In this document: piece after piece, positions 1 to 64,000 of the stretch | Layout of the letters: the number at the start of each line of letters is the position of its first letter | Position numbering within the stretch: the stretch's first letter is position 1 | DNA from: an uncultured Gammaproteobacteria bacterium | GTDB taxonomy: Bacteria > Pseudomonadota > Gammaproteobacteria > SZUA-229 | Direction: 5' to 3' | Assembly: GCA_963807625.1 (NCBI GenBank) | Contig: CAWECN010000011.1 | Span: 114,883 to 178,882 of the forward strand | DNA: 64,000 bases | Notes under the pieces: generated by a model | Told to the model about the DNA's origin: nothing | Seen by the model: only the letters and a program-made list of their open reading frames with translations | Databases searched by the model: none | Position numbers and translations under genes: made by a program

Positions 1-580
1 CCTGCAAAGTTGCCACACTGGCGCCACGCCCGGCACCACTGACACCTGATTTCGCGTCGGCGATCAGGTGCTGATCGTCGACCAGCGCATTCTCGATCAG
101 TGGCAGAAAGCCGAGAGTTGTAGCTGTCGGGTAACAACCCGGGTTTGCCACTACCCTGGCAGTTTTAATCGCTGCGCGATGCATCTCAGGCAAACCATAA
201 ACAGCTTCAGCCAGTACATCGATACAGGCGTGATCCATGCCATACCACTGTTTCCAGACAGCAGCATCTTTTAACCTGAAGTCTGCCGCCAGGTCGATAA
301 TACGGACACCATTATCTAACAGCTCTGGCACCATCTTCATGGCTGTTCCGTTGGGTGTAGCAAAAAACACTACATCACATTTAGCTAGTGTATCGGCGGC
401 AGGCTCAGTGAAACATATATCGGTGAAACCGCGTAGATTAGGAAACAGGTCCGCTACCGCGATACCAGACTCGGAACGCGAGGTTACACATTGCAACGCA
501 ACCTGCGGGTGAGTAACCAGCAATCGCAATAATTCGGCACCGGTATAACCGGTACCACCAACAACACCAACCGCTAACAT
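1..580 (-). CDS. argC: N-acetyl-gamma-glutamyl-phosphate reductase, N-terminal part (runs off the window edge; missing from the ORF track)
   Basis: Manual translation of the minus strand from ATG at 580: [21 protein letters not shown]...FATPNGTAM...DLAADFRL...VANPGCYPT...[11 protein letters not shown], the ArgC Rossmann and catalytic-Cys motifs. AGGTG-like RBS upstream. Confidence 0.95.
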
Positions 581-716
581 CTTTTTTCACCTACTTTTAA
601 CTTTGTACTCATTACTTCGATCAATTTATATTTCAGTTTTATTTAAAGCGCGTTATCATGCGCTGACTGTTCAGACATTCTGATAACTAATTAAGCTTAT
701 TTTAGACGGACTTCTT

Positions 717-1139
717 ATGTTATGGGTTAAAGCCTTCCATATTATTTTCATGGTTACCTGGTTTGCGGGTTTATTCTACCTGCCGCGCCTTTATGTCTAT
801 CATGCCGATGCAAATGATGATGCCAGCAAGCAGCGTTTTAAAATCATGGAAAGAAAGCTGTTTTATGGCATCACCACACCCGGCGGAATAATAACGATTA
901 TCCTGGGGTTCTGGCTCATCCACCTGATGGGATACGGTGTGCTGTCGCTTTTCTGGCTGCAGGCCAAACTGGTACTGGTCACTATATTGGTGATTTACCA
1001 CGTATATTGCGGAAAGTTACTCATCGACTTCAAACATGATAATAACCGGCACAGCCATGTCTGGTACCGCTGGTTTAACGAGTTTCCGGTATTAATCCTG
1101 ATAGCAGTCGTTCTACTGGTCGAACTACAACCGATCTAG
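717..1139 (+). CDS. hemJ: Protoporphyrinogen IX oxidase HemJ (CopD-like membrane protein)
   Basis: MLWVKAFHIIFMVTWFAGLFYLPRLYVYH...FKIMERKL...WYRWFNEFP, the HemJ signature; 140 aa with four hydrophobic segments. Confidence 0.92.
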   Translation: MLWVKAFHIIFMVTWFAGLFYLPRLYVYHADANDDASKQRFKIMERKLFYGITTPGGIITIILGFWLIHLMGYGVLSLFWLQAKLVLVTILVIYHVYCGKLLIDFKHDNNRHSHVWYRWFNEFPVLILIAVVLLVELQPI

Positions 1140-1144
1140 ACTGC

Positions 1145-1612
1145 TCAGGCAAACCTTTCCAGCTGGCTTAGTGCCTGCCTGTAAACCTTTCGTTTAAAGG
1201 CAACGATCTCTTCTACTGGTGTCCAGTAGTCAACCCAACGCCAGCAATCAAATTCAGGTTTATCGCTGCAACGCAGGTCAAAATCATTTTCACAGCCAGT
1301 CAGTCTTAGATAGAACCAGATCTGCTTCTGGCCTATACACAGTGGTTTGGAACGTCGGCGTAATAGATGCTCTGGGATACGGTAACGTAACCAGTCATCG
1401 GTCTTGCCGACTACTTCAACATGTTCGGGCAATAATCCTGTTTCTTCATGTAATTCACGATACATCGCTTCTGTCGGCGACTCATCTTTGTCGATGCCTC
1501 CCTGGGGGAACTGCCAGTTATTTTGGCCTGCTCGACGTGCCCAGAAAACCTTGCCTTCGGAATTACTCAGGATGATGCCAACGTTTGCTCTAAAACCCTT
1601 AGAATCAATCAC
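1145..1612 (-). CDS. rppH: RNA pyrophosphohydrolase (Nudix)
   Basis: [21 protein letters not shown], Nudix box [28 protein letters not shown]. Likely GTG start at 1612 (ORF track extends to 1624). Confidence 0.95.
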
Positions 1613-1822
1613 TTGGAGTACCATCCGGGTATGCTATACAAAAAGTAATTACACATACCACTTAATTTTTAGTTACATTGATAATAACAGACCAAGGAAA
1701 TAATTAAAGTTCAATCTTAGTAAAAAGTGACTATATAAATAATGTGAAAAATCAGTATGATATTAGAAATTTCTAATATAAAATCATCGCTATTTTAAAT
1801 CACTCTGAACTTTATCATCGCC

Positions 1823-2476
1823 ATGGCTTTAGCACTATTTGATCTGGACAATACCTTGCTGGCTGACGACAGTGACTTTCTCTGGGGCTGCTTTCTGGTC
1901 GATAAAGGGCTGGTCGATAAAACGGCCTATGATGAAGCCAATAAGCGTTTTTATGACGATTACAAGAAAGGCACCCTGGATATCTACGAATTTCTTGCCT
2001 TTTCACTAAAACCGCTAACGCAGATTCCGACAGAAAAATTGTCTGCATTACATAAAGAATTCATGCACAAGCACATCACCCCGGTAATGACAGAAAAAGG
2101 CATCGCGCAGATACAGCAGCATCGTAACAGGGGTGATATAACCGTGATAATTACCGCCACCAACCGTTTTGTCACCAAACCGATCGCCGATGCCTTCCAG
2201 GTTGATGACCTGATTGCAACAGATCCTGAGATTATCGATGGCCGATATACAGGCAAAGTAGCGGGAACGCCATGTTTTAAGGAAGGCAAGATAACCCGCC
2301 TTAAGCAGTGGCTGGAAAACACCTCTCACGATCTCGAGAACAGCACTTTTTACAGCGACTCTCACAATGACCTCTCATTACTGGAAGTCGTCACCACTCC
2401 CGTGGCTGTTGATCCTGACGATGAGTTAAAAGCAACAGCCCTGGCGAAGAACTGGGAGATAAGGAGCTTTAGATAA
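1823..2476 (+). CDS. HAD-IB family phosphatase (SerB-like / possible histidinol-phosphatase)
   Basis: LALFDLDNTL motif I, ITAT motif II, YSDSHNDLSLL motif IV; located next to rppH, as is common in Gammaproteobacteria. Confidence 0.85.
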   Translation: MALALFDLDNTLLADDSDFLWGCFLVDKGLVDKTAYDEANKRFYDDYKKGTLDIYEFLAFSLKPLTQIPTEKLSALHKEFMHKHITPVMTEKGIAQIQQHRNRGDITVIITATNRFVTKPIADAFQVDDLIATDPEIIDGRYTGKVAGTPCFKEGKITRLKQWLENTSHDLENSTFYSDSHNDLSLLEVVTTPVAVDPDDELKATALAKNWEIRSFR

Positions 2477-2517
2477 CCGCCAAGTTATCTGAGATAGAAG
2501 CGGGTCAAAGATAATAT

Positions 2518-3165
2518 TTACTGTAGCGGTTGCAACAACTGCTGAAATGCAGCGGGTTCAACATACTGCAACACTTCTTTCGAACTCGCATGAAGTGCTA
2601 TATCAAGACCTTTATCCGGGTACAGAAAATGTATCGCCCCAGCCGATTCGATGCGACTATCCGGCATGCCAAAACGCGCCACTATCACTGCTTCATCGAG
2701 ATTTACAGCAGGAATAAAGGTAAGCCCGATGATTACCTCATCGAGTACCTGTGGCATATCATCTGGGGATAAGGTGTATTTTTTTGCCTTACCGGTCGCC
2801 ATATATACAGACTTAACGGCACTCTCACGCCAGCGATTTAAATCCTGCTCATCAATATCTGTCTGCAATATCAGCTTCCCCGAAAGTAGCCCTGCCTTAT
2901 AGTGGCCATAATACATCTCGAGGCTCCCTGTTTCCTCGGTAGCAGTGATGATGGCAAGTTCCATATCATCACCCAGGATTTCGATGGCATCAGACAACCG
3001 ACTGCGACCGATATGCAGGCCAAAAACCTTTATGGAACCATCAGTATTCATCTCGATCTGCCAGGGTAGCCCGGTCAACGTTTCAGGCTTTTCAGACTGA
3101 TCCAGAAAAGGGTATGCGGCAAGAAGCACAGCCAGCAGAAAGAACAGTGCAAAAAATATCTTCAT
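2518..3165 (-). CDS. Hypothetical protein with N-terminal membrane anchor/signal
   Basis: 215-aa ORF starting MKIFFALFFLLAVLLAAYPF; co-directional with and 20 nt downstream of dcd. No motif recognised. Confidence 0.7.
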   Translation of the reverse strand: MKIFFALFFLLAVLLAAYPFLDQSEKPETLTGLPWQIEMNTDGSIKVFGLHIGRSRLSDAIEILGDDMELAIITATEETGSLEMYYGHYKAGLLSGKLILQTDIDEQDLNRWRESAVKSVYMATGKAKKYTLSPDDMPQVLDEVIIGLTFIPAVNLDEAVIVARFGMPDSRIESAGAIHFLYPDKGLDIALHASSKEVLQYVEPAAFQQLLQPLQ

Positions 3166-3184
3166 TTTTGAAAAAGCGTCAGAT

Positions 3185-3751
3185 TCAGGCCTTTGGTAAG
3201 GTCACACCCTGCTGACCCTGGTACTTACCACCACGATCGGCATAAGAGGTCTCACAGACTTCATCAGACTCGAAGAACAACATCTGTGCCACGCCCTCAT
3301 TTGCGTAAATCTTTGCTGGCAGCGGCGTGGTGTTAGAGAATTCGAGTGTTACATGTCCTTCCCATTCTGGCTCCAGTGGTGTCACATTTACGATGATCCC
3401 GCAGCGAGCGTAGGTCGATTTACCCAGGCAGATAGTTAAAACATTCCTTGGAATTTTGAAATTCTCTACCGTACGGGCCAGTGCAAATGAGTTTGGCGGG
3501 ATAATGCAGACATCACCGGTGAAATCGACAAAACTGTGCTCAGAGAAGTTTTTAGGATCAACCACAGCAGAATTGATATTGGTGAAAATCTTGAAATGGT
3601 CTGAACAACGCACATCATAACCATAACTGGAAGTACCGTAAGAGATGAGTCGGTCACCAGCTTCATTGGTTTTCACCTGCCCTGGCTCGAACGGCTCGAT
3701 CATACCTTTTTCAGATTCACGACGGATCCACTTATCAGATTTTATACTCAC
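3185..3751 (-). CDS. dcd: dCTP deaminase
   Basis: [59 protein letters not shown]. Confidence 0.97.
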
Positions 3752-3836
3752 TATTTACCCCGGATTTTGAGACACATAAAAACGCAGGGAATTGTATCAG
3801 ACTACGCCACGACTGGCGAAAATTAGAATCAGGCTT

Positions 3837-5813
3837 TTAATGCTTATTCACCCAGACCGGTGGCATCGGGCAGTCCAGGCAGCTGGCGATAGCACGTGTA
3901 AGCTCATAAGCTTTTATCGTCACTTCACCATCATGCGATATACAGGCGACACATGCCTGCAAGAACCGCTTTTTGATCGGCGGTTTTAAAAACTCCAGTT
4001 CATCTATCGCCTCATTCAGACTATCCAGTGATATCGCGTCTTTCGGTAACAGTGTTAATGCCACCGCGCTTATCGAACGTTTGGCGTTATCAAACGCCTG
4101 CAATGCCTGTTGTGAATCGGCGTGTTCAAGATATGCCAGTAAAGACAGCATCAGTTCACTGGCATGTTTTGCTGAACCCAGCACGAAATATTTTGCCAGC
4201 GGTTTCTTACGATGACCGTATTGCTCATCCAGGTGCTGCAGCACGACCCGCTGGATGATCCATTCCCGAAGGTCTACTTTTTTGTCCGCGCTGATCAACT
4301 GCTGCACACACTGTTTGAATCGTTGGTACTGCTCCACGGTCATCTCCCTGAGCGTGGGCAATGTGAGATCGATCAGTGGCAAAGTTTGCGTATCTGCCAG
4401 CTCAGCTACAGCATGCTGTACCTGCCTCACGTTACTGGTATGTAGCTCGCCGATCACTTCGTTTAAAACCTCGTATTGCCGGCTATTGACCTGGTCTTCT
4501 TCAGCTAACAGTAACGCCAGTATTAAAGCCTGCGCACCATAAGGGTTCTCCGCATTGGAGATAACCTGCTCAGGCATTTGTTTGTGCCATAATTGTGCAG
4601 CGCGAACCTGCTCCGTGGTGACCTCACCTATATTGTCTAATGCGTTCAACGCATCATTGATGGCAACATCCATATTTGCACCGAGGCCAACACCGGCTAC
4701 TACACTCGCAGCAATGTCCTTTTTACGACTACGCTCAGCTTCTTTCTTATTGCTATCATCACTGTCACGATAAGCCTTTCTTTCATCAAGAATATATTTA
4801 CCATCCCATCCTGGCTGGATACGCAGGATGCGCTGCTTTAAGGGCGGATGGGTAGAAAAAGAAAACAGGTTAAAAGTGGTATCTCCCAGGGCGAAATATG
4901 CGTGGCTGTATTCATCGACAGAAGCCGCGAGGATGGCTGATCCGGGGATGGCTCCGCCAATTTTTTTCAGCGCATCGGCGATACCTTCACTGCTACGGGT
5001 AAACTGCACTGCCGATGCGTCGGCCAGAAATTCGCGTTGCCGGCTGATAAGCGATTTGATCCAGTTACCAAAGAATGTACCGGTATAACCCACCACTGCC
5101 AGCGCGCCACCGATAGCAACGATTAACAATATGGCCTGGCCGCCGCCTTTACTATTGCGTGAGGTACGGACATAGCGTAGCGAACGCAAGATCATCCGGC
5201 CCAGCATGCCGATCATCAATATACCATGCAGCACAGCTATGAGACGTATATTTAACCGCATATCACCATTGAAGATATGGCTGAACTCGTGCGCGATAAC
5301 GCCCTGCAGTTCATCACGGTTTAATCGCTCTAATGCACCTTGGGTAATACCGATAACTGCATTGGTGGTTTTCCAGCCAGCCGCAAACGCATTGATTCCC
5401 TGCTCGTTTAATATGTAGACCTGCGGTACCGGTGTACCGGAAGCGATCGCCATCTCTTCGACGACATTCAATATTTTTTTATGCAACGGATTACTGCTGC
5501 TGCGCGGGATGATGACACCACCCAGGTGTTGCGCGATCGCAGAACCACCTGAAGAGAGCTGTACCAGCTTGTATAAACTACCTAGTGTTATGAATCCGAT
5601 AATCGCTGCGCAGAGCAGTATACTCAGGTTGCTATCGTATACCTGTTCGAGTTCGTCAAGTGACAAAGTCAGTGCAGAAAATTGCACGAAGTACATGAAC
5701 TCGAAAACGATAACATTACTCAGCGCCAGCAGAGCCATGACGGCCAGAACAAACAACAGCACTAACAGGCTGGTACTACGCCTCGCCGAATCCTGTGCTT
5801 CGAAGAAATTCAT
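3837..5813 (-). CDS. M48 (HtpX/Ste24-like) zinc metallopeptidase with C-terminal extension
   Basis: MNFFEAQDSARR start, NVVEEMAIASG, INAFAAG, ELQGVIAHEFSHI (HExxH), SRQREFLADASAVQFTR, THPPL; directly downstream of lemA. Confidence 0.9.
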   Translation of the reverse strand: MNFFEAQDSARRSTSLLVLLFVLAVMALLALSNVIVFEFMYFVQFSALTLSLDELEQVYDSNLSILLCAAIIGFITLGSLYKLVQLSSGGSAIAQHLGGVIIPRSSSNPLHKKILNVVEEMAIASGTPVPQVYILNEQGINAFAAGWKTTNAVIGITQGALERLNRDELQGVIAHEFSHIFNGDMRLNIRLIAVLHGILMIGMLGRMILRSLRYVRTSRNSKGGGQAILLIVAIGGALAVVGYTGTFFGNWIKSLISRQREFLADASAVQFTRSSEGIADALKKIGGAIPGSAILAASVDEYSHAYFALGDTTFNLFSFSTHPPLKQRILRIQPGWDGKYILDERKAYRDSDDSNKKEAERSRKKDIAASVVAGVGLGANMDVAINDALNALDNIGEVTTEQVRAAQLWHKQMPEQVISNAENPYGAQALILALLLAEEDQVNSRQYEVLNEVIGELHTSNVRQVQHAVAELADTQTLPLIDLTLPTLREMTVEQYQRFKQCVQQLISADKKVDLREWIIQRVVLQHLDEQYGHRKKPLAKYFVLGSAKHASELMLSLLAYLEHADSQQALQAFDNAKRSISAVALTLLPKDAISLDSLNEAIDELEFLKPPIKKRFLQACVACISHDGEVTIKAYELTRAIASCLDCPMPPVWVNKH

Positions 5814-5831
5814 AGATAAAAATATTGCCCA

Positions 5832-5856
5832 TCATCTCGATCAGCGGGAGAGATGA
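5832..5856. repeat. REP-like palindromic unit, single copy
   Basis: TCATCTCGATCAGCGGGAGAGATGA; self-complementary ends (TCATCTC/GAGATGA); matches the arms at 41480-41546 with one mismatch over 21 nt. Confidence 0.65.
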
Positions 5857-5870
5857 CAGTTATATTCTGA

Positions 5871-6467
5871 TTAAAACGAAACCTTTGGCACAGCCTGAAT
5901 CTCAGCGCTATCTTCAAACTCGAGCAGGCTGGCATCAACAGCATGTCCAAAAGAAGCGGCAAAAAAGTTCTGCGGGAATGACTGCTTGTAGGTATTGTAC
6001 TGCATGACACTGTCATTGAATGACTGCCTGGCGAATGCGACCCGGTTTTCGGTGCTAGTCAACTCCTCACTCAGCTGCATCATGTTCTCATTCGCCTTCA
6101 AATCAGGATAATCTTCCATCACCATATTGAAACGACTTAACGCACCGGCAAGCTGGCCTTCAGCCTGCGCCAACGTACCCATCACATTGGCATCACCCGG
6201 ATTATTTTTGGCTGCTTCCAGACCGCTAGATGCAGCATTACGTGCACTGATCACTGCATCCAGTGTCTCACGCTCATGCTTCATGTAACCTTTGGCTGTC
6301 TCGATTAAATTCGGGATCAGATCATAACGGCGTTTCAACTGCACCTCGATCTGCGCGAAAGCGTTTTTATAACGGTTTCTGAGTGATACCAGCTGGTTAA
6401 AGATACTGATGACATAAAAGATGGCAAGGCCGATTATGACTAAGGTGACGATTGTTGAAGTTCCCAT
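5871..6467 (-). CDS. lemA: LemA family protein
   Basis: N-terminal TM helix, [45 protein letters not shown]. Confidence 0.95.
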
Positions 6468-6539
6468 TATTTACTCCTGTTAACTCTTGCAGCGTTTAAC
6501 GATAAAGCTAACTATAGTTTATTTTCCTGCAGCCGTAAC

Positions 6540-6818
6540 TCAGGAACCTTTTTCTGCCTGCAGAGCTTTTTCAGATATCGTTTTATATAACTCCATCACC
6601 TGTGTCGCTAGCGCCTGATACTCGGGATGCCTGTCTATTAAAGGTATCGCCTTCCTGGCATCGACTATCGAATTTTCCAGAAAATCCAGATCCTCATCGA
6701 AAAGAGATTCACCTGCATCAACCTTTTTTTCTATATCCAGCAATCTTGGGAGCCGTTGCTTTTCCAGTCTTTCCAGGAGAACTTCGATAAGTCCGGTATC
6801 CGATATCTCATTACTCAT
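6540..6818 (-). CDS. Hypothetical protein (92 aa)
   Basis: RBS GGAG upstream; helical acidic sequence LLERLEKQRLPRLL...; co-directional with lemA. Confidence 0.7.
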   Translation of the reverse strand: MSNEISDTGLIEVLLERLEKQRLPRLLDIEKKVDAGESLFDEDLDFLENSIVDARKAIPLIDRHPEYQALATQVMELYKTISEKALQAEKGS

Positions 6819-6944
6819 AATTAACTCCTGTTGTTATTTTAGAATGTCAGAGATATTAAGAATTAATCGCTGGCAACTCATTGATAAACTTTCGTGATAC
6901 GATAACTGCCTGACAAATAATACCAGAATTTACGAGATAGATAG

Positions 6945-7505
6945 ATGAACAACCCTTTTCAAGATCAGTTGCTTAAAGCTGGACTGGTAACCAAGAAGCA
7001 GGTCCAAAAAGCAAATCAGGATAAAAACAGGAACAGGAAAAAACAGCAGCATTCCAAAAAAGTAAAGGTCGTCGATGAAACCAGGCTCAAAGCACAACAG
7101 GTCGCTGAAGAAAAAGCAAAACGCGACCGCGAACTGAACAAGAAAAAAGAAGAACAGGCACGACAGAAAGCGATATCCATCGAGATCAATCAACTCATCG
7201 AAAATAATTGTCTGGCCAGAGATGATAACTGTGAAATCGTATACAACTTCGAACACAACAATAAAATAAAACGTGTTTACGTCAACCCAGAGATGAAGCA
7301 GCAGATCGTGAAAGGCTCATTAGGCATCGCACGCATAGAGGGAAGATATGAGCTTGTTCCCAGGTCAATCGCAGAAAAGATACAGCAGCGTAATGCTAAA
7401 CGTATCGTTATTTTCAGTGAAGAGAAAAACCCGGCTACTCAAAAAGAGGCCAAGGAAAACGATCCTTATTCAGAATACGAGATACCTGATGATCTTATTT
7501 GGTAA
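6945..7505 (+). CDS. DUF2058 (YaiL-like) family protein
   Basis: NPFQDQLLKAGLV start, basic coiled region, YNF...IKRVYV, ends DPYSEYEIPDDLIW. Confidence 0.85.
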   Translation: MNNPFQDQLLKAGLVTKKQVQKANQDKNRNRKKQQHSKKVKVVDETRLKAQQVAEEKAKRDRELNKKKEEQARQKAISIEINQLIENNCLARDDNCEIVYNFEHNNKIKRVYVNPEMKQQIVKGSLGIARIEGRYELVPRSIAEKIQQRNAKRIVIFSEEKNPATQKEAKENDPYSEYEIPDDLIW

Positions 7506-7549
7506 CGATACACCCATTTATAACCAGTTCGGTCATTTATCGTAAGCAC

Positions 7550-7578
7550 AAAAAAAGCAGTCCGAAGACTGCTCTTTT
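7550..7578. terminator. Bidirectional intrinsic terminator between convergent DUF2058 gene and apbC
   Basis: A-run, AGCAGTC-CGAA-GACTGCT, then CTTTT. Confidence 0.8.
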
Positions 7579-7601
7579 ATAACCCACGTTCGAGATTCAG
7601 A

Positions 7602-8702
7602 TCAGTTGTTCTGAATAACGATATTAGGGAATTTCGCTGAGTAATCCTTCGCTTTAAGCGAAAGTTTCGCAGCTGTACGACGCGCGATGTCACGATAGAT
7701 CATAGACGCTTTACTGTCTGGATCATCTGCCACAGATGGGTGACCCTCATCAGCATTGATACGGATATCAATAGAAAGCGGCAATGCACCAAGAAAATCA
7801 ACATTGTGCATATCGCACATCTTCTCACCACCGCCCTGACCAAAGATATGTTCTGCATGACCACATTCAGAACAGATATGGATACTCATATTCTCAACTA
7901 CACCTAGAACAGGCACTTCGACCTTCTCGAACATCTTCAGACCTTTACGTGCGTCTAATAATGCGATGTCCTGTGGTGTTGTTACGATGACTGCACCACT
8001 GACCGGTACCTTCTGTGCCAGTGTTAACTGCACATCACCGGTACCAGGTGGCAAGTCGATGATCAGGTAATCCAGTGATTTCCAGCGGGTATCACGCAGC
8101 AGCTGCTCTAATGCCTGGGTAACCATAGGGCCACGCCAGATCATCGGGGTTTCTTCATCGATCATGAAACCGATAGACATCGCCTGCAGACCGTGACCAC
8201 CCATTGGTTCCAGAGACTTACCGTCTGATGATTCTGGTTTGCCTTCGATACCTAACATACGAGGAATACTTGGACCGTAGATATCCGCGTCCAGCACACC
8301 TACGCGTGCACCTTCTTTCTGCAGTGCCAGCGCTAGGTTTACCGCGGTGGTAGATTTACCTACGCCGCCTTTACCCGATGCCACAGCGATGACGTTCTTA
8401 ATGCCTTCGAGTGGGTTCATGCCTCCCTGTACGGTATGACTACCGATCTCCCATGTAGCATCGACTTCGGCCGAAGCAACACCATCGACTGCTTCGATCT
8501 TTTCTTTTAGATCGGCAGATAATTTATCGACAAAACCATAAGCAGGATAACCGAGTACGATGGTAACTTTGACGTTGTCACCATCGATGGCGATATCTTT
8601 TACCACGCCCGCGGTGACTGGATCTTTTTCAAGATACGGATCGATATATTGTTTAAGGGCTGCTTCAACTTGTTCTTTTGTAACGCTCATGGCGAACTCC
8701 AA
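7602..8702 (-). CDS. apbC: Fe-S cluster carrier ApbC/Mrp
   Basis: VASGKGGVGKST, LDADIYGPS, WRGPMV, DLPPGTGD, ENMSIHICSECGH; divergent from metG. Confidence 0.95.
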   Translation of the reverse strand: MEFAMSVTKEQVEAALKQYIDPYLEKDPVTAGVVKDIAIDGDNVKVTIVLGYPAYGFVDKLSADLKEKIEAVDGVASAEVDATWEIGSHTVQGGMNPLEGIKNVIAVASGKGGVGKSTTAVNLALALQKEGARVGVLDADIYGPSIPRMLGIEGKPESSDGKSLEPMGGHGLQAMSIGFMIDEETPMIWRGPMVTQALEQLLRDTRWKSLDYLIIDLPPGTGDVQLTLAQKVPVSGAVIVTTPQDIALLDARKGLKMFEKVEVPVLGVVENMSIHICSECGHAEHIFGQGGGEKMCDMHNVDFLGALPLSIDIRINADEGHPSVADDPDSKASMIYRDIARRTAAKLSLKAKDYSAKFPNIVIQNN

Positions 8703-9005
8703 ATCGGTTTGATAACTGGTCTGCCATTAAAAACAGGCACACCGTATATCTATCTCTAAAAAAATGATGGCGCATTTTACAGTAATAAGGGTCTGATTAA
8801 ACCTTAACTTTTCAGGGGAGGATATTTAACGTTACCCTAACCCATAAGAGGTATCATATGTTCGAAGTGACTACTATGGGGGCAATATCACAGATTTCAA
8901 TAGTAAGTATGCCAACCGCTATAGGTCAGGGTTTTTAGTGCATTAAACACGGCAAAATGCTAAATTGTGCGCCCTTTTACAGCGTAGCAAGCAAAGCCAT
9001 ACATC

Positions 9006-11042
9006 ATGACGTCTAAACGCAATATTCTGGTCACCAGTGCACTACCCTATGCCAATGGCCCCATCCATCTAGGGCACCTGGTCGAATATATCCAGACCGA
9101 TATCTGGGCACGCTTCCAGCGTCTACGCGACAATACCTGTTATTACGTGTGTGCCGATGATGCCCACGGCACACCGATCATGTTGCGTGCCCGCCAGGAT
9201 GGCATCACACCGGAAGAACTTATAGCAGCTGTCCAGAAAGAACATGAAGCCGACTTTTCTGATTTTCTCATCGGTTTTGATAATTACTACAGTACGCATT
9301 CTGATGAGAACAGGCACTTTGCATCCAGCATCTATCTGAAACTACGTGAAGACGGCCATATCCGCACGGAGACCATCAAACAGGCTTATGACCCAGAAGC
9401 TGAGATGTTTCTACCTGACCGTTTTATCAAAGGTAGCTGCCCCAAATGTGGCTCCGAAGATCAATACGGCGACAACTGTGAGGTCTGTGGTGCGACCTAT
9501 GATCCGACCGAGCTGAAAAACCCGGTATCAGCTGTCAGTGGTGCTACGCCAATCGAAAAAGATTCTGAACAATACTTTTTCAAACTCAGTGACTTCTCCG
9601 ACATGCTGCAGCAGTGGCTAAAAGCCGGCCACGTACAGTCTGAAGTTGCAAATAAACTGGAAGAATGGTTTGAAGAAGGCCTGAAGGACTGGGATATCTC
9701 GCGTAACGCCCCCTACTGGGGATTCGAGATACCCGATGCACCAGGAAAGTATTTTTATGTGTGGCTGGACGCGCCAATTGGATACATGGCGAGTTTTAAA
9801 AACTTCTGCGACAAGCAGGGCATCAGCTTCGATGATTACTGGGCCGCTGACAGTAAAAACGAGCTCTACCATTTTATCGGTAAAGACATCGCTCGCTTCC
9901 ACACCCTGTTCTGGCCGGCGGTTTTAGATGGCTCCGGTTATCGCAAACCGACGGCTGTATTCTGTCATGGTTTCCTTACCGTGAATGGTCAGAAGATGTC
10001 GAAATCACGTGGCACCTTTATCAAGGCTCGCACTTATCTCGATAACCTGAATCCCGAATACCTGCGTTATTACTACACCGCCAAACTATCGTCTGGTGTC
10101 GATGATATCGACCTGAACCTGGAAGACTTCATGCAGCGCGTTAACTCTGACCTGGTCGGAAAAGTAGTCAACATCGCCAGCCGTTGTGCCGGATTTATCA
10201 CCAAAAAATTTGACGGCCAGTTGTCTGCCGAATTACCAGAGACTGAGCTATACAATGATATGGTCGCAGCCGGTGAGCAGATCGCGGAACACTACGAGAA
10301 CCGTGAATACAATAAAGCCGTGCGCGAGATCATGGCACAGGCAGATAAAGCCAACGTCTATATCGATGAGAACAAACCCTGGGTACTGATAAAAGAAGAA
10401 GGCCGTGAAGACGAGGTGCAAAAAATTTGCACACAGGGTCTTAACATGTTCCGCCTGCTGATGACCTGGTTAAAACCTATCCTGCCGGCTACCGCCGAAA
10501 AATCGGAAGCCTTCTTAAACACTGAATTTAGATGGGCAAGCATCGCGCAACCGCTGCTCTCTCACCAGATAAACAAATTCAAACCTTTGCTTACACGCAT
10601 AGAAAAAGAGCAGATCGAAGCCATGACCCATGACTCAATAGAAGATACCGCCATTAATGCCACCGCTGTCGAAGCAGAGTCACTGAGCGGGCCACTGGCG
10701 GATGACCCGATTGCCGAGCAGATCAACTTTGAGGACTTCGCAAAGATCGACCTTCGCATCGCTAAAATAGTGAAAGCCGAACATGTCGAAGGTGCCGATA
10801 AATTGCTGCAACTCACCCTTGATCTGGGTGGTCAGTCACGGAATATTTTTGCTGGCATCAAGTCGGCCTACACACCTGAAGACCTGGAAGGAAAACTCAC
10901 CGTGATGGTGGCCAACCTGGCGCCGCGAAAGATGCGTTTTGGCATATCTGAAGGCATGGTGCTCGCAGCCGGTCCTGGCGGTAAAGAGCTGTTCATCCTT
11001 AATCCAGATGACGGCGCCATCCCTGGTATGAAAGTTAAATAA
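9006..11042 (+). CDS. metG: Methionine--tRNA ligase
   Basis: [12 protein letters not shown] (HIGH), Zn knuckles, KMSKS, C-terminal tRNA-binding domain [12 protein letters not shown]. Confidence 0.98.
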
Positions 11043-11176
11043 TCTAAAACCTCTTCCAAACTGGACTGATTATAAGTTAATAATAAATCACACAATTTTT
11101 CCGTATATCTGCAATAAGTAACAGCTTGTCATATATACTAATATCTAATTACTTGACTCTATTATACTAATGGTCA

Positions 11177-12505
11177 ATGAAAGTACTTATCTTAGAAAAC
11201 GGACGTTTATTCCAGAAGATCCTGCAGGACCTGCTCATAGAGCTTGGCTGCACCGTCAGCTGCGTGCGCACCGGCGAGGAAGGCCTTGATCTGCTAGTAA
11301 ACACCGATGAAGAAACCAGATACGAGCTGATTATCGCGTCACAACACATCTTCGATAAAAGCGGTGCCGACTTCATCCAGCATTGCAAAAATTCCGAACT
11401 GAATACACCCATAATCCTGCTGACATCCGAGCCGAATGAAACCCTGTTAAAGAACGCACGCGCCGCAGGAATCAAAGATATTTTTCCAAAGACAAATATC
11501 ACCTATCTGAAGTCAAGCATTCGCTACTATATCCAGGGCGAGAAAAACTTCGATATACAGGGCGGCAGGATACTCTATGTCGAAGACAGTGCTTCGGTCG
11601 CACATATCGTAACCAAGTACCTTAAAAAACTTAACCTCGAAGTGACACACTTCTCTTCCGCAGAGGAAGCATTTCACGCCTTTGCCGATAACGAATATGA
11701 CCTGGTCATCACCGACGTGATGTTAGAAGGCACGATGGACGGCCTCTCCCTGGTGCGCATGATCCGTGCATCGAATACTCACTCGGCGAAAACACCGATA
11801 CTGGCGATGACCGGTCATGATGATAGTCAGCTACGTATCGATCTATTTCATGCTGGCATCAACGATTATGTTACCAAGCCACCGATCGAGGAAGAACTGG
11901 CTGCGCGGGTAAACAATCTGATCATAAATAAGCGTCTGGCCGACCGGGTACGCGAGCAGCAGCGCTCGCTTTACAATATCGCGATGACCGACCAGCTCAC
12001 GACCTGCCATAATCGGCACAGCCTTTCCGAGTTCGCGCCGAAATATATTAAAGATTCTGTCCGTTACGATTTTCCACTTAGCATCATGATCCTCGATCTC
12101 GATAATTTCAAACAGATCAATGATGAATTCGGACATACCACGGGTGATATCGTACTTTCAGAGATAGGCAAATTACTGATGACCACCTGCCGCCAGGGTG
12201 ATATCGTTTCGCGGATCGGCGGCGAAGAGTTTTTGACCCTGTTGCCGCACTGCAACATATACGATGCCATGAAAAAGGCGGAAGCAATCCGCGCCATGAT
12301 CGAGATGTCAAAACCCTCTGATTTAGAGGTGACTGCCAGTATAGGAGTCGCCTCACTGATCGAACAGCATGACGAAGACTTCGACAAGTTCTATAAAGCA
12401 GCCGACACCGCGGTCTATCACTCCAAAGAAAATGGTCGCAACCAGGTAACAGCAGACGCCGACAGTATCGAAGCCTCAGAAATAAAGCTTGCCAGTGGCG
12501 GATAA
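11177..12505 (+). CDS. Diguanylate cyclase response regulator (pseudo-REC - REC - GGEEF)
   Basis: Two receiver folds (the second has VED...ITDVM), TDQLT linker, DLDNFKQIND, RQGD I-site five residues before GGEEF, AADTAVYHSKENGRNQV. Confidence 0.92.
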   Translation: MKVLILENGRLFQKILQDLLIELGCTVSCVRTGEEGLDLLVNTDEETRYELIIASQHIFDKSGADFIQHCKNSELNTPIILLTSEPNETLLKNARAAGIKDIFPKTNITYLKSSIRYYIQGEKNFDIQGGRILYVEDSASVAHIVTKYLKKLNLEVTHFSSAEEAFHAFADNEYDLVITDVMLEGTMDGLSLVRMIRASNTHSAKTPILAMTGHDDSQLRIDLFHAGINDYVTKPPIEEELAARVNNLIINKRLADRVREQQRSLYNIAMTDQLTTCHNRHSLSEFAPKYIKDSVRYDFPLSIMILDLDNFKQINDEFGHTTGDIVLSEIGKLLMTTCRQGDIVSRIGGEEFLTLLPHCNIYDAMKKAEAIRAMIEMSKPSDLEVTASIGVASLIEQHDEDFDKFYKAADTAVYHSKENGRNQVTADADSIEASEIKLASGG

Positions 12506-12617
12506 GTTATCGGCCCGGTTTTAGACTGAACATAAAAACCTACTTTCCTTGTTGATTCTATTCGTTTTTTTTAAGCTAAATCAAATTTACAGGATAACAA
12601 TCTGCTAGAATGCGCGG

Positions 12618-13199
12618 ATGACAGAATTCGCCCTCATCCTGCTAAGCACCATACTGGTCAACAATTTTGTACTGGTCAAATTTCTTGGCCTGTGCCCGTT
12701 CATGGGTGTATCCCGAAAACTGGAAACCGCTATCGGTATGGCGCTGGCAACCACCTTCGTACTCACCCTGTCTTCAGTCAGCAGTTACCTGGTCAATGAG
12801 TACATCCTGGCGCCACTCGAACTGGAATATATGCGCACCATAATGTTTATCCTGGTGATCGCTGTGGTGGTGCAGTTCACCGAGATGGTCGTACATAAAA
12901 CCAGTCCGTTGCTATACAACGTGCTCGGTATCTTCCTGCCGCTGATCACTACTAACTGTGCCGTACTAGGAGTCGCTCTGCTCAATGTTCAGGAGCAGCA
13001 TGGATTTATACAGTCGCTGTTTTATGGCTTTGGCGCTGCCGTCGGCTTCTCCCTGGTACTGATCCTGTTCTCAGCACTACGAGAACGCATCAATGTCGCC
13101 GATGTTCCAGAGGCATTTCAGGGAACATCGATCGCACTAATCACTGCGGGCATCATGTCACTCGCGTTCATGGGATTTGCCGGCCTCATCAAGATATAG
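12618..13199 (+). CDS. rsxA: Rnf/Rsx electron transport complex subunit A
   Basis: [35 protein letters not shown]. Confidence 0.96.
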
Positions 13200-13217
13200 G
13201 TCCGAAGATTAACCAGC

Positions 13218-13778
13218 ATGTTAACTGTCATCATCACCCTTGCCATCATCACCAGCATATTCGGATTGCTGCTCGCCTACTCTGCAATCCGTTTCAAGGT
13301 CGAAGGTGACCCGGTAGTAGACAAGATAGATGCCCTGCTGCCGCAGACACAATGCGGCCAGTGCACATACGCGGGCTGCCGCCCCTATGCCGAAGCCATG
13401 GCTAAAGGCGAAGCTGATATCAACCAGTGCCCACCCGGCGGTGAAGCGACGATCATCGCGCTGGCGGATCTACTCGGCGTCGAGGTTAAGCCGTTGAATG
13501 CCGAGCATGGTGAAGTGAAGACCCTGCCGACGGTGGTACGTATCGATGAACAGACCTGTATCGGCTGCACGTTATGCATTCAGGCATGCCCTATCGACGC
13601 CATACTCGGTGCAGCAAAACAGATGCACACCGTCATCGAATCGGAATGTACGGGTTGTAATCTATGCATACCTCCGTGTCCGGTCGACTGTATCCACATC
13701 GTCGAAATCCAGCCGACAGTTCGCACCTGGACAGCTGAATTACCCGACGTTGCATATGCAGCTCCGCAGGCGAGATGA
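13218..13778 (+). CDS. rsxB: Rnf/Rsx subunit B (short form)
   Basis: [25 protein letters not shown], two CxxCxxCxxxCP ferredoxin motifs. Confidence 0.95.
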
Positions 13779-15439
13779 CCGGCAAGATTATTATGAACCA
13801 GACAGAAACACTCTCAACAGATAACAAGTTAGCCAAAATTGATGGTGGCCTGAGGCTGGTCGGGCATAAACATCTATCAACCGGTTCAAAGATCACGACC
13901 CTGGAGCCGTGCAAATCATACATCGTGCCACTACAGCAGCATATCGGCGCCATCAGTCAGCCGCTGGTAAAAGCTGGTGACAGGGTATTGAAAGGACAGA
14001 TGCTGGCAAGGCCCGGTGACCTGGTGAGCGCTGCCGTGCACTCGCCGGTTTCAGGTACCGTTAGCGAAATCAGACAACATGATATCCCGCACATATCAGG
14101 TCTATCCGATCTGTGTGTTTTTATCGAGAATGACTTTAAAGATGAATGGCTAGAACGCAGACCGATCGGTGATGACTACAACAACACCACCTCATCGGAC
14201 TTGCGCAAAATCGTTCGTGATGCCGGCATCGTCGGCCTCGGTGGTGCGACTTTCCCATCTGCAGTCAAACAGACTGAGATGAACATAAAGACACTGATCC
14301 TCAACGGTGTCGAATGCGAACCTTACATCACCTGTGACGATGCCCTGATGCGCGAACATGCCGCAGAGGTCATATCTGGTGCTGACATAATCGGCCACAT
14401 CATCAAAGCCAGGCAATGCATCATCGCCGTCGAAGACAACAAGCCCGAGGCAATAAAGGCTCTACAGTCTGTTATCGATCAAGATGGTACCGATTATTTC
14501 AGTATTCGGGTCGTACCTACTATCTACCCAAGTGGTGGCGAAAAACAGTTAATACAGATCATCACCGGTCAGGAAGTTCCCAAAGGCCGTTTCCCGGCGG
14601 AACTAGGCATACTGTGCCATAACGTGGCCACAGCCTATGCCATCCACCGTGCCGTGTATCTGGATGAACCACTAATCTCACGCATCGTAACGATCACTGG
14701 CCACGGTGTAGCCCATCCACAGAACATCGAGGCACTGATAGGCACACCGATGCAAAAATGTATCGAACATTGCGGTGGTTATACCGAGGATAGCGATGAA
14801 CTCATAATGGGTGGCCCGATGATGGGCTTTTCTCTGCCATCGGATGAATTACCGATAATCAAAGCGAGCAACTGCCTGCTGGTTAGCGCCAGCCAGGAAA
14901 ACATACATCGAAAGAAACACCTGCCCTGTATCCGCTGCGGTAAATGTGTCGATGCATGCCCGGTAAGATTGTTACCGCAACAACTATACTGGTACGCTAG
15001 CAGCCAGAACACCGACCGACTCATCGAACACAACCTGTTTGACTGTATCGAATGCGGCTGCTGCGCCTACGTCTGCCCCAGTGATATCCCGCTGGTACAA
15101 TATTATCGCTATGCCAAAACGACCATATGGCAGCAGGAGCGCGAACGTAAATCGTCAGACATAGCGCGTGAACGCCATGAAGCGCATCAGCGCAGACTGG
15201 AAAAGATCAAGCTCGAACGCGAAGATAAGATGCGTAAAAAACGCGAGTTACTGAAAAAGAAATCAGAGCAACAGGCCAGCGAAAACAAGGGTAATGAAAA
15301 GAACAGCAAACAGGCCGCCATCGCCGAAGCGATAGCACGCGCCCAGGCTAAAAAAGCTGAAAGAAATAAAGACCAGGGAAATTCTCAGCAGCAAAACACA
15401 GACCTGGAAAATAAAAACAAAGAGACCGGTCAGAACTGA
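13775..15439 (+). CDS. rsxC: Rnf/Rsx subunit C
   Basis: [58 protein letters not shown]; charged C-terminal tail. Confidence 0.96.
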
Positions 15440-15453
15440 CCGGTTAGAAAATA

Positions 15454-16512
15454 ATGTTATTCAAACGCACGCCATCGCCGCATATAAAACAGAGCATCAC
15501 TGTCCAGGATATGATGCTCAAAGTCCTGTACGCCCTGATACCGGGCGCGCTCGCTTCGATATATTTCTTTGGCTGGGGCGTGTTGTTCAACCTGCTGATC
15601 GCGATCAGCGTCTGCCTGACAAGCGAAGCAGTAATATTGAAACTGCGGCAACGTGATGTTACTGATAGCTTACTGGATGGCAGCGCACTGATCACAGCCT
15701 GCCTGCTCGCGCTTGCACTACCCTCCCTCGCGCCATGGTGGATAACAGTTATTGCATCTATCTCTGCTATCGCCGTGGCAAAACACCTGTACGGTGGATT
15801 AGGCTTCAACCCGTTTAACCCGGCGATGGTCGGCTACATCGTGGTGATGATATCTTTTCCCCTTGAGATGACCTTATGGACAGCACCGATAGGCGTGCCT
15901 ATTGGTACCGGCAGTGGCTGGCCCGATTTTGCCACCACCTTTAACTGGGTATTCCTGGGTGTTTTACCATACGGCGAGACGATCGACAGCATATCGATGG
16001 CAACCCCGATCGAACTGATCAAAACCCAGCTCAGCCAGATGCACGACGTCACAGAGACGAGAAACAATGCACAATACAGTGCTTTGTTTTCCAGTATCAG
16101 CGGAACCGGCTGGCAGTGGATCAATATCCTTTACCTCGTTGGTGGTATATGGCTCGTCAAAAAAGGGGTTGCCGACTGGCGTATCCCTACTGCCTTCCTC
16201 CTCAGCCTGGTACTGATCTCCAACCTGTTCGCCGTCATGGATTACTCGGTCAACAGCTCGGCACTGTTCCATGCGTTTAGTGGCGGCACCATGTTATGTG
16301 CATTTTTTATCGCCACTGATCCGGTTAGCGCAAGCACGACACCAAAGGGGCGCTGGATATATGGCGCAAGTATCGGCGCACTGGTATATATCATCCGCAA
16401 CTGGGGTGGCTACCCTGATGGCATCGCTTTTGCCGTGGTCTTGATGAACATCGCTGCACCGTTGATCGACTATTACACACAGCCAAAAGTGTATGGTGAT
16501 CCTAATAAATAA
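15454..16512 (+). CDS. rsxD: Rnf/Rsx subunit D
   Basis: SPHIK, AKHLYGGLGFNPFNPAMVG, DSISMATP (FMN attachment site), FIATDPVSASTT, GYPDGIAFA. Confidence 0.96.
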   Translation: MLFKRTPSPHIKQSITVQDMMLKVLYALIPGALASIYFFGWGVLFNLLIAISVCLTSEAVILKLRQRDVTDSLLDGSALITACLLALALPSLAPWWITVIASISAIAVAKHLYGGLGFNPFNPAMVGYIVVMISFPLEMTLWTAPIGVPIGTGSGWPDFATTFNWVFLGVLPYGETIDSISMATPIELIKTQLSQMHDVTETRNNAQYSALFSSISGTGWQWINILYLVGGIWLVKKGVADWRIPTAFLLSLVLISNLFAVMDYSVNSSALFHAFSGGTMLCAFFIATDPVSASTTPKGRWIYGASIGALVYIIRNWGGYPDGIAFAVVLMNIAAPLIDYYTQPKVYGDPNK

Positions 16513-16515
16513 GAT

Positions 16516-17169
16516 ATGAGTTTCTCAAGCACACAGATGAAAACGATCTTCATAACAGCATCATTACTTATGCTATTTGCTGTCATTGGTGGCGCCCTGG
16601 TAGGCCTGACCTTCACGCAGACCGAGGACGACATCAAACATAACGAAAAACTGACCTTACTAAAAAAACTAAATAATATTATCCCGGCAGAATCCTACGA
16701 TAACGATCTACTGCTGGACATCATAACCCTCAAAGCGAACCCACTGCTGGGAACCGATGAAGAGTCACTGGCTTATCGGGCACGAAAAAACAGTGAGAAT
16801 GTAGCCGTGGTTTTTTCCAGTATCGCGCCCAACGGTTACAACGGGCCTATAGACCTGCTCGTCGGTATTGAAGCAGACGGTACCCTTGCCGGGGTCAGAG
16901 TGGTTAAACATCGTGAGACACCCGGACTAGGTGATGTTGTCAGCAGCACTCACTCGGACTGGATCTTTGGCTTTGACGGTAAATCACTCAGCAACCCCGA
17001 GCATAAAGGCTGGAAAGTAAAACGCGACGGTGGTGTATTTGACCAGTTTACCGGCGCTACCATCACCCCACGCGCTGTGGTGAAAGCTGTACATAATGCT
17101 TTGTTATACTTTGATCAGAATCAGGTTACATTATTCAGTACGCCATCTAAAAAGGCAGAACAACCATGA
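16516..17169 (+). CDS. rsxG: Rnf/Rsx subunit G
   Basis: [33 protein letters not shown] (FMN-binding Thr). Confidence 0.96.
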
Positions 17170-17885
17170 GCGACGACACAGAAATAAAAACCGCTACGCT
17201 GACAGGTATACCAGCAGCAGACATCAGTAAGAATGGCCTGTGGAAGAACAACGTTGCACTCGTCCAGCTGCTAGGCCTGTGCCCGTTGCTTGCGGTTACC
17301 GGCACGGTGATCAACGGACTGGGACTGGGAATCGCTACACTGATGACACTGGTATTATCCAATAGCCTGGTATCACTGATCCGCCCATGGTTGAAGTCAG
17401 AAATTCGCATCCCTGTATTCGTACTGATCATTGCCTCTATCGTGACCACCATCGAACTGATCATGAATGCCTGGTTCCATGAACTATATCTCGTGCTCGG
17501 TATCTTCATCCCGCTGATCGTCACCAACTGCTCGATCATCGCACGTGCAGAAGCATTCGCTTCGAAGAACAATCTGATGGACTCAGCGCTTGATGGTTTC
17601 ATGATGGGACTGGGTTTCACACTGGTCCTGGTGGTACTCGGCGGCATGCGTGAAATGATCGGCTTCGGCACACTGTTCGCCAATGCCCAGCTCATGTTTG
17701 GCAGTGTCGGTGAAAGCATGACCATCACATTCAGTGAGAACTACCCCGGGTTCCTGCTCGCTGTTTTACCTCCCGGTGCGTTTATCGGTTTAGGTTTACT
17801 TATCGCGCTTAAGAACATCATCGATAAACGCCAGAGTGCAACACAGGCCGTAGTTGTTGAGGACGCGAGCCCCGTAGCAAGTTAG
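17166..17885 (+). CDS. rsxE: Rnf/Rsx subunit E
   Basis: [44 protein letters not shown]. Confidence 0.96.
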
Positions 17886-17897
17886 CCTGGATTTAAT

Positions 17898-18530
17898 ATG
17901 AACAGAGACAAACGCTACGAAATATTTTCACGCCTGCAGAAAGACAACCCGGAACCAACGACCGAACTCAACTATAACTCCACCTTCGAATTATTGATCG
18001 CAGTCATCCTGTCTGCACAGGCGACCGACAAGAGCGTCAACATCGCAACCGCAAAACTCTACCCGATTGCTAACACCCCCGAAGCAATCTATAAACTTGG
18101 CGAAGACGGCTTGAAAGAATATATCAAGACCATCGGCCTGTTTAATAGCAAAGCTAAAAACATCATCAAGACCTGCAAGATACTGATCGAAGAACATGAC
18201 AGCAAGGTACCGGATGATCAGAAAAAACTCGAAGCCCTGCCCGGCGTCGGCAGAAAAACAGCAAACGTCGTTCGTAACACTGCTTTCGGTCACCCTGCCA
18301 TGGCTGTCGATACGCATATATTCCGGGTATCGAACCGCACAAAAATCGCACCCGGCAAGAACGTACTGGAAGTCGAAAAGAAGTTACTAAAATTTATTCC
18401 CAGAGAATTTCTGGTAGACGCACACCACTGGTTGATCTTACTCGGCAGGTATACCTGTGTGGCTCGCAAACCACGCTGCGGCTCGTGCTTGATAGAAGAT
18501 CTCTGTGAATATAAAGACAAGGCCGATTGA
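17898..18530 (+). CDS. nth: Endonuclease III
   Basis: LLIAVILSAQATD, HhH LPGVGRKTANVV, AVDTHIFRV, C-terminal CxxxxxxCxxCxxxxxC. Confidence 0.97.
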   Translation: MNRDKRYEIFSRLQKDNPEPTTELNYNSTFELLIAVILSAQATDKSVNIATAKLYPIANTPEAIYKLGEDGLKEYIKTIGLFNSKAKNIIKTCKILIEEHDSKVPDDQKKLEALPGVGRKTANVVRNTAFGHPAMAVDTHIFRVSNRTKIAPGKNVLEVEKKLLKFIPREFLVDAHHWLILLGRYTCVARKPRCGSCLIEDLCEYKDKAD

Positions 18531-18573
18531 CGCCTTTGGCATTCCCCGGTAATCAGCTTCACTAAAGGTCGCC

Positions 18574-19101
18574 CTACATCTCAGAGATCATCCGACCAAA
18601 TTCTTCCACCTGCTTCCAGTCTGTATAGTCAATAGTCACCGTAGGATCAGTAGGCCCCTTAGTCATCCACATGATCAACCTGATTATGTTTCGGTCCCAG
18701 AAACTGTATCTAGGGTAATCTATCTTGCCTGCAAACACCGCTAGTTTTTCTGGCTCCCAGGCAATCTCTTTAAGAAATTTCTTCAAGTATGGATTTGTAT
18801 CCGGTTGTCTTTTCGCAGGTTTACGCGCGACAACATTTACAGAGAAAAATGCATTCGGTTTGTTTTCTAAAACCGACAAGTTTGTTTCTATAAACTCATA
18901 TATTTTTATATCGTGTTTACCGTATCGGATACTTGCACCGATAACAATCTTATCGAACGGCTTTAGATCGGTTTCATCAGCATCATCGATATCTACCAGT
19001 GTCACCTGGTCACCGAGCGCTTCGACCACCTGCTCGAGATATGAGCAGATCTCCCGGGTATGGCCATCAGTTGTTGCATAGATAATTATAATATTTGACA
19101 T
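18574..19101 (-). CDS. hemG: Menaquinone-dependent protoporphyrinogen IX dehydrogenase (flavodoxin fold)
   Basis: YATTDGHTREI, IVIGASIRYGKH, AFFSVNVVARK, NPYLKKFL, VFAGKIDYPRYSFWDRNIIRLIMWMTKGPTDP, YTDWKQV. Confidence 0.9.
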   Translation of the reverse strand: MSNIIIIYATTDGHTREICSYLEQVVEALGDQVTLVDIDDADETDLKPFDKIVIGASIRYGKHDIKIYEFIETNLSVLENKPNAFFSVNVVARKPAKRQPDTNPYLKKFLKEIAWEPEKLAVFAGKIDYPRYSFWDRNIIRLIMWMTKGPTDPTVTIDYTDWKQVEEFGRMISEM

Positions 19102-19271
19102 GTGTTAAATACTCATCTGTAAAATCAATATTACAATATACCGAAACATATATTCCTACAATGATGACTTATGATCTTTCTCCCTGTTGGTAATGACCGT
19201 AATTTATTTACTACCTGAGATAAATTTGTATTACTATACAAACCATTCTTGAATAATCGACCTATGCACAA

Positions 19272-19703
19272 ATGTTTGGTAATAACAGAAACGAATTACG
19301 CCAGGTGTACCTGTCCTGCTGGCAACTGAAAAAAAACAATCTACCGATGGACCCCATGCAGGAAGTCGTGGCGCATATCGTAGAGCTCCATCCTGAATAC
19401 CACCAGTTACTGGAAGATCAGGAAGTGGTCGATAAAGATTTCTCAGCCGAGATGGGTGAGACTAACCCGTTCCTGCATATGAGTATGCATATCGCGCTGC
19501 ACGAACAGATAAGCACCAACCGACCTGAAGGCATCAATGACTGCTATCAGAAATTATGCCTGCTTCAGGGTGGTCCACATGATGCCGAGCACCAGATGAT
19601 GGAATGTCTGGGAGAAGCGCTATGGAATGCGCAGCGCGACCAGACAGCACCAGATGAAACTAAATACTTAGATTGTCTTAAAAAAATCGCTCAAATTTCT
19701 TAA
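19272..19703 (+). CDS. DUF1841 family protein
   Basis: HPEYH, GETNPFLHMSMHIALHEQIS, HDAEHQMMECLGEALW. Confidence 0.88.
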   Translation: MFGNNRNELRQVYLSCWQLKKNNLPMDPMQEVVAHIVELHPEYHQLLEDQEVVDKDFSAEMGETNPFLHMSMHIALHEQISTNRPEGINDCYQKLCLLQGGPHDAEHQMMECLGEALWNAQRDQTAPDETKYLDCLKKIAQIS

Positions 19704-19718
19704 ATTTAAAAAAACATC

Positions 19719-19746
19719 TGAACTTACAATAAACTGGCTTGTCTTT
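19719..19746 (+). promoter_or_regulatory. SigmaE/AlgU-like ECF promoter upstream of the EGKCG precursor
   Basis: TGAACTT (19719-25), 16-nt spacer ending in G, TCTTT (19742-46); resembles the GAACTT-N16/17-TCnnA consensus. Confidence 0.55.
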
Positions 19747-19815
19747 GATTGCGACAACAATGTACACTCAGCCATGCTAATAAATGTGGCATCTAAATAT
19801 CTGGAGATAAACTTA

Positions 19816-20148
19816 ATGAAAAATACTATGAAAAAATCACTGTCAGCTGCAGCAGGCGTAACATTCGTAGCAGCCATGTCTGCTTCACCGATCGCTAACG
19901 CTGATGCAAACCCGTTTGGTATGCAGAACCTGGAAAGTGGTTACATGCAGGTCGCTGAAGGTAAATGTGGCGAAGGTAAATGTGGCGAAGGCAAGTGCGG
20001 CGAAGGTAAAAAAGCTGGTAAAGAAGGCAAATGCGGCGAAGGTAAAAAAGCTGACAAAGAAGGAAAGTGTGGCGAAGGCAAATGTGGCGGCGATAAAGCT
20101 AAAGAAGCGAAGTGTGGTGAAGGCAAATGCGGCGAAGGTAAAAAATAG
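19816..20148 (+). CDS. MNIO RiPP precursor, HvfA/oxazolin-type (EGKCG repeats), Sec-exported
   Basis: GGAGA RBS before ATG 19816; signal peptide ending PIANA; DANPF..L.SGY motif; 8 Cys in 7x EGKCG plus 1x EAKCG; DUF692/DUF2063/DoxX genes 1.8 kb downstream. Confidence 0.88.
   Translation: MKNTMKKSLSAAAGVTFVAAMSASPIANADANPFGMQNLESGYMQVAEGKCGEGKCGEGKCGEGKKAGKEGKCGEGKKADKEGKCGEGKCGGDKAKEAKCGEGKCGEGKK
19957..20145 (+). repeat. Coding 15-bp repeat (GAAGGYAARTGYGGY) encoding EGKCG units
   Basis: Imperfect tandem 15-nt units interrupted by EGKKAGK, EGKKADK and GDKAK spacers. Confidence 0.9.
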
Positions 20149-20178
20149 ATCTTCGATCTAACGACACACAACTCGTTT

Positions 20179-20214
20179 GATAAAAAAGCCTCGGTCCAAC
20201 GAGGCTTTTTTATC
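20179..20214. terminator. Intrinsic terminator after the precursor gene
   Basis: GATAAAAAAGCCTCG-GTCCAA-CGAGGCTTTTTTATC; perfect 15-bp arms. Confidence 0.9.
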
Positions 20215-20350
20215 ACCCGCTATAAATAACAAATATATATTATTATCGAAAAATACCCCGTATTATCAAATAACTATTGAACCAACCTTGTAAATAGAAT
20301 ACTAAAGTTTGGGATCAATGAATAATAGCCAATATAATTCAGGGGTGAAT

Positions 20351-21853
20351 ATGTTTTCTGGTGAATCATTCGGACTCGAAGTCCTGGGCTGGGTGGCAAC
20401 TGTTTTCATCTTTGCTGTTGGTCTATTTATCCTCTTCCTGATCGGCGTCTATATCGCAGACGTCACCCAGACTAAACAGGCCATCAGGCGAAACTATCCG
20501 GTTATCGGTCACTTCCGATATTATTTCGAACATATCGGTACATTCTTCCGCCAATATTTTTTCACCATGGACCGAGAAGAAATGCCGTTCAACCGGGCAC
20601 AACGTTCATGGGTCTATCGTGCCGCAAAAGATATAGATAACACGGTCGCGTTTGGCTCTACCCGTGATATCAAACCCAGCGGCACCGTCCTGTTCGTCAA
20701 TACCGCTTTCCCCACTTTGGGAAAGGATGCCGTTGACTGCAAGCCTGTGATCATCGGTGAAAAATCTGCCAGGAGACCATTCACTGCAAACTCATTTTTT
20801 AACATATCTGGCATGAGTTACGGCGCCATTTCAAAACCTGCAATACAGGCATTATCTTATGGTGCAAATAAAGCCCGTGCCTGGATGAACACCGGTGAAG
20901 GTGGCCTGTCTCCCTATCACCTGGAAGGCGGTGCTGATATCGTTTTTCAGATAGGTACTGCGAAATACGGGGTACGCGATAAAGATGGAAAGCTATCTGA
21001 TGAGAAGTTGCGTGAGATAGCCGCCCATGAGAACGTCAGGATGTTCGAGATAAAGATGTCCCAGGGCGCAAAACCGGGAAAAGGTGGTATCTTACCCGCC
21101 GCTAAAGTCAGTGAAAAGATAGCTGAGATCCGCGGCATAACTGTCGGCAGCGACTCCATCAGCCCTAACCGTCACCCTGAAATCGCCAACAATGACGACC
21201 TGATAGATATGATAAATCATGTCCGTGAGGTCACCGGAAAGCCTGTCGGTTTCAAAGCCGTAATCGGCGACAAAACATGGATGGGGGAGTTCCTGGCCGC
21301 CGTCAACAAACGTGGTAAAGAGACCGCACCAGATTTCATCACTATCGATAGTGCCGATGGTGGTACCGGTGCTGCGCCCATGAGCCTGATCGATTATGTC
21401 GGCATGCCGATCAATGAAAGCCTGCCGCGTGTCATCGATAAGATCAGTGAAGCTGGCTTGCGTGACCGGATAAAAGTGATCGCATCAGGTAAATTGATCA
21501 ACCCTGCTGAAGTAGCATGGGCCTTATGCGTCGGCGCCGACTTCATTACATCTGCACGTGGCTTCATGTTCTCACTGGGTTGCATCCAGGCCCTGCAATG
21601 TCACAAGAATACCTGTCCCACAGGAATAACTACACATGACAGAAAGTTGCAGCGCGGCCTTGTTGCTGAGCAAAAATCGTCACGCGTCGCCAATTACATC
21701 AAGAACATCGGCTACGAAGTGGGCATCATTGCGCACTCCTGCGGGGTGCAGCATCCGCGCCAGCTCAGCCGAAGACATGCGCGTATCGTGCAGGAAAATG
21801 GTACCTCCGCCTTGCTCGCCGACATCTACCCGGATAAGACGCCCATCGATTAA
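20351..21853 (+). CDS. Stand-alone FMN-binding glutamate synthase family protein with N-terminal TM helix
   Basis: NISGMSYGAIS, NTGEGG, FQIGTAKYG, EIKMSQGAKPGKGG, DSADGGTGAAP, [3Fe-4S] motif GCIQALQCHKNTCPTG; no GATase domain. Start 20351 chosen from the AGGGG RBS. Confidence 0.9.
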   Translation: MFSGESFGLEVLGWVATVFIFAVGLFILFLIGVYIADVTQTKQAIRRNYPVIGHFRYYFEHIGTFFRQYFFTMDREEMPFNRAQRSWVYRAAKDIDNTVAFGSTRDIKPSGTVLFVNTAFPTLGKDAVDCKPVIIGEKSARRPFTANSFFNISGMSYGAISKPAIQALSYGANKARAWMNTGEGGLSPYHLEGGADIVFQIGTAKYGVRDKDGKLSDEKLREIAAHENVRMFEIKMSQGAKPGKGGILPAAKVSEKIAEIRGITVGSDSISPNRHPEIANNDDLIDMINHVREVTGKPVGFKAVIGDKTWMGEFLAAVNKRGKETAPDFITIDSADGGTGAAPMSLIDYVGMPINESLPRVIDKISEAGLRDRIKVIASGKLINPAEVAWALCVGADFITSARGFMFSLGCIQALQCHKNTCPTGITTHDRKLQRGLVAEQKSSRVANYIKNIGYEVGIIAHSCGVQHPRQLSRRHARIVQENGTSALLADIYPDKTPID

Positions 21854-21881
21854 TTAACCTGGATTAGTTAATCACATGGCA

Positions 21882-21910
21882 TGAACTAATACAGCCGCAG
21901 CAAGGTCAAC
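21882..21910 (+). promoter_or_regulatory. SigmaE/AlgU-like ECF promoter upstream of doxX
   Basis: TGAACTA (21882-88), 17-nt spacer ending in G, TCAAC (21906-10). Confidence 0.5.
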
Positions 21911-21942
21911 AAAAGCAACCGATAAAAACTCAAGGAAATACT

Positions 21943-22551
21943 ATGAACAAGCTGATATCTCTAGGCTGCAAGGCGCAGTCACTGCTCGACGCGACACGCG
22001 CTGTGGATTTTTTAGGTCCCCTAGCACTTAGAATATATCTCGCACCTATATTTATCCTTGCCGGCTGGGGAAAGCTTAAGGACCTGGATAGTACTGCATA
22101 TTATTTTGGTGAGTACCTGGGTATGCCATTTCCCGATCTGATGGCTTTCCTCGCCGGCTCAACAGAGTTTTTCGGTGGCATCGCCATACTCGTCGGCATC
22201 GCGACTCGCTGGATATCAGTACCACTGATGGTCACCATGATCGTCGCCGCGGTTACCGCACACTGGAGTAATGGCTGGCACGCACTTCCAGAAACAACGC
22301 TTACCGTCCCATGGGAATGGCGTACAGATCTGATCGACGCTGCCCAGGAAAGGAAAGAGATAGCCGGGTCTATCCTCGAAGAGCACGGCAATATAAACTG
22401 GTTAACAGAAGCCGGCAGCTTCACCGTACTTAAAAATGGTATCGAGTTTGCTGCAACCTATTTTATAATGCTATTAACGCTCTTCTTTACCGGCGCGGGC
22501 AAAGCGAGTATTGATCATATCTTCAATAGAAAATTTAACGGCTGCCACTAA
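21943..22551 (+). CDS. DoxX family membrane protein (MNIO-associated)
   Basis: LALRIYLAPIFILAGWGK, TEFFGGIAILVGIATRW, HWSNGW, NGIEFAATY, GAGKASID. Confidence 0.88.
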   Translation: MNKLISLGCKAQSLLDATRAVDFLGPLALRIYLAPIFILAGWGKLKDLDSTAYYFGEYLGMPFPDLMAFLAGSTEFFGGIAILVGIATRWISVPLMVTMIVAAVTAHWSNGWHALPETTLTVPWEWRTDLIDAAQERKEIAGSILEEHGNINWLTEAGSFTVLKNGIEFAATYFIMLLTLFFTGAGKASIDHIFNRKFNGCH

Positions 22552-22573
22552 GAGAAACTTTTAAGGAAAGAAC

Positions 22574-23437
22574 ATGAACGATGAACAATACCCTGTATCC
22601 GGTGCCGGTCTTGGCCTGCGCAGAGAAAAACTGGATGAGATGCTCGAGTATGACCTGTCGCCAGTAAATTTTATGGAAGTGGCACCAGAGAACTGGATCA
22701 ATGTCGGCGGCACCTTCGGCAGGAAGTTCAGGCAGTTCACTGAAAAGTACGATTTCGTCTGTCACGGCCTCTCGTTATCGATCGGTAGCCCGGCACCCCT
22801 GGACGAAGATTTCGTCAGGGCAATCGGCGAGTTCATGAAGACACATGGCGTCAAACATTATTCTGAACACCTCACCTACTGCTCAGATGATGGCCACCTG
22901 TATGACCTGCTCCCCATCCCTTTTACTGAAGAAGCCGTCCATTATGTAGCTGAACGTATCCGGCGAGTACAGGATATCCTGCAACAGGAAATATCAATGG
23001 AGAATGCTTCCTATTATACGCCTGCTCCTGGCAAAGAGATGGCAGAGATAGAGTTCTTAAATGCCGTACTGGAAGAAGCTGATTGCGGTTTATTGCTCGA
23101 TGTAAACAATATCTATGTCAACTCGGTGAACCATGATTATGACCCGATCGAGTTTTTAAAACAGCTGCCTGCCGAACGTATCCGTTACGCGCATATCGCA
23201 GGACACTATAACGAAGATGAAGACCTGATCGTTGATACCCACGGTGCAGATGTGATCAACCCGGTGTGGGACATACTCGATAAAGCTTATGAATATTTCG
23301 GCGTATTCCCGACTTTGCTGGAACGCGATTTTAATATCCCTGCCGTACCTGAGCTATTGAAAGAAGTACAGCAGATTGCTGACACACAGGAAAGATGGCA
23401 GGATTCACAGGCAGCCCGATTGAAAGTGAAGGCGTAA
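22574..23437 (+). CDS. Multinuclear non-heme iron oxidase (MNIO, DUF692; HvfB/BufB-like)
   Basis: GLGLRR, EVAPENW, HGLSLSIG, YSEHL, DLLP, MENASYY, LLDVNNIYVN, HIAGH, DTHG, LLERDFN. Confidence 0.95.
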   Translation: MNDEQYPVSGAGLGLRREKLDEMLEYDLSPVNFMEVAPENWINVGGTFGRKFRQFTEKYDFVCHGLSLSIGSPAPLDEDFVRAIGEFMKTHGVKHYSEHLTYCSDDGHLYDLLPIPFTEEAVHYVAERIRRVQDILQQEISMENASYYTPAPGKEMAEIEFLNAVLEEADCGLLLDVNNIYVNSVNHDYDPIEFLKQLPAERIRYAHIAGHYNEDEDLIVDTHGADVINPVWDILDKAYEYFGVFPTLLERDFNIPAVPELLKEVQQIADTQERWQDSQAARLKVKA

Positions 23438-23443
23438 CCGGCG

Positions 23444-24208
23444 ATGAGCATACCTGCATTCAAAAAACACCAGTACGAGTTTACTGCGCATATCCGTAAC
23501 CCCGGTGAGAACAAGATACCTGACGGCATCGAAGATCGCCGTATGGGAATTTACCGGGAGCTGCTGTATAACAATGTAGAAGGTTTTATCGCCAGCGGCT
23601 TCCCGGTGTTGCGTGACATATACGACGACGATAACTGGCATAAGATGGTACGTGATTTTTTTGCCAACCATCAGAGTACGTCACCCTACTTCCTGGAGAT
23701 ATCCCAGGAGTTTATCGATTACCTGCAAAATGAAAGACAAGCACAGCCTGGTGATCCGGCTGGACTGGTCGAACTTGCACACTATGAATGGGTAGAACTG
23801 GCATTACATGTATCCGACGAAAACATCAGCATGGATAATATCGAGGCCAACGGAGACCTCCTCAGTAGACACCCGGTATTCTCGCCACTTGCCTGGCCAC
23901 TGGTCTACCAGTTCCCCGTTCACACCATGGGATCAGGCAACTTGCCGGAAGCAGCACCGGAACAGCCGACCTACCTGGTGGTTTACCGAAATAGAAATGA
24001 CAAGGTAAATTTCCTGGAGATCAACCCGGTCACGGCCCGCTTGATCAGCCTGTTACAGGAAAACGATTCTTACACAGGCATCGATGCGATCGAACATATC
24101 AGTAAAGAGATGAACCACCCTAACCCGGAAATCGTAAAACAGGGTGGCCTGGCAGCACTACAGGAACTGCAACAGTACGGCATTATCCTGGGTACAAAAT
24201 GCAACTGA
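23444..24208 (+). CDS. DUF2063 MNIO partner protein (HvfC/BufC-like)
   Basis: QYEFTAHIRNP, RRMGIYRELLYNN, FPVLR, SPYFLEISQEF, ELAHYEWVELAL. Confidence 0.92.
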   Translation: MSIPAFKKHQYEFTAHIRNPGENKIPDGIEDRRMGIYRELLYNNVEGFIASGFPVLRDIYDDDNWHKMVRDFFANHQSTSPYFLEISQEFIDYLQNERQAQPGDPAGLVELAHYEWVELALHVSDENISMDNIEANGDLLSRHPVFSPLAWPLVYQFPVHTMGSGNLPEAAPEQPTYLVVYRNRNDKVNFLEINPVTARLISLLQENDSYTGIDAIEHISKEMNHPNPEIVKQGGLAALQELQQYGIILGTKCN

Positions 24209-24411
24209 TACCATTTACTGTAATCCTCAGCTTCGGATTAACTGCTTGCACTACGCAAAACTGGTATCAGGGTGCACAATCTGCTCAAACCGCGCATTGT
24301 ATGAAAGAACCATTACCGGAATACGAAGAATGCATCAAACAGTCTGAAGGCAATTACGAAAGCTACAGATATGAGAGGGAACAACTTATCGAAGAAAACA
24401 GGCCTGATTGA
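24199..24411 (+). CDS. Small putative lipoprotein
   Basis: Lipobox-like GLTAC, then NWYQG and a C-x10-C pair; start overlaps the DUF2063 stop. Confidence 0.6.
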   Translation: MQLIPFTVILSFGLTACTTQNWYQGAQSAQTAHCMKEPLPEYEECIKQSEGNYESYRYEREQLIEENRPD

Positions 24412-24474
24412 ACTGGCAGTGCATAGACCGATCGATTTGTATTCATTCAGACAATTAAAAAATATCCGGGTAAT

Positions 24475-24687
24475 CTATTCAGAAAATTCTGACTGTTTCT
24501 CACGGAACACTTCTTTAAAGAAAATCATGCCCGGGCAGATACCGGTCACTGCAGAGATCAGAAAAAACGAGGCGGGAAGATACAGGACCCAGTGAACGAC
24601 GTCGAATCCAGTCAACCAGATCCCTGTCCACAAAACGAGGCCGGCAAAAAGAAAAAAAGCCTTCATCGATAATTCCATCTTGTCCAT
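24475..24687 (-). CDS. Small membrane protein (DUF2892-like, GICPG motif)
   Basis: GAGG RBS before ATG 24687; two hydrophobic helices ending AVTGICPG. Confidence 0.6.
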   Translation of the reverse strand: MDKMELSMKAFFLFAGLVLWTGIWLTGFDVVHWVLYLPASFFLISAVTGICPGMIFFKEVFREKQSEFSE

Positions 24688-24763
24688 GTTCAACACCTCT
24701 ATATTTTTGCTTAACCGCAAAGACAATAAAAATCACCGGTTTATCCAAAAAAAAACTAAAAAA

Positions 24764-25204
24764 TCATGTGAATAACTGCTGCCACCAGCGCTGTCGGTTT
24801 TTCGGCGGATTTAGCGCTTCTTCTAGCTCAACCGGTTGAATCCTCGACAGGATCCAGCCGGGTAATGGCGGATTGTCACTGAAGCCACAGGTGACACCCA
24901 GGTTATTCGGATCAAAGATCTTAATGAACTCAGGTGCTTCCTTATTATCGATATAGACGATGCCACAATAATCCTCGTCATGCTCCTTGTGTAACAGCTC
25001 ATCGATGCGGTCGATAAAATTCAACAGCTGTGTTTTTCCTGCGGTGCTCTCGGGTGGCGCCTCACCAACAGCATAGATATACCAATGATCGTCAGCATGC
25101 TCTTTTAACACCTGCCAGAATTCATCCAGGTCAGGCCAGCGCATAGTAGATGTAAAGTTACTTCTAAATGCTGATATATAAGCTTCTTTAATCGACTGAT
25201 CCAC
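24764..25204 (-). CDS. Conserved hypothetical protein
   Basis: 146 aa, WYIYAVGE...EHDEDYCGIVYID..P..IKIFDPNNLGVTCG; downstream of the TetR gene. Confidence 0.75.
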   Translation of the reverse strand: MDQSIKEAYISAFRSNFTSTMRWPDLDEFWQVLKEHADDHWYIYAVGEAPPESTAGKTQLLNFIDRIDELLHKEHDEDYCGIVYIDNKEAPEFIKIFDPNNLGVTCGFSDNPPLPGWILSRIQPVELEEALNPPKNRQRWWQQLFT

Positions 25205-25258
25205 GACGGCTACCTCGAACGGTTGGGTATTGATTATTCATACACATACGACCACAGG

Positions 25259-25831
25259 CTAATTCATGGTTTTAGAGTTTATCCAGTCTTTGATATCCCG
25301 ATGGCTTCGTTCGATAAAGTCGGCATCCTTGAATGCACATGCCATCACGGTGGCGCCCTGCATCTTGGCTAACAGGTCCATAGCAAGGTCGTCTGCATTA
25401 GCGAGACCCAGTGTTTCAAACTGACTTTTGACCCAGTCGCGTAACAGGACAAACGCCTGTCGTGACATCTCATGCAACTCGGTTTCATCTTTTGCCAGCT
25501 CCGAACTCAGACTACCAATCGGGCAGCCTGACTGAATGACATCGTCACGTTTATGATCCAGCATATTACTGAACAATAGCAGACGTTCCCGGGCATCATC
25601 GGTTTCAGCCTCGCACTGGTTCAACATGGTCGAAAGCTCAGTGATGCGAGAGTTGACCACCGCATCCAGAATCTCATCCTTAGTTTTAAAATAGTAATAG
25701 AAGTTACCTCGTGGTATCCCGGTGGCCTCTGAGATATCCTGGAAAGAGGTCTGGTTATACCCCCGCCTGTAAAAAAGGTTATCTGCGGCATCGATGATAC
25801 GTTGACGATTACCTTCACCTTTAGTGCCCAT
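25259..25831 (-). CDS. TetR/AcrR family transcriptional regulator
   Basis: HTH GYNQTSFQDISEATGIPRGNFYYYFKTKDEIL; C-terminal SGCPIGSL. Confidence 0.93.
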   Translation of the reverse strand: MGTKGEGNRQRIIDAADNLFYRRGYNQTSFQDISEATGIPRGNFYYYFKTKDEILDAVVNSRITELSTMLNQCEAETDDARERLLLFSNMLDHKRDDVIQSGCPIGSLSSELAKDETELHEMSRQAFVLLRDWVKSQFETLGLANADDLAMDLLAKMQGATVMACAFKDADFIERSHRDIKDWINSKTMN

Positions 25832-25998
25832 AATACTTACCCACTACTATTGAAAACAACGAAACCACCTGTATTAGCTATATAGTTACAAAAATAACCA
25901 TTGAAGTAAATTATTAGACGGTCGTATTACTAATGCGAATACTGTAACATCACAGCCCGTTAAATGACAACTTAAATAATCACCCTACAGATACCAAA

Positions 25999-26937
25999 TT
26001 GAACGCTTTATACATTAAAAATCTTCAAAAAACCTATAAAAACGGTGTTAATGCACTTAAAGGTGTCGATCTTACGGTAAAAGAAGGTGATTTTTTTGCA
26101 CTACTCGGGCCCAATGGAGCTGGAAAATCGACAGCGATAGGCATCGTTTGCTCACTGGTGAACAAATCATCAGGACAGGTCGAAGTATTTGGCAAAAGTC
26201 TGGACAAGGATTCAGCCGACGTACGTATGCACATCGGCCTGGTACCGCAGGAGTTCAACTTCAATATCTTTGAACCGGTGGGCGAGATTCTCATCAACCA
26301 GGCGGGTTATTACGGTATCGACCGTAAAGAAGCGACAGAACGTGCTGAAATTTACCTGAAACAACTCGACCTCTGGGAAAAACGCTTTGATATGGCAAAA
26401 GAGCTGTCCGGTGGCATGAAACGTCGCCTGATGATCGCCCGCGCCCTGATGCACCGCCCCAAGCTGCTTATCCTGGACGAACCCACCGCAGGCGTCGATA
26501 TCGAGATACGCTACTCCATGTGGCAGTTCTTAAAGAAGGTCAACGCCGAAGGCACTACCATCATCCTGACCACACATTACCTGGAAGAAGCCGAAAGCCT
26601 GTGTAACAACATCGCCATCATCGACAAGGGTATCACCATCGAACAGACCCAGATGCGTACATTGCTGGACCGGCTTCACATAGAAACATTTATCTTATAT
26701 CTCACCGACAAGATTGAGACATTACCCGATTGCGGTGAATACTCGGTAAGACTGGTCGATCAAGAAACACTGGAAGTCGATATAAACCAGCAGCAGAGCA
26801 TCAGTGATATCTTTCACACCCTGAGAGAGTGCGGCATCGAGGTCGTCAGTATGAAAAATAAAACAAACAGGTTAGAACAACTGTTTATCTCGATGATGAA
26901 TAATAAAAATGGTGATATAGATGAGGCGGCACACTAG
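25999..26937 (+). CDS. ABC-2 transporter ATP-binding protein (YadG-like)
   Basis: GPNGAGKST, LSGGMKRRLMIA, LILDEPTAGVD; TTG start. Confidence 0.92.
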   Translation: MNALYIKNLQKTYKNGVNALKGVDLTVKEGDFFALLGPNGAGKSTAIGIVCSLVNKSSGQVEVFGKSLDKDSADVRMHIGLVPQEFNFNIFEPVGEILINQAGYYGIDRKEATERAEIYLKQLDLWEKRFDMAKELSGGMKRRLMIARALMHRPKLLILDEPTAGVDIEIRYSMWQFLKKVNAEGTTIILTTHYLEEAESLCNNIAIIDKGITIEQTQMRTLLDRLHIETFILYLTDKIETLPDCGEYSVRLVDQETLEVDINQQQSISDIFHTLRECGIEVVSMKNKTNRLEQLFISMMNNKNGDIDEAAH

Positions 26938-27711
26938 ATGAATTTCTCACAACAGATGGTCGCCCTGAAAACGATCACCATAAAAGAATATCTGCGCTTC
27001 ATCCGAATATGGATACAGACGATACTTCCACCAGCGATCACCATCGCACTCTATTTCATCATTTTTGGAGAGATCATCGGCAGTCAGATACAGGATATCA
27101 ATGGTTATAAATACATGGACTACATCGTACCCGGGCTGATCCTGATGGCGGTGATCACTAACTCCTACGCCAACGTGGTATCGTCTTTCTTCAGTTCCAA
27201 GTTCCACCACAGTGTCGAAGAAATGCTGGTATCACCGCTGCCTAACTACATCATCCTGCTCGGCTTTGTTTCTGGCGGAATGGCCAGGGGCATTATCGTT
27301 GGTTTTGTCGCCACCGCGGTATCGATGTTCTTCGCCGATATACAGATACACAACTATGCCGTCACCCTATCAGTCTTTATCCTGACCTCGATACTGTTCG
27401 CCCTGGCCGGTTTCATCAATGCGGCCTATGCCAGGAGCTTCGATGACATCACCATCATCCCGACCTTCGTATTGACGCCGATGATCTATCTCGGTGGTGT
27501 CTTTTACTCGATAAAGATGCTGCCTGAATTCTGGCAGACCATTTCACTGATCAACCCTATCCTGTATATGGTGAATGCATTCCACTATGGCATACTCGGG
27601 GTAAGTGATATCGATGTAACCACAGCATTTGTAATAATCATCGCGTTTATTATCGTGCTGTTTTACTTTGCACTGCGACTGTTGAGAATTGGAGTTGGGT
27701 TAAAGCCTTAA
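26938..27711 (+). CDS. ABC-2 transporter permease (YadH-like)
   Basis: RIWIQTILPP, YMDYIVPGLILMAVITNSYANVVSSFF, TPMIYLGGVFYSI. Confidence 0.92.
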   Translation: MNFSQQMVALKTITIKEYLRFIRIWIQTILPPAITIALYFIIFGEIIGSQIQDINGYKYMDYIVPGLILMAVITNSYANVVSSFFSSKFHHSVEEMLVSPLPNYIILLGFVSGGMARGIIVGFVATAVSMFFADIQIHNYAVTLSVFILTSILFALAGFINAAYARSFDDITIIPTFVLTPMIYLGGVFYSIKMLPEFWQTISLINPILYMVNAFHYGILGVSDIDVTTAFVIIIAFIIVLFYFALRLLRIGVGLKP

Positions 27712-27749
27712 CAAACAGCCTTTAAAACCGCGGTTAAACATGTCGGCAA

Positions 27750-27771
27750 ATCGCGGATTGTAATCCGCGAT
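27750..27771. repeat. Perfect inverted repeat between convergent genes
   Basis: ATCGCGGATT-GT-AATCCGCGAT; no U-tract. Confidence 0.6.
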
Positions 27772-27793
27772 CACTCTGGAATATAAGGCAACC

Positions 27794-28315
27794 CTATTTC
27801 TTTAAGACAGGCTCTCTAAGCACCGTAACATTCTTCTGCAACAACTGGTAACCACCAAAGATAACAGCGACGAACACCAGGTTACCCAATAAAGAATTCT
27901 GGAAGAAAGGAATACCTGCCACATAAGCCTGCATCAAGCCTTCTGCAGATTTAGCATACAGCCCCGACGTCAGCCACGCGCCGAGATTCGTCAGCAGGAA
28001 GAACAGCACTGAAGCAAGCACGGTGGCAAAAGCGGTATTCGTCAATGTCACCCTGTCTTTCAACAGGAAACCGATAGCGACGGTCAGTGCAAACCCGGCG
28101 TAAACGAAAATCATCGAGTTATGCAGACCAAGTACGAGGTCACTTAAAAACAAAGCCAGAAATGGAACGATGAATGCTATACGCCTATCGGCAAAGTATG
28201 CACCGCCGAACAGCGCCATGGCAGCTACCGGTGAAACGTTAGGCAGGTGCGGCAATAAACGAAAGATTGCTAATGCAAATATTATGGCTGAAATTGTAAA
28301 CAGTTTTGCACGCAT
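27794..28315 (-). CDS. DUF6580-like putative membrane transport protein
   Basis: RLLPHLPNVSPVAAMALFGGAYF, FFLLTNLGAW, YVAGIPFF.N.LLG; about 5 TM segments. ATG 28315 with GAGG RBS. Confidence 0.75.
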   Translation of the reverse strand: MRAKLFTISAIIFALAIFRLLPHLPNVSPVAAMALFGGAYFADRRIAFIVPFLALFLSDLVLGLHNSMIFVYAGFALTVAIGFLLKDRVTLTNTAFATVLASVLFFLLTNLGAWLTSGLYAKSAEGLMQAYVAGIPFFQNSLLGNLVFVAVIFGGYQLLQKNVTVLREPVLKK

Positions 28316-28516
28316 GCTGGAAACCTCTGGATTAATAATGGCGCTAATCTTACCACAGAGACAGCTGTTGGCAGTAATCATCAGCTACTTTCGACAGACT
28401 TAATCCCCCTGCTTTATGTTGTAATCACCATGTTGATTGAACTAATATGACCAGCATATCTCATAAATAATAACAATAACCCATGCCCGGTTCCTGAAGC
28501 CAGCGATATAAAAACT

Positions 28517-30169
28517 ATGAAAGCATCCGATCTGTTCGTAAAGTGTTTAGAAGAAGAGGGCATCGAATACATCTTCGGTGTACCTGGTGAAGAGAATGCT
28601 GACTTCATGATCTCGCTGGAAAAATCAGAGAAGATCAAGTTCATCCTCACCCGCCACGAACAGGGTGCGGCTTTTATGGCAGAGATCTACGGCCGCCTCA
28701 CCGGCAACGCCGCCGGCTGTCTCGGCACACTCGGCCCCGGTGCCACCAACCTGATCACCGGCGTGGCTGATGCCAATATGGACCGAGCACCACTGCTGGC
28801 ACTTACCGGTCAGGGCTCATCTCAACGCCTGCATAAAGAATCACATCAGATCATGGACGTAGTAGAAATGTTTGGCCCGGTCACCAAGTGGGCGACCAGC
28901 GTTATCCACCAGGACAACATTCCGGAAATCATCCGTAAAGCAATCCGTGTTGCCCGATCAGAAAAGCCCGGCGCAGTGCATATAGAATTACCGGAAGACA
29001 TCGCCAAACTGCAGACCACCACCAAACCTTTACAACCACAACGTTTCAGACGCGCAGTCACCGATGACAAGATCATCGATAAAGCATTTGAAGTATTGAA
29101 ACAGGCCAAACACCCGGTCATCCTCGCTGGCAATGGCTGTATCCGCCGACGCGCTAGCAAACAGCTACGTCTGTTTTGCGAAGCAACCGGCATCGGTGTC
29201 ATCAACACCTTTATGGCAAAAGGCTGCGTCGATATGGACGCGGATTACTGCATGTACACCATCGGCCTGCAGGCAAGAGATGTGGTCGCCTGCGCACTGG
29301 AAGCCGCCGATGTAGTCCTGGCCCTGGGATACGACATGGTTGAATACCACCCTAACCTGTGGAACAAGGATGGTGAGCGGCATATCATCCATGCTGATTT
29401 TCAACCAGCAGAGATCGATTCTGACTACCACCCCGAAACCGAACTGGTCGGTGACCTCGCGCATACCTTATGGATGTTAAATGAACGTGTCGCAGCCAAC
29501 GGCGGCTTAACATTTGACCACTCACACCAGGTCGCCACCCGTCGCAGCATGCAGCACGAAATAGCCATGCATAAAGATGACGACACGCAAGGCTCTATCC
29601 GTCCGCAAAAAGTACTCTGGGACTGTCGCCAGGTGATGGGACCAGATGATATTTTATTGTCCGATGTCGGCGCCCACAAGATGTGGATTGCCAGGCAGTA
29701 CCAGTGTCATGAACCCAATACCTGCCTAATCCCCAACGGCTTTTGCTCGATGGGTTTCGCCCTGCCCGGCGCGATATCCGCAGCGCTGGTTCACCCGGAG
29801 AGACGGATCCTTTCGATATCCGGAGACGCCGGTTACCTGATGAACGTGCAGGAGATGGAGACTGCCAAACGCCTGAACACAAACATCGTCACCATGGTAT
29901 GGGAAGATCACGCCTATGGTTTAATCGCGTGGAAACAGGAGAACGAATTTGGCAAACATACCGACCTGTCCTTCGGTAACCCCGACTGGCTGAAACTGGC
30001 AGAAGCTTTTGGCTGGTCTGGCCACAAAGTGGAAAACAGCAGAGACCTGGTCGACACGCTGGAGAAAGCCTTCGACGAAGAAGGCCCTAGCCTGGTAGTG
30101 ATACCGATCGACTACCGTGAAAACATGATACTGACAGAGCGGCTTGGCAACATCGCCTGCCCTATATAA
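28517..30169 (+). CDS. ThDP-dependent enzyme, acetolactate synthase-like (possibly 2-oxoglutarate decarboxylase OgdA-type)
   Basis: FGVPGEEN, TRHEQGAAFMA, TLGPGATN, SDVGAHKMW, SMGFALP, ThDP motif GDAG...WED. Confidence 0.88.
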   Translation: MKASDLFVKCLEEEGIEYIFGVPGEENADFMISLEKSEKIKFILTRHEQGAAFMAEIYGRLTGNAAGCLGTLGPGATNLITGVADANMDRAPLLALTGQGSSQRLHKESHQIMDVVEMFGPVTKWATSVIHQDNIPEIIRKAIRVARSEKPGAVHIELPEDIAKLQTTTKPLQPQRFRRAVTDDKIIDKAFEVLKQAKHPVILAGNGCIRRRASKQLRLFCEATGIGVINTFMAKGCVDMDADYCMYTIGLQARDVVACALEAADVVLALGYDMVEYHPNLWNKDGERHIIHADFQPAEIDSDYHPETELVGDLAHTLWMLNERVAANGGLTFDHSHQVATRRSMQHEIAMHKDDDTQGSIRPQKVLWDCRQVMGPDDILLSDVGAHKMWIARQYQCHEPNTCLIPNGFCSMGFALPGAISAALVHPERRILSISGDAGYLMNVQEMETAKRLNTNIVTMVWEDHAYGLIAWKQENEFGKHTDLSFGNPDWLKLAEAFGWSGHKVENSRDLVDTLEKAFDEEGPSLVVIPIDYRENMILTERLGNIACPI

Positions 30170-30210
30170 AAGACTTTCCACAAAGGCAAAGAGTTCACAG
30201 AGAGAAGATA

Positions 30211-31647
30211 ATGCCCGAACACTTCAAACTTCTAGTCCCGGGTGCAACTGCCGCCGGTACAGTAAACGTTACCGCCCCTTTCGACGGCGCACAGATCGCA
30301 ACTATCGAAACCGGTGACACCAAAGCCGTTGAAACAGCTCTGCAAACTGCCCACGAGCTATTCGCCAACAAAAAGAACTGGCTCACTGCCGAACAGCGTA
30401 TAAACGTTTTTGAAAAGGCAGCCGGTATCATGCAGTCCCGCTTTGACGAGCTCGCCATCGAAGCGGCACGTGAAGGCGGCAAGCCGTTACCGGATTCAAA
30501 AGTCGAAGTCGCCCGTGCCATAGACGGCATGAAAAACTGTATAGAAGTGATACGCAGCGAACATGGTGAAGAGATTCCCATGGGAAAAAATGCTGTCTCG
30601 ATGAATCGCCTCGCTTTCACTACCCATGAGCCGATCGGTGTAGTCGTCGCAGTGAGCGCATTCAACCACCCACTCAATCTTGCCGTACACCAGATCGGGC
30701 CGGCCATCGCAGCGGGATGTCCGGTCATCATAAAACCAGCGGAAGACACCCCGCTCTCCTGTTTTCGTCTGATCAATATCTTATACGAAGCCGGCCTGCC
30801 AGAAACATGGTGCCAGGGCATCGTCACCACGGATCATGAAGCTGCCACACAACTGGTATCAGATAACCGTGTCGGCTTTTTCAGCTTCATCGGCAGTGCC
30901 CGTGTCGGCTGGATGTTACGTTCGAAACTGGCACCCGGTACACGCTGCGCACTGGAGCATGGCGGCGTAGCGCCTGTTATCGTTTCACACGATGCAGACA
31001 TGGACGACACCGTTGCATTATTATCAAAGGCCGGCTTCTATCATGCCGGCCAGGTATGCGTCTCGGTGCAACGGGTATATGCAGAAAAAACTATCGCACG
31101 CGCTCTCGCGAATAAGATTGCCGATGCCGGTAACAAGATGAAGATAGGCGACCCGACGTTAGCCGATACAGAGATCGGGCCACTCATCAGGCATGCCGAG
31201 ACCGACCGTATCGATGAATGGGTACAGGATGCGATCGACAAAGGCGCCGAGCTTATCTCTGGCGGTAAAAAAGTATCTGACAGCTGTTACCAGGCAACCG
31301 TACTGTTTAACCCGCCGGCTGATGCCATCATCTCGCAGAATGAGATCTTTGGACCTGTCATCTGTGTCTATGAGTACGATGAGATAGATGAAGCCATCCA
31401 GCAGGCGAACAGTTTAGACGTTGCTTTTCAGGCTGCTGTTTTCTCAAAAAACATCGACACCTGCATGTATGCATTCAAACAGCTTGATGCATCTGCCGTC
31501 ATGGTCAACGAGCACACCGCCTTCCGGGTAGACTGGATGCCATTCGCCGGGCTGAAACATTCAGGTCATGGCGTCGGCGGAATTCCGCATACATTCAGAG
31601 ACATGCAAATCGAAAAAATGATGGTAATCAGGTCACCTTCTTTATAG
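30211..31647 (+). CDS. NAD(P)-dependent aldehyde dehydrogenase
   Basis: SAFNHPLN, IKPAEDTP, FIGSARVG, LEHGG, GQVCVS (catalytic Cys), EIFGPV, FAGLKHSG. Confidence 0.93.
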   Translation: MPEHFKLLVPGATAAGTVNVTAPFDGAQIATIETGDTKAVETALQTAHELFANKKNWLTAEQRINVFEKAAGIMQSRFDELAIEAAREGGKPLPDSKVEVARAIDGMKNCIEVIRSEHGEEIPMGKNAVSMNRLAFTTHEPIGVVVAVSAFNHPLNLAVHQIGPAIAAGCPVIIKPAEDTPLSCFRLINILYEAGLPETWCQGIVTTDHEAATQLVSDNRVGFFSFIGSARVGWMLRSKLAPGTRCALEHGGVAPVIVSHDADMDDTVALLSKAGFYHAGQVCVSVQRVYAEKTIARALANKIADAGNKMKIGDPTLADTEIGPLIRHAETDRIDEWVQDAIDKGAELISGGKKVSDSCYQATVLFNPPADAIISQNEIFGPVICVYEYDEIDEAIQQANSLDVAFQAAVFSKNIDTCMYAFKQLDASAVMVNEHTAFRVDWMPFAGLKHSGHGVGGIPHTFRDMQIEKMMVIRSPSL

Positions 31648-31680
31648 AATCAGGAAAAGCCACTCACTAAAGGCAATAAC

Positions 31681-31911
31681 ATGGAAGTTAGAACCACACT
31701 AAAATCAGGTCTAAACGGAACCAGAAACTACCTTCAACAATATGGCGATCAACTGGTATGCGTAAGATGTCGGTATGACATGTAAAAAAAACGCCATACA
31801 ACCATAGACTTAATCGTAGACGAACAGGACTGGACACAGGGGGCCAACGTAAGGCCCCATCAAGTAGTAACCAATAAGAAATGTCCGTGTGCCTTTAAAA
31901 ACACAATTTAA
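31681..31911 (+). pseudogene. Nonsense-interrupted remnant of a small conserved protein
   Basis: MEVRTTLKSGLNGTRNYLQQYGDQLVCVRCRYDM*KKRHTTIDLIVDEQDW...; in-frame TAA at 31783-85, with the same frame staying open to 31911. Confidence 0.6.
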
Positions 31912-31924
31912 TCCTGTTAAATAG

Positions 31925-31986
31925 AGCTAACAAGACAATTAACAGCGACCGCAAAAAAGCGCGTCGCGTTATTTCAAACGTTAGGT
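31925..31986 (+). mobile_element. Integron attC site 1
   Basis: R'' AGCTAAC, 5-nt spacer, L'' AAT[T]AAC[A]GCGAC pairing with GTCGCGTTATT, 6-nt spacer, R' GTTAGGT; 62 bp. Confidence 0.85.
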
Positions 31987-32018
31987 GTACAAAAACATTA
32001 ACAACGGGGATCACTGTA

Positions 32019-32663
32019 ATGATAAAAAATACTTCCATGATACTAGTAATAAATATATTTTTGTTTTCAGGTATGGCAAATGCTGAAAAAGTAAACGCTG
32101 ATGTGCAAGATGGTACAAACGGGACGAAAAGCGATCCAACCAGTGATGTTGCAGATACCGCTCAGCAAGAAAAAAATACAGTGTCTAATGAAATAAGTTC
32201 AGGTACAGCAAAACCTGGCCAAAGAGAAAAGACAAATTCTCCTACTGACAGTCCCATCGGGGCGTCCGAAGAAAAGCTTGTTAGAGATAAAGCAGTAGAA
32301 GAGGTTGACAGAGAAATGGCTGCACGTGTTAGCGCGGCAAAAAGAGAAGCTGCCAGAGAGATGGCTGCAAGTGTCAGAGCAGCAAAAAGAGAAGCTTACC
32401 GAGAAATGGATGCACGTGTTAGAGCAGCAAGAGAAGAAGCTGCCAGGAAAATGGCGGCAAGTGTTAGAGCAGCAAGAGAAGAAGCCGCCAGGGAAATGGC
32501 TGCACGTGTTAGAGCAGCAAAAGAAGAAGCTGCCAGAGAAATGGCTGCACGTGCAAAAGAAAGAGCTGCTAGAGAAAGAGACTATCATGAACGCCTGGAT
32601 AGATACGAAGCTGAACGCAAGCATTTCAAAGAAGAAAGAGGCTATTATCGAGCTCCATACTAG
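32019..32663 (+). CDS. Gene-cassette ORF: secreted protein with 15-aa tandem repeats
   Basis: Signal peptide ending SGMANA; five REMAARVRAAREEAA-type repeats; bounded by attC1 and attC2. Confidence 0.8.
   Translation: MIKNTSMILVINIFLFSGMANAEKVNADVQDGTNGTKSDPTSDVADTAQQEKNTVSNEISSGTAKPGQREKTNSPTDSPIGASEEKLVRDKAVEEVDREMAARVSAAKREAAREMAASVRAAKREAYREMDARVRAAREEAARKMAASVRAAREEAAREMAARVRAAKEEAAREMAARAKERAARERDYHERLDRYEAERKHFKEERGYYRAPY
32310..32555 (+). repeat. Coding 45-bp tandem repeat (5 full units plus 1 partial)
   Basis: Units start AGRRARATGG.. at 32310, 32355, 32400, 32445, 32490 and 32535. Confidence 0.9.
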
Positions 32664-32671
32664 CTTCATTC

Positions 32672-32728
32672 GCCTAACGATTAGCAATAGCGGACGTAAA
32701 GAATATGCCGCTTAGCATAGCGTTAAAA
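32672..32728 (+). mobile_element. Integron attC site 2 (imperfect)
   Basis: R'' GCCTAAC just after the ORF stop; GCAATAGCGG / CCGCTTAGC arms; R' GTTAAAA; 57 bp. Confidence 0.7.
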
Positions 32729-32748
32729 GTCGTAATGATTAATAAACC

Positions 32749-33033
32749 ATGAAGTACAAGATCGAAAAAAATGAACATGGCCTTGATATTTCTGTTACTG
32801 ACGTAAAAGGCAAAAAGGATGAACTGATAGAAGCATTTCAGGAATGCCAGGAAGGCCGCTGTTCTTGCCCAACAGAAGAATACAAAAAACTCGATTGTTT
32901 AGACATTGAGGATAACAGTGGGAATATAAAGTTAAGTCTTAGATCAAAAGATGGATTGAATCTAGATAAAGATGAAATTAATAAATGCTTAGAATTCACC
33001 AAAAAAAGAATTGTACAGAAGGATGGTGGATAA
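32749..33033 (+). CDS. Gene-cassette ORF, hypothetical 94 aa with C-x4-C-x-C-P motif
   Basis: AT-rich ORF filling the space between attC2 and attC3; FQECQEGRCSCPTEE. Confidence 0.75.
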   Translation: MKYKIEKNEHGLDISVTDVKGKKDELIEAFQECQEGRCSCPTEEYKKLDCLDIEDNSGNIKLSLRSKDGLNLDKDEINKCLEFTKKRIVQKDGG

Positions 33034-33035
33034 TC

Positions 33036-33099
33036 TTCTAACAATTCGTTTAAGTTGTGATCTTCGCTTCGATCCTGCTACTTAACTAAAACATCAGGC
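33036..33099 (+). mobile_element. Integron attC site 3 (R' core mutated)
   Basis: R'' TTCTAAC, 5 nt, L'' GTT[T]AAGT, L' ACTTAAC, 6 nt, then ATCAGGC in place of GTTAGGC; 64 bp. Confidence 0.75.
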
Positions 33100-33246
33100 C
33101 TTTTCTGTATCCAAAACAATGTTCAAAAAAATGGATAAAATCGTTATTTAGAAACATGCAGATCGCCAAACTAGAATTTAAAGCTCGGCCTCAGCAATAA
33201 CTAGAAATCCTCCTGATAGTTTGTATGAACGCCATATCTTGACCAC

Positions 33247-33273
33247 AAAAAAACCTTCGCGAGAAGGTCTTTT
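33247..33273 (-). terminator. Intrinsic terminator downstream of deaD
   Basis: Minus strand ACCTTC-TCGC-GAAGGT followed by a T-run. Confidence 0.7.
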
Positions 33274-33406
33274 ATGTTACTCCAGCATAGCGGCTAAGGT
33301 TACACCATTTCAAGCATTCTATCTCTCCCACATCTAAGATATACAGTCGCTCGGAACCACCAGGTCACGACTATCGTGAGGCACTAAAATATTTAACTTA
33401 TTCCAG

Positions 33407-35314
33407 TTATATTTTTCGGGCTTTCTTCTTTAAGCCTAGTTTACGCTTGCCTTTATCATCACCTCGCGCACTATCCCTGCTTCGCCCTTTCGCCTGGCTC
33501 TTTTCTTTTGCTCCGCCGGCAGATATTTGATCACCGGTTTTTTTGCCAGTAGACTTGCTGGATCCAGCACCTTTGTTCATTGACGAGATCTTTAACTGCT
33601 GGCCTGACACCCAGACTTTTTTCAGAGTGTAGAGCAGCTCTTTAGGCATGCCTTCGGGCAGGTCAACCGTACTGTGATCGTCATAGATACTGATGCGGCC
33701 TATGTACTTGCTCTCTATATCTGCTTCGTTTGCGATGGCACCGACGATATTACCGGGTTTGACCTGGTGATCATGCCCTACTTCGATACGGAAGCGTTCC
33801 ATACCTTCGTCGATTGCACTGTCTCCTGGCTGGCGCTCTCTTCTTGGGGAGCGCTCACTATTGCCCCGTTCTGCCCTGTCACGACGAGGGCGATCTTCTC
33901 TTCCACGACTATCTCTATTTCGGTCACGACCTTGACCACCTTTGTCCCATTCCTCACGGCTTTTCGATGATCTCTGAGGTTTGTTTGTTAACAGGAATTC
34001 GTTATCACCTTGCATCATCTTTGCAAGTGCAGCAGCAATTTCTAGCGCTGGAACATTATGTTCATGTGAATATTGCTCGATCATTTGAGAGAACATACCT
34101 ATATCTTCATTCTCCAGTGCATCAGAAATACGCTGCTTGAACTTATCGATACGTTTGTCATTAATCACCTCTGTGGAAGGCAGTTCCATGATCTCGATCT
34201 TCTGCCTGGTTGCTCTTTCAATGTCATTGAGCATACGCTTTTCACGTGGTGCAACAAACAGGATAGCATCACCGTGGCGGCCTGCACGGCCAGTGCGCCC
34301 GATACGATGCACGTAAGATTCTGTGTCATGTGGCACATCGTAATTCACTACGTGAGAGACTCTTTCCACATCAAGTCCACGAGCAGCCACATCGGTAGCC
34401 ACCACGATATCCAGCTTCCCTTTCTTAATATCGTTAACCGTACGTTCACGCATATTTTGCGCGATATCACCGTTAAGGGGAGAGGCTGCATAACCGCGAG
34501 CTTTAAGCTTGTCTGCCAGTTCTACCGTTGAATTCTTTGTGCGCACAAAAATAATCATGGCATCAAAATCTTCTGCTTCGAGAATACGGGTTAAAGCATC
34601 CAGCTTATGTATACCACTGACCGGCCAGAAACGCTGGCGAATGGTATTAACTGTCGTGGTTTTTGTCTTGATCGTAATCTGTTCTGGGTCATTCAGATAC
34701 TTGGTCGCGATACGACGTATCTGTGTCGGCATGGTCGCTGAAAACAGCGCGATCTGCCTGTCGCCAGGTGTCTGTTCGAGTATCCACTCAACATCATCGA
34801 TAAAACCCATTCTTAGCATTTCATCGGCTTCATCCAGTACCAGTGCATTTAGATTAGCAAGCTTCAGTGTACCTTTACGAATATGGTCCATCACTCGACC
34901 GGGCGTACCTACGATGACATGGACGCCACGTTTCAAAGCACGGATCTGGCCACTGTAATCCGAGCCGCCATAAACTGGCAGCACATGAAAACCTTTCATG
35001 TAGGTGGCATATTTCTGAAACGCTTCGGCGACCTGAATCGCCAGTTCGCGCGTTGGCGCCAGCACCAGGAGCTGTGGATCTTTTTGCTTTAGATCCATGT
35101 TCGAAATCAATGGCAATGCAAAGGCGGCAGTCTTACCGGTGCCGGTTTGCGCCTGGCCGATAATGTCTCTGCCTTCAAGCAACAACGGAATAGTCTGCGC
35201 CTGGATAGGCGAAGGAGATTCATAACCTACTTCGTTTAATATTTTAAGAAGTGATTTATTTAACGCTAAATCATTGAACGTGACTGTCACGTCAGCGCTG
35301 GTGTCTGTGCTCAT
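33407..35314 (-). CDS. deaD: DEAD-box RNA helicase DeaD/CsdA
   Basis: Q motif GYESPSPIQ, AQTGTGKT, PTRELA, LDEADEM, SAT, ARGLD, HRIGRTGRAGR, DbpA RNA-binding domain. Likely start ATG 35314 (MSTDT). Confidence 0.95.
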   Translation of the reverse strand: MSTDTSADVTVTFNDLALNKSLLKILNEVGYESPSPIQAQTIPLLLEGRDIIGQAQTGTGKTAAFALPLISNMDLKQKDPQLLVLAPTRELAIQVAEAFQKYATYMKGFHVLPVYGGSDYSGQIRALKRGVHVIVGTPGRVMDHIRKGTLKLANLNALVLDEADEMLRMGFIDDVEWILEQTPGDRQIALFSATMPTQIRRIATKYLNDPEQITIKTKTTTVNTIRQRFWPVSGIHKLDALTRILEAEDFDAMIIFVRTKNSTVELADKLKARGYAASPLNGDIAQNMRERTVNDIKKGKLDIVVATDVAARGLDVERVSHVVNYDVPHDTESYVHRIGRTGRAGRHGDAILFVAPREKRMLNDIERATRQKIEIMELPSTEVINDKRIDKFKQRISDALENEDIGMFSQMIEQYSHEHNVPALEIAAALAKMMQGDNEFLLTNKPQRSSKSREEWDKGGQGRDRNRDSRGREDRPRRDRAERGNSERSPRRERQPGDSAIDEGMERFRIEVGHDHQVKPGNIVGAIANEADIESKYIGRISIYDDHSTVDLPEGMPKELLYTLKKVWVSGQQLKISSMNKGAGSSKSTGKKTGDQISAGGAKEKSQAKGRSRDSARGDDKGKRKLGLKKKARKI

Positions 35315-35613
35315 GTTAATACCTGGCAATACATGCCTGAAAATAGATGGATGGAAAACGCCGTGATCTACCTTCCCCAGGTAAATCGATAGGCCCTGCC
35401 ACCTCATCCAGGCAGACCTTACAGGTCCCCAGCATATTGTGAATTTGAGCCGAAAGAAGACGAACTGTGTGCATTATCCACTATATTAGAGAAATATAAT
35501 ACTCTTTTTATAGAAAAAACACGCAGTTACATAAAATTGAGCCTCAAATAGCGGTACACTTAACCGCCTGAACTCAATATTTTCGGCTAAACAGACCGCC
35601 CTGATTAATTCTC

Positions 35614-36444
35614 GTGACACAAAATAACCTGAACCCGGCACACTTCGAATTGCATATTAAGGCCAGCATGGCTGGGCAGACGGCCATGGACCTTCTCGCT
35701 GAAAATGCGCCCATCAGTAAGCAAAAGATCAAATCTGCGTTGAAGAATGGTGCCGCCTGGCTAGAATCCTCGCATGGCATCCATCGCTTACGGCGTGCCA
35801 AGAAACTGCTCGATAAAAACGATACCCTTCACCTCTATTATGACAATCTCATCCAGACGAATGCACCTGCTGCTGCAGAATTAATCGCCGATGAAGGTGA
35901 ATATAGCATCTGGTGCAAACCTTATGGCATGTACTCACAGGGGACGAAATGGGGAGACCACTGCACGATCTACCGCTGGGCAGAACAGCATCTGCAACCA
36001 CAGCGGCCCGCCTTCCCGGTTCACCGCCTGGATCGCGCTGCCAGCGGACTGATGATACTGGCACACACCAGGAAGATGGCACAGGTCTTCTCAGATATGT
36101 TTAAAAACCGTAAGATTCAGAAACGGTACAGGGCCACCGTCGAAGGCGAACTCAATAATATCGATCTGCCCTATACGATTAATACAACCATAGAAGACAA
36201 ACCTGCCGTATCGAGGATCATCTCACTACAGGCACAGGACAAGAATACTATCGTAACCATAGAGATAGAAACCGGACGAAAACACCAGATACGCCGACAC
36301 TTGTCCGAAATGGGTTACCCGATTGTCGGTGACAGGTTATATGGCTCAGGAGAGTCTGAAGAAGATTTAAAACTGCAGGCCGTGTACCTGAAGTTTATAT
36401 GCCCGATCACTGACAAGGTACGGGAATACCAAAGTAATCAATAA
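35614..36444 (+). CDS. RluA family pseudouridine synthase
   Basis: KPYGMYSQG, VHRLDRAASGLM, IETGRKHQIRRHL, PIVGDRLYG. Confidence 0.92.
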   Translation: MTQNNLNPAHFELHIKASMAGQTAMDLLAENAPISKQKIKSALKNGAAWLESSHGIHRLRRAKKLLDKNDTLHLYYDNLIQTNAPAAAELIADEGEYSIWCKPYGMYSQGTKWGDHCTIYRWAEQHLQPQRPAFPVHRLDRAASGLMILAHTRKMAQVFSDMFKNRKIQKRYRATVEGELNNIDLPYTINTTIEDKPAVSRIISLQAQDKNTIVTIEIETGRKHQIRRHLSEMGYPIVGDRLYGSGESEEDLKLQAVYLKFICPITDKVREYQSNQ

Positions 36445-36464
36445 CATTAGCAAGTGAAATAAAA

Positions 36465-36806
36465 ATGAGCACTGAACAGAACTCTCTGCCAACAGCAAAA
36501 GTTATCTATATCCTCTTGATCGTCGGTACCATCGTCGGCATCACCGGCATCATCGGGCTGATCATGGCATATGTAATGAAAGACGGTTCTGATGACTGGA
36601 TACAGACGCATTACCGGTTTCAGATACGGACTTTCTGGATCGGCCTTTTATATTCGATGACGGGTGTGTTGCTAATTAACATCGGGATCGGTTTTTATGT
36701 CCTGCTGTTTGCTTTTGTCTGGCTGATCGTGCGCTGCACTAAAGGCTTAAAACAGCTTGAGAATAGAGAGCCGGTAAAAAATCTTGAGAGCTGGATGTTC
36801 ACGTAG
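36465..36806 (+). CDS. DUF4870-like membrane protein
   Basis: GLIMAYV...WIQTHYRFQIRTFWIGL...W.I.RC.KGL. Confidence 0.75.
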   Translation: MSTEQNSLPTAKVIYILLIVGTIVGITGIIGLIMAYVMKDGSDDWIQTHYRFQIRTFWIGLLYSMTGVLLINIGIGFYVLLFAFVWLIVRCTKGLKQLENREPVKNLESWMFT

Positions 36807-36847
36807 TGAAAACCAGACTCATCCGTTCGAGATGCCAGCATTAGTTC

Positions 36848-37399
36848 ATGATACAGGACAATATACAACTATCACACGAAGAACATCAGCAGACAGGCAT
36901 CAAGTTCCCGCTGAGCCTCTTCGCAAACGATATCAACGATCCACTCAATGTTGGCGGCCTTTTTCGTCTGAGTGATGCACTGGGTATCGAGATGTTATAC
37001 CTGTGCGGCGACACTCCTACACCACCCAACACGAAGATAAAGAAAACATCTCGTTCGACTGAAAACAATGTCGCATTCAAATATCATGCTGACGCAGCAA
37101 CACTTGTTAAAGCCTTGAAAACATCGGGCGCATTGATCGTCTCTCTTGAGATAACGTCTTCAAGCATATCGATCGGTTCTGATGAGTTCACCAAAGCGAT
37201 AAGTAACCGGAGGCCCATCTGCCTGATCCTGGGATCAGAAAATACAGGCATAAGCGAAACCCTGCTGTCATTATCGGACATTACCGTTCATATACCGATG
37301 CACGGGGCGAACTCATCGATGAATATCGTAACAGCAACGAGTATCGCCTGTTTCGAAATCACCCGTGTATTGCAAGATGATAATAAGCACCCTGCTTAA
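36848..37399 (+). CDS. TrmH/SpoU family RNA methyltransferase
   Basis: NVGGLFRLSDALG, LILGSENTGIS, IPMHGANSSMNIVTA. Confidence 0.88.
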   Translation: MIQDNIQLSHEEHQQTGIKFPLSLFANDINDPLNVGGLFRLSDALGIEMLYLCGDTPTPPNTKIKKTSRSTENNVAFKYHADAATLVKALKTSGALIVSLEITSSSISIGSDEFTKAISNRRPICLILGSENTGISETLLSLSDITVHIPMHGANSSMNIVTATSIACFEITRVLQDDNKHPA

Positions 37400-37830
37400 C
37401 CTGCAAATACTACTGGGGACGACTGTCATCAGTGGCGATAACTGCAATCTGTCAGAACCCCCCGCCGATGCTGGAGAGACACAGGCCCATGTGTGTCATC
37501 CTGTACACGTATCCTCGCAGTCACATCACCGATACTCACTACAACGGCTGCCAGAGCCAAAGGTTTTTAGATGAGGGTAATTTCCGGAAGGAAAATATCG
37601 CGTATATCAGAAATGGCGTGGTTATTTCATATGACAACCTGAACATAAACGATGAGATAGCTTATCACTGTAACTATGAAGACCTTAGTTTAAAGAGTGA
37701 TAGCGACAGGCGCTGTCCTGACTATGAGAGACTGAAGATAAAAACTTTTCCGCCGGGTTGTTACAGCAAGTCAGCACTTAACAACTCTGGATCCTACTCT
37801 CTTTCTTCCGAAGACTGCGTGATCAAATAG
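37377..37830 (+). pseudogene. Apparently frameshifted secreted Cys-containing protein
   Basis: Frame A MIISTLLNLQILLGTTVISGDNCNLSEPPADAGETQAH joins frame B VILYTYPRSH...CVIK if one base is removed at about 37491-37494. Confidence 0.4.
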
Positions 37831-37834
37831 GGAT

Positions 37835-38395
37835 TTATTTAAAAATAAACTTGAAACCCAGAGAGATCATCGATAAATCAGGATTGTCAGAATCGAAAGT
37901 TTCCCACTCTACTGCCACTAATAATTCCTTGGTGAAAGCGTAGGATGCGGCAAGTGCATAGGCTACATCAGTGCCATCATTCGTGATTTCAGTAGCATTT
38001 ACACGCAGGTCGGCATCCCAGTTTAATACCCCGAGCTTAGCTATCAGATTAGTTTTTTTAGTTACCGGATACATTGCTACCGCATAAGCACCAATGCCTT
38101 TCATGCTGACCGCAGCACTATCATACCCGCCAGAATTATTTTCAAGAGCACCAACACTGGCTTCTGCAAAATTATAAACACTTGCCTCGGCAGCAAAATA
38201 TTTATTGAACGAATAACCACCATAAAGCTTGGTACCCGTTCCATCGTCATCAAGTTGACCGCCACCTAACGACGTCAGATCCGCTTTATAAGAAGCGGTA
38301 CCCACACCAAAGCCAATATATGGATCAGCTACAGCCATTGATATCGAAGTCAGCGATGCTGAAACCATTATGAGTGATATAACAAGAAATCTCAT
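37835..38395 (-). CDS. Outer-membrane beta-barrel protein (OmpA transmembrane-like)
   Basis: Signal peptide, KLYGGYSFNKYFAAE, alternating beta-strands, C-terminal LGFKFIF. Confidence 0.85.
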   Translation of the reverse strand: MRFLVISLIMVSASLTSISMAVADPYIGFGVGTASYKADLTSLGGGQLDDDGTGTKLYGGYSFNKYFAAEASVYNFAEASVGALENNSGGYDSAAVSMKGIGAYAVAMYPVTKKTNLIAKLGVLNWDADLRVNATEITNDGTDVAYALAASYAFTKELLVAVEWETFDSDNPDLSMISLGFKFIFK

Positions 38396-38482
38396 AGTTA
38401 CCCCTTAATTTTTTGTTATGGGTTTATGTGTGCACCCGGTAAATAATAGCATTAATTTTCAACGATACATCGGTGGAATATA

Positions 38483-39340
38483 TTAATTTCTCTTCTTTGG
38501 CAGCGACTCATACATAGCAGCAGATACGACGATCAAACCACCCGCGACGACATTCCACGTTAACCATTCACCGAGGATGACAGCCGCAAAAATTGCTGCA
38601 TAGACGACCTGAACACAGGCTATCAGGCTGGCTGTTTTTGCTTTCAAATGTAACAGGCCATGGGCGAACAGGGTATGTGGCAATGCAGTAAACACGATGC
38701 CCAGCAAGAGCAGTAACCACCATTGTGATTCTTCGATACTGGAAATGTCGGTATCGATAAAGACGACAAGCACCAGCATGACGACCAGCGTCTGATAAAA
38801 CAGCGAGTGACTGGCTTTATAAGCCGAGAAATACCGTCGTTGCATTATGTTTCGTAACGCCATCATCAATGCAGAAAACACACCGAACAGGACACCGACC
38901 AGGATACTGTTATCCAGCGAGAACTCGGGCACGATCAGGTAGATACCAAACAGCACTGCAATCGAACTGATGATGTCTGCTATATGCGGTTTTTCACCAT
39001 GGAACAACGGTTCTAAAAAAACCGTGATCACGGGATAGGTATATAGAGCGATCACACCAACCGCTACCGTCGATACCTGCATGGCATGGAAGTATGTCAC
39101 CCAGTGAACCGCCAGCAGACAGCCTAATAATGCCGCCATCATATAGTCTCTCTTGCTGCCCAGCTGATACGACTGTTTTGTGAACGCCATGTAGATCGCT
39201 ATCGCAAGGAAAGCGAAAACACTGCGATAAAACGTGATATCGAGCGCAGGCAATGAGACCAGTTTGGAAAACAGCGCGGTAAAAGAAAATATCAGGACCG
39301 CAGCATGAACTGACAGCAAGCCCTCTCGTGAATGATGCAT
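38483..39340 (-). CDS. EamA/DMT family transporter
   Basis: 10 hydrophobic segments in two EamA repeats. Confidence 0.88.
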   Translation of the reverse strand: MHHSREGLLSVHAAVLIFSFTALFSKLVSLPALDITFYRSVFAFLAIAIYMAFTKQSYQLGSKRDYMMAALLGCLLAVHWVTYFHAMQVSTVAVGVIALYTYPVITVFLEPLFHGEKPHIADIISSIAVLFGIYLIVPEFSLDNSILVGVLFGVFSALMMALRNIMQRRYFSAYKASHSLFYQTLVVMLVLVVFIDTDISSIEESQWWLLLLLGIVFTALPHTLFAHGLLHLKAKTASLIACVQVVYAAIFAAVILGEWLTWNVVAGGLIVVSAAMYESLPKKRN

Positions 39341-39357
39341 TGGTGAAAAATGCCCTG

Positions 39358-40542
39358 TTATTTATTGACTGCTTTCAACAGGGTGAATTTTTTATTACTG
39401 GCAATAACATCACATGCACCGAACAGGTGTTTTAACTTGGCATGATAGGCCAGATGACGATTACCGATCACCCACAGTTCACCATTTGGTTCCAGTACAG
39501 CTTTTGATTCGGTAAACATCTGCCAGGCAACATCATCGTTGATAGCATTATCCTGGTGAAATGGCGGGTTACACAGAATCATTGACACACTGTTCTCCGC
39601 GACGCCATGCAGGCAATCTGTCTGTAAGAACTCTGCTTCACGAGTCTCACCAAATATGTTCACGAAATTACTGATCGATGATTCAACAGCCATATAAGAC
39701 TCATCGGCAAAGATCATTTTTGCAGAAGGATTCTTGATCGCGGCCATCAAACCCAGCACACCGTTACCACAACCCAGGTCAACGATGGTCTTATAACGTT
39801 CATCCACTGGCAGGTTCTCGATGAAAAGACGAGCCCCGATATCAAGACGGTCTCTTGAGAACACGCCTGCATGATTGGTTATTTCAAGTTCGACATCATC
39901 CAGCTGGTAACCGATCTTGAACTTATCCGGATACGGATTTTCAGGCACGACCAGACCGGCATCGAACTCACTGAGGATGAGGCGCGACTTCTTGTGGGCC
40001 AGTGATGTCTTTGTCGGACCGATGATCTTCTCAAACAGAGATAACGTCGACATATGTATTTTTTTAGTCATAGCCGCCGCAATTATTTTCGTTGAGCCAT
40101 CAACAGCAGCACGGATACGATACAGCTGGTCTTCGAGCATCGCCAGGCTCTTAGGTATCTTTATCAGTACGATATCAGCGATGCCATTTTTAGCCCCGCC
40201 CTCCAGAACACTGTCAGGTGCATGCAGGCTGTTTATGATGGTGACAGAATCGTAATCGAGACCATTGGTTTTTAGATTTGAGGATATCGCCTGCATCGAC
40301 AGATAAGAATCGGTCATCACCACAGGCGTGAGATGGCTTAACGGTACAGAGATCGCACCAAAACTGTCATTCACGATCAACAGGCTTATATCCTCATGCA
40401 GCAGTTCATTCTCTTCGAGGTATTGCAGCACGTATTCATCAGCAGCATCCCAGGCCCTCAAGGTTTCTTTCTTGCGAACAGGAAAGCGGTGCAGCTCAAA
40501 ACTGCCAAACGAAGTACCGAGTGTATTTTCTAACTGTTCCAT
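39358..40542 (-). CDS. rlmG: 23S rRNA m2G1835 methyltransferase
   Basis: LRAWDAADEY, VNDSFGA, IKIPKSL, VFSRDRLDIGAR, DLGCGNG, CNPPFHQ, VIGNRHLAYH. Confidence 0.92.
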   Translation of the reverse strand: MEQLENTLGTSFGSFELHRFPVRKKETLRAWDAADEYVLQYLEENELLHEDISLLIVNDSFGAISVPLSHLTPVVMTDSYLSMQAISSNLKTNGLDYDSVTIINSLHAPDSVLEGGAKNGIADIVLIKIPKSLAMLEDQLYRIRAAVDGSTKIIAAAMTKKIHMSTLSLFEKIIGPTKTSLAHKKSRLILSEFDAGLVVPENPYPDKFKIGYQLDDVELEITNHAGVFSRDRLDIGARLFIENLPVDERYKTIVDLGCGNGVLGLMAAIKNPSAKMIFADESYMAVESSISNFVNIFGETREAEFLQTDCLHGVAENSVSMILCNPPFHQDNAINDDVAWQMFTESKAVLEPNGELWVIGNRHLAYHAKLKHLFGACDVIASNKKFTLLKAVNK

Positions 40543-41429
40543 AACCATGCAGCGCCTCTAACGCCTGATGAATCACCATGTGCTGGTGCAACTAATTGTG
40601 TATTTACTACATCTGAAAAAACGTAGTCTGCCCAGATCCTTGGCACGTTTTCGTAAAGCCGCTTGATATTACCCATGCCGCCACCGAGTACAATGACATC
40701 AGGATCCAGTATATTTATGATATGTGCCAGGCTTCTCGCCATGCGATCTTCATAACGCTGCAGTGTTTCATCACTTTCTTCGTCACCGAAGCGCGCTTTA
40801 TTATCGATCGTTTCAGCATCGAGAAACACGTTATTATGCAGCTCATGATCACGAACGACGCCGGGCCCTGATAACCAGGTTTCGATACAACCGTGTTTTC
40901 CGCAATAACATTCCGGCCCGGGTAATTCGAAATCTTCAGGCCAGGGCAATGGGTTATGCCCCCATTCGCCAGCGATGGCGTTCGGCCCCACTAGTACTTT
41001 TTTATCGACGACTACGCCTGCGCCCGTGCCTGTGCCAATGATTACGCCAAACACAACCGCTGCATCTTTTGCCGCGCCATCGGTCGCTTCCGAAAGTGCA
41101 AAACAGTTAGCGTCATTGGCGATACATATCTCTCTCTGTAGCCGTTCCTGCAGGTCGGTTAGTACTGGTTTGCTATTCATACATACTGAATTTGAATTTC
41201 GTAGCAGACCCGTAGCCGGAGATAACGCACCGGGTGTACAGATACCGATGCTACCTTGTTCGCCGATGTCCGCCTCGATCTGATCTATCAAACCTGCAAT
41301 ACTTTGCAGGGTGGCCTGGTAGTCGCCCTGAGGCGTAGCCACACGATGGCGAAATAACTCGTCGCCGGCTTCGGATAAAGCGATGCCTTCTATTTTTGTA
41401 CCGCCGAGGTCGATGCCGATTCTTATCAT
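40530..41429 (-). CDS. ROK family sugar kinase (Mak-like)
   Basis: IGIDLGGTKIE, NDANCFALSE, GTGTGAG, AGEWGH, CYCGKHGCIE, GVRGAAWL. Confidence 0.92.
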   Translation of the reverse strand: MIRIGIDLGGTKIEGIALSEAGDELFRHRVATPQGDYQATLQSIAGLIDQIEADIGEQGSIGICTPGALSPATGLLRNSNSVCMNSKPVLTDLQERLQREICIANDANCFALSEATDGAAKDAAVVFGVIIGTGTGAGVVVDKKVLVGPNAIAGEWGHNPLPWPEDFELPGPECYCGKHGCIETWLSGPGVVRDHELHNNVFLDAETIDNKARFGDEESDETLQRYEDRMARSLAHIINILDPDVIVLGGGMGNIKRLYENVPRIWADYVFSDVVNTQLVAPAHGDSSGVRGAAWLWNS

Positions 41430-41479
41430 ATATTCAGATATTTAAAATCTACCGTGAGAGCGGATGACTGACTATGCTG

Positions 41480-41546
41480 TCATCTCGACCAGCGGGAGAG
41501 GTCTAATTGTAACAGAGTTAAACATCTCTCCCGCTGGTCGAGATGA
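41480..41546. repeat. REP-like inverted doublet
   Basis: TCATCTCGACCAGCGGGAGAG (41480-41500) and its exact reverse complement (41526-41546), separated by 25 nt. Confidence 0.8.
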
Positions 41547-41577
41547 GAAAACAATATTTTCAGTCCTGCGCTTGATC

Positions 41578-42123
41578 TTATTTTAGTCTTTCAGATTGCC
41601 AGTAGATCTCATCAGCACTTTGTTGTTTACTGATTGCACGGGCCAGCACGAACAGGTAGTCAGACAGACGGTTGATGTATGCCTTCAGATGATCATTGAG
41701 AGCAGCTCGTTTATCCACACCGACCAGCGCCCTTTCGACACGACGACAGACAGCACGCGCCACATGACAGTGAGATGCCGCCAGGCCACCACCAGGTAGA
41801 ATAAATTCCTGGAGCGGTTTCAGTGAAAGGTTCAACTCATCCAGTGACTGTTCGAGCCAGTCAACACTTTCCTGTTTGATGATATGCTGTCCCATGCTGA
41901 GTTCAGCGCCCACATTGAACAGTTCATTCTGTATCGCCCTGATCGACTCGGTAAAACCGGTCGGTGCATGACAGGCCAGAACCGCAAGCTGGCTGTTAAG
42001 TTCGTCCACTTCACCGATGACCTGGATCAGCAGATCATCTTTGGCGACTCGTGACCCGTCTGCCATACCGGTAGTACCGTCATCACCCGTGCGCGTATAT
42101 ATTTTTGTCAGTCTGTTAGCCAT
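41578..42123 (-). CDS. ATP:cob(I)alamin adenosyltransferase (PduO-type)
   Basis: TKIYTRTGDDGTT, GEVDELNS, IQNELF, EFILPGG, CRRVER, NRLSDYLFVLAR. Confidence 0.95.
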   Translation of the reverse strand: MANRLTKIYTRTGDDGTTGMADGSRVAKDDLLIQVIGEVDELNSQLAVLACHAPTGFTESIRAIQNELFNVGAELSMGQHIIKQESVDWLEQSLDELNLSLKPLQEFILPGGGLAASHCHVARAVCRRVERALVGVDKRAALNDHLKAYINRLSDYLFVLARAISKQQSADEIYWQSERLK

Positions 42124-42135
42124 ATGCTCAATGTA

Positions 42136-42852
42136 TTAAAGTAGATCAAACTCGATATCGACCTGAAAAGTCTCGGACTTTTCAAGATACTCTCTGGCAA
42201 CTTTAAATGGCTCTATCTGCTCGACGGCTGTGAGTGCTGCACGGTCCAATGCCCGAGCACGGCTCGAAGCGACCAGGTGTGCATTCTCGATACTGCCATC
42301 CGGGTGTAAAACAAAAGCCACGGTGGCGACACCTTCGCGACGTTGCCTGCGCGCCAGGTAAGGATATTCTTTATTATCGCTGATACGCCGATGCAATAAC
42401 TCGAGTATCGTATGCTGCTGCTGCGACGCATTGGTAGACTGCACGGCGTAGGCAACATCTTCACCCTGGTATGCACTCAATTGCTCCTGCCTGGCATCAT
42501 CGTGCTGCTCACCGGGCTTACTGTCTACCTCTACAGCTTCATCTTCTGTGACGATGGCCTGTAAACCCGTCATAGACGTCAATACGTCTACAGCAAACAG
42601 CTTTTCAGCGGAGCGTAGCAGATGCTCAGGCGGGACCTCCGGCTTCACTTCCTGTTTTCGCGGTACATCAGTTTCCAGTTGATCAGACACCAGCACCGAA
42701 CTGATCAGCTGTACTTCAACGCCCCGTCCGACTCCCTCATCCACCGTGACGACTACCTGTTCGTATACCAGCAACGCAGCCGCAATCACCACCGCATGCA
42801 GCAGCAATGACAGGGAGGTTGTGGTGAGGATCGGTCTGGTCGCGGTATCCAT
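42136..42852 (-). CDS. tonB: Energy transducer TonB
   Basis: SLLLHAVV TM anchor; C-terminal YPYLARRQRREGVATVAFVL..DG...SS...LDRAAL. Confidence 0.88.
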   Translation of the reverse strand: MDTATRPILTTTSLSLLLHAVVIAAALLVYEQVVVTVDEGVGRGVEVQLISSVLVSDQLETDVPRKQEVKPEVPPEHLLRSAEKLFAVDVLTSMTGLQAIVTEDEAVEVDSKPGEQHDDARQEQLSAYQGEDVAYAVQSTNASQQQHTILELLHRRISDNKEYPYLARRQRREGVATVAFVLHPDGSIENAHLVASSRARALDRAALTAVEQIEPFKVAREYLEKSETFQVDIEFDLL

Positions 42853-42861
42853 ATCGTTAGG

Positions 42862-44856
42862 TTATCTGAAGTTCCATGCCGCTGTCAGTAAAAAGTTTAT
42901 TTCCGGCGATGGGAAAAAAGCTTCTCGTGGCAGGAAGCTAACGGGGTCAGTACCCAACTGTCCCACATCAGAATACTGCTTGTTTAACACGTTATTCACC
43001 CTGCCACTGATTGTGAAATCTTCGATATTATATTCTGCCTTGATATTGACCACGCCATACCCCGGCAGCTTGCCTAACACGTTATCGAAATCACCAGAGA
43101 ACACACGGTCACTGATCGCGACCAGTTCACCGTATAACTGCCATGCGCTGGATATCGCATAATCAGTCGCTAACAACGCAGAATGTTTTGCCACAAACGG
43201 GATGTCCTTACCGGCAAAAGCACCACTGGATACTTCTGCATCGGTATAGGTATAACTTGCTGAAAGACCCAGACGCTTTGTCGTTTTCCAGTAACCACTG
43301 GTGATGATACCTGTGCGTTCTGTATCATCCAGGTTAATGTTGGCGAAGTTAACAGGATCGAAAGCGATCTCATTTTCCAGGTCGAGTTTGTAAATTATAA
43401 ATTTTGCTGAATTTCTTCCCTGTGTCCACTCTACACCCGTTTCCAGAGACAGGCCTTTCTGTGTGTCTAGCAAGATAGGAGAAAACGTGGGCGTATAAGC
43501 TGGCAGTAAAAATTCATCTACTTTTGCAAAACGGTAGTTCTGGTCTGCGCGCAACAACACGCGCACGTTCTTATTCGCCTTTATAGCAAGACCTAACGTG
43601 CCCACGGTAACATCATCATCCACCTGCACGCCTGATGGGTACAATGCAAATGTACCGGTATCACGTATCGAATTTTCTACACTTGCATAACGCAAACCGA
43701 GTGTCACATCGAGCAATTTTGTTGTCGGCACCACTGCCTGTGCATAGATAGATCGTTGCGACTGGTCATTTAACTGACCACCAAAACGCGAATATAACTG
43801 GTAATCACTTTCTACAGCGTCACCTCCGATCGTCAGCATGGTATTGTTCAGCGCAGGGACAAAGCCGATAAAGCGAGGTGTAAACTCCTTTATCACACGA
43901 TCCTGCGTAGCATTTTCTGTTTCAGCTCCAAACACAGAGCTCAACCTGAAAACACCTTCCGTATCACGCCGGGTCAGTTCACCTTCAAACGACCAGTTGC
44001 CAGCAAGCTCCTGCACCAGGCCGAGTCGACCTACCTGCGTTGTCGCATCGGAGAAATCGGTAGCAAAATTAGAATTTACCTGGCGCCGATCTGTTTCAAC
44101 CTCGTCTGCAAACAAGGTGCCTGGTGTGTTCAGCTCATCATCGATGTATTGCAGTTCAGCGAAGACCGAACCAGTGTTATAGTCATAACCTAGTTTGCCA
44201 AAACCATTCAGGTAAGACGATTCATTATGCTGTCGGTAATTGTCTGACTCACGGGCCTCCAGAGACAGGAGATAATTGACACCACTATCCATCGCCCGTG
44301 AGGTCATACCATGAAATTTCACCGTATTGTAACTGCCCGCTGACAACTCAAGTGAATGCCTTAAGGCTCCCGGTTTACGGGTGATGATATTGATAACACC
44401 GCCGACTGCCTGGTCACCGAACAGCACGCCGGCACTGCCCTGTAAGATCTCGATGCGTTCGACATCTTCGATCGCGATGCTGTTCAGATCAGGTGAAGAG
44501 ATATCCGGATTATTCAACCTGCGCCCGTCTACCAGCACCAGGGTATTTGAACCTGCACTCTCGGCAAAGCCACGCATACCGACCGTTGCCCGGCTGCCGT
44601 CGCCGTATAGATCATTGATCTGCACACCGCCCTGGCCGCGTAAGACTTCGACGATATGCCTGGAACCACTATCCTCGATCTGTTGACGTGAGATGACGGT
44701 GATGCTTGCTGGTGTTGTCAGCGTGCTCTGCTCGGTTCGCGCCGCACTGACGACGACCGCCGGTATTTCTTTTGCGCCCGTTTCTGTTTCAGAAAAGACG
44801 GGCGAAGCAGTGCTCGCCGTAATAACGACAACACCAAAAATTAAAAAATTATTCAT
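42862..44856 (-). CDS. btuB: TonB-dependent receptor, BtuB-like (cobalamin)
   Basis: Signal peptide, TonB box VVVSA, plug LVLVDG...ERIEILQGSAGVLFG..AVGGVINIIT, C-terminal W-x-F; preceded by a cobalamin riboswitch. Start ATG 44856 after GGAGG. Confidence 0.82.
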   Translation of the reverse strand: MNNFLIFGVVVITASTASPVFSETETGAKEIPAVVVSAARTEQSTLTTPASITVISRQQIEDSGSRHIVEVLRGQGGVQINDLYGDGSRATVGMRGFAESAGSNTLVLVDGRRLNNPDISSPDLNSIAIEDVERIEILQGSAGVLFGDQAVGGVINIITRKPGALRHSLELSAGSYNTVKFHGMTSRAMDSGVNYLLSLEARESDNYRQHNESSYLNGFGKLGYDYNTGSVFAELQYIDDELNTPGTLFADEVETDRRQVNSNFATDFSDATTQVGRLGLVQELAGNWSFEGELTRRDTEGVFRLSSVFGAETENATQDRVIKEFTPRFIGFVPALNNTMLTIGGDAVESDYQLYSRFGGQLNDQSQRSIYAQAVVPTTKLLDVTLGLRYASVENSIRDTGTFALYPSGVQVDDDVTVGTLGLAIKANKNVRVLLRADQNYRFAKVDEFLLPAYTPTFSPILLDTQKGLSLETGVEWTQGRNSAKFIIYKLDLENEIAFDPVNFANINLDDTERTGIITSGYWKTTKRLGLSASYTYTDAEVSSGAFAGKDIPFVAKHSALLATDYAISSAWQLYGELVAISDRVFSGDFDNVLGKLPGYGVVNIKAEYNIEDFTISGRVNNVLNKQYSDVGQLGTDPVSFLPREAFFPSPEINFLLTAAWNFR

Positions 44857-44861
44857 GAGAT

Positions 44862-44878
44862 CCTCCATAATATGGAGG
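44862..44878 (-). promoter_or_regulatory. SD-sequestering hairpin of btuB
   Basis: Minus strand CCTCCAT-ATT-ATGGAGG encloses the GGAGG RBS, which ends 5 nt before the ATG. Confidence 0.7.
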
Positions 44879-44951
44879 CAACAGGGAAAGCACAGCCTGC
44901 AGAGAACAGGATGCACCACACCATGCCGCCCGCCGCGACTTATGTATTACT

Positions 44952-45202
44952 AACATCAGGCCGGTCTCCGGGCTTATGGTGTGTACCTGTATTAACGCCG
45001 ATATAATCGCCGATAAAAAACGTCGATACCCGAACTATTTCCCTTCCCACGAAAGAATTCGCAGTGGTTGAATAATTCTCACCAATCACCGTTGCGGGGG
45101 CAGCGCTGGGATTATCCGGGTCTGCTCATACGAACAGCTCAAATGCACCAACTTCCCGATTATCTGTCATCAAAAAACGCTATGATGGCAGCACCTGATG
45201 TT
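44952..45202 (-). ncRNA. Cobalamin (AdoCbl) riboswitch
   Basis: Minus strand AACATCAGGTGC...AATCGGGAAGTTGGTG...AATCCCAGCGCTGCCCCCGCAACGGT...CCACTG...GGGAAGG...AAGCCCGGAGACCGGCCTGATGTT (B12 box; P1 closes). Confidence 0.93.
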
Positions 45203-45266
45203 GAAAATTCAAAAAACAATCACATCTTACACCACAAATGACGATAATATACTCCCTTTTAGGGAG

Positions 45267-45294
45267 TGAACTTTTTCCCCCTTAAAAAGTCATT
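45267..45294 (+). promoter_or_regulatory. SigmaE/AlgU-like ECF promoter upstream of moxR
   Basis: TGAACTT (45267-73), 16-nt spacer ending in G, TCATT (45290-94); abuts the inverted repeat ACTCCCT-TTT-AGGGAGT (45251-67). Confidence 0.55.
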
Positions 45295-45334
45295 TTAATG
45301 TGAAATAAAAAAGCTATAACAACAGAAATATAAT

Positions 45335-46303
45335 ATGCCTAACCTGAAAGCCGTACTCACTCTTAAACAGCACGTTCAAAATCACATCATCGGACAGGAA
45401 AAACTGGTCGACCGCCTGTTGATCGCCCTGCTGGCCGATGGCCACCTCCTGGTAGAAGGCGCCCCGGGGCTTGCCAAGACCAAAGCGATCAAAGTTTTAA
45501 GCGATGGTATAGAGAGTAATTTTCACCGCATTCAATTTACACCGGATCTATTACCCGCCGACCTTACAGGTACCGAAGTTTACCGGCCGCAGGATGCCTC
45601 ATTTGTTTTTCAGCAGGGCCCGCTGTTCCACAACCTGGTGCTGGCTGACGAGATAAACCGTGCTCCGGCAAAAGTTCAGTCGGCATTACTGGAAGCCATG
45701 GCCGAACGCCAGATCACTGTTGGCAAGGTCACCTACCCGTTACCTGAACTGTTCATGGTGATGGCCACCCAGAACCCGATCGAGCAGGAAGGCACATACC
45801 CCCTGCCAGAAGCACAGCTCGACCGCTTCCTCATGCATGTCAGCATCGACTACCCTGAAGCCGCAGCCGAAAAGCAGATATTGCAGCTGGCGAGAGTAGA
45901 AGCAAAAAGCGCGTCTGGCGAACCTGCCGACGAGGTAGAAAAAATAAGTCAGCAGAGTATCTTCGCCGCCCGCAATGAGATCCTCGATATCCACATGGCT
46001 GACAACCTGGAAGAATATTTATTACAACTGGTACTGGCGACGCGCAACCCGGAGGTCTATGGTTCTGACCTGGCCAACTGGATGCTGTATGGCGCCAGCC
46101 CGCGAGCTACTATCGCACTCGATCGCTGCGCCCGCGCTCATGCCTGGTTAGACCAGCGTGACTTCGTCAGTCCCGATGATATCCAGGCTATCGCGTTTGA
46201 TGTATTACGTCATCGCGTGATTTTAAGTTATGAAGCCGAAGCGGATGGCGTAACACCAGACAGTTTTATCCAGGAACTGATAGCACGGGTTCCCGTTCCT
46301 TGA
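45335..46303 (+). CDS. moxR: MoxR family AAA+ ATPase
   Basis: EGAPGLAKT, RIQFTPDLLPAD, LADEINRAPAKVQSALLEAM, TQNPIEQEGTYPLPEAQLDRF. Confidence 0.95.
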   Translation: MPNLKAVLTLKQHVQNHIIGQEKLVDRLLIALLADGHLLVEGAPGLAKTKAIKVLSDGIESNFHRIQFTPDLLPADLTGTEVYRPQDASFVFQQGPLFHNLVLADEINRAPAKVQSALLEAMAERQITVGKVTYPLPELFMVMATQNPIEQEGTYPLPEAQLDRFLMHVSIDYPEAAAEKQILQLARVEAKSASGEPADEVEKISQQSIFAARNEILDIHMADNLEEYLLQLVLATRNPEVYGSDLANWMLYGASPRATIALDRCARAHAWLDQRDFVSPDDIQAIAFDVLRHRVILSYEAEADGVTPDSFIQELIARVPVP

Positions 46304-46346
46304 TAAGCCGGCGATACCTGCTTAACCTGGCTTCGATACAAGAGTA

Positions 46347-47321
46347 ATGCCTAATCCTTTAGATAAACAGTTTGACAACAAAGCCGAAGGCATCACCTGG
46401 ATCAGTCCACAGTCACTGATCCAGCTGCGCCTGTGCGTAGACCAGTCGTTACTTACCAGCAGCATCATCCACGCCAAACAGGGCGGCGCCTACCTGTCAT
46501 CCTTTAAAGGCCGCGGCATGGAATTCGATGAATCCCGCATCTACCAGGCAGGCGACGATATCCGCAATATGGACTGGCGGGTAACCGCACGTACCGGTGA
46601 CGCGCATACCAAGGTATTCCGTGAAGAACGCGAGAGGCCGGTGCTGCTCTGGCTTGACCTCAATGCCTCGATGATGTTTGCTACAAGAAACAGGTTCAAA
46701 TCTGTTATCGCGACCGAACTCGCAGCCTTGATCGCATGGGGCGCGGCAAAGAATAATGACCGCCTGGGCGGGTTGATCTTTTCCTCGGACGAGCATGTCG
46801 AGATAAAACCCCGGCGCGGCAAAGCCGCTGTTCTTGATTTCATCGGCCGCTGCACGAAACACACGGCATGGCGTAATAGTCAGCCCGCTTCACCATCAGA
46901 GCGAAACATGATGTCCGCCGTTTCACGATTACGAAAAGTCACACATCCCGGCAGCCTGATATTCATGATCAGTGATTTTCGCGGCCTTGATGAAAAAAGC
47001 TACTCACATATCGCCAATATCGCGCGTCACAATGACATCGTCATGATAAAGATACACGATCCTATCGAAGCCGAGTTGCCTGTCTCTGGTGACTACAAGC
47101 TAACCGACGGAATCAATGAACTGCAGATCCATACCGCAAATAAAAAGATTAGAGATGAGTACCATCAACGTTATATGGACAATGACATTCAGCTAAAGAC
47201 CTTCTGCCGGCAGTATCGTATCCACCTGATAGAGATGTCGACTGCAGACGATCACATAGACAAGCTCAATAAAGGGTTGGGTGTGAGAGTTACCAAAAAA
47301 CAACAGTTTCGTTCAGCATAG
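46347..47321 (+). CDS. DUF58 family protein
   Basis: KGRGMEFDESRIYQAGDDIRNMDWRVTART, FREERER, ISDF. Confidence 0.92.
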   Translation: MPNPLDKQFDNKAEGITWISPQSLIQLRLCVDQSLLTSSIIHAKQGGAYLSSFKGRGMEFDESRIYQAGDDIRNMDWRVTARTGDAHTKVFREERERPVLLWLDLNASMMFATRNRFKSVIATELAALIAWGAAKNNDRLGGLIFSSDEHVEIKPRRGKAAVLDFIGRCTKHTAWRNSQPASPSERNMMSAVSRLRKVTHPGSLIFMISDFRGLDEKSYSHIANIARHNDIVMIKIHDPIEAELPVSGDYKLTDGINELQIHTANKKIRDEYHQRYMDNDIQLKTFCRQYRIHLIEMSTADDHIDKLNKGLGVRVTKKQQFRSA

Positions 47322-47356
47322 GACTGTGTTGTAAGTGATATAGATATATAAGAGTA

Positions 47357-47912
47357 ATGAACGAACCAGCACACAGTCCACCAATACCGATGCCCGATGC
47401 TTTAAATCTCGGCACCCCGGAACTCAGGGATATCCATCTGCCTGAGCCGATCTCGTGGTGGCCGCTTGCGCCTGGCTGGTGGATAACTCTGGCTGCTATC
47501 ATACTGATAATCGCAGCTGTTTTTATCACCAGAAAAATCTACCTGGGCAAACAGCTGCGCAGAGACATCAATACCGAGCTTGAATTCATCAAGCAACAAT
47601 ATCAGCAGGTCGAGAACAAACCGCAGTTAGCGCGCGACTTATCGATATTATTGCGCCGTGCCAATATCAGTTACTACCCTGAATCAAACATCGCCGGCCT
47701 GACTGGTGAACAATGGTTACAGCATCTGGATAAGACCAATGACAGACCACTTGCAAATCTTGCATTTCAGAGTGAGACAGGGGGAATATTATTAAGCTGC
47801 ACCCTACCTGCCGGATAATGCCGACCTTGATTTTGATGCCGGGAAATTAATCAATCTGTGCGAATCATGGTTGACCTCAGCGCACAGTAAAACGCAGGTG
47901 ATATCAAGATGA
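47357..47912 (+). pseudogene. DUF4381 family protein with an apparent +1 frameshift near 47795
   Basis: LRDIHLPEPISWWPLAPGWW; the ORF stops at 47818, but the shifted frame continues APYLPDN...LCESWLTS...SR* to 47912, overlapping the batA ATG (ATGA). Confidence 0.75.
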
Positions 47913-48931
47913 TTTCTCTGCTCTGGCCCTGGGCATTTGCAGCCCTCCCCCTGCCATTTATCTTCAGGCTGATACTGCCACGCGCTAAAACAAATGATGC
48001 CGCGCTTCGTGTTTCACAGATAGCTGATTTTCAGTTAAGTGACAGCACTTCACCCGCCGGCAGTTCATCACGCTGGCCGTTACTGCTGTACACCCTGGCA
48101 TGGATCTGCCTGGTGACCGCCCTCGCCCGACCACAGTGGACCGGTGAGACCATCGAGATACCTGTCAGCGGCCGTGACCTGATACTCGCCATCGACATCT
48201 CGAAGAGCATGGATCACAAGATACGCCACAACTTACGTTCCGTAAGCCGGATCACTGCGACCAAAGCGGTTGCCAGTGCTTTTATCGAAAAACGCGTTGG
48301 TGATCGCATCGGCCTGATATTATTCGGCGACCAGGCGTATGTGCAGTCACCACTCACTTTCGACCGTACCACGGTCAACATACTGTTACAGGAAGCGGTC
48401 ACCGGCCTCGCCGGACAGGCCACCGCTATCGGTGATGCCATCGGCCTCGCGGTAAAACGTCTCGATAAAGATCAGAAAAAGTCATCTGCGGACAACGGGA
48501 AAAAGAGTATCACTGATGACCGGGTACTCATCCTGTTGACCGACGGGGTGAGTAACCGCGGTGAGATCACACCATTAAAAGCTGCCGAACTCGCGGCAGC
48601 CAAGGGCCTGAAGATCCACACCATCGGTATCGGCGATCGCGATTCCAGGGAGCTCGATGAGATCACGCTGCGCCAGGTGGCAAAGGCTACCGGCGGCCAG
48701 TACTTCCGTGCTTACAATACCAGCGACCTGGTGAAAATCTATAAGCTGCTCGACGAACTCGAACCGGTGGAAAAAGACGTAAAGAGCTATCGCCCGATAA
48801 AAGCACTTTTCTACATCCCGTTAACAGCGAGCCTGCTGTTTGCAGGACTTCTCGCAGTGGCGTTATATGTACCACGCTTTAACTTCAGATTGTTCAACAG
48901 CACATCCCGTTCAGCAGACAGGCCAACATGA
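47909..48931 (+). CDS. batA: VWA domain protein BatA
   Basis: LVTALARPQW, GRDLILAIDISKSM (MIDAS), GDRIGLILFG, TAIGDAIGLA, LLTDG. Confidence 0.88.
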   Translation: MISLLWPWAFAALPLPFIFRLILPRAKTNDAALRVSQIADFQLSDSTSPAGSSSRWPLLLYTLAWICLVTALARPQWTGETIEIPVSGRDLILAIDISKSMDHKIRHNLRSVSRITATKAVASAFIEKRVGDRIGLILFGDQAYVQSPLTFDRTTVNILLQEAVTGLAGQATAIGDAIGLAVKRLDKDQKKSSADNGKKSITDDRVLILLTDGVSNRGEITPLKAAELAAAKGLKIHTIGIGDRDSRELDEITLRQVAKATGGQYFRAYNTSDLVKIYKLLDELEPVEKDVKSYRPIKALFYIPLTASLLFAGLLAVALYVPRFNFRLFNSTSRSADRPT

Positions 48932-50967
48932 TGGACGAACTACTGAACATATCACTGCAAGAAATAAGCAGCGAAGCGTTGATCATACTAAACGACCTGC
49001 ATTTCGTGCGTATCGAATGGTTCTATATTTTTATCCCATTATTCCTGTTCCTGTTTTTCTCCTACCGGACCAAACTGAATAACAGGAACTGGCTGAAGGT
49101 CATCGATCCGCAGTTATTGCCCTACGTATTGAGTCAAACAGGTAAAAAACAGCGCCGCTATCCACTGCTGTTGATATTGATTGCCGGCAGCCTGTGCATC
49201 ACCGCACTCGCGGGGCCTGTCTATAAAAAGCTGCCGCAACCGGTGTATCGTGAACAGTCATCACTCGTCGTGCTGCTGGACCTGTCACAGTCGATGAACG
49301 CGACCGACATAAAAACATCACGACTGTCGCGGGCAAAACTCGAACTGCTCGACCTGCTGAAAACGAGGAAGTCCGGACAGACAGCACTCGTCGTTTATGC
49401 CGCAGATGCTTTCGTGGTAACGCCACTGACCGATGATAATGCCACCATAGCCAACCTGGTACCATCGCTCGAAACCGACATGATGCCGGCACAGGGAAGC
49501 AACCTGTCTAACGCCCTGGAAAAAACGACGTCACTGTTAAGCCAGTCCGGTACCATACATGGCGACATCCTGGTGATCACCGATGACATCCATCCAGGTG
49601 AAGAGAGTGCGATCAATAAAGTTGTTTCGCTGGGCCACCGCGTGTCGATCTTCGGCATCGGTACCGCTGAAGGCTCACCGGTACCCCTGGTCAATGGCGG
49701 CTTCCTACAGGACAGAGACGGAGCCATCGTTTTACCCCGGCTGGATTCTGCCAGGCTACAATCATATGCATTAAGCGGCGGCGGCCTGTATACGGCACTG
49801 CAGGCAGATGACGGAGATATCGAAAAACTGGCGAAGCTGTTCCAGTCGACAGAGGTCTCGAAAGATGAGCACAGCACTGATAGCAATGACCTGAGTGCCG
49901 ATGTCTGGCAGGAAGAAGGACACTGGTTATTATTGCCATTATTATTCTTCGCCGCATTATGGGCAAGAAAAGGCTGGATTGCCGCACTGGTCCTGTTCGT
50001 CTCATCAACTGCCGGCCCAATACCGACATCGGCATATGCTGATACTGAGAATAGCCCGATACTCGACACACAGCACCTGTGGAGCAGCCCTGATCAAAAA
50101 GCGATGAAAGCGTTCAATAACGGTGACAGTGAAACCGCCGCCAGAGAGTTCACGCAGCCCGACTGGAAAGCCAGTGCCTATTACCGCAATGGCGATTTCG
50201 AATCGGCCGTCAAAGCACTGGAGAATACAGACAGCAGTGATGGTTTCTACAACAAGGCAAATGCACTGGCAAAGCTCGGCAGATATGAAGATGCGATCAA
50301 AGCATATGATAGAGCACTCAATCTCGATGAAGCCAATGCCGACGCAAAATATAATCGTGAACAGGTGAAACAGGCACTGCAAGAACAGCAGCAAGGTTCA
50401 CAGCAACAGAATGACCAGCAGCAAGATGGTGAGCAGCAGGAGCAGGAATCGCAGGATTCACAACAGCAGGACGGCCAGCAACAGGATGCTCAACAGCAGG
50501 ATGCAGAACAACAGGAACAGCAGAAAGACTCTGAACAGCAGTCTGACAAAAACGAAAGCGACGAGCAGCAACAATCATCACAGGGCAAGCCTCAGGAAAA
50601 CGATGAGCAACAGCAAGAGGAACAGTTAAAACAACGCGACGCTGAAGCCGAGGCCGAACAACAGAAGAAAGAACAAGAGCAATACCAGCAGGAGCAGGAG
50701 CAGAAGGAGCAGGAAGACAAACCGGAGAACGAAGAACAGTCGGATGCTGAAGCCAGCCAGAATAAGGAAGTCGAACATAAAGACTCGGAAGAAAAACCGA
50801 TGGACATCGAAGTCAACCCGATGGAAGCGTCTATAACTGAACAGGAAAAAGCCACCGAGCAATGGTTAAAACGTATCCCTGATGATCCCGGCGGCCTGTT
50901 GAGACGCAAGTTTCAATATCAGTACAAGCAGATACCAAACCAGACAGATAGCGAACAGCCATGGTAA
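48928..50967 (+). CDS. VWA + TPR protein (BatB/BatC-like fusion) with Q/E-rich linker
   Basis: LAGP, LDLSQSM, VTPLTDD, TPR helices (YNKANALAK), Q-rich tract, QWLKRIPDDPGGLLRRKF. Confidence 0.88.
   Translation: MMDELLNISLQEISSEALIILNDLHFVRIEWFYIFIPLFLFLFFSYRTKLNNRNWLKVIDPQLLPYVLSQTGKKQRRYPLLLILIAGSLCITALAGPVYKKLPQPVYREQSSLVVLLDLSQSMNATDIKTSRLSRAKLELLDLLKTRKSGQTALVVYAADAFVVTPLTDDNATIANLVPSLETDMMPAQGSNLSNALEKTTSLLSQSGTIHGDILVITDDIHPGEESAINKVVSLGHRVSIFGIGTAEGSPVPLVNGGFLQDRDGAIVLPRLDSARLQSYALSGGGLYTALQADDGDIEKLAKLFQSTEVSKDEHSTDSNDLSADVWQEEGHWLLLPLLFFAALWARKGWIAALVLFVSSTAGPIPTSAYADTENSPILDTQHLWSSPDQKAMKAFNNGDSETAAREFTQPDWKASAYYRNGDFESAVKALENTDSSDGFYNKANALAKLGRYEDAIKAYDRALNLDEANADAKYNREQVKQALQEQQQGSQQQNDQQQDGEQQEQESQDSQQQDGQQQDAQQQDAEQQEQQKDSEQQSDKNESDEQQQSSQGKPQENDEQQQEEQLKQRDAEAEAEQQKKEQEQYQQEQEQKEQEDKPENEEQSDAEASQNKEVEHKDSEEKPMDIEVNPMEASITEQEKATEQWLKRIPDDPGGLLRRKFQYQYKQIPNQTDSEQPW
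50380..50760 (+). repeat. Gln/Glu-rich low-complexity coding tract
   Basis: CAG/CAA-rich imperfect repeats (QQQDGQQQDAQQQDAEQQ...). Confidence 0.8.
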
Positions 50968-52724
50968 TAGAAAACACGACAATGAATGCAATCAAGACAA
51001 TGTCTATTCGGATATTCTTTTTATTCAGTATCTTTGCCACCACCGTCGTACAGGCAGCAAATATTACTGTGACGACCAGCCGCAATCCGGTGGCACTGGA
51101 TGATTCGTTTCACCTGATCTACGAAGCCGACAGCAGTGTCGATGACGATCCAGACTTCTCATCGATCTATAAGGATTTCGACGTCCTGAACAGCAGCCAG
51201 AGCACTAACATGCGTTCGATCAATGGCAGCTGGAGTATGAAGAAGACCTGGGACCTGGCAGTGATGGCAAAAAAAGTGGGCAAGTTCACTATCCCGCCTA
51301 TCGCCTTCGGTAAAGATATCAGCCCGGCGATACAGGTAACCGTCAATAACAGCAGTTCGCCGAACAGCGTGTCCCCTGATGGGCAGTCGACCATACCGGC
51401 GAAGATCTTCCTGGAAAGCGCCATCGATAATAAAACAGGCTGGGTGCAGTCACAGATAATCTACACGGTGCGTCTGCTGCGTACGGTGAGCATTGCCGGT
51501 GCGTCGATCACTGAACCGGTAACAAGTGACCCTGATGCGATCATCCATAAGATAAGCGAAGACAATTACCAGACGACAAGAAACGGTATCCGCTATGAAG
51601 TGTTCGAACGTCGTTATGCCATCTTCCCGCAAAAGAGCGGCCAGCTAAAGATCAACCCAGTGATGTTCGAAGGCCGGGTAAATGCGCAACAGCCCATGAC
51701 GATCTTCGACCAGTTCCGCATGAGCGGACAATTGAAACGTCTGCGCAACAAAGCCGTGAGCGCAAACATAAAAGCAGCTCCCGACACGATAAACCTCCAG
51801 GACTGGTTACCAGCCACTGATGTACAACTTCTGGAAGAGTGGTCTGACGATATTCAGAACATTCAAACAGGTGACCCGGTAACACGTACCATCACCATCG
51901 CAGCAGAAGGCCTGACGGCTGTACAACTGCCTGATCTAAAGTTCGGAGAGATCGACGGCTTGAAACAATACCCGGATAAACCCATAACCGAAGACAGGCC
52001 ATCAACCTCGGGTATCACCGGTTTAAAACAGATCAAGGTCGCCATTATCCCGACAGTTGCCGGTAGTTACACACTGCCAGAGATAAAATTGCAATGGTGG
52101 AATACAAAGACCAACAAAAGCGAAAGCGCGATCATTCCTGAAAAAGTATTGACGGCTATCGGCAGTGCTACGACAAATAACATCGTCACCATACCCGAAC
52201 CGGCACAGACACAAACCCTAGGCAACGGGTCGGTAGTTATCGGCGAAGAACTACCAGCAGCGGTAACCTCCGTGGCTGCTGATGACCTATTCTGGAAATA
52301 CATCGCACTGACTTTTGCTTTAGCCTGGTTGATAACTCTACTACTGTTATTCAGAAAACCCAAAACTGGCACACCGGCCTTGGCAGCCGAGACTCAGCGT
52401 ACCAGGCTACCGGTAAAACCGGCTATCGCTGCCGTGCAGAAACATGCGGCTAAGAATGATGCGATACACACCAGGACAGCACTTATCGAATGGGCAAGAG
52501 CAGCGTACGAAGACGAACATATAAACAACCTTTCACAGGTCAGCGAAAAATGTTCGCCGCAACTCAGCCAGACGATCCGTCAACTCAACGAATCGCTGTA
52601 TAGCAAGGAACACCTCAGCTGGAGCGGAAAAGACTTACTGTACTGTTTTAAGGAAGAACAGGCAATAATCGAAAAGCATAAAAATCACAATAGCTCGACG
52701 TTAAAACCGTTATATAGCAGTTAA
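50961..52724 (+). CDS. batD: BatD family protein
   Basis: Signal peptide, repeated Ig-like modules, YAIFPQKSG, WWNTKT, late TM helix. Confidence 0.85.
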   Translation: MVIENTTMNAIKTMSIRIFFLFSIFATTVVQAANITVTTSRNPVALDDSFHLIYEADSSVDDDPDFSSIYKDFDVLNSSQSTNMRSINGSWSMKKTWDLAVMAKKVGKFTIPPIAFGKDISPAIQVTVNNSSSPNSVSPDGQSTIPAKIFLESAIDNKTGWVQSQIIYTVRLLRTVSIAGASITEPVTSDPDAIIHKISEDNYQTTRNGIRYEVFERRYAIFPQKSGQLKINPVMFEGRVNAQQPMTIFDQFRMSGQLKRLRNKAVSANIKAAPDTINLQDWLPATDVQLLEEWSDDIQNIQTGDPVTRTITIAAEGLTAVQLPDLKFGEIDGLKQYPDKPITEDRPSTSGITGLKQIKVAIIPTVAGSYTLPEIKLQWWNTKTNKSESAIIPEKVLTAIGSATTNNIVTIPEPAQTQTLGNGSVVIGEELPAAVTSVAADDLFWKYIALTFALAWLITLLLLFRKPKTGTPALAAETQRTRLPVKPAIAAVQKHAAKNDAIHTRTALIEWARAAYEDEHINNLSQVSEKCSPQLSQTIRQLNESLYSKEHLSWSGKDLLYCFKEEQAIIEKHKNHNSSTLKPLYSS

Positions 52725-52872
52725 TTATATTGCTCTATCCTGCCTGCAAAGAATATAAACAACAGCCCTTGCGTCCTATAAATAAATATCAGACACTTTC
52801 TGTTTAGTTTATTACCGAGTATACTTTCGCAAAAAAAGCGATGGACCTGCACTCAAATATAACGCTACTTAA

Positions 52873-54150
52873 ATGGGTAACATTATGATCTTTGAATCGT
52901 TCGCTGAAAGCCTGTCTTTCTTCTTATGGTCAACATTCATCATCGCGGTGATCCTCGGCGCGATAGTCAATAAAACCAACTTCTGCACCATGGGTGCTGT
53001 TTCCGACATGGTCAACATGAGTGACTATGGCCGCTTCAGAGCCTGGTTGCTGGCCATCGCCGTCGCTACTATCGGTGTCAGCGTGCTCGAATACATGGGA
53101 CTGGTCTCAGTTACCGACAGCTTTCCTAACTACCGGGGATCGCAGTTCATCTACATAGAAAACATCCTCGGCGGCATATTATTCGGTATCGGCATGACCT
53201 ATGCCAGCGGCTGTGGAAACAAGACATTGATACGTATCGGTGGCGGTAACATCAAGTCGATCCTTGTTTTCATCGTAGTCGCACTAATCGCCTATTACAT
53301 GACCACACCCTTCCCTGATAGTGACAAAACACTCTACAGTGTGTTGTTTTACGACTGGGTCAATCCCCTAGCTATCACACTCGATGGCAATCAGGATATC
53401 GGCGCACTCATCGGTGGCAGTGAAAATACCGAGATAATGCGTCTGGTCGTTGGCCTGGTCGTCGCTGCCGGCATGCTGTTCTATATATTCAAAGCGGCCG
53501 ATTTCCGTTCCAGCAAAGACAATATACTCGCCGGCATCGCCATCGGCCTGATCATTCTTACCGCGTGGTATACCAGCAGCAATATCGGCGTCACCGCTGA
53601 AGATACTGATTACTCCCTGGGGGAATACTATGCTGAATGGGACATGCTGGCAGAGAGTGATGAGGGCAAACCTGCTACAGGCCGGGCACTAAATTCACAG
53701 TCATTCACCTTTATCAATCCTATCGGACAGACCTACGGATACGTTAAAGACAGTTTTGATCCTGCACTATTAACATTTGGCCTGATCTCGGTATTCGGGG
53801 TCATCCTGGGCTCGTTCCTCTGGTCGCTGATAAGCAGGTCGTTCCGAATCGAATGGTTCGTCGATTTTAAGGACTTCATGAACCACTTTTTTGGCGCCAT
53901 CCTGATGGGTTTTGGCGGTGTTTTAGCGCTGGGCTGCACTATCGGCCAGGGCATAACCGGCATGTCAACATTAGCGCTGGGCTCGATACTCACCTTCCTC
54001 TCTATCGTCTTCGGCAGCGCCATGACCATGAAGATACAGTACTACAAGCTATGTTATGAAGATGAAGCCACTTTCAGCAAAGCATTTATCACGGCACTGG
54101 TCGATATGAAACTGTTGCCGGAATCGATGCGCAAACTCGATGCCATCTAG
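52873..54150 (+). CDS. YeeE/YedE family sulfur-compound transporter
   Basis: NFCTMGAVSD, ASGCGNKTLIRIGGG, MGFGGVLALGCTIGQGITG (conserved Cys motifs). Confidence 0.9.
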   Translation: MGNIMIFESFAESLSFFLWSTFIIAVILGAIVNKTNFCTMGAVSDMVNMSDYGRFRAWLLAIAVATIGVSVLEYMGLVSVTDSFPNYRGSQFIYIENILGGILFGIGMTYASGCGNKTLIRIGGGNIKSILVFIVVALIAYYMTTPFPDSDKTLYSVLFYDWVNPLAITLDGNQDIGALIGGSENTEIMRLVVGLVVAAGMLFYIFKAADFRSSKDNILAGIAIGLIILTAWYTSSNIGVTAEDTDYSLGEYYAEWDMLAESDEGKPATGRALNSQSFTFINPIGQTYGYVKDSFDPALLTFGLISVFGVILGSFLWSLISRSFRIEWFVDFKDFMNHFFGAILMGFGGVLALGCTIGQGITGMSTLALGSILTFLSIVFGSAMTMKIQYYKLCYEDEATFSKAFITALVDMKLLPESMRKLDAI

Positions 54151-54178
54151 GAATTCCTCCCAGAACTGACTTTTGGGT

Positions 54179-54463
54179 ATGGATTCTAATGACAATAAAC
54201 AGACCACAGATCACAAACCGTGGTTTGTTTATATCCTGCGTTGTGCAGACAATAGCCTGTACACCGGTGTCACGACAGATGTCAACCGGCGTCTGGATCA
54301 GCACAACGGCATTATAAAAAGCGGTGCCAAATATACCCGCAACAGGCAGCCGGTAACACTGGTGTACAAGGAAAAATCAAACTCACGTTCTGAAGCATGC
54401 AAACGTGAATATGCCATCAAGGACCTGACCAAATCAGAGAAAGAACAGTTAATCGATCGATAA
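54179..54463 (+). CDS. GIY-YIG nuclease (UPF0213/YhbQ-like)
   Basis: WFVYILRCADNSLYTGVTTD..RR..QHN...GAKYTR..P..L...E. Confidence 0.9.
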   Translation: MDSNDNKQTTDHKPWFVYILRCADNSLYTGVTTDVNRRLDQHNGIIKSGAKYTRNRQPVTLVYKEKSNSRSEACKREYAIKDLTKSEKEQLIDR

Positions 54464-54493
54464 TAAGAAAAAACTTATATAAAAGTGATTTAT

Positions 54494-54535
54494 TTGATAT
54501 GAGTCAAGTATAAAAATTCCGGCAACGTCTACTAT
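54494..54535 (+). promoter_or_regulatory. Class II FNR/Anr-dependent promoter
   Basis: TTGAT-ATGA-GTCAA (54494-54507, centre 54500.5); -10 TACTAT (54530-35); predicted +1 at 54542. Confidence 0.7.
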
Positions 54536-54541
54536 GTATCC

Positions 54542-54639
54542 GTCGTAGGTTTTCATAGTTCCTACGACAATGCCTCCGCATTGCCTCTCTCTCCTGAAGG
54601 CATGCACACGGCGTGAGCTGGTTACTCACGCCGTTTTTT
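54542..54639 (+). ncRNA. Candidate small regulatory RNA (~98 nt)
   Basis: Starts at the base of the hairpin GTCGTAGG/CCTACGAC; two further hairpins with CUCC loops; ends in an intrinsic terminator; no + strand ORF. Confidence 0.7.
54609..54639 (+). terminator. Intrinsic terminator of the sRNA candidate
   Basis: CGGCGTGAG-CTGGTTA-CTCACGCCG-TTTTTT. Confidence 0.85.
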
Positions 54640-54682
54640 ATTTCCCTCTTCTTATCCATATTTTTATGAATATTCTCCGACT

Positions 54683-54711
54683 TTGAAACGTCTAATGCGA
54701 TACTGTATATT
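54683..54711 (+). promoter_or_regulatory. Sigma70-type promoter for the DsrE-family gene
   Basis: TTGAAA-N17-TATATT. Confidence 0.55.
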
Positions 54712-54740
54712 TTCATGATTCGCACACCCGGAGACTCTAC

Positions 54741-55229
54741 ATGTCTAAACTGCTGTTTTTTCTATTAATATCGATTAACTTCCTGATAAATACATCAGTG
54801 ATTGCCGGCAACGCGAACAACGCTCCCTGGGGTAGCGCGAAGGTCATGCCAACAGAGTATAAACCGCAAAAAGTGGTATATGATGTTCATGTTAAAACCG
54901 TTAAAGCTGTCGAGAGTGTATTAGACCGCACCAGCTACCTGAGTACTATTACTGGCGCTGACCCGTTTGACCAGTCCATCGTACTGGTATTGCACGGACA
55001 GGAACTCAGCTTTTTTGCCATCAAAAACTATGAAAAATACCAGGATCTTATGAAGCGCGCGCAGAGCCTGGTAGAAAGTGAAGCACTCACCATCAGGATG
55101 TGTAAAATTGCTGCCCAGAGTCAGGGGTTCGCCGCTGAAGACATCCATGGTTTTATCGAGATGGTACCGATGGGTGACGCCGAAATTATTCGCCTGCAAT
55201 ATGAGGAAGGCCATGCTTACATGCAATAA
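54741..55229 (+). CDS. DsrE family protein, exported
   Basis: Signal peptide, KVVYDV, VLVLHGQEL, IRMCKIAA, FIEMVPMGDAEIIRLQYEEGHAY. Confidence 0.75.
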   Translation: MSKLLFFLLISINFLINTSVIAGNANNAPWGSAKVMPTEYKPQKVVYDVHVKTVKAVESVLDRTSYLSTITGADPFDQSIVLVLHGQELSFFAIKNYEKYQDLMKRAQSLVESEALTIRMCKIAAQSQGFAAEDIHGFIEMVPMGDAEIIRLQYEEGHAYMQ

Positions 55230-56175
55230 AACTTTATCGTTTATGATCTTCGCGCTAGTCTGCGGATCACTGGTCGCTGCTGAGAAGTATGCGCCTACCA
55301 GCGTCGAGATGGACGTAAAAAAAGTATCTGAACATGTTTATTATGTTGAAGGAAAACCTGGTATCGCTACCGATAACGAAGGTTTCATTTCCAACGCCGG
55401 TTTCGTGGTCACAACTGACGGTGTAGTCGTATTTGATTCCCTCGGCACCCCTTCACTGGCACATAAACTGGTACAAAAGATCGGGGAAGTTACTGATCAG
55501 CCCATCAAAAAAGTCATTGTCAGCCATTTTCATGCTGACCATATCTACGGCCTGCAGGTATTTGAAGAGTTGGGCGCTGAGATTATCGCTCCATACGGTG
55601 CGCAGAAGTATATCCAGTCAGAAGCTGCTGCCAGCCGGCTGGAAGAGCGCCAGTTCTCACTCGATCCCTGGGTGAACGAAGATACCCACCTGGTATTACC
55701 CGATACCACCGTGGAAAAATCATACTCTTTTCAACAGGGCGGCCTGAATTTTACTATCAACTACATGGGCAAGGCGCATTCTGATGGTGACATGACCATG
55801 CTCGTCGAACCTGACAAGGTCCTGTTTTCCGGTGATATCATCTTTGAAGGCCGGATCCCGTATGTCGGCAACGCCGACTCCAAGAAGTGGCTGGAGACCC
55901 TGACCAGGCTCGAGACCGAAGGCCTCAACGCCCTCGTTCCCGGACATGGCCCGGCGTCCAGCAATCCAAAAGAAACCATCTCGCTAACACGACGCTACCT
56001 TGCATACCTGCGTAAAGTACTGGGCGAAGGTATCGAGGACCTGACACCATTTGATGAAGTCTATGCAGCAGCCGACTGGTCTGAATTCAAAGACCTGCCT
56101 GCTTTCGAGGAAGGCAACCGCATCAACGCCTACCAGGTCTATCTATCGATGGAAGCGGAATTGCTTGAGCAGTAG
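55213..56175 (+). CDS. Periplasmic MBL-fold metallo-hydrolase (SoxH-like)
   Basis: Signal peptide from ATG 55213, SNAGFVVT.DGVVVFDSLG, SHFHADH, AHSDGD, FSGD, VPGHG. Confidence 0.85.
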   Translation: MLTCNKTLSFMIFALVCGSLVAAEKYAPTSVEMDVKKVSEHVYYVEGKPGIATDNEGFISNAGFVVTTDGVVVFDSLGTPSLAHKLVQKIGEVTDQPIKKVIVSHFHADHIYGLQVFEELGAEIIAPYGAQKYIQSEAAASRLEERQFSLDPWVNEDTHLVLPDTTVEKSYSFQQGGLNFTINYMGKAHSDGDMTMLVEPDKVLFSGDIIFEGRIPYVGNADSKKWLETLTRLETEGLNALVPGHGPASSNPKETISLTRRYLAYLRKVLGEGIEDLTPFDEVYAAADWSEFKDLPAFEEGNRINAYQVYLSMEAELLEQ

Positions 56176-56315
56176 CTCATAACGCCTGTAAGTTGAGTAA
56201 TGCAGCATGCATGGATGTGTCAGAACCAGACAGTATGACTGGTTTAGAGACCAATCAGAACTGCTGAGTACCAGAACACCGACGTTCAGCTACCCCTGGC
56301 TCTCGAGTGTTTGAT

Positions 56316-56780
56316 CTATTCTTTTATCCTTTGGATCAATGCCTGAATATGACCTGAATTTGCAGCGAAGTCGGCGCCACCACTACGCGAGCTGGAGCGT
56401 ATGTAGAGAGAAGATTCATCGAGGCTGATAAACTTTACCTGGACAAAAATATCGTCTTCGAACAGGAAGACCGGGGTACGTTCTACGAAGTTAGCGCTCA
56501 GGTTATCCCTGTCATGCGCCAGCACATTCCAGCCAGCCTCTGCAGCGACAAATAAAACACGCTGATATAATTTTTCCGCATCGACATTAAATACCGGGGT
56601 ACGTAACTCTGCAAACGGATGATCATCCGCGGTTTCTGCAAAATTCGTGGTCAGGAATGTTGACATGCGTTCATAAAATCCAGGCTCCTCGAACAGGTTA
56701 GCCTGGTTCCTGTGTAGAGTAAAAAAAACCAGCCCCACAATCAAAATCATTACAAACGCTATTATTTTTACTGCTGTCAT
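56316..56780 (-). CDS. DUF1499 family protein
   Basis: N-terminal TM helix; RTPVFLFEDD, IRSSSRSGGADFAANSGHI. Confidence 0.75.
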   Translation of the reverse strand: MTAVKIIAFVMILIVGLVFFTLHRNQANLFEEPGFYERMSTFLTTNFAETADDHPFAELRTPVFNVDAEKLYQRVLFVAAEAGWNVLAHDRDNLSANFVERTPVFLFEDDIFVQVKFISLDESSLYIRSSSRSGGADFAANSGHIQALIQRIKE

Positions 56781-56812
56781 TATTAATCACCTTCCCTTAA
56801 TGGATCAAGCAT

Positions 56813-56842
56813 AAAAAAACCATCGTTAATATAACGATGGTT
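56813..56842 (-). terminator. Intrinsic terminator after the PEP-CTERM-type gene
   Basis: Minus strand AACCATCGTTA-TAT-TAACGATGGTT continuing into a T-run. Confidence 0.8.
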
Positions 56843-56879
56843 CTTATTATATAGCTCGTCGATTTAAAATTGCTACATA

Positions 56880-57527
56880 TTAAACACGGCGTCTCGCTGC
56901 GACTGTCAGGCCAACCAGGCCTGAACCGAATAGCCACAACGCCGCAGGTACCGGAACCACTGCCACGCCAGAAACACGGACGACCAGATCGTTGTAATCA
57001 CGGTCACCAAGTCTCTTTAGATCTTCCCATGCCACTACATAATCGCCGGCATACTCACCATCCGTGATTAACCAGCTCACCATATGATCTTTGGCAGCAG
57101 AACACCGACCACAGAAGACATTATCTAATGGATCTGAGCTGAATAATGGAGAACCGCTAGGATCTAATCCAAAACGAAAGGGTGAACCTGAATCAGCCTC
57201 AGTAAAAGTATTACTCTGACCATCCATATAAGGCACGTAGAGTAATGAGGTGAAGTTATCATCGCCGTCGATAAAACCGAAGTCTTGCTTGTAACCAGCG
57301 TATTTTGCCACGGCAGTCACGGAGACTTCATCAGCCACAATATTCCAGTACTGATCAAGCTCATCATCGATACGCATTAGATTACCTAGGCCGAACTCGA
57401 TGTCCAGGATACCACCTGAACCCAACAGGTCTGGTTCATTGGGGCTCGACCAAATAATCGTGTTCGCCATAGATAACTGGCTCAAGAATAGCGCAGTCAA
57501 TCCGGCTAAAGTTGTTAGTCTGTTCAT
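56880..57527 (-). CDS. VPLPA/PEP-CTERM sorting-domain protein with DUF4114-like motif
   Basis: Signal peptide; AWEDL...DRDYNDLVVRV; C-terminal VPVPAALWLFGSGLVGL..AARRR. Confidence 0.9.
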   Translation of the reverse strand: MNRLTTLAGLTALFLSQLSMANTIIWSSPNEPDLLGSGGILDIEFGLGNLMRIDDELDQYWNIVADEVSVTAVAKYAGYKQDFGFIDGDDNFTSLLYVPYMDGQSNTFTEADSGSPFRFGLDPSGSPLFSSDPLDNVFCGRCSAAKDHMVSWLITDGEYAGDYVVAWEDLKRLGDRDYNDLVVRVSGVAVVPVPAALWLFGSGLVGLTVAARRRV

Positions 57528-57575
57528 AATTTTTTAATCCTTTAAATATAGAGGAAACATTTTTAAAGTTTTGTG

Positions 57576-57592
57576 TGCAAACTTAATGCCAA
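57576..57592 (-). promoter_or_regulatory. Sigma54 (-24/-12) promoter of the PEP-CTERM-type gene
   Basis: Minus strand TTGGCATTAAGTTTGCA (GG-N10-GC). Confidence 0.8.
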
Positions 57593-57953
57593 TTCCTTAA
57601 ATCCACAAAAACAAAAAGTTACATTAAACATATAAGCAAATTCTGTTAAAGATTCCGAATCACGTCGATATATCTTACACTTATCCCATATTTTGTACAG
57701 TTATTAATATATTACGGATTTGTTTTGGAATCAATACAATGTTGACATAATGTATTACGTTTTTATTATGTAAGCATTAGTAGTGGCTGACCAGTAAAAG
57801 CAATTGACAGCTAGCTTAAAATAAATCACTATCGATCCATGTTAAATCACATCGACCAACTCGTTAAACGCTTTATGATTGTCCGTTTTCACTGGAGAAT
57901 CTGCAGTGGTCACTTGTCTATTTATCGTTGAACAAAAAATCAGATTGATATTC

Positions 57954-57986
57954 AAAAGGCCACTGCTAAACCAGTGGCCTTTTTTT
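57954..57986 (+). terminator. Intrinsic terminator located upstream of the EamA gene (attenuator or sRNA end)
   Basis: AAAAGGCCACTG-CTAAAC-CAGTGGCCTTTTTTT. Confidence 0.85.
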
Positions 57987-58107
57987 ATGCTTACATGGAT
58001 GGCGGTGTGACGATGTTCATGGCGGTCGTATGCCGCAAAGTGCCCGTAACTCTGTTGAATCGCATTCAACCACATTATTTTTAACAACGTTTGCAAGGAG
58101 GAAAAAA

Positions 58108-59013
58108 GTGTCAGTACCTATCTCGTATCTCTCAGTCATCCTGATCTGGAGTACAACACCATTAGCCATTCAATGGAGCGGCAATGATGTTGGCTTTCAA
58201 TTTGGTGTCGCAGCACGTATGGCCATTGGTCTAATAGCCCTACTCGCATTGTTGCGCGTGATGAAGATCGAACTGCCCTGGCACTTAAAAGCACGACGCA
58301 TTTACCTCATCAGTGGAACAAGCCTCTATATCGCGATGAGTTTTGTCTACTGGGCAGCGCAGCATATACCCAGTGGCTGGATATCGGTAGTGTTTGGCCT
58401 GTCACCGATATTCACCAGCGTAATGGCAAGTATAATATTAAAAGATTCGCATCTGTCCGGTATGCGCCTGACTGGTATGTCGATCGGTTTTGTCGGTTTG
58501 ATGGTCGTCTTTATAGAGGGTGTCTCTATCTCAACTCTGACCATGCTTGGTATCGCTGCCACGGTTATAAGTGCAGCATCACAGTCCATTGGCTCGGTTT
58601 TTATAAAGCAGCAACAGCCTGACTTTCACCCTATGGCAATAACAGCAGGCAGTATCGTCGTCGCACTACCGCTGTTCATGCTGAACTGTATCGTAGTGGG
58701 TGGTTGGCCAGAAACTGTACCGCTTAAGTCAGCGCTGTCAATTTTATACCTGGGCCTTATTGGTTCAGCCATCGGCTTCCCGTTGTATTTCTACCTGCTG
58801 AAGAACCTGACACCGGAGAGAGTCGCGATAGTAACGCTGATAACTCCTGTTACCGCTTTAATGTTAGGCGCCTTATTCAACGATGAGATAATCAGCAGTA
58901 AAGTAGTGTTAGGTACGGCATTGATCCTGGCAGGGCTGACCATTTACGAATACGGTAAGTATCTACCGCATGTGAAAAAGTGGAAAATTCGCTGGATACA
59001 GAAACCACTATAG
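58108..59013 (+). CDS. EamA/DMT family transporter
   Basis: VILIWSTTPLAIQWS, IPSGWISVVFGLSPI, YLGLIGS; GTG start after the GGAGG RBS. Confidence 0.88.
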   Translation: MSVPISYLSVILIWSTTPLAIQWSGNDVGFQFGVAARMAIGLIALLALLRVMKIELPWHLKARRIYLISGTSLYIAMSFVYWAAQHIPSGWISVVFGLSPIFTSVMASIILKDSHLSGMRLTGMSIGFVGLMVVFIEGVSISTLTMLGIAATVISAASQSIGSVFIKQQQPDFHPMAITAGSIVVALPLFMLNCIVVGGWPETVPLKSALSILYLGLIGSAIGFPLYFYLLKNLTPERVAIVTLITPVTALMLGALFNDEIISSKVVLGTALILAGLTIYEYGKYLPHVKKWKIRWIQKPL

Positions 59014-59122
59014 ACTCACGTCATCGCGAGTGAAGAGTGGTAATCTTATGTGACACATGCAGGTGCCTGCACAAGACTGCCACGCTTCGCTAGCTATAAC
59101 AGCTTCTCATTTTTTAAACATA

Positions 59123-60205
59123 ATGCCTGAACCATTAAAAAACCTGTACAGCAAACAGCTGATCTCAGAACTGAGCGATGAGATCACGATACAGCATGCC
59201 GCATTTGACCCGGTAGCTTTCGAGCGATCTATATTTGATAAAAGCTGGAAGGAAAAAGAACTAAAACAGCGTATGAGACATATCGCTGAATGTCTGCAGC
59301 AGCACCTGCCGCCAGAATACCCCAGGGCGATAGCGATATTAAAACCTGTCGCTGAAAAATTTAACGGTTTTGAATATATGTTCTTTCAGGATTACGTAGA
59401 ATGTTACGGTCTGGATGACTTCGAAATATCGATCGATGCCCTGGAGCACTTCACGAAATTCGCCAGTTCAGAATTCGCAGTCCGGGCTTTCATCCTTCAG
59501 GATCAAAAACGCATGATGCAACAGATGCTGACCTGGGCAAGGTCAGATAACCATCATGTCCGACGCCTCGCTTCCGAGGGCTGCCGTCCACGCCTGCCCT
59601 GGGCGATCGCTCTACCCGCTTTCAAAAACGACCCGAGACCTGTTCTACCCATATTAAAAATCCTGATGAATGATGACAGTGAATACGTTAGGCGCAGTGT
59701 TGCCAATAACCTGAATGACATCTCAAAGGATAATCCCGACATCGTTTTAAACTGGGCAGAACGATGGTCAGGGAAAAACAAAAATACAGACAGGTTAATA
59801 AAACATGCCTGCCGCACATTATTGAAACAGGGTGATCAACATGCATTATCACTTTTTGGTTTTACCGCAGCAGAACATATCAAGGTTTACAAGTTTTCAG
59901 TCCAACCAGATGTATCCATAGGTGAAAAACTGACTTTCTCGTTTTTATTAAAAAGCCCGGGGGCACGACTAGGAAAGTGCCGTATCGAATTTGCGATTGA
60001 TTTTGCCAAAGCCAATAACAAACAGAGCAGAAAAGTGTTCAAGATTTCAGAATCCGATTATGCTGAAAAAGAAAAACAGGTAACAAAATATTTTTCGTTC
60101 AAACAAATATCCACCCGAAGATACTATAGTGGGAAACACAGACTTTCTATAATCATAAATGGCATAGAGAAAATCTCAAAACCTTTTGAACTTATATTGA
60201 AATAA
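59123..60205 (+). CDS. DNA alkylation repair family protein (AlkD/HEAT-like, YhaZ-type)
   Basis: MPEPLKNLY, ELKQRMRHI, SSEFAVRAF, HHVRRLASEGCRPRLPW, YVRRSVANNLNDISKD, ISTRRYYSGKH. Confidence 0.85.
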   Translation: MPEPLKNLYSKQLISELSDEITIQHAAFDPVAFERSIFDKSWKEKELKQRMRHIAECLQQHLPPEYPRAIAILKPVAEKFNGFEYMFFQDYVECYGLDDFEISIDALEHFTKFASSEFAVRAFILQDQKRMMQQMLTWARSDNHHVRRLASEGCRPRLPWAIALPAFKNDPRPVLPILKILMNDDSEYVRRSVANNLNDISKDNPDIVLNWAERWSGKNKNTDRLIKHACRTLLKQGDQHALSLFGFTAAEHIKVYKFSVQPDVSIGEKLTFSFLLKSPGARLGKCRIEFAIDFAKANNKQSRKVFKISESDYAEKEKQVTKYFSFKQISTRRYYSGKHRLSIIINGIEKISKPFELILK

Positions 60206-60254
60206 ATGCCCTGGTCCAGCAAAAAGTGGTTACTGAGGTTATTAATTATTAAAT

Positions 60255-62252
60255 CTAAAAAACACCGAACAGTTTCTTTTCTTTATCATGGTTCTGCAGC
60301 ATTGTTATGATGGTTTTATTCTCAGCCTGCTCTGCAAGATCGATTGCCTGTTCACGTTTATTATTTCTTATATCGATATCAGCATCGGCAGCCAGTAATA
60401 AGCGCACCGACTTCTGGTCACCAGCTAACACTGAAAGAATCAATGCTGTATTGCCGATATTATTCTTAACATCTACTTTCGCCTGATATGCAATTAAAAT
60501 ATCGACTGTCTTGCTGTGCCCCCGGCTGGCTGCCATCATTAACGGTGTATTACCATCCTCTCCTCTAGCATCTACATCCAGTCCTCTTTCGATCAGTATA
60601 GATACCGCCTCGAAATTATTTAACATGGCCGCCTGATGTAGCAGTGTCAGCCCTTTTCTGTCCTTGCTGTTGATATTTGCATGCTTATTGATCAGGAAAG
60701 TGACAGTTGGCGATTTTGCTACACCTATTCCATGCCATAATGCATCATGGCCTAAGGCATCCTGCACCGTTATATCTGCACCGGCATCGAGCAGTCTTTT
60801 TACTGTTGGCAGTGACATCGTGGTCACGGCGACCATCAAATCTGTTTTACCATTCACCAGTGTATTAGCCGGAGACGCGCTCTTATCCAGTAACTGGTTG
60901 CTGATAGCTTCATGTTTGTTCAGGATTGCGTACGACAGGGCGCTGCGATTATTTTTATCTGTTGGCCTGACATTAGCACCGGCTGCTAGCAGATTTTTTA
61001 CAACCTTGTCACTACCCTGCTCAGCTGCATACATCAACGGTGTTTTACCATCGTTGCCTGCAAGGTTTATGTTTGCCTTATTCTGTATTAGCAGACTGAC
61101 AATTTTATCGTGCCCCTGCAGTGCCGCACGTGTCAGCGGTGTATGACCTTCACGGTCCAGCTGGTTTGGATCAGCACCTTTTTTCAATAATGCGGCACTC
61201 ACATCCAGCTGGCCTCGCCAGACTGCGATCATCAGGGGTTGCCAGTTTTTATATACGCCTGTTGTGCTGCTGTTAAGAACCGCCAGTTTCTGATTGACCG
61301 TCATACCGTCCTGTTGCACTGCAGGTAACCTGGCACCGTATTTCTGTAACTGTTTTACTGTCGACTCATGCGGTTTTTTTGCCGCCAGCATGATCGCTGT
61401 TTCGCCCTTACGGTTCTTTGTATTCACCGGCGATTTACTCTTCAATAATACTGAGACGGTTGCATGGTGGCCTTTGGCTGCTGCCAGCATCAGTGCGGTA
61501 TTCCCGTTTGCATCTTTATGGTTCAGTTTCGCACCATGTTTAACCAGGTCACTGACCATAGAACTCTCACCTAAAGATGCTGCAATCAATATTGGCCGGT
61601 CCTTGTATTTATCGGCAGCATTAACATCTGCGCCAGATTTAATCAGCAGCTTGACCATGGTCCTGTCTTTTTGTGTGACCGCATCTAGCAATACCGGCCG
61701 CTGATGTTTGTCACGTGCATCTGCACTTGCGCCCTGCGCCAGCAACTGTTGCGCGGCTTTGATATCGCCAGAACTGACTGCGAGCAACAGCGCTTCTTGT
61801 GGATTCAGTTTTGGATCGATGACTGCAGGTCCAGTGTTTCCTGCCTGTATTTTCTGTAAACGCTTTTCGGCATTTTTATGCCCCTGCTTCGCTGCAGCAC
61901 TGTACCAGTAGATTGCACTTTCCCTGTTCTTTTTTACACCGACACCCTCTTCATAAAGAGTCCCCAGGGAATATTGTGCTCGTTTGTATCCCTGCCTTGC
62001 AGATTTATCCATCCAATAGGCGGAATTTTTGGGATTTTTCTTAATACCCTGACCATTTTTATATAGGACGGCCAGCTGGTACTGCGCCTGTTTGTCACCT
62101 TTTCTTGCGAGTGGTTTGAGGATAGTTACCGCCCTGGCATAATCCTGAGTACGGATAGCCAGTTTTGCATCATCCACGGTTGCCGCTTCTGCACTGAATG
62201 CCAGCAGTAAAGTTATACAGAATAGCGTTATAAGATTTTTCATAAAGATCAT
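60255..62252 (-). CDS. Exported Sel1-repeat plus ankyrin-repeat protein
   Basis: Signal peptide ending SAEA; Sel1 units (AQYQLAVLYKNGQG, AQYSLGTLYEEGVG); more than 10 ankyrin units (GNTALMLAA..GH, GHTPLTRAA, GKTPLMYAA). Confidence 0.9.
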   Translation of the reverse strand: MIFMKNLITLFCITLLLAFSAEAATVDDAKLAIRTQDYARAVTILKPLARKGDKQAQYQLAVLYKNGQGIKKNPKNSAYWMDKSARQGYKRAQYSLGTLYEEGVGVKKNRESAIYWYSAAAKQGHKNAEKRLQKIQAGNTGPAVIDPKLNPQEALLLAVSSGDIKAAQQLLAQGASADARDKHQRPVLLDAVTQKDRTMVKLLIKSGADVNAADKYKDRPILIAASLGESSMVSDLVKHGAKLNHKDANGNTALMLAAAKGHHATVSVLLKSKSPVNTKNRKGETAIMLAAKKPHESTVKQLQKYGARLPAVQQDGMTVNQKLAVLNSSTTGVYKNWQPLMIAVWRGQLDVSAALLKKGADPNQLDREGHTPLTRAALQGHDKIVSLLIQNKANINLAGNDGKTPLMYAAEQGSDKVVKNLLAAGANVRPTDKNNRSALSYAILNKHEAISNQLLDKSASPANTLVNGKTDLMVAVTTMSLPTVKRLLDAGADITVQDALGHDALWHGIGVAKSPTVTFLINKHANINSKDRKGLTLLHQAAMLNNFEAVSILIERGLDVDARGEDGNTPLMMAASRGHSKTVDILIAYQAKVDVKNNIGNTALILSVLAGDQKSVRLLLAADADIDIRNNKREQAIDLAEQAENKTIITMLQNHDKEKKLFGVF

Positions 62253-62259
62253 ACTGAAC

Positions 62260-63585
62260 CTATGCCGTACCAAATTTTGTGTCTACGTTGATGCCGATAC
62301 TCTTTAAAAACGGTGTTGGCAGGATACCTCCCGCACAAACGATGATCGCATCGTTATCGATACAGACTTCGTCATCATCTGTTTTAATCACTACTTTATT
62401 CGGTTCAATATGCTTTACAGTTGACTTCATCAGTACGCGTAAACGCCCCGCCTTTTCAGCATCGGCAATTTTGATACGATTTTTTTCCTTGGCACGGGAA
62501 AATGCCTCGCTTCGGTAAGAGATTGCCACCGTCGTTCCTTCCTCTTCTGAAATACTGACTGCTGCCTCTAGTGCACTATCACCACCACCTACTACCAGCA
62601 CATGCTGGTTTCGATATTGTGCTGGATCAATCAGGCGGTACACCACTTTGGTTTGCTCCTCACCTGGAACACCCAGTTTACGTGGCGTGCCACGACGGCC
62701 TATCGCCAGCAGAATCGCCCGTGTGTGATATGCGCCGGTACCGGTTTTAACATGAAAGCCCCTGCTTTGATCAGCCAGGTTTTCCGCCTCAACACTCTCA
62801 ACGCGCTCTCGATCTTTTATCTTCAGTGCGGCTTTTTCTATAACACCTTGCCAGAATTCCATCAGGGCTTCTTTGGTTGTTTCCTTGAATTGCATCTTAC
62901 CAACTATCGGCAATACCGCTGGCGCCGTCATAACGATTTTCCCTCGCGGATAATGCGACACCGTACCGCCAACGGAGTCCTGTTCCAGCGTAACAAAGTT
63001 CAGTTTTTTATCTTTAGCCGCCAGCGAAGCTGCTATGCCTGCGGGCCCGGCGCCAACAATAACAAGATCAATCACATCACCATTGCTCTTACCGACACCA
63101 TCAAGCTTACAAATGGAATCAACTGCTTCCACACCCTGCTTGACAGCATTTCGGATAAGTCCCATACCACCCAGTTCACCGGCAATAAATATACCCGGCA
63201 CATTTGTCTGGAAGTCTGGATTAACCTGTGGAATATCAACACCACGCTTTTCGGTACCAAATACAAGCTCGATAGCATCAAACGGGCACGCTGTTTTGCA
63301 GGCACCGTGACCTATACAGTGAGTCGGATTAACCAGGTGCGCTTTACCATGAATCACACCTAATACATTTTTGGATCTTTCCGGGCAGGCAGCCACACAA
63401 GTAGCACAACCAAGACAGAGGGCATGATTAACCACCGGGTGTATCGATGCGGGTTCTGTCATACCTGAAGCAATTGCCTCATCATGAACACGTTGACTTT
63501 TCCGGTGTTTTTTTGATTGATGCCTTAAATAAACAAATATAATTAATAAGAGTGGTAGTCCGTATAGCCACATGATGGGCGACAT
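62260..63585 (-). CDS. Membrane-anchored 4Fe-4S dicluster / NAD(P)-FAD oxidoreductase (TrxB/YpdA-like, circularly permuted)
   Basis: TM helix, CLGCATCVAACP, CIGHGACKTACP, TNVPGIFIAGE, IVGAGPAG, VVGGGDSA. Confidence 0.88.
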   Translation of the reverse strand: MSPIMWLYGLPLLLIIFVYLRHQSKKHRKSQRVHDEAIASGMTEPASIHPVVNHALCLGCATCVAACPERSKNVLGVIHGKAHLVNPTHCIGHGACKTACPFDAIELVFGTEKRGVDIPQVNPDFQTNVPGIFIAGELGGMGLIRNAVKQGVEAVDSICKLDGVGKSNGDVIDLVIVGAGPAGIAASLAAKDKKLNFVTLEQDSVGGTVSHYPRGKIVMTAPAVLPIVGKMQFKETTKEALMEFWQGVIEKAALKIKDRERVESVEAENLADQSRGFHVKTGTGAYHTRAILLAIGRRGTPRKLGVPGEEQTKVVYRLIDPAQYRNQHVLVVGGGDSALEAAVSISEEEGTTVAISYRSEAFSRAKEKNRIKIADAEKAGRLRVLMKSTVKHIEPNKVVIKTDDDEVCIDNDAIIVCAGGILPTPFLKSIGINVDTKFGTA

Positions 63586-63911
63586 TGCTGAACCTCTATT
63601 GAGTACCTTTTAGTACTTTTGGAAAAAAACATATAAATAAGTTATTGATTATATATACGAATATTATAATAGTGACGAAATCTCGACAAAAAACACTTTT
63701 TTTAGAGCTATTTCTAGAAAAATCGCTAAACTATTCGATGTAGCTTTATGGGATAATATTCCCAAATAATATTGCACAAGTATAATAGACCATCAGTAAA
63801 ACAATTGCGCCAAAAGAAATGAATTTCTCCTGATATTTTAAAAAATAAGCTACAGGTTCTATCCTTTATATTATGTTATTAAAAAACCCGGTATTAACCC
63901 CTATTCAACTG

Positions 63912-64000
63912 ATGTACAGACATTTTTTGTCCATTTGCATGATCGTAGCCATTGTTTTCGGCTGGCAGCACCGTGATGACAATTATCTGAGCGCCGAAAC
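63912..64000 (+). CDS. 5' fragment of a putative membrane protein (runs off the window edge)
   Basis: ATG 63912: MYRHFLSICMIVAIVFGWQHRDDNYLSAE..., open to the end of the window. Confidence 0.55.
   Translation, partial: MYRHFLSICMIVAIVFGWQHRDDNYLSAE

Follow-up and report, generated by a model that had tools for sequence, protein, structure and literature searches.

The interval that separates an aldehyde dehydrogenase gene (ALDH) from a convergent deaD gene in the window (by which we mean the whole 64-kb stretch of DNA that was analysed) holds two open reading frames (ORFs) bracketed by three palindromes. This arrangement raises the questions of whether it is an array of integron cassettes, by what route such an array could have come to lie there without an integrase, and whether its cassettes are still mobile. 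We consider it very probable that the interval is a genuine integron cassette array devoid of an integrase (i.e. a CALIN, a cluster of attC sites lacking integron-integrase; IntegronFinder; Cury et al. 2016, PMC4889954; Néron et al. 2022, PMC9024848), and that it represents the relic of a lineage-wide chromosomal integron. The host clade of the relic integron consists of uncultured (marine-)sediment Gammaproteobacteria, and its platform is located just downstream of the ALS-ALDH genes.

Layout of the interval and its cassettes

Read from left to right, the locus is composed of ALDH, a fragment of a gene for a 115-aa protein (p115), attC1, cassette 1 with attC2, cassette 2 with attC3, a terminator and the convergent deaD:

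30211..31647, + strand: aldehyde dehydrogenase gene (ALDH), left backbone flank (Pfam Aldedh, E 2.5e-121)
31681..31878, + strand: p115 pseudogene (115-aa protein), with an in-frame TAA at 31783, cut off after ~codon 66
31925..31986, + strand: attC1, 62 nt, orphan site whose cassette body is lost; canonical R''-5 nt-L''(+1 base)...L'-6 nt-R'
31981..32722, + strand: cassette 1, from TTAGGTG... to the G of the attC2 core, carrying ORF1
32019-32663, + strand: ORF1, 214 aa, secreted repeat protein (signal peptide and 15-aa Ala/Arg/Glu tandem repeats)
32672..32728, + strand: attC2, 57 nt, weak or degenerating, belonging to cassette 1; spacers 5/5
32723..33093, + strand: cassette 2, carrying ORF2
32749-33033, + strand: ORF2, 94 aa, conserved family with four invariant cysteines
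33036..33099, + strand: attC3, 64 nt, terminal site; bulged L box perfect, R' ATCAGGC and not GTTRRRY
33100..33164, no strand: unassigned 65-nt stretch separating attC3 from the conserved edge that closes the variable region on the right
33165..33406, no strand: conserved right flank (blastn to L008 and L102)
33407..35407, - strand: deaD RNA helicase gene, right backbone flank, convergent with the array (Pfam DEAD, Helicase_C, DeaD_dimer, DbpA)

The earlier note had recognised the array itself, which stands, but had missed the truncated and nonsense-bearing pseudogene (31681-31878) ahead of attC1. The latter is 64% identical (tblastn) to residues 1-67 of the intact gene in L004; p115 is likewise intact in L002, and its truncation in L102 falls at another point. 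attC1, situated 3' of the pseudogene, is an orphan site without a cassette of its own. No GTT marks the left junction of the array (31878/31879), which has the look of a plain deletion; on the right, homology of the window with L008 and L102 picks up again at 33165 (blastn), and a bidirectional terminator-like hairpin (33246-33275) lies within this conserved flank. The array is AT-richer than its surroundings, as was noticed before (GC 0.40 over 31648-33164 vs 0.53 in ALS+ALDH and 0.48 in deaD).

Both ORFs belong to units that occur, as ORF plus attC, in different arrays, which is the behaviour that characterises integron cassettes: the cassette of ORF1 (90% at the amino-acid level) has other neighbours in L102, and a member of the ORF2 family (148 homologues) is found in L086 between strong attC sites of 39.7 and 26.3 bits. 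Metatranscriptome contigs cover ORF1 at ~93% identity (i.e. they originate from a relative and not from this strain), and the ORF1 family is probably expressed. Matches of ORF1 to HC2 and TolA, considered as pointers to its function, were low-complexity and were rejected as compositional. ORF2 gave no sequence match in Pfam, NCBIfam or PDB, and its predicted structure (pLDDT 85) returned no significant fold match. A promoter scan remained at chance level and identified no promoter.

Structure and detection of the attC sites

The earlier note had described three palindromes of 57-64 bp with R''-L''...L'-R' geometry around two ORFs, and all three are present, together with the 5- and 6-nt spacers of attC1 and attC3 (borne out by the sequence) and an extra-helical base, which is located on the L'' arm in 3/3 sites, as in aadA1, cmlA, aacA4 and other class-1 sites. 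Measured against the attC definition, R''(RYYYAAC)-spacer-L''...L'-spacer-R'(GTTRRRY), attC1 (AGCTAAC-AAGAC-AAT[T]AAC...GTTATT-TCAAAC-GTTAGGT) conforms fully, attC2 (GCCTAAC-GATTA-GCAATAGC...GCTTAGC-ATAGC-GTTAAAA) conforms with a loose L box, and attC3 (TTCTAAC-AATTC-GTT[T]AAGT...ACTTAAC-TAAAAC-ATCAGGC) conforms except for R'. The L box of attC2 is an internal loop with an extra base on the L'' side, and its R' reads GTTAAAA. When folded as single-stranded DNA, attC1 adopts an R box, an unpaired spacer and a bulged L stem (z -2.1 and -2.6), attC2 a similar fold, but a weak one, and in attC3 the R box cannot form; the folding z-scores of attC2 and attC3 do not reach significance. The R''-L'' portion of attC3 matches the attC of aadA1 in 17/18 nt (TCTAACAATTCGTTYAAG). 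Its core is ATC instead of GTT, as had been proposed, and since the same ATC is found in L091, we consider this substitution to be old.

A further expectation, namely that the leading core of each cassette complements its own R'', holds at 7/8 positions for both window cassettes, a match that is weak taken by itself. Among six cassettes of the relatives L025, L004 and L008, the start is the exact reverse complement (7 to 9 nt) of the cassette's own R'' in four, and agrees at 7/8 and 5/7 positions in the remaining two.

The sites were searched for with covariance models, as the earlier note had suggested. Model R1 was derived from class-1 attC sites only, and model R2 from class-1 integron sites and sites of the relatives, with no window sequence; R2 is home-built and is not the published IntegronFinder model. 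The variable loop was trimmed from the attC seed, since MAFFT on full-length sites misaligned the L' boxes of long sites, and the final model was rebuilt from Infernal-aligned natural sites. In the 64-kb window, searched on both strands (128 kb), R2 ranked the three proposed sites 1, 2 and 3, all on the + strand, with the best background match at 10.3 bits. The highest score was that of attC1 (38.2 bits, E 1.7e-7), which partly reflects homology, since R2 contains sites of relatives that are homologous to it (attC1 is 86% identical to attC L012:11322-11382). The second was attC3 (23.2 bits, E 1.3e-3) and the third attC2 (12.4 bits, E 0.8), which is not significant alone and becomes convincing only in context, through its strand and its position in the 85-nt gap between ORF1 and ORF2. 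With R1, attC1 was the top match of the window (16.5 bits, E 0.18), attC2 ranked sixth (9.1 bits) and attC3 was missed; applied to the loci of the relatives, the same model recovered 13 attC sites, all on the + strand and all downstream of ALDH. By the home-built R2, attC1 and attC3 lie 1.1 kb apart, so that the interval contains at least 2 attC sites within 4 kb, the density by which a CALIN is recognised. Furthermore, attC1-like sites form a sequence family (L012:11322 and L004:11184).

Rfam has no attC family, and an Rfam search scored nothing relevant in the 31-34 kb region. A scan for R''/L''/L'/R' by regular expression and pairing was dropped as unspecific (it flagged palindromes at six loci of the window but not attC2).

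Absence of the integrase from the window and its occurrence in relatives

The absence of intI from the window, asserted in the earlier note, was supported by tblastn with IntI1 and the L001 IntI, which gave nothing below E 1 over 64 kb and no match at all near the array. Neither an intI gene nor an intI pseudogene was thus found within the 64-kb window (by comparison, Cury et al. sought intI pseudogenes in 10 kb on each side; PMC4889954), and the window holds no complete integron (intI with adjacent attI and Pc) and no remnant of intI or attI.

The strongest support for the CALIN reading comes from the comparison of the ALDH-deaD interval among relatives. ALDH synteny is kept in L001-L026 and L102, and the gene that follows the ALDH stop codon in the relatives is either an integron integrase or p115. 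In L001, which falls in the same well-supported 7-row clade of the ALDH tree as the window, a complete integron integrase begins 17 nt past the ALDH stop (331 aa; TIGR02249 418 bits, cut-off 265; 45% identical to IntI1) and is followed by attI and by a GNAT first cassette. L012 and L025 retain intI fragments only, which stand directly behind ALDH and adjoin 7 and 4 attC sites, respectively; L004, L008 and L102 have integrase-less arrays at the same position downstream of ALDH; and in L015 ALDH and deaD stand back to back with nothing in between. The relatives therefore present one chromosomal locus with an integrase of the TIGR02249 subfamily, and from their sequences we infer that intI was lost in the lineage of the window. 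The arrays reach at most 7 attC sites in the 8 kb read of L012, and many of the relatives' contigs end at the locus; by comparison, a sedentary chromosomal integron is recognised by an array of more than 19 attC sites or by its presence in every genome of a species. A vapBC toxin-antitoxin cassette was observed in L004. Among the 27 close relatives scanned, 17 have no attC downstream of ALDH, no intI and no p115 at the locus; three more count neither way, namely L002, where p115 is followed by a 0.5-kb tail devoid of attC, and L010 and L011, whose contigs end inside ALDH.

By analogy with established integron biology, IntI would fold the bottom strand of each attC, recognise the R and L boxes together with the bulged bases, and cut the core between G and TT, which would enable it to insert and excise cassettes as circles. 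As Pc is gone, transcription of the cassettes most likely starts either upstream, as read-through of the co-oriented ALS-ALDH unit, or at a putative promoter in the conserved attC1/leader, and would extend up to the hairpin at 33246-33275.

In the ALDH tree, loci of the p115 type and of the intI type interleave, a distribution that would also fit a history in which no intI had ever resided here and an IntI acting in trans had placed cassettes at secondary GTT sites (attG-type). Cury et al. list this route for the formation of CALINs (PMC4889954), and the first cassette of L008, which starts GAAG/TTA inside codon 3 of p115 and agrees with its own R'' at 7/8 positions, is in line with it. We nevertheless regard such a de novo origin as unlikely, since the left junction of the window array (deletion-like, and away from a GTT) does not have the expected form and L001, the closest member of the clade, has IntI in the same interval with the array in the same orientation; L004 and L002, compared in search of an empty site, lose their homology immediately 3' of p115.

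Probable fixation of the array and its relation to known integrons

The same array is present in L091 (a contig ~94% identical) through L094, its order is unchanged at ~6% divergence (window vs L091), and independent metagenome contigs of several samples show this arrangement again. The identities to L091 amount to 0.90 in the pseudogene, 0.91 in attC2 and 0.875 in attC3, and attC1 differs by 1 change in 62 nt. In L091, the R'' of attC2 has gone from AAC to AAT and the R''-L'' of attC3 carries six changes; the stretch 33100-33164 is 72% identical and includes a 13-nt indel. The dN/dS ratios (0.43 for ORF1 and 0.20 for ORF2) indicate purifying selection. The earlier description of a stranded array undergoing domestication agrees with these values, as attC2 and attC3 decay at the rate of the pseudogene and both ORFs are under purifying selection. 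Given the lack of intI and attI in cis, the non-GTT last core, the neutral decay of attC2 and attC3 and the conserved ORFs, the array behaves as a set of fixed chromosomal genes. The earlier note had named two observations that would speak jointly against its reading, vertical carriage of the interval by relatives and an attC model without significant hits: the interval is indeed inherited vertically among very close relatives, but the model does match the sites. Vertical carriage of this kind can be reconciled with a fixed relic and leaves the CALIN reading standing.

An array that has lost its integrase in cis may still be served from elsewhere, and ~half of the CALINs are in replicons encoding IntI (Cury et al. 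2016, PMC4889954). Were an intI located elsewhere in the genome excising and reshuffling the cassettes in trans, the CALIN would be a functional reservoir. Such activity could account for the different cassette content of sister lineages (window vs L102, ALDH 93% aa identity), for the near invariance of attC1 against L091 and for the repetition of attC1-family sequences in the same metagenomes. We deem it quite unlikely, given that attC2 and attC3 keep pace with the pseudogene in their divergence and have lost key bases in L091, that both lineages have ATC as their terminal core and that the order of the array is the same at ~6% divergence; no excision joints were seen at the attC borders, although assembled metagenome contigs are weak evidence on their absence. 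It likewise appears improbable that the interval is a still-active hotspot, combining cassette exchange by a trans-acting IntI, insertion at secondary GTT sites and de novo CALINs, with attC1/leader co-opted for expression. That the sites are non-integron palindromes (chance hairpins, terminators or another repeat family) is hardly credible: the background-level score of attC2 and the non-significant folding of attC2 and attC3 would fit it, but the sites are the top three model matches, on one strand and at cassette spacing, attC3 shares 17/18 nt of its R''-L'' with the attC of aadA1, and attC1 is homologous to attC sites in arrays beside intI in relatives.

The preferred reading, that of a relic CALIN, is in line with the proposal that CALINs are degraded integrons (IntegronFinder papers: PMC4889954, PMC9024848). 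The window shares with CALINs at least 2 co-oriented attC within 4 kb and no intI nearby, few cassettes (whose function is not assigned) and a terminal attC without R', as the IntegronFinder authors note for array edges; it differs from the IntegronFinder CALINs in that its sites were found with a home-built model, one of them being marginal, and from a typical CALIN in that its first attC is an orphan adjoining a truncated backbone gene. A close parallel is provided by the Xanthomonas chromosomal integron downstream of ilvD, in which some lineages have a full-length intI and others a truncated one or none, and by X. citri pv. citri, in which a two-cassette CALIN fixed in a sublineage points to inactivation before diversification (PMC12444791). 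Similarly, the platform of the window clade occupies one conserved chromosomal locus with a varying state of intI, and the window array is small, with the same two cassettes fixed in a sublineage. Unlike Xanthomonas, the host is an uncultured marine-sediment Gammaproteobacterium, the locus is ALS-ALDH / deaD, intI points towards the upstream gene and abuts it, and p115 and intI loci are interleaved in the tree.

In comparison with class 1 attC sites (aadA1, aadB, aadA2, cmlA, aacA4, estX, ereA2, dfrA16 and blaCARB-2), the architecture is the same (R'' RYYYAAC, 5-nt spacer, L'' with +1 base, L', 5-6-nt spacer, R' GTTRRRY), whereas the window is chromosomal and not borne on a plasmid or transposon, has no resistance genes and no intI1, attI1 or Pc, and its attC3 lacks the GTT core. 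The resemblance to the sedentary chromosomal integrons of Vibrio (superintegrons) lies in the chromosomal and lineage-wide occurrence, the attC sequence families, the toxin-antitoxin cassettes of relatives (vapBC) and the predominance of cassettes of unknown function; the superintegron has homogeneous attC sites (VCR-type), whereas the arrays here are small and the window has no integrase.

The type of element is well known and ordinary for the field, and knowledge of integrons is unchanged by it. The locus offers a clean example of chromosomal integron death: in one small clade, this single position carries an intI-attI platform that is still intact, integrases truncated on two independent occasions next to arrays, and several arrays devoid of an integrase. 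It adds poorly known uncultured marine-sediment Gammaproteobacteria to the groups with integron platforms, flags two conserved families of cassette proteins (one secreted and built of 15-aa repeats, the other of 94 aa with four cysteines), and lends support to the idea that a CALIN is a degraded integron and that its cassettes can turn into ordinary genes of the chromosome.

Architecture of the ALDH-deaD interval

The 1.76-kb interval between the ALDH gene and deaD was found to hold three imperfect palindromes and two ORFs exactly where the earlier note had placed them, and re-reading of the sequence gave the following features:

30211-31647 (+): ALDH (aldehyde dehydrogenase) gene, left flank
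31681-31878 (+): pseudogene of p115 (a 115-aa protein gene 3' of ALDH in some relatives), directly after ALDH, with an in-frame TAA at 31783 and cut after about codon 66
31925-31986 (+): attC1, AGCTAAC AAGAC AAT[T]AAC ... GTTATT TCAAAC GTTAGGT
31981 (TTAGGTG…) to G at 32722 (+): cassette 1, carrying ORF1
32019-32663 (+): ORF1, 214 aa
32291-32577: tandem repeats of ORF1, 5-7 x 45 nt, 15 aa, AAREMAARVRAAKEE-like
32672-32728 (+): attC2, GCCTAAC GATTA GCAATAGC ... GCTTAGC ATAGC GTTAAAA
32723-33093 (+): cassette 2, carrying ORF2
32749-33033 (+): ORF2, 94 aa
33036-33099 (+): attC3, TTCTAAC AATTC GTT[T]AAGT ... ACTTAAC TAAAAC ATCAGGC
33246-33275: bidirectional terminator-like hairpin between array and deaD, AAAAAAACCTTCGCGAGAAGGTCTTTT
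33407-35407 (-): deaD, right flank, convergent with the array

Read in the direction of the ORFs, all three sites follow the R''-L''...L'-R' order and carry an extra base on the L'' arm (3/3), as the geometry and extra-helical bases described earlier imply. Folded as single-stranded DNA, attC1 forms an R box, an unpaired spacer and a bulged stem (z about -2 to -2.6) and attC2 a weak attC-like structure; the R box of attC3 does not close, because its core reads ATC and not GTT (the decay previously proposed for this site). The reported AT-richness is likewise real (GC 0.40 in the interval vs 0.53 in ALS plus ALDH and 0.48 in deaD).

As Rfam holds no attC family, we built attC covariance models of our own. 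The first (R1) was derived from nine distinct class-1 sites (aadA1, aadB, aadA2, aacA4, cmlA, estX, ereA2, dfrA16 and blaCARB-2; variable loop trimmed) read in the class 1 integrons of plasmids R100, pYLMB51a, pF3, pCMG3-2-1 and pCW-CTX-M-15A, and is therefore free of sequence from the window and its relatives. On both strands of the window, R1 returned attC1 as best match (16.5 bits, E 0.18), ranked attC2 sixth and did not detect the core-less attC3; in 284 kb of relatives' loci it found 13 sites (E 0.001-0.5), all on the + strand and downstream of ALDH. The second model (R2: 12 natural class-1 sites and the 13 relatives' sites, Infernal-aligned, with no window sequence), which is home-built and includes attC1 homologues (e.g. 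L012:11322-11382, 86% identical to attC1), recovered the three claimed sites as its best matches in the window (attC1 38.2 bits, E 1.7e-7; attC3 23.2 bits, E 1.3e-3; attC2 12.4 bits, E 0.8). By itself attC2 scores at background level, and we accept it because it lies on the right strand and within the 85-nt gap between ORF1 and ORF2. Furthermore, R''-L'' of attC3 is identical to the aadA1 attC in 17 of 18 nt. The fourth-ranked R2 match (38377-38421, +; 10.3 bits, E 2.7), confined to the R box (ATATAAC...GTTATGG), is probably due to chance.

The ALDH-downstream locus in relatives

Searching species-representative genomes for the ALDH protein yielded 80 loci, the closest of them in MAGs of uncultured Gammaproteobacteria and 'Thiotrichaceae' (76-90% identity); the window sequence itself is present in sediment, microbial-mat and salt-marsh metagenomes. 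The DNA 3' of ALDH is highly variable among these relatives. One locus (L015) is an empty site, with the stop codons of ALDH and deaD a few bases apart. Another (L001) encodes, on the minus strand and beginning 17 nt past the ALDH stop, a 331-aa tyrosine recombinase (45% identity to IntI1 across 330 residues; full-profile match to TIGR02249 'integron integrase', 418 bits against a cut-off of 265), after which come an attI-like region with two direct repeats, a GNAT cassette and the contig end. Integrase remnants were observed in L012 (only residues about 192-327 of IntI, adjoining at least seven attC sites) and in L025 (only IntI codons 1-45, then attI, …CCAATTG|TTAGATGC, and at least four cassettes, with starts that are in 3/4 the exact reverse complement of their own R'', i.e. 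GTTAGATGC/GCATCTAAC, GTTATAT/ATATAAC and GTTATGG/CCATAAC, and in the remaining one match it at 5/7). Three further loci (L004, L008 and L102) contain cassettes bounded by attC and no intI. In the ALDH tree, L001 with its intact intI falls within one well-supported seven-row clade together with the window, L102, L008 and L002. The comparison of relatives suggested in the earlier note thus recovered integrase, remnants and integrase-less arrays at one position, and we therefore regard this locus as an integron platform of the lineage, of which the window holds an integrase-less version. The term 'integrase-less' holds for the 64-kb window, in which, as noted before, no intI occurs.

Contigs of four relatives (L010, L011, L001 and L009) break within ALDH or at most 1.5 kb past it, as would be expected if assembly failed at repeated attC sites. 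In L004, a MITE-like perfect palindrome of 52 nt splits an attC of the attC1 family (11184-11270) behind its L''/stem; this attC lies between a cassette that encodes the toxin-antitoxin pair vapBC in the opposite orientation and, downstream, katG.

Homologues of both ORFs were encountered in other surroundings. A counterpart of ORF1 (90% aa identity) occupies the ALDH-deaD interval of the sister lineage L102, preceded by a colicin-immunity-like and a DUF3784 cassette (one attC each) and followed, at the place of ORF2, by a DUF2007-like gene. The family of ORF2 comprises 148 proteins (about 92 aa, no Pfam domain; invariant C33, C38, C40 and C80), and a member 67% identical to ORF2 is flanked by attC sites scoring 39.7 and 26.3 bits on an unrelated metagenome contig (L086; ruvA and alpha-amylase gene flanks). 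That array (3891-5249; four attC; DUF3024, ORF2-family, YgaP-like TM and 112-aa cassettes) is another cluster of attC sites lacking integron-integrase (CALIN), with no intI in 8 kb of contig. From this distribution, both genes behave as integron cassettes.

Limits, decay and retention of the array

The sequence that the ORF1 cassette shares with L102 and with metatranscriptome contigs begins inside attC1 (31949) and stops at window position 32716 (L102 5680), at the attC2 L' box, 6 nt short of the canonical G|TT crossover. These breakpoints, located in attC sites rather than at G|TT, suggest recombination inside attC or mosaicism of the attC family. The claim that each cassette start nearly complements its own R'' stands numerically (7/8 in both) and agrees with exact matches in most relatives' cassettes; alone it is weak, as about half is expected from the RYYY/RRRY consensus.

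With just forty-six bases between the pseudogene and attC1, this site lacks a cassette body and is an orphan, apparently left behind by deletion. The left junction of the array does not lie at a GTT, and no trace of intI or attI remnants was found in the window. Intact p115 occurs in L004 (9472-9819) and L002, and L102 has it truncated at codon 50; the sole family match of p115, a weak one, is to DUF5710. Arrays of the p115 type may have originated by intI deletion or by secondary-site insertion, the latter hinted at by the L008 junction (GAAG|TTA), which falls inside p115. On the right, 65 unassigned nt separate attC3 from the conserved flank, homology with L008 and L102 resuming from 33165 in a segment that contains the 33246-33275 hairpin. 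The heptamer (A)ATCAGG occurs at 31626 (ALDH 3' end), 31650 (past the ALDH stop), 31703 (pseudogene) and 33093 (the 'decayed core' of attC3).

Four metagenome contigs (L091-L094) preserve the full order (ALDH, pseudogene, attC1, ORF1, attC2, ORF2, attC3, deaD), with ORF2 at 89% aa identity. Against L091, identity is 0.90 in the pseudogene, 0.91 in attC2, 0.875 in attC3, 0.72 in the post-attC3 segment, 0.944 in ORF1 (dN/dS 0.43) and 0.93 in ORF2 (dN/dS 0.20). The invariant AAC of attC2 R'' is AAT in L091, R''-L'' of attC3 shows six changes in 19 nt, and the ATC core of attC3 is common to both lineages. The recombination sites therefore drift and the genes are kept, which is how a stranded array becoming ordinary genes should look, and which supports the domestication previously proposed. 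Two observations do not fit simple decay. Firstly, attC1 and the 32-nt ORF1 leader (31925-32018) differ from L091 by 1 change in 94 nt, as against 10% in the pseudogene and 9-12% in attC2/attC3, and may represent an exapted promoter or leader, or chance. Secondly, cassette content differs between the window and L102, so turnover postdates the split of those lineages. In Logan contigs, depth rises sharply and loose ends occur at attC1, which implies that the attC1 family is repeated elsewhere within those communities; the assembled contigs, which cannot show absence, had no joints at cassette borders.

Expression and relation to known integrons

Metatranscriptome contigs about 93% identical to the window span ORF1 and continue into L102-type sequence, which shows that the ORF1 cassette of a relative is transcribed. 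A promoter scan gave no match above chance. Without a Pc, transcripts would most likely enter the array by read-through from ALS-ALDH, which lies in the same orientation, or start at a promoter in the conserved attC1/leader, and would likely end at the 33246-33275 hairpin. The ORF1 product has a signal peptide and Ala/Arg/Glu repeats (five to seven units of 15 residues; 45-nt period), apparently with one extra unit in the homologues of L092 and L094; the family matches of ORF1 were compositional only and were rejected. ORF2 is confidently predicted to fold as ββαββα (pLDDT 85), and the model had no significant structural neighbour.

The array, with at least two attC in a 4-kb span and intI absent from its surroundings, is a CALIN in the IntegronFinder definition. 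CALINs are common, with 2961 counted in complete RefSeq genomes (about 6 attC on average), and have been proposed to be degraded integrons (PMC4889954, PMC9024848); the terminal attC3 without R' matches the description of array edges in Cury et al. 2016 (PMC4889954). We consider the Xanthomonas integron the closest natural parallel: there, intI lies downstream of ilvD genus-wide and is full-length in some species only, and a CALIN of two cassettes is fixed in pv. citri (PMC12444791). Taken together, the fit to the CALIN definition and this parallel make the array a known type of element, in a host group that has so far been little studied.

Follow-up and report, generated by a model that had tools for sequence, protein, structure and literature searches.

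The window analysed here, a single stretch of 64 kb, contains a candidate RNA gene of about 98 nt on the plus strand (54542 to ~54639), lying between a YeeE/GIY-YIG gene pair and an operon for an exported protein of 162 amino acids (P162) and a SoxH-like hydrolase. The genes and predicted features of the locus are listed below.

52873-54150, plus strand: YeeE/TsuA-like sulfur transporter (Pfam PF04143), before the GIY-YIG gene
54173-54463, plus strand: small GIY-YIG domain protein (Pfam PF01541), the upstream neighbour
54494-54507, plus strand: FNR-type box TTGATATGAGTCAA, family consensus TTGAY-N4-RTCAA, conserved in the homologues
54530-54535, plus strand: -10 hexamer TACTAT (family TAnnAT), followed by 6 nt and then G54542
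54542, plus strand: predicted transcription start (G), placed by the -10 spacing and a conserved purine
54542-54568, plus strand: hairpin 1, an 8-bp stem with arms GTCGTAGG and CCTACGAC
54550-54560, plus strand: loop of hairpin 1, UUUUCAUAGUU (DNA TTTTCATAGTT), 11 nt, predicted unpaired probability 0.93
54569-54577, plus strand: single-stranded linker AAUGCCUCC (family AUGCCUC), columns T32-C37 nearly invariant
54578-54605, plus strand: hairpin 2, GCAUUGCC paired with GGCAUGC, with covariation
54587-54597, plus strand: CU-rich apical loop CUCUCUCCUGA of hairpin 2, predicted unpaired probability 0.68
54608-54639, plus strand: intrinsic terminator with a 10-bp stem (54608-54634), loop CUGGUUA and U6
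54667-54694, plus strand: promoter-like motif TGAATA-N16-CGTCTA(ATAC), outside the RNA and ahead of the P162/SoxH-like operon
54741-56175, plus strand: downstream neighbours, P162 followed by the SoxH-related hydrolase
54741-55229, plus strand: P162, exported, 162 aa, without a family match

The upstream neighbours also include a BatD-like gene, ahead of the YeeE/TsuA-like gene, and the YeeE-like protein scored under the cut-off of the TsuA-like family of NCBIfam. The distance from the upstream stop codon to the predicted start of the RNA is 79 nt. On the other side, the second downstream gene encodes a SoxH-related periplasmic hydrolase of the metallo-beta-lactamase fold. P162 found no match in Pfam and NCBIfam (best E = 0.13); despite this lack of a family, its identity across the clade is 64-97%, and it is absent from a few loci. 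The DNA of the window belongs to an uncultured gammaproteobacterium of sediments; the sequencing runs that best match it are sediment, marine and salt-marsh metagenomes, and the closest genomes, as judged by the YeeE-like neighbour, are MAGs labelled Gammaproteobacteria or Thiotrichaceae.

Related loci were fetched by means of the YeeE-like neighbour, and the intergenic region was conserved in 18 of the 50 loci obtained in this way. Metagenomes were scanned with the invariant 17-mer AGGTTTTCATAGTTCCT, and the matches were passed through a profile filter (nhmmer). About half of the 17-mer matches were due to chance; nhmmer and a covariance model built on 54 homologues split these cleanly from the family, all members of which score at least 60.8 bits, while the chance matches reach at most 25.3 bits. 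An exact 27-mer scan of genome contigs gave no match. In total, 61 homologous copies (59 distinct sequences) were collected from 18 species-representative MAGs and approximately 40 contigs of sediment, salt-marsh and mat metagenomes. The MAGs with the RNA include those of contigs CBDUKK010000002, JABDRN010000034, CAVWAI010000005, CAVQDO010000008 and JAJDNP010000008. The gene order around the RNA is unchanged, and its place and orientation are the same in 61 of 61 copies. The RNA is absent from loci in which YeeE is 51-72% identical, including those of Sedimenticola, Thiohalophilus and Ectothiorhodospira, with the exception of one locus (L018, YeeE 70% identical) that carries the most divergent member of the family. 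Therefore, the RNA is restricted to one clade.

The predicted structure of the 98-nt RNA is far more stable than expected from its composition, with a folding energy of -41.7 kcal/mol compared to -21.5 +/- 2.7 kcal/mol for dinucleotide shuffles (z = -7.4). The RNAalifold consensus of 54 sequences consists of three independent hairpins without a competing fold. Compensatory double changes were found in 15 of its 27 pairs, against 6.9 in shuffles, and 97.2% of the cells are paired across the alignment, against 89.0% in shuffles; not one of 500 shuffles equalled the real alignment on any of five measures, and register-shifted controls were paired in just 31-50% of the cells. The comparison with homologues and the test for covariation that the earlier note had proposed are thereby answered by 59 distinct sequences and by strong covariation in all three helices. 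In hairpin 1, 99.8% of the stem cells are paired and two pairs show compensatory changes, including an exchange of G-C to A-U in 13 sequences and the alternatives C-G, U-A or U-G at column 7/25, while its loop is unchanged in 53 of the 54 aligned sequences. In hairpin 2, compensatory changes occur in 5 of the 8 stem pairs with the loop CUCUCCUG kept. The linker between the two hairpins contains the anti-Shine-Dalgarno core CCUC, with a predicted unpaired probability of 0.96. The terminator hairpin has a folding energy of -15.9 kcal/mol, and 7 of its 10 pairs are GC, 7 of 10 are compensatory, and 99.8% of the cells are paired.

Several details of the structure first proposed need to be redrawn. 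A hairpin beginning at G54542 and complementary to a ribosome-binding site with AUG had been proposed, and it stands. The small second hairpin AATGC-CTCC-GCATT, on the other hand, is rejected: only 67% of its cells are paired, no better than in shuffles and with no covariation, and its formation would be at the expense of the covarying basal stem of the real hairpin 2. The stem TGCCT/AGGCA with its anti-Shine-Dalgarno loop (TGCCT-CTCTCTCCTGA-AGGCA, 54582-54602), formerly counted as a third hairpin, is real in both stem and loop, but it is just the upper part of the longer hairpin 2. Likewise, the GC stem with U6 was correctly recognized as a terminator, although it comprises 10 pairs, 7 of them GC, and not 9 bp. 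Two further observations concern variation within the family. The terminator loop CUGGUUA (54617-54623) and the flanking GUGAG/CUCAC hardly vary across 52 of the 54 sequences, in contrast to the freely covarying lower stem. In a divergent copy (L013, 1568-1729), the hairpin-1 loop reads UUUUAAGAGUU, an additional small hairpin lies in the linker, and P162 is missing.

From this comparison, it can be said with high confidence that the RNA is a real, conserved and structured non-coding gene. A cmscan of the whole window at the Rfam gathering score returned only a cobalamin riboswitch located elsewhere (98 bits, 44942-45213, minus strand), which precedes an ORF of 685 aa (42862-44919) on that strand. 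Lowering the threshold to E<=10 over 54400-54800 added only a 13-bit chance match to STnc320 on the opposite strand. The absence of an Rfam match means that the RNA is not FnrS, AniS or PhrS, in agreement with the view that it is an undescribed RNA unlike FnrS. In the literature, no account of such an RNA in sulfur oxidisers was found. Therefore it is probably a new family of an already known type of regulator.

In the window, the box of the promoter reads TTGAT-ATGA-GTCAA and agrees with the FNR consensus TTGAT-N4-ATCAA at 9 of 10 bases; its centre at 54500.5 lies 41.5 nt ahead of G54542. This placement of the box, together with the TACTAT hexamer, had been noticed previously, and both are confirmed, with the geometry being kept in every one of the 57 copies whose sequence covers the promoter. 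The pattern TTGAY-N4-RTCAA is present in each of these 57 copies and the perfect FNR consensus in 25. The distance from the box centre to the first base of the -10 is 29.5 nt in 35 copies and 28.5 nt in the other 22; from the end of the -10 to the conserved purine that opens hairpin 1, it is 6 nt in 55 copies and 7 nt in 2. Thus, the box centre falls 40.5-42.5 nt before that purine, taken as the predicted start, which is a G or an A in every homologue. Between box and -10, the sequence is unconserved and its length varies by one base. The pattern TTGAYNNNNRTCAA occurs once in the 64 kb window, compared to 0.48 expected by chance, so that taken by itself the window box has no significance; what makes it significant is its retention in 57 of 57 homologues. 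Across approximately 302 kb of homologous loci, only 8 other such boxes were found, of which 7 correspond to a single site common to a subclade. One subclade possesses a further perfect box, TTGATAAAAATCAA, approximately 66 nt upstream of the main box, within the 3' end of the GIY-YIG gene (L003:5526, L010:2514, L127:698 and L150:1604, and on the opposite strand in L067, L129 and L074); this could represent a second FNR site in tandem or simply reflect the coding sequence.

In class II FNR promoters of E. coli, the site is centred at -41.5, or 29.5 nt upstream of position -12. Judged by its sequence, the promoter of the RNA has this class II FNR-dependent geometry, and the absence of a good -35 fits an activator-dependent class II promoter. 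Since the box cannot separate FNR, Anr, Dnr and FixK-like proteins, 'FNR' is to be read here as a regulator of the FNR subgroup. No gene for such a regulator is present within the 64 kb window. Dependence of the promoter on a regulator of the FNR family is considered likely.

Three conserved segments of the RNA, namely two loops and the linker, are predicted to be unpaired with probabilities of 0.68-0.96. The loop and 3' arm of hairpin 1 are complementary to AGGAACUAUGAAAA, that is, a ribosome-binding site with AUG. The complement of the loop occurs as a real ribosome-binding site and start codon in unrelated metagenome contigs (GGAGGAACTATGAAAACC), and masking of such a site by the loop is therefore conceivable. 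The variant loop of L013 loses the complement to AUG, which calls for caution against a strictly anti-start-codon view of the loop. A search of the window with GGAACTATGAAAA, allowing up to 2 mismatches, gave 4 sites (one of them the antisense of the element itself) compared to 1.7 expected, and no gene start was among them. When at most 1 mismatch was allowed, all fetched loci contained just 2 unrelated sites. The 10-nt complements that the earlier note had pointed out at the start of the ThDP-enzyme gene (28513) and in the 5' end of the RiPP precursor (19825) are at chance level. The duplex energies of the latter candidate (at 19816, -10.4) and of the downstream gene are both within one SD of the background (-8.9 +/- 2.3), and both were rejected as targets. 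Altogether, no target sites beyond chance were found in the 64 kb window and the neighbourhoods of approximately 9 kb around the relatives. Action of the RNA in trans by base pairing is assigned moderate confidence.

The position of the RNA in one place and one orientation in every copy requires that a role in cis be considered. If the FNR promoter served the P162/SoxH-like operon, the RNA and its terminator would form an attenuator or leader with factor-controlled read-through, leaving the short RNA as a by-product. In addition to the constant position of all 61 copies upstream of one operon, this reading draws on a MAG of a sister lineage without the RNA (L016), in which a FNR-type box, TTGACTGAAGTCAA (8741-8754, plus strand), lies approximately 70 nt before the start codon of P162; this suggests that the operon was or is in an FNR regulon. 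In that MAG, approximately 3.5 kb of other DNA lies between YeeE and P162. What speaks against such a leader is, first, the strength of the terminator (10 bp, U6), whose 5' arm has no complementary stretch of 5 nt or longer upstream; an antiterminator is thus lacking. RNAalifold shows no rival fold, and on the basis of these models an attenuator or riboswitch leader, in which an antiterminator competes with the terminator, would not be predicted. Moreover, the loops are invariant, which an attenuator does not need, the spacer from terminator to gene ranges from 78 to 280 nt, and the RNA is kept in five loci without P162 (L011, L013, L017, L136 and L143). The spacer also holds the separately conserved motif TGAATA-N16-CGTCTA, which occurs once in the window and, as a strict pattern with fixed spacing, in 39 of 54 homologues, with near-variants in most others. 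A conserved motif between terminator and gene indicates a separate promoter for the downstream operon, in line with what had been supposed from the sequence of the window; we take this motif to resemble promoters of ECF sigma factors (AAC-like -35, CGT -10), which suggests control of P162 and the SoxH-like hydrolase by an extracytoplasmic-stress sigma factor. A sigma-70-like TTGAAA/TATATT pair returned by the promoter scan was rejected as the downstream promoter, its -35 being unconserved. A cis-acting leader is therefore judged unlikely. The element could also be the structured 3' end of the YeeE/GIY-YIG transcript, with the short RNA arising by processing and the box being the site of a repressor or roadblock. 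The terminator scan found no other terminator following the GIY-YIG gene, so that of the RNA probably also ends the YeeE/GIY-YIG transcript and serves both. Three sediment metatranscriptomes and several runs of unrecorded type contain the locus as assembled contigs spanning the promoter and its flanks. Contigs of a metatranscriptome (X22) and of a run of unrecorded type (X29) connect the GIY-YIG gene with the element and stop at position 54644. A metatranscriptome contig of 433 nt spans GIY-YIG sequence and the promoter and likewise stops at 54644, and at least one other passes the terminator. These contigs are compatible alike with a discrete 98-nt RNA, with read-through and with DNA carry-over, and thus neither show nor exclude a discrete RNA. 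A promoter is indicated by the conserved -10, whose distances to the box and to hairpin 1 are fixed even though the spacer drifts. The box is placed as a class II activator site rather than as a roadblock, and the element is kept in two loci without the GIY-YIG gene (L008 and L146). A mere 3' end is accordingly quite improbable, and its terminator role does not conflict with an own promoter: one terminator may serve both transcripts, as in sRNAs of 3' regions that have their own promoters.

The remaining alternatives concern the nature of the product. In a protein-binding RNA acting as sponge or decoy, the invariant loops, including CUGGUUA, would be recognition sites of a protein and no mRNA would be paired. 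The near-invariant upper stem and loop of the terminator are unusual for a plain terminator and speak for this possibility, as does the loop variant of L013 with its broken anti-AUG complement; the repeated motifs of sponges such as CsrB/RsmZ or CrcZ are absent, and CU-rich and anti-ribosome-binding-site loops are typical base-pairing seeds. We regard a protein-binding RNA as very improbable, while no reading so far accounts for both the upper stem and the loop of the terminator. A small protein could, lastly, be encoded by either strand, since two ORFs overlap the element in the window: one of 35 codons on the minus strand with an SD-like AGGA, and one of 38 codons on the plus strand. The former starts from an AGGAACT-ATG opposite the loop of hairpin 1, in the manner of a type I toxin; across the homologues it ranges from 5 to 63 codons, and similarity is confined to positions dictated by the promoter and stem motifs. 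The latter starts at ATGCCTCC; its length is between 3 and 91 codons, indels change its frame, and in 9 homologues the ATG is missing. Neither strand carries a conserved small ORF of the kind expected of a type I toxin-antitoxin or small-protein gene, and an antisense or coding element has almost no probability. What the sequence points to instead is the architecture of an Hfq-type sRNA: a putative promoter of its own, a predicted U-tailed intrinsic terminator and no apparent coding potential.

Small RNAs that depend on FNR are known from a few cultured model bacteria. FnrS, present in E. coli and other enterobacteria, pairs through single-stranded stretches. It resembles the RNA described here in being a short RNA with a FNR-activated promoter, an intrinsic terminator and C/U-rich unpaired regions. 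A passage of PMC13501541, which cites Durand & Storz 2010 and Boysen et al. 2010, describes FnrS as a repressor of the translation of mRNAs for aerobic functions. The two RNAs share no homology in sequence or structure, with no Rfam match even at E<=10, and the present RNA would be a functional analogue; its main seed is in a hairpin loop at the extreme 5' end, and its hosts are a clade of uncultured sulfur oxidisers. AniS of Neisseria (FNR-dependent) and PhrS of Pseudomonas (Anr-dependent) are independent sRNAs of oxygen limitation under regulators of the FNR family, which indicates that such regulators arose repeatedly. Both are unrelated in sequence to the present RNA, for which the scan of all Rfam families gave no match. 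PhrS encodes a small peptide and activates a target, whereas nothing in the RNA found here points to a peptide or to target activation. Similarity to 3'-region sRNAs of the DapZ/MicL type lies in the own promoter and in a terminator that is the sole one for the upstream operon; the promoter in the present case is intergenic and not within the upstream coding sequence, and the sharing of the terminator is a presumption. Conserved seeds in hairpin loops also recall kissing sRNAs of the OxyS-fhlA type, which may serve as an analogy of mechanism only.

The proposal of the earlier note that this locus encodes an undescribed sRNA, with a FNR-type class II promoter and conserved anti-start-codon and anti-Shine-Dalgarno loops, is supported by the comparative analysis, the dependence on FNR being a prediction from sequence. 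We prefer the explanation that the locus is a gene in its own right, whose product is a non-coding RNA of approximately 98 nt (54542 to ~54639, plus strand). A regulator of the FNR subgroup, occupying the class II site with its centre at -41.5, would activate the RNA whenever the oxygen or redox state activates the regulator itself, and the intrinsic terminator would end it. The RNA would then display three unpaired segments, namely the hairpin-1 loop (anti-start-codon and anti-ribosome-binding-site), the AUGCCUC linker and the CU-rich anti-Shine-Dalgarno loop of hairpin 2. These segments would most likely pair with the translation-initiation regions of mRNAs from elsewhere and block the binding of ribosomes, resulting in a post-transcriptional extension of the FNR regulon, as with FnrS in E. 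coli. In this scheme we infer the start site, the dependence on FNR and oxygen, the action in trans and the repression of translation. As a whole, the reading as an independent trans-acting, base-pairing sRNA activated by the FNR family is considered reasonably probable.

With slightly less assurance, though still in its favour, the RNA can be seen as the first oxygen- or redox-responsive riboregulator described for uncultured sulfur-oxidising Gammaproteobacteria of sediments. Wedged between a thiosulfate-transporter-like operon and a SoxH-like operon of ECF-sigma type, it would allow a FNR-type sensor to redirect translation at the oxic-anoxic boundary, perhaps that of sulfur-oxidation or respiratory genes, with a 5'-terminal loop as the seed that masks the ribosome-binding site and start codon. 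The kind of regulator is not surprising, and the view of how such regulators work is left unchanged. The comparative support is unusually clean, comprising an invariant operator, covarying helices and invariant seeds, and the covariance model is ready for annotation of what is a candidate Rfam family. If true, these findings imply that a FNR-dependent sRNA evolved independently in sulfur oxidisers that are abundant and uncultured in coastal sediments, where oxygen boundaries shift, and the level of the RNA in metatranscriptomes could serve as an in situ marker of their FNR or redox state.

Follow-up and report, generated by a model that had tools for sequence, protein, structure and literature searches.

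In Desulfovibrio, the Hmc and Tmc complexes connect the two sides of the inner membrane without quinones: each combines a multihaem cytochrome in the periplasm with a cytochrome b in the membrane and an Fe-S protein on the cytoplasmic side. That last subunit resembles HdrD, with CCG domains, and lacks both a flavin and an NAD(P)H site. The ferredoxin-NADP+ reductases (FNRs) of the thioredoxin reductase (TrxR) type are reversible enzymes, and in flavoproteins with two dinucleotide-binding domains the strand of the GD segment is an established part of the FAD site. The PCC3 conduit has been published with four genes, and a quinone link and Fe(II) oxidation have been proposed for it (PMC5566968; Gallionellaceae pangenome, PMC9900912). 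Its periplasmic multihaem cytochrome, encoded beside the inner-membrane protein (IMP), has a median of 21 haems (He et al. 2017, PMC5566968), and a ferric-reductase (FRD)-like His pattern in the IMP was noted by He et al. (PMC5566968).

The window, the whole 64,000-nucleotide stretch analysed, comes from an uncultured Gammaproteobacteria bacterium and carries on its minus strand (62260..63585, stop TAG at 62262-62260) a gene for a 441-residue membrane-anchored Fe-S flavoprotein, FLAV, defined from the open reading frame, Pfam, AF2 and Foldseek. Its location next to PCC3 suggests an NAD(P)H feed for a widespread predicted electron wire. The motif order claimed in the preliminary description can be read from the translation as TM helix, CxxCxxCxxxCP, CxxHxxCxxxCP, GD-like segment, GxGxxG, GGGDSA and C-terminus, all on the minus strand. 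The N-terminal TM helix (aa 5-20, 63526..63573) is predicted to be N-out/C-in because RHQSKKHRKSQR comes after the hydrophobic stretch, in keeping with the positive-inside rule; residues 3-40 form a single helix in the AF2 model. In the first ferredoxin motif, C57-x2-C60-x2-C63-x3-C67-P (63382..63417), C57, C63 and C67 are invariant, and position 60 is Cys in 45 of 69 sequences and Ser, Thr or Ala in the others. The second motif, C90-x2-H93-x2-C96-x3-C100-P (63283..63318), has His in place of the second Cys, and this His is kept in all 69 aligned homologues (A2), in 30 of 32 (A1) and in 112 of 126 representatives. The predicted ligand set of the ferredoxin domain is seven Cys plus His93, and the domain scores 41.8 bits with the 2x[4Fe-4S] profile Fer4_10 (PF13237; cut-off 25.5).

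The GD-type FAD-binding segment (aa 112-165, 63091..63252), recognised from profiles and the AF2 model, consists of TNVPGIFIAGE and a helix and lies N-terminal to the first Rossmann motif; aa 118-137 are IPQVNPDFQTNVPGIFIAGE, and AVKQG is aa 148-152. The segment reads AGE, that is GE, and G136, E137 and G140 are invariant in 69 sequences. Pfam and the alignment then place the FAD dinucleotide motif GAGPAG at aa 178-183 (63037..63054; G178, G180 and G183 invariant) and the NAD(P)H dinucleotide motif GGGDSA at aa 333-338 (62572..62589; G333-G335 and S337 invariant). After GGGDSA comes a patch of Y357-R358, R364 and K366 in which R358 is invariant, and FLAV would be expected to prefer NADPH. The C-terminal part contains DAIIVCAGG..PTPFL (aa 412-427), and the last residue is 441. 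The FAD GxGxxG, the NAD(P)H GxGxxA/G and the GD-type motif of two-dinucleotide-binding-domain flavoproteins are thus all conserved, but permuted, and the Pyr_redox_3 score is 142 bits (cut-off 30). Consistent with the earlier remark that a redox CxxC is missing, the translation has no CxxC outside the ferredoxin domain, and beyond that domain C160, C408 and C417 are the only Cys. Conservation of H93 in 69 of 69 sequences, the invariant E137 and the position of GE ahead of GxGPxG in 128 of 130 FLAV-family representatives (clustered at 50% identity) argue that this motif order is not due to chance.

FLAV is transcribed away from a PCC3 cluster. The two operons have in common an AT-rich divergent intergenic region of 287 bp (63586..63872), in which promoter-like matches were not above chance. 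The 5' end of the IMP gene, identified from its open reading frame and motifs, occupies 63873..64000 on the plus strand; the gene encodes 282 aa and continues past the window to C11:179600. The IMP has five TM helices with W81-x3-H85-x13-H99, S122-G123-x2-G126 and W257-x3-H261-x13-H275, and its four His are invariant in 57 sequences, in agreement with the description of PCC3 IMPs (~300 aa, five TM helices, SGxxG on TM4, two WX3HX13H motifs on TM3 and TM5). Multihaem cytochromes beyond position 64,000, to which the preliminary description had pointed, are indeed found in this divergent cluster. A 21-haem cytochrome (534 aa, 21 CxxCH), which fits the PCC3 periplasmic cytochrome, begins 24 nt after the IMP gene; the cluster also contains a 7-haem cytochrome and a putative porin, a 691-aa protein with weak SPOR/TPR matches and conserved homologues. 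A 36-haem lipoprotein is encoded ~6 kb further on, past nrdAB, which stands between the putative porin and the 36-haem gene.

Neither profile nor fold assigns the IMP to the FRD/NOX proteins (PF01794). No relatives were found in Pfam or among PDB sequences, a Foldseek search of the PDB with the IMP model gave no significant match (best cytochrome b561, E 0.64; NOX/FRD absent), and in one fusion protein Ferric_reduct (PF01794) reached a sub-threshold 15.6 bits against a cut-off of 28. The IMP and FLAV together follow a NOX-like layout, with two TM helices that each carry a pair of His 13 residues apart and, in the fusion P0134, six TM helices plus a dehydrogenase, a resemblance that is one of design only.

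The association extends well beyond this genome. In the neighbourhood survey proposed in the preliminary description, FLAV adjoins an IMP homologue and a cytochrome of about 20 haems (17-24) in ~68 of 80 loci from more than 10 phyla, with Proteobacteria, Myxococcota, Bacteroidota, Ignavibacteria, Gemmatimonadota, Acidobacteriota, Planctomycetota and others represented. In the reverse search from the IMP, a Fer4 plus Pyr_redox_3 gene was present within 4 kb in six of six loci. The preliminary description had missed these universal partners of FLAV, which are the PCC3 IMP and the ~20-haem cytochrome and not the repeat protein. FLAV is also fused ahead of the IMP (L069, L077, L079 and P0131), behind it (P0134, with 5 + 1 TM helices and then the dehydrogenase) and to multihaem cytochromes (P0228 and P0230). 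Both orders of FLAV-IMP fusion would fit an N-in/C-out IMP and an N-out/C-in FLAV helix. The original interpretation of FLAV as a membrane-bound NAD(P)H-to-Fe-S module is consistent with these data, now with PCC3 as its partner. In the PCC3 papers covered by a term search, PMC5566968, PMC9900912 and PMC8788666 included, an Fe-S flavoprotein is not mentioned, and two of these papers do not contain the word ankyrin. We found no published description of the candidate FLAV-PCC3 module.

Downstream of FLAV, after a gap of 7 nt from its stop, begins the gene for Sel1-Ank (60255..62252, minus strand; open reading frame and Pfam), whose product has 665 aa from the ATG at 62252. The reading frame is open from a TTG (60255..62273), and the ATG at 62252 is the likely start. 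A Sec signal peptide (aa 1-23, 62184..62252), read from the sequence as MIFMKNLITLFCITLLLAFSAEA/A with the boundary AEA/A, is followed by about three Sel1-like repeats in two stretches (aa ~25-140, 61833..62180) and ~15 ankyrin repeats in arrays of 5 and 10 with a 33-residue register (aa 149-313 and 336-650, 60303..61808). The scores exceed the cut-offs for both Sel1 (PF08238; 73.3 vs 30.7 bits) and Ank_2 (PF12796; 256.7 vs 27.3 bits). An exported protein with Sel1 and more than 10 ankyrin repeats, 7 nt downstream, was thus correctly described at the outset. Homologues also begin with a hydrophobic leader or signal peptide. Sel1-Ank is probably translationally coupled to FLAV. The proposed linkage of the two genes is real but limited to certain lineages: a homologue lies directly downstream of FLAV in 18 of ~29 proteobacterial-type loci, whereas among the FLAV loci surveyed it is absent from this position in Betaproteobacteria, Bacteroidota, Acidobacteriota and others. 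Such downstream homologues contain Ank in 19 of 19 cases and Sel1 in 17 of 19.

Sel1-Ank is most likely a lineage-specific accessory that serves the cytochrome wire in the periplasm, either as scaffold or as assembly factor. Alternatively, it could stand outside the electron conduit as a general periplasmic adaptor, for envelope assembly or stress protection, and its link to FLAV in some lineages would be no more than co-transcription. We judge this unlikely, although it retains appreciable weight: in the loci surveyed, most lineages in which FLAV, IMP and cytochrome occur together lack Sel1-Ank, no fusion of it to a redox part is seen, and Sel1 and Ank repeats are generic interaction modules. 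In addition, the TPR tails of some FLAVs (P0130 and P0135) have no intervening TM helix and look cytoplasmic, and are therefore not equivalent to Sel1-Ank. Against a general adaptor, however, stand the 7-nt gap and the same FLAV to Sel1-Ank order in 18 loci from Gammaproteobacteria, Alphaproteobacteria, Myxococcota and one Planctomycetales MAG. The pair also persists where PCC3 is not adjacent, as in locus L004, where it lies amid housekeeping genes and no PCC3 genes occur within 10 kb upstream and 4 kb downstream.

The back-to-back arrangement of FLAV and PCC3 suggests an electron wire fed from cytoplasmic NAD(P)H, not from quinones. On balance we favor FLAV as the NAD(P)H dehydrogenase subunit on the cytoplasmic side of a PCC3-type trans-envelope conduit, a split, NOX-like and quinone-independent entry module predicted from sequence. 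Tethered to the inner membrane by its single N-terminal helix, N-out and C-in, FLAV would present a ferredoxin domain, with one all-Cys cluster and one cluster bound by three Cys and His, followed by the TrxR/YpdA-fold FAD and NAD(P)H module. Electrons would pass from NAD(P)H to FAD, to the all-Cys [Fe-S] cluster and to the His-ligated one, and from there to two b haems held by the four invariant His of the five-TM IMP. The b haems would reduce the 21-haem periplasmic cytochrome, from which electrons could reach the 7-haem cytochrome and outer-membrane barrel and finally the 36-haem lipoprotein. The IMP and the helix of FLAV itself may then constitute a split, NOX-like unit of six TM helices and a dehydrogenase that bypasses the quinone pool. 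In this scheme we infer the cofactors, the direct contact between FLAV and the IMP, and the outward flow of electrons.

Several points weigh against this scheme. Many carriers of FLAV and PCC3 are lithoautotrophs in need of reducing power, which would suit inward flow, and PCC3 as published is modelled with Fe(II) oxidation and a connection to quinones. The IMP gave no significant structure, Pfam or PDB-sequence match, Sel1-Ank does not accompany FLAV in most lineages with the core genes, and the L004 pair stands apart from PCC3 genes over the 10 kb upstream and 4 kb downstream.

The same complex could run in reverse, with PCC3 taking electrons from Fe(II), minerals or cathodes and FLAV reducing NAD(P)+ for CO2 fixation. 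TrxR-type FNRs work both ways, and sulfur- or iron-oxidising autotrophs are numerous among the carriers (Thiotrichaceae, Thiodiazotropha, Sedimenticola and Endoriftia). PCC3 has, moreover, been proposed as an Fe(II)-oxidation conduit (PMC5566968). We nevertheless regard inward flow as improbable. On thermodynamic grounds, an inward two-haem relay would run against the inside-negative membrane potential and uphill, from the potential of Fe(II) or sulfide to the -320 mV of NAD(P)+, and no energy-coupling part is visible. In S. lithotrophicus ES-1, expression of PCC3 genes was lowered on Fe(II) (PMC8788666), and the FLAV-PCC3 module is as common in heterotrophic Bacteroidota, Acidobacteriota, Planctomycetota and Gemmatimonadota. 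A broader proposal can be offered tentatively, at somewhat less than even confidence. PCC3 may be a quinone-independent, split NOX-like NAD(P)H:extracellular-acceptor oxidoreductase in more than 10 phyla and not a quinone-linked iron oxidase. On this view FLAV, a permuted TrxR fold to which a ferredoxin domain is fused, would hand electrons through its His-ligated exit cluster to a novel family of di-haem-b membrane proteins, themselves hard-wired to haem wires that range from 20 haems to more than 60. In Gamma- and Alphaproteobacteria, a solenoid of ~15 ankyrin repeats, long enough to span the periplasm, might guide or sheathe the wire.

The circular permutation relative to TrxB/YpdA, the central claim of the preliminary description, holds at profile level as a prediction. 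FLAV residues 173-437 match only positions 1-264 of 316 of the YpdA model and 1-282 of 305 of Pyr_redox_3 (Pfam and NCBIfam), and as these matches stop short of the model ends, the usual C-terminal FAD segment is absent from the C-terminus of FLAV. When residues 112-165 were placed after residue 439 and the de-permuted protein was rescored, the matches extended from 1-264 to 1-288 of 316 (YpdA), from 2-215 to 2-295 of 300 (TRX_reduct), from 1-282 to 1-305 of 305 (Pyr_redox_3) and from 2-252 to 2-291 of 291 (Pyr_redox_2), with a gain of 6-9 bits on each of the four independent profiles. The last strand-helix unit, the GE segment, would thereby precede the first Rossmann motif, which joins the ferredoxin domain straight to the core that binds FAD. 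AF2 predicts a single compact fold with high confidence (pLDDT 91), and the best PDB matches of this model by Foldseek are YpdA/Bdr (top E 4e-21), followed by TrxR-type FNRs. Residues 112-165 might instead be a linker that resembles a GD segment, in a protein whose FAD domain is C-terminally truncated. In line with a linker, the Foldseek alignment spans just ~272 columns, and segment 112-172 alone gave only weak matches to PDB sequences (best E 0.023): C-terminal GD segments of TrxR (5nii, 240-285 of 309; 4gcm), GltD and dihydrolipoamide dehydrogenase, and one unrelated designed TIM barrel. A linker is nonetheless very improbable, as the four profiles run to their last positions only with the segment C-terminal, G136, E137 and G140 are invariant, the AF2 model places a strand (132-134) and a helix (144-159) in the segment with pLDDT of at least 82, and a TrxR fold that lacked the GD-segment strand would miss part of the FAD site.

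FLAV does not fall within the known reductase families. As a thioredoxin reductase (TIGR01292) it scores 80.4 bits against a cut-off of 343.45, the redox CxxC of the NADPH domain is missing, and the order is not collinear, as the GD-type segment at 125-165 precedes the GxGxxG at 178. As YpdA/Bdr (TIGR04018) it scores 157 bits against 339.9, and its motif GAGPAG has Ala in place of the Cys of GGGPCG, which we take to define YpdA. The YpdA/Bdr fold is shared (Foldseek 7apr, 7a76 and 7a7b, E 4e-21 to 3e-20, TM-score 0.57 normalised by target). That FLAV is an ordinary thiol- or ferredoxin-reducing enzyme, a chance neighbor of the cytochrome cluster that exchanges no electrons with it, is scarcely credible: it is closest in sequence and fold to bacillithiol-disulfide reductase and thioredoxin reductases, but it lacks both the redox CxxC and the YpdA Cys, scores well under both family cut-offs (80 vs 343; 157 vs 340) and adjoins PCC3 genes across phyla, as found from either side, and the proteins in which it is covalently joined to the IMP or to a multihaem cytochrome come close to refuting the idea.

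YpdA/Bdr and the low-Mr thioredoxin reductases (PDB 7a7b, 7a76, 7apr and 1tde) are the best sequence and structure matches and have the fold and FAD/NAD(P)H motifs in common with FLAV, which differs in its permutation, its lack of CxxC or the YpdA Cys, its scores far under the family cut-offs, and its extra TM helix and two-cluster ferredoxin domain. Similar to FLAV, the TrxR-type FNRs (B. subtilis YumC, 3lzw; Chlorobaculum FNR, 3ab1; T. thermophilus, 2zbw; Foldseek E 1e-16 to 1e-18) have the TrxR fold without a redox disulfide and pass electrons between NAD(P)H and Fe-S centres. However, they are soluble and collinear, have a C-terminal extension stacking on the flavin and use free ferredoxin, whereas in FLAV the ferredoxin is fused, the order permuted and the protein membrane-anchored. 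On paper, NOX, FRE and MsrQ resemble the IMP plus FLAV, where two b haems would likewise sit on His pairs 13 apart and take electrons from an NAD(P)H flavoprotein in the cytoplasm; in the present case the dehydrogenase has a TrxR and not an FNR fold, an Fe-S relay lies between, and the acceptor would be a multihaem cytochrome in place of O2 or Fe(III). The overall layout of Hmc/Tmc is close to that proposed for FLAV and PCC3, although the protein families are unrelated. In Pseudomonas aeruginosa, AnkB is reportedly the periplasmic ankyrin partner of catalase KatB, encoded directly after it and needed for its function. AnkB is, like Sel1-Ank, an exported ankyrin-repeat protein encoded just after a redox enzyme gene, but it is short and has no Sel1 repeats. 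Finally, published PCC3 (PMC5566968) matches the divergent neighbor of FLAV in its IMP and 21-haem periplasmic cytochrome, and may match it in a putative outer-membrane protein and a very large (36-haem) cytochrome predicted to lie outside; relative to the published gene list the present locus adds the Fe-S flavoprotein and has nrdAB inserted between the putative porin and the 36-haem gene.

The FLAV gene (minus strand, 62260-63585) encodes a 441-residue, membrane-anchored Fe-S flavoprotein with a fold like that of thioredoxin reductase (TrxR) and YpdA. Its translation gave exactly the motif order laid out in the preliminary description. A transmembrane helix (residues 5-20) and a strongly basic stretch are followed by two ferredoxin motifs, C57xxC60xxC63xxxC67P and C90xxH93xxC96xxxC100P, the putatively permuted FAD segment TNVPGIFIAGE (residues 127-137) with AVKQG behind it, GAGPAG (residues 178-183), GGGDSA (residues 333-338) and a C-terminal segment, DAIIVCAGG..PTPFL, that leads to the final residue, 441. 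The reported absence of a redox CxxC also holds, as no CxxC occurs in FLAV outside the ferredoxin part. Membership of FLAV in the TrxR or YpdA/Bdr families was rejected; scores fell far under the cut-offs and the catalytic Cys is absent.

The sequence comparisons and the structural model make it very likely that FLAV is circularly permuted, and the earlier claim to this effect was borne out at the profile level. On native FLAV, curated profiles are covered only over their first ~85%, from residue ~173 to the C-terminus (YpdA 1-264 of 316, TRX_reduct 2-215 of 300, Pyr_redox_3 1-282 of 305, Pyr_redox_2 2-252 of 291). As a direct test of the permutation, residues 112-165 were relocated behind residue 439 and the profiles were rescanned. 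Coverage extended to YpdA 1-288 of 316, TRX_reduct 2-295 of 300, Pyr_redox_3 1-305 of 305 and Pyr_redox_2 2-291 of 291, with a gain of 6-9 bits for each of the four, and several other family models behaved likewise. Searched alone against PDB sequences, residues 112-172 matched thioredoxin reductases, GltD and dihydrolipoamide dehydrogenases in their C-terminal 'GD' segments, with all matches weak (best E 0.023) and one unrelated. Among 150 representatives of 50% identity clusters, both motifs were found in 130, and GE comes before GxGPxG in 128 of these. This order is kept across the family and is not peculiar to this gene; an alignment of 69 FLAV sequences shows no variation at G136, E137 and G140. 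AlphaFold2, supplied with the 69-sequence alignment, predicted one compact fold (pLDDT 91, pTM 0.84) in which strand 132-134 and helix 144-159 directly precede the first Rossmann strand, 172-177. Foldseek placed YpdA/Bdr at the top for this model (E 4e-21), followed by TrxR-type ferredoxin-NADP+ reductases, and aligned about 272 of ~322 target columns, as expected if the C-terminal element of the target cannot be aligned sequentially. With FLAV, the TrxR fold would gain a clean natural case of circular permutation; nothing relevant on a permuted TrxR came up in literature searches. The tripeptide FGT occurs twice in FLAV, at the junction before the permuted segment (residues 109-111, 63253-63261) and at the C-terminus (residues 438-440, 62263-62271), and could be a remnant of the duplication and truncation by which the permutation may have arisen.

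In classical 2[4Fe-4S] ferredoxin wiring, motif 2 and C67 build one cluster. Following this wiring, that cluster in FLAV would be bound by three Cys and one His, and the other would be all-Cys in this protein. The residues C57, C63, C67, C90, C96 and C100 are invariant in FLAV homologues and Cys60 is frequently Ser or Thr. His93 is kept in 69/69, 30/32 and 112/126 sequences in three samples of homologues. As in the distal cluster of [NiFe] hydrogenases, a His ligand on a [4Fe-4S] cluster typically marks a point where electrons enter or leave.

The window extends 415 bases upstream of FLAV, and examination of the adjoining contig sequence revealed the multihaem cytochromes that the first reading had suspected there, in a cluster divergent from FLAV. 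It contains IMP, a polytopic membrane protein of 282 residues with no Pfam match, cytochromes of 534 residues with 21 CxxCH and of 204 residues with 7 CxxCH, and a 691-residue protein with weak SPOR/TPR matches. The class I ribonucleotide reductase genes nrdA and nrdB (184212-189067 on contig CAWECN010000011.1, 10213-15068 of the surveyed locus L001) sit between the gene of this putative porin and, on the plus strand at contig positions 189737-193054, the gene of a 1105-residue lipoprotein (lipobox LVAGC) with 36 CxxCH; elsewhere the cluster is contiguous. The repeats of this lipoprotein are related to the 7-haem cytochrome, and it is probably the 'extracellular' cytochrome of PCC3, a type of porin-cytochrome c gene cluster. 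The closest relative, L035, has a 15-haem cytochrome where the 7-haem one stands here. IMP has five hydrophobic helices and the motifs W81-x3-H85-x13-H99, S122-G123-x2-G126 and W257-x3-H261-x13-H275; all 57 homologues aligned share the four His, G123, G126 and W257, and W81 and S122 are found in at least 90%. Judged by sequence, IMP is precisely the PCC3 'conserved inner membrane protein' of He et al. 2017 (PMC5566968), who give a median of 21 haems for the PCC3 periplasmic cytochrome, and the cytochrome cluster is a new member of this known, computationally defined kind. The public IMP gene call (P0371, 269 residues) begins 13 codons after the first ATG (63873-63911), and the true start is uncertain.

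PCC3 clusters occur widely among iron- and sulfur-oxidisers, in symbionts and in many phyla of sediment and soil, and serve as marker genes for Fe(II) oxidation. PCC3 is described as four genes by He et al. (PMC5566968), in the Gallionellaceae pangenome (PMC9900912), in the Sideroxydans CL21 preprint and in the ES-1 transcriptome (PMC8788666). A search by term found no flavoprotein in these four accounts, and ankyrin was absent from those searched for that word.

A FLAV-seeded scan with one genome per species gave 80 loci in Gamma-, Alpha- and Betaproteobacteria, Myxococcota, Bacteroidota, Ignavibacteria, Gemmatimonadota, Acidobacteriota, Planctomycetota, Calditrichota, Nitrospirota and Zixibacteria, among others. 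In about 68 of the 80, homologues of IMP and of the 21-haem cytochrome, the latter with 17-24 haems, both lie in the flanks, usually adjacent; contig ends account for many of the remaining loci. The usual order in Bacteroidota and Ignavibacteria is IMP, FLAV and a 20-haem cytochrome on one strand, and in Proteobacteria FLAV is divergent from IMP. In the reverse test, a Fer4 plus Pyr_redox_3 gene lay within 4 kb in all six loci reached from diverse IMP homologues. The two proteins are also naturally fused, with FLAV first in L069, L077, L079 and P0131 and IMP first in P0134. Since fusions exist in both orders, only one topology fits, with IMP N-in/C-out and the FLAV helix N-out/C-in. On this topology the Fe-S and flavin domains of FLAV would be cytoplasmic, in agreement with the positive-inside rule. 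Two further homologues, P0228 and P0230, have multihaem cytochrome domains N-terminal to the ferredoxin-flavoprotein module in one polypeptide, P0230 additionally carrying an MtrC-like domain and two FHA domains; in such a layout the c-type haems and the flavin would lie at either end of a single TM helix. Literature searches for a flavoprotein partner of multihaem clusters yielded nothing relevant, and in the literature searched we found no published description of FLAV, its permuted fold, the His-bearing cluster motif, the near-obligate pairing or fusion with IMP, or the companion Sel1-Ank.

Sel1-Ank, the exported repeat protein encoded after FLAV on the minus strand, has 665 residues and a likely start at the ATG at 62252, 7 bases past the FLAV TAG. 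Spacing, export and repeat content agree with the preliminary description: Sel1-Ank has a Sec-type leader (AEA|A) followed by about three Sel1 repeats and two arrays with about 15 ankyrin repeats in all. The tight packing of the two genes, the 287-bp AT-rich spacer upstream of FLAV and the convergent gene downstream (a 382-residue ORF, plus strand, 59057-60205) make the pair look like a two-gene operon. No promoter or terminator signal above chance was found in scans of 59900-64000. This genome holds no FLAV paralogue, the sole distant relative being a TrxB-like match at 23% identity.

The proposed coupling of FLAV to Sel1-Ank was not refuted in other genomes, but is limited to certain lineages. 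Among about 29 loci of proteobacterial type that have enough sequence (Gamma, Alpha, Myxococcota and one Planctomycetales MAG), 18 encode a Sel1-Ank homologue, with an N-terminus like a signal peptide, directly after FLAV, and three more encode one nearby. Ankyrin repeats were found in 19/19 and Sel1 repeats in 17/19 of the downstream homologues scanned. FLAV loci of Betaproteobacteria and all other phyla lack Sel1-Ank, and a cytochrome gene is usually next instead. In a Methylococcaceae MAG (L004:9914-13153) the pair lies directly behind hemA-prfA-prmC, with no IMP, multihaem cytochrome or other PCC3 gene within 10 kb upstream or 4 kb downstream. Sel1-Ank is an accessory and not a core part. 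Our best guess, about as apt to be wrong as right, is that it helps to scaffold or assemble the cytochrome wire in the periplasm; by estimate, ~15 ankyrin repeats in an array would reach roughly 150 Å, of the order of the periplasm. Three FLAV modules with C-terminal tails (P0129, P0130 and P0135, about 570-940 residues), the tails of P0129 and P0135 with TPR-type Pfam matches, were rejected as 'Rosetta stone' support for a periplasmic repeat partner. In P0130 and P0135, whose sequences were read, the tail follows a low-complexity linker with no TM helix between it and the FLAV module, so that these tails look like cytoplasmic repeat domains.

For the FLAV-IMP-cytochrome system we infer cofactor content, subunit contact and flow direction, as well as the role of Sel1-Ank. 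The four invariant His of IMP would bind two b haems, one above the other across the membrane, and the FLAV helix would join the IMP bundle as its sixth. Electrons would pass from NAD(P)H to FAD and the two Fe-S clusters in the cytoplasmic domains of FLAV, and on the periplasmic side to the 21-haem cytochrome and the outer-membrane components. A conserved Y357-R358 ... R364 ... K366 patch after GGGDSA appears similar to the site that takes the 2'-phosphate in NADPH-dependent relatives. Thermodynamic considerations favour outward flow, as do the presence of the module across heterotrophic phyla and the finding that S. lithotrophicus ES-1 down-regulates PCC3 on Fe(II) (PMC8788666). Inward flow through FLAV and PCC3 is a minority rival, and He et al. 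proposed a quinone link (PMC5566968). If PCC3 has in FLAV its own NAD(P)H-oxidising flavo-Fe-S partner, in some lineages joined to IMP in one chain, the assumed entry to PCC3 would move from the quinone pool to the pyridine-nucleotide pool, and its assumed direction would probably also change, to electron export. FLAV offers a simple, soluble and assayable handle on an otherwise intractable system.

Homology of IMP to the FRD/NOX or cytochrome b561 families found no support, with nothing significant by Foldseek against PDB (best match cytochrome b561, E 0.64), by profile against PDB sequences or by Pfam at E up to 10. As all of these tests were null, homology to the NADPH oxidases is unsupported and they remain an analogy only, a parallel in design to FLAV and IMP.
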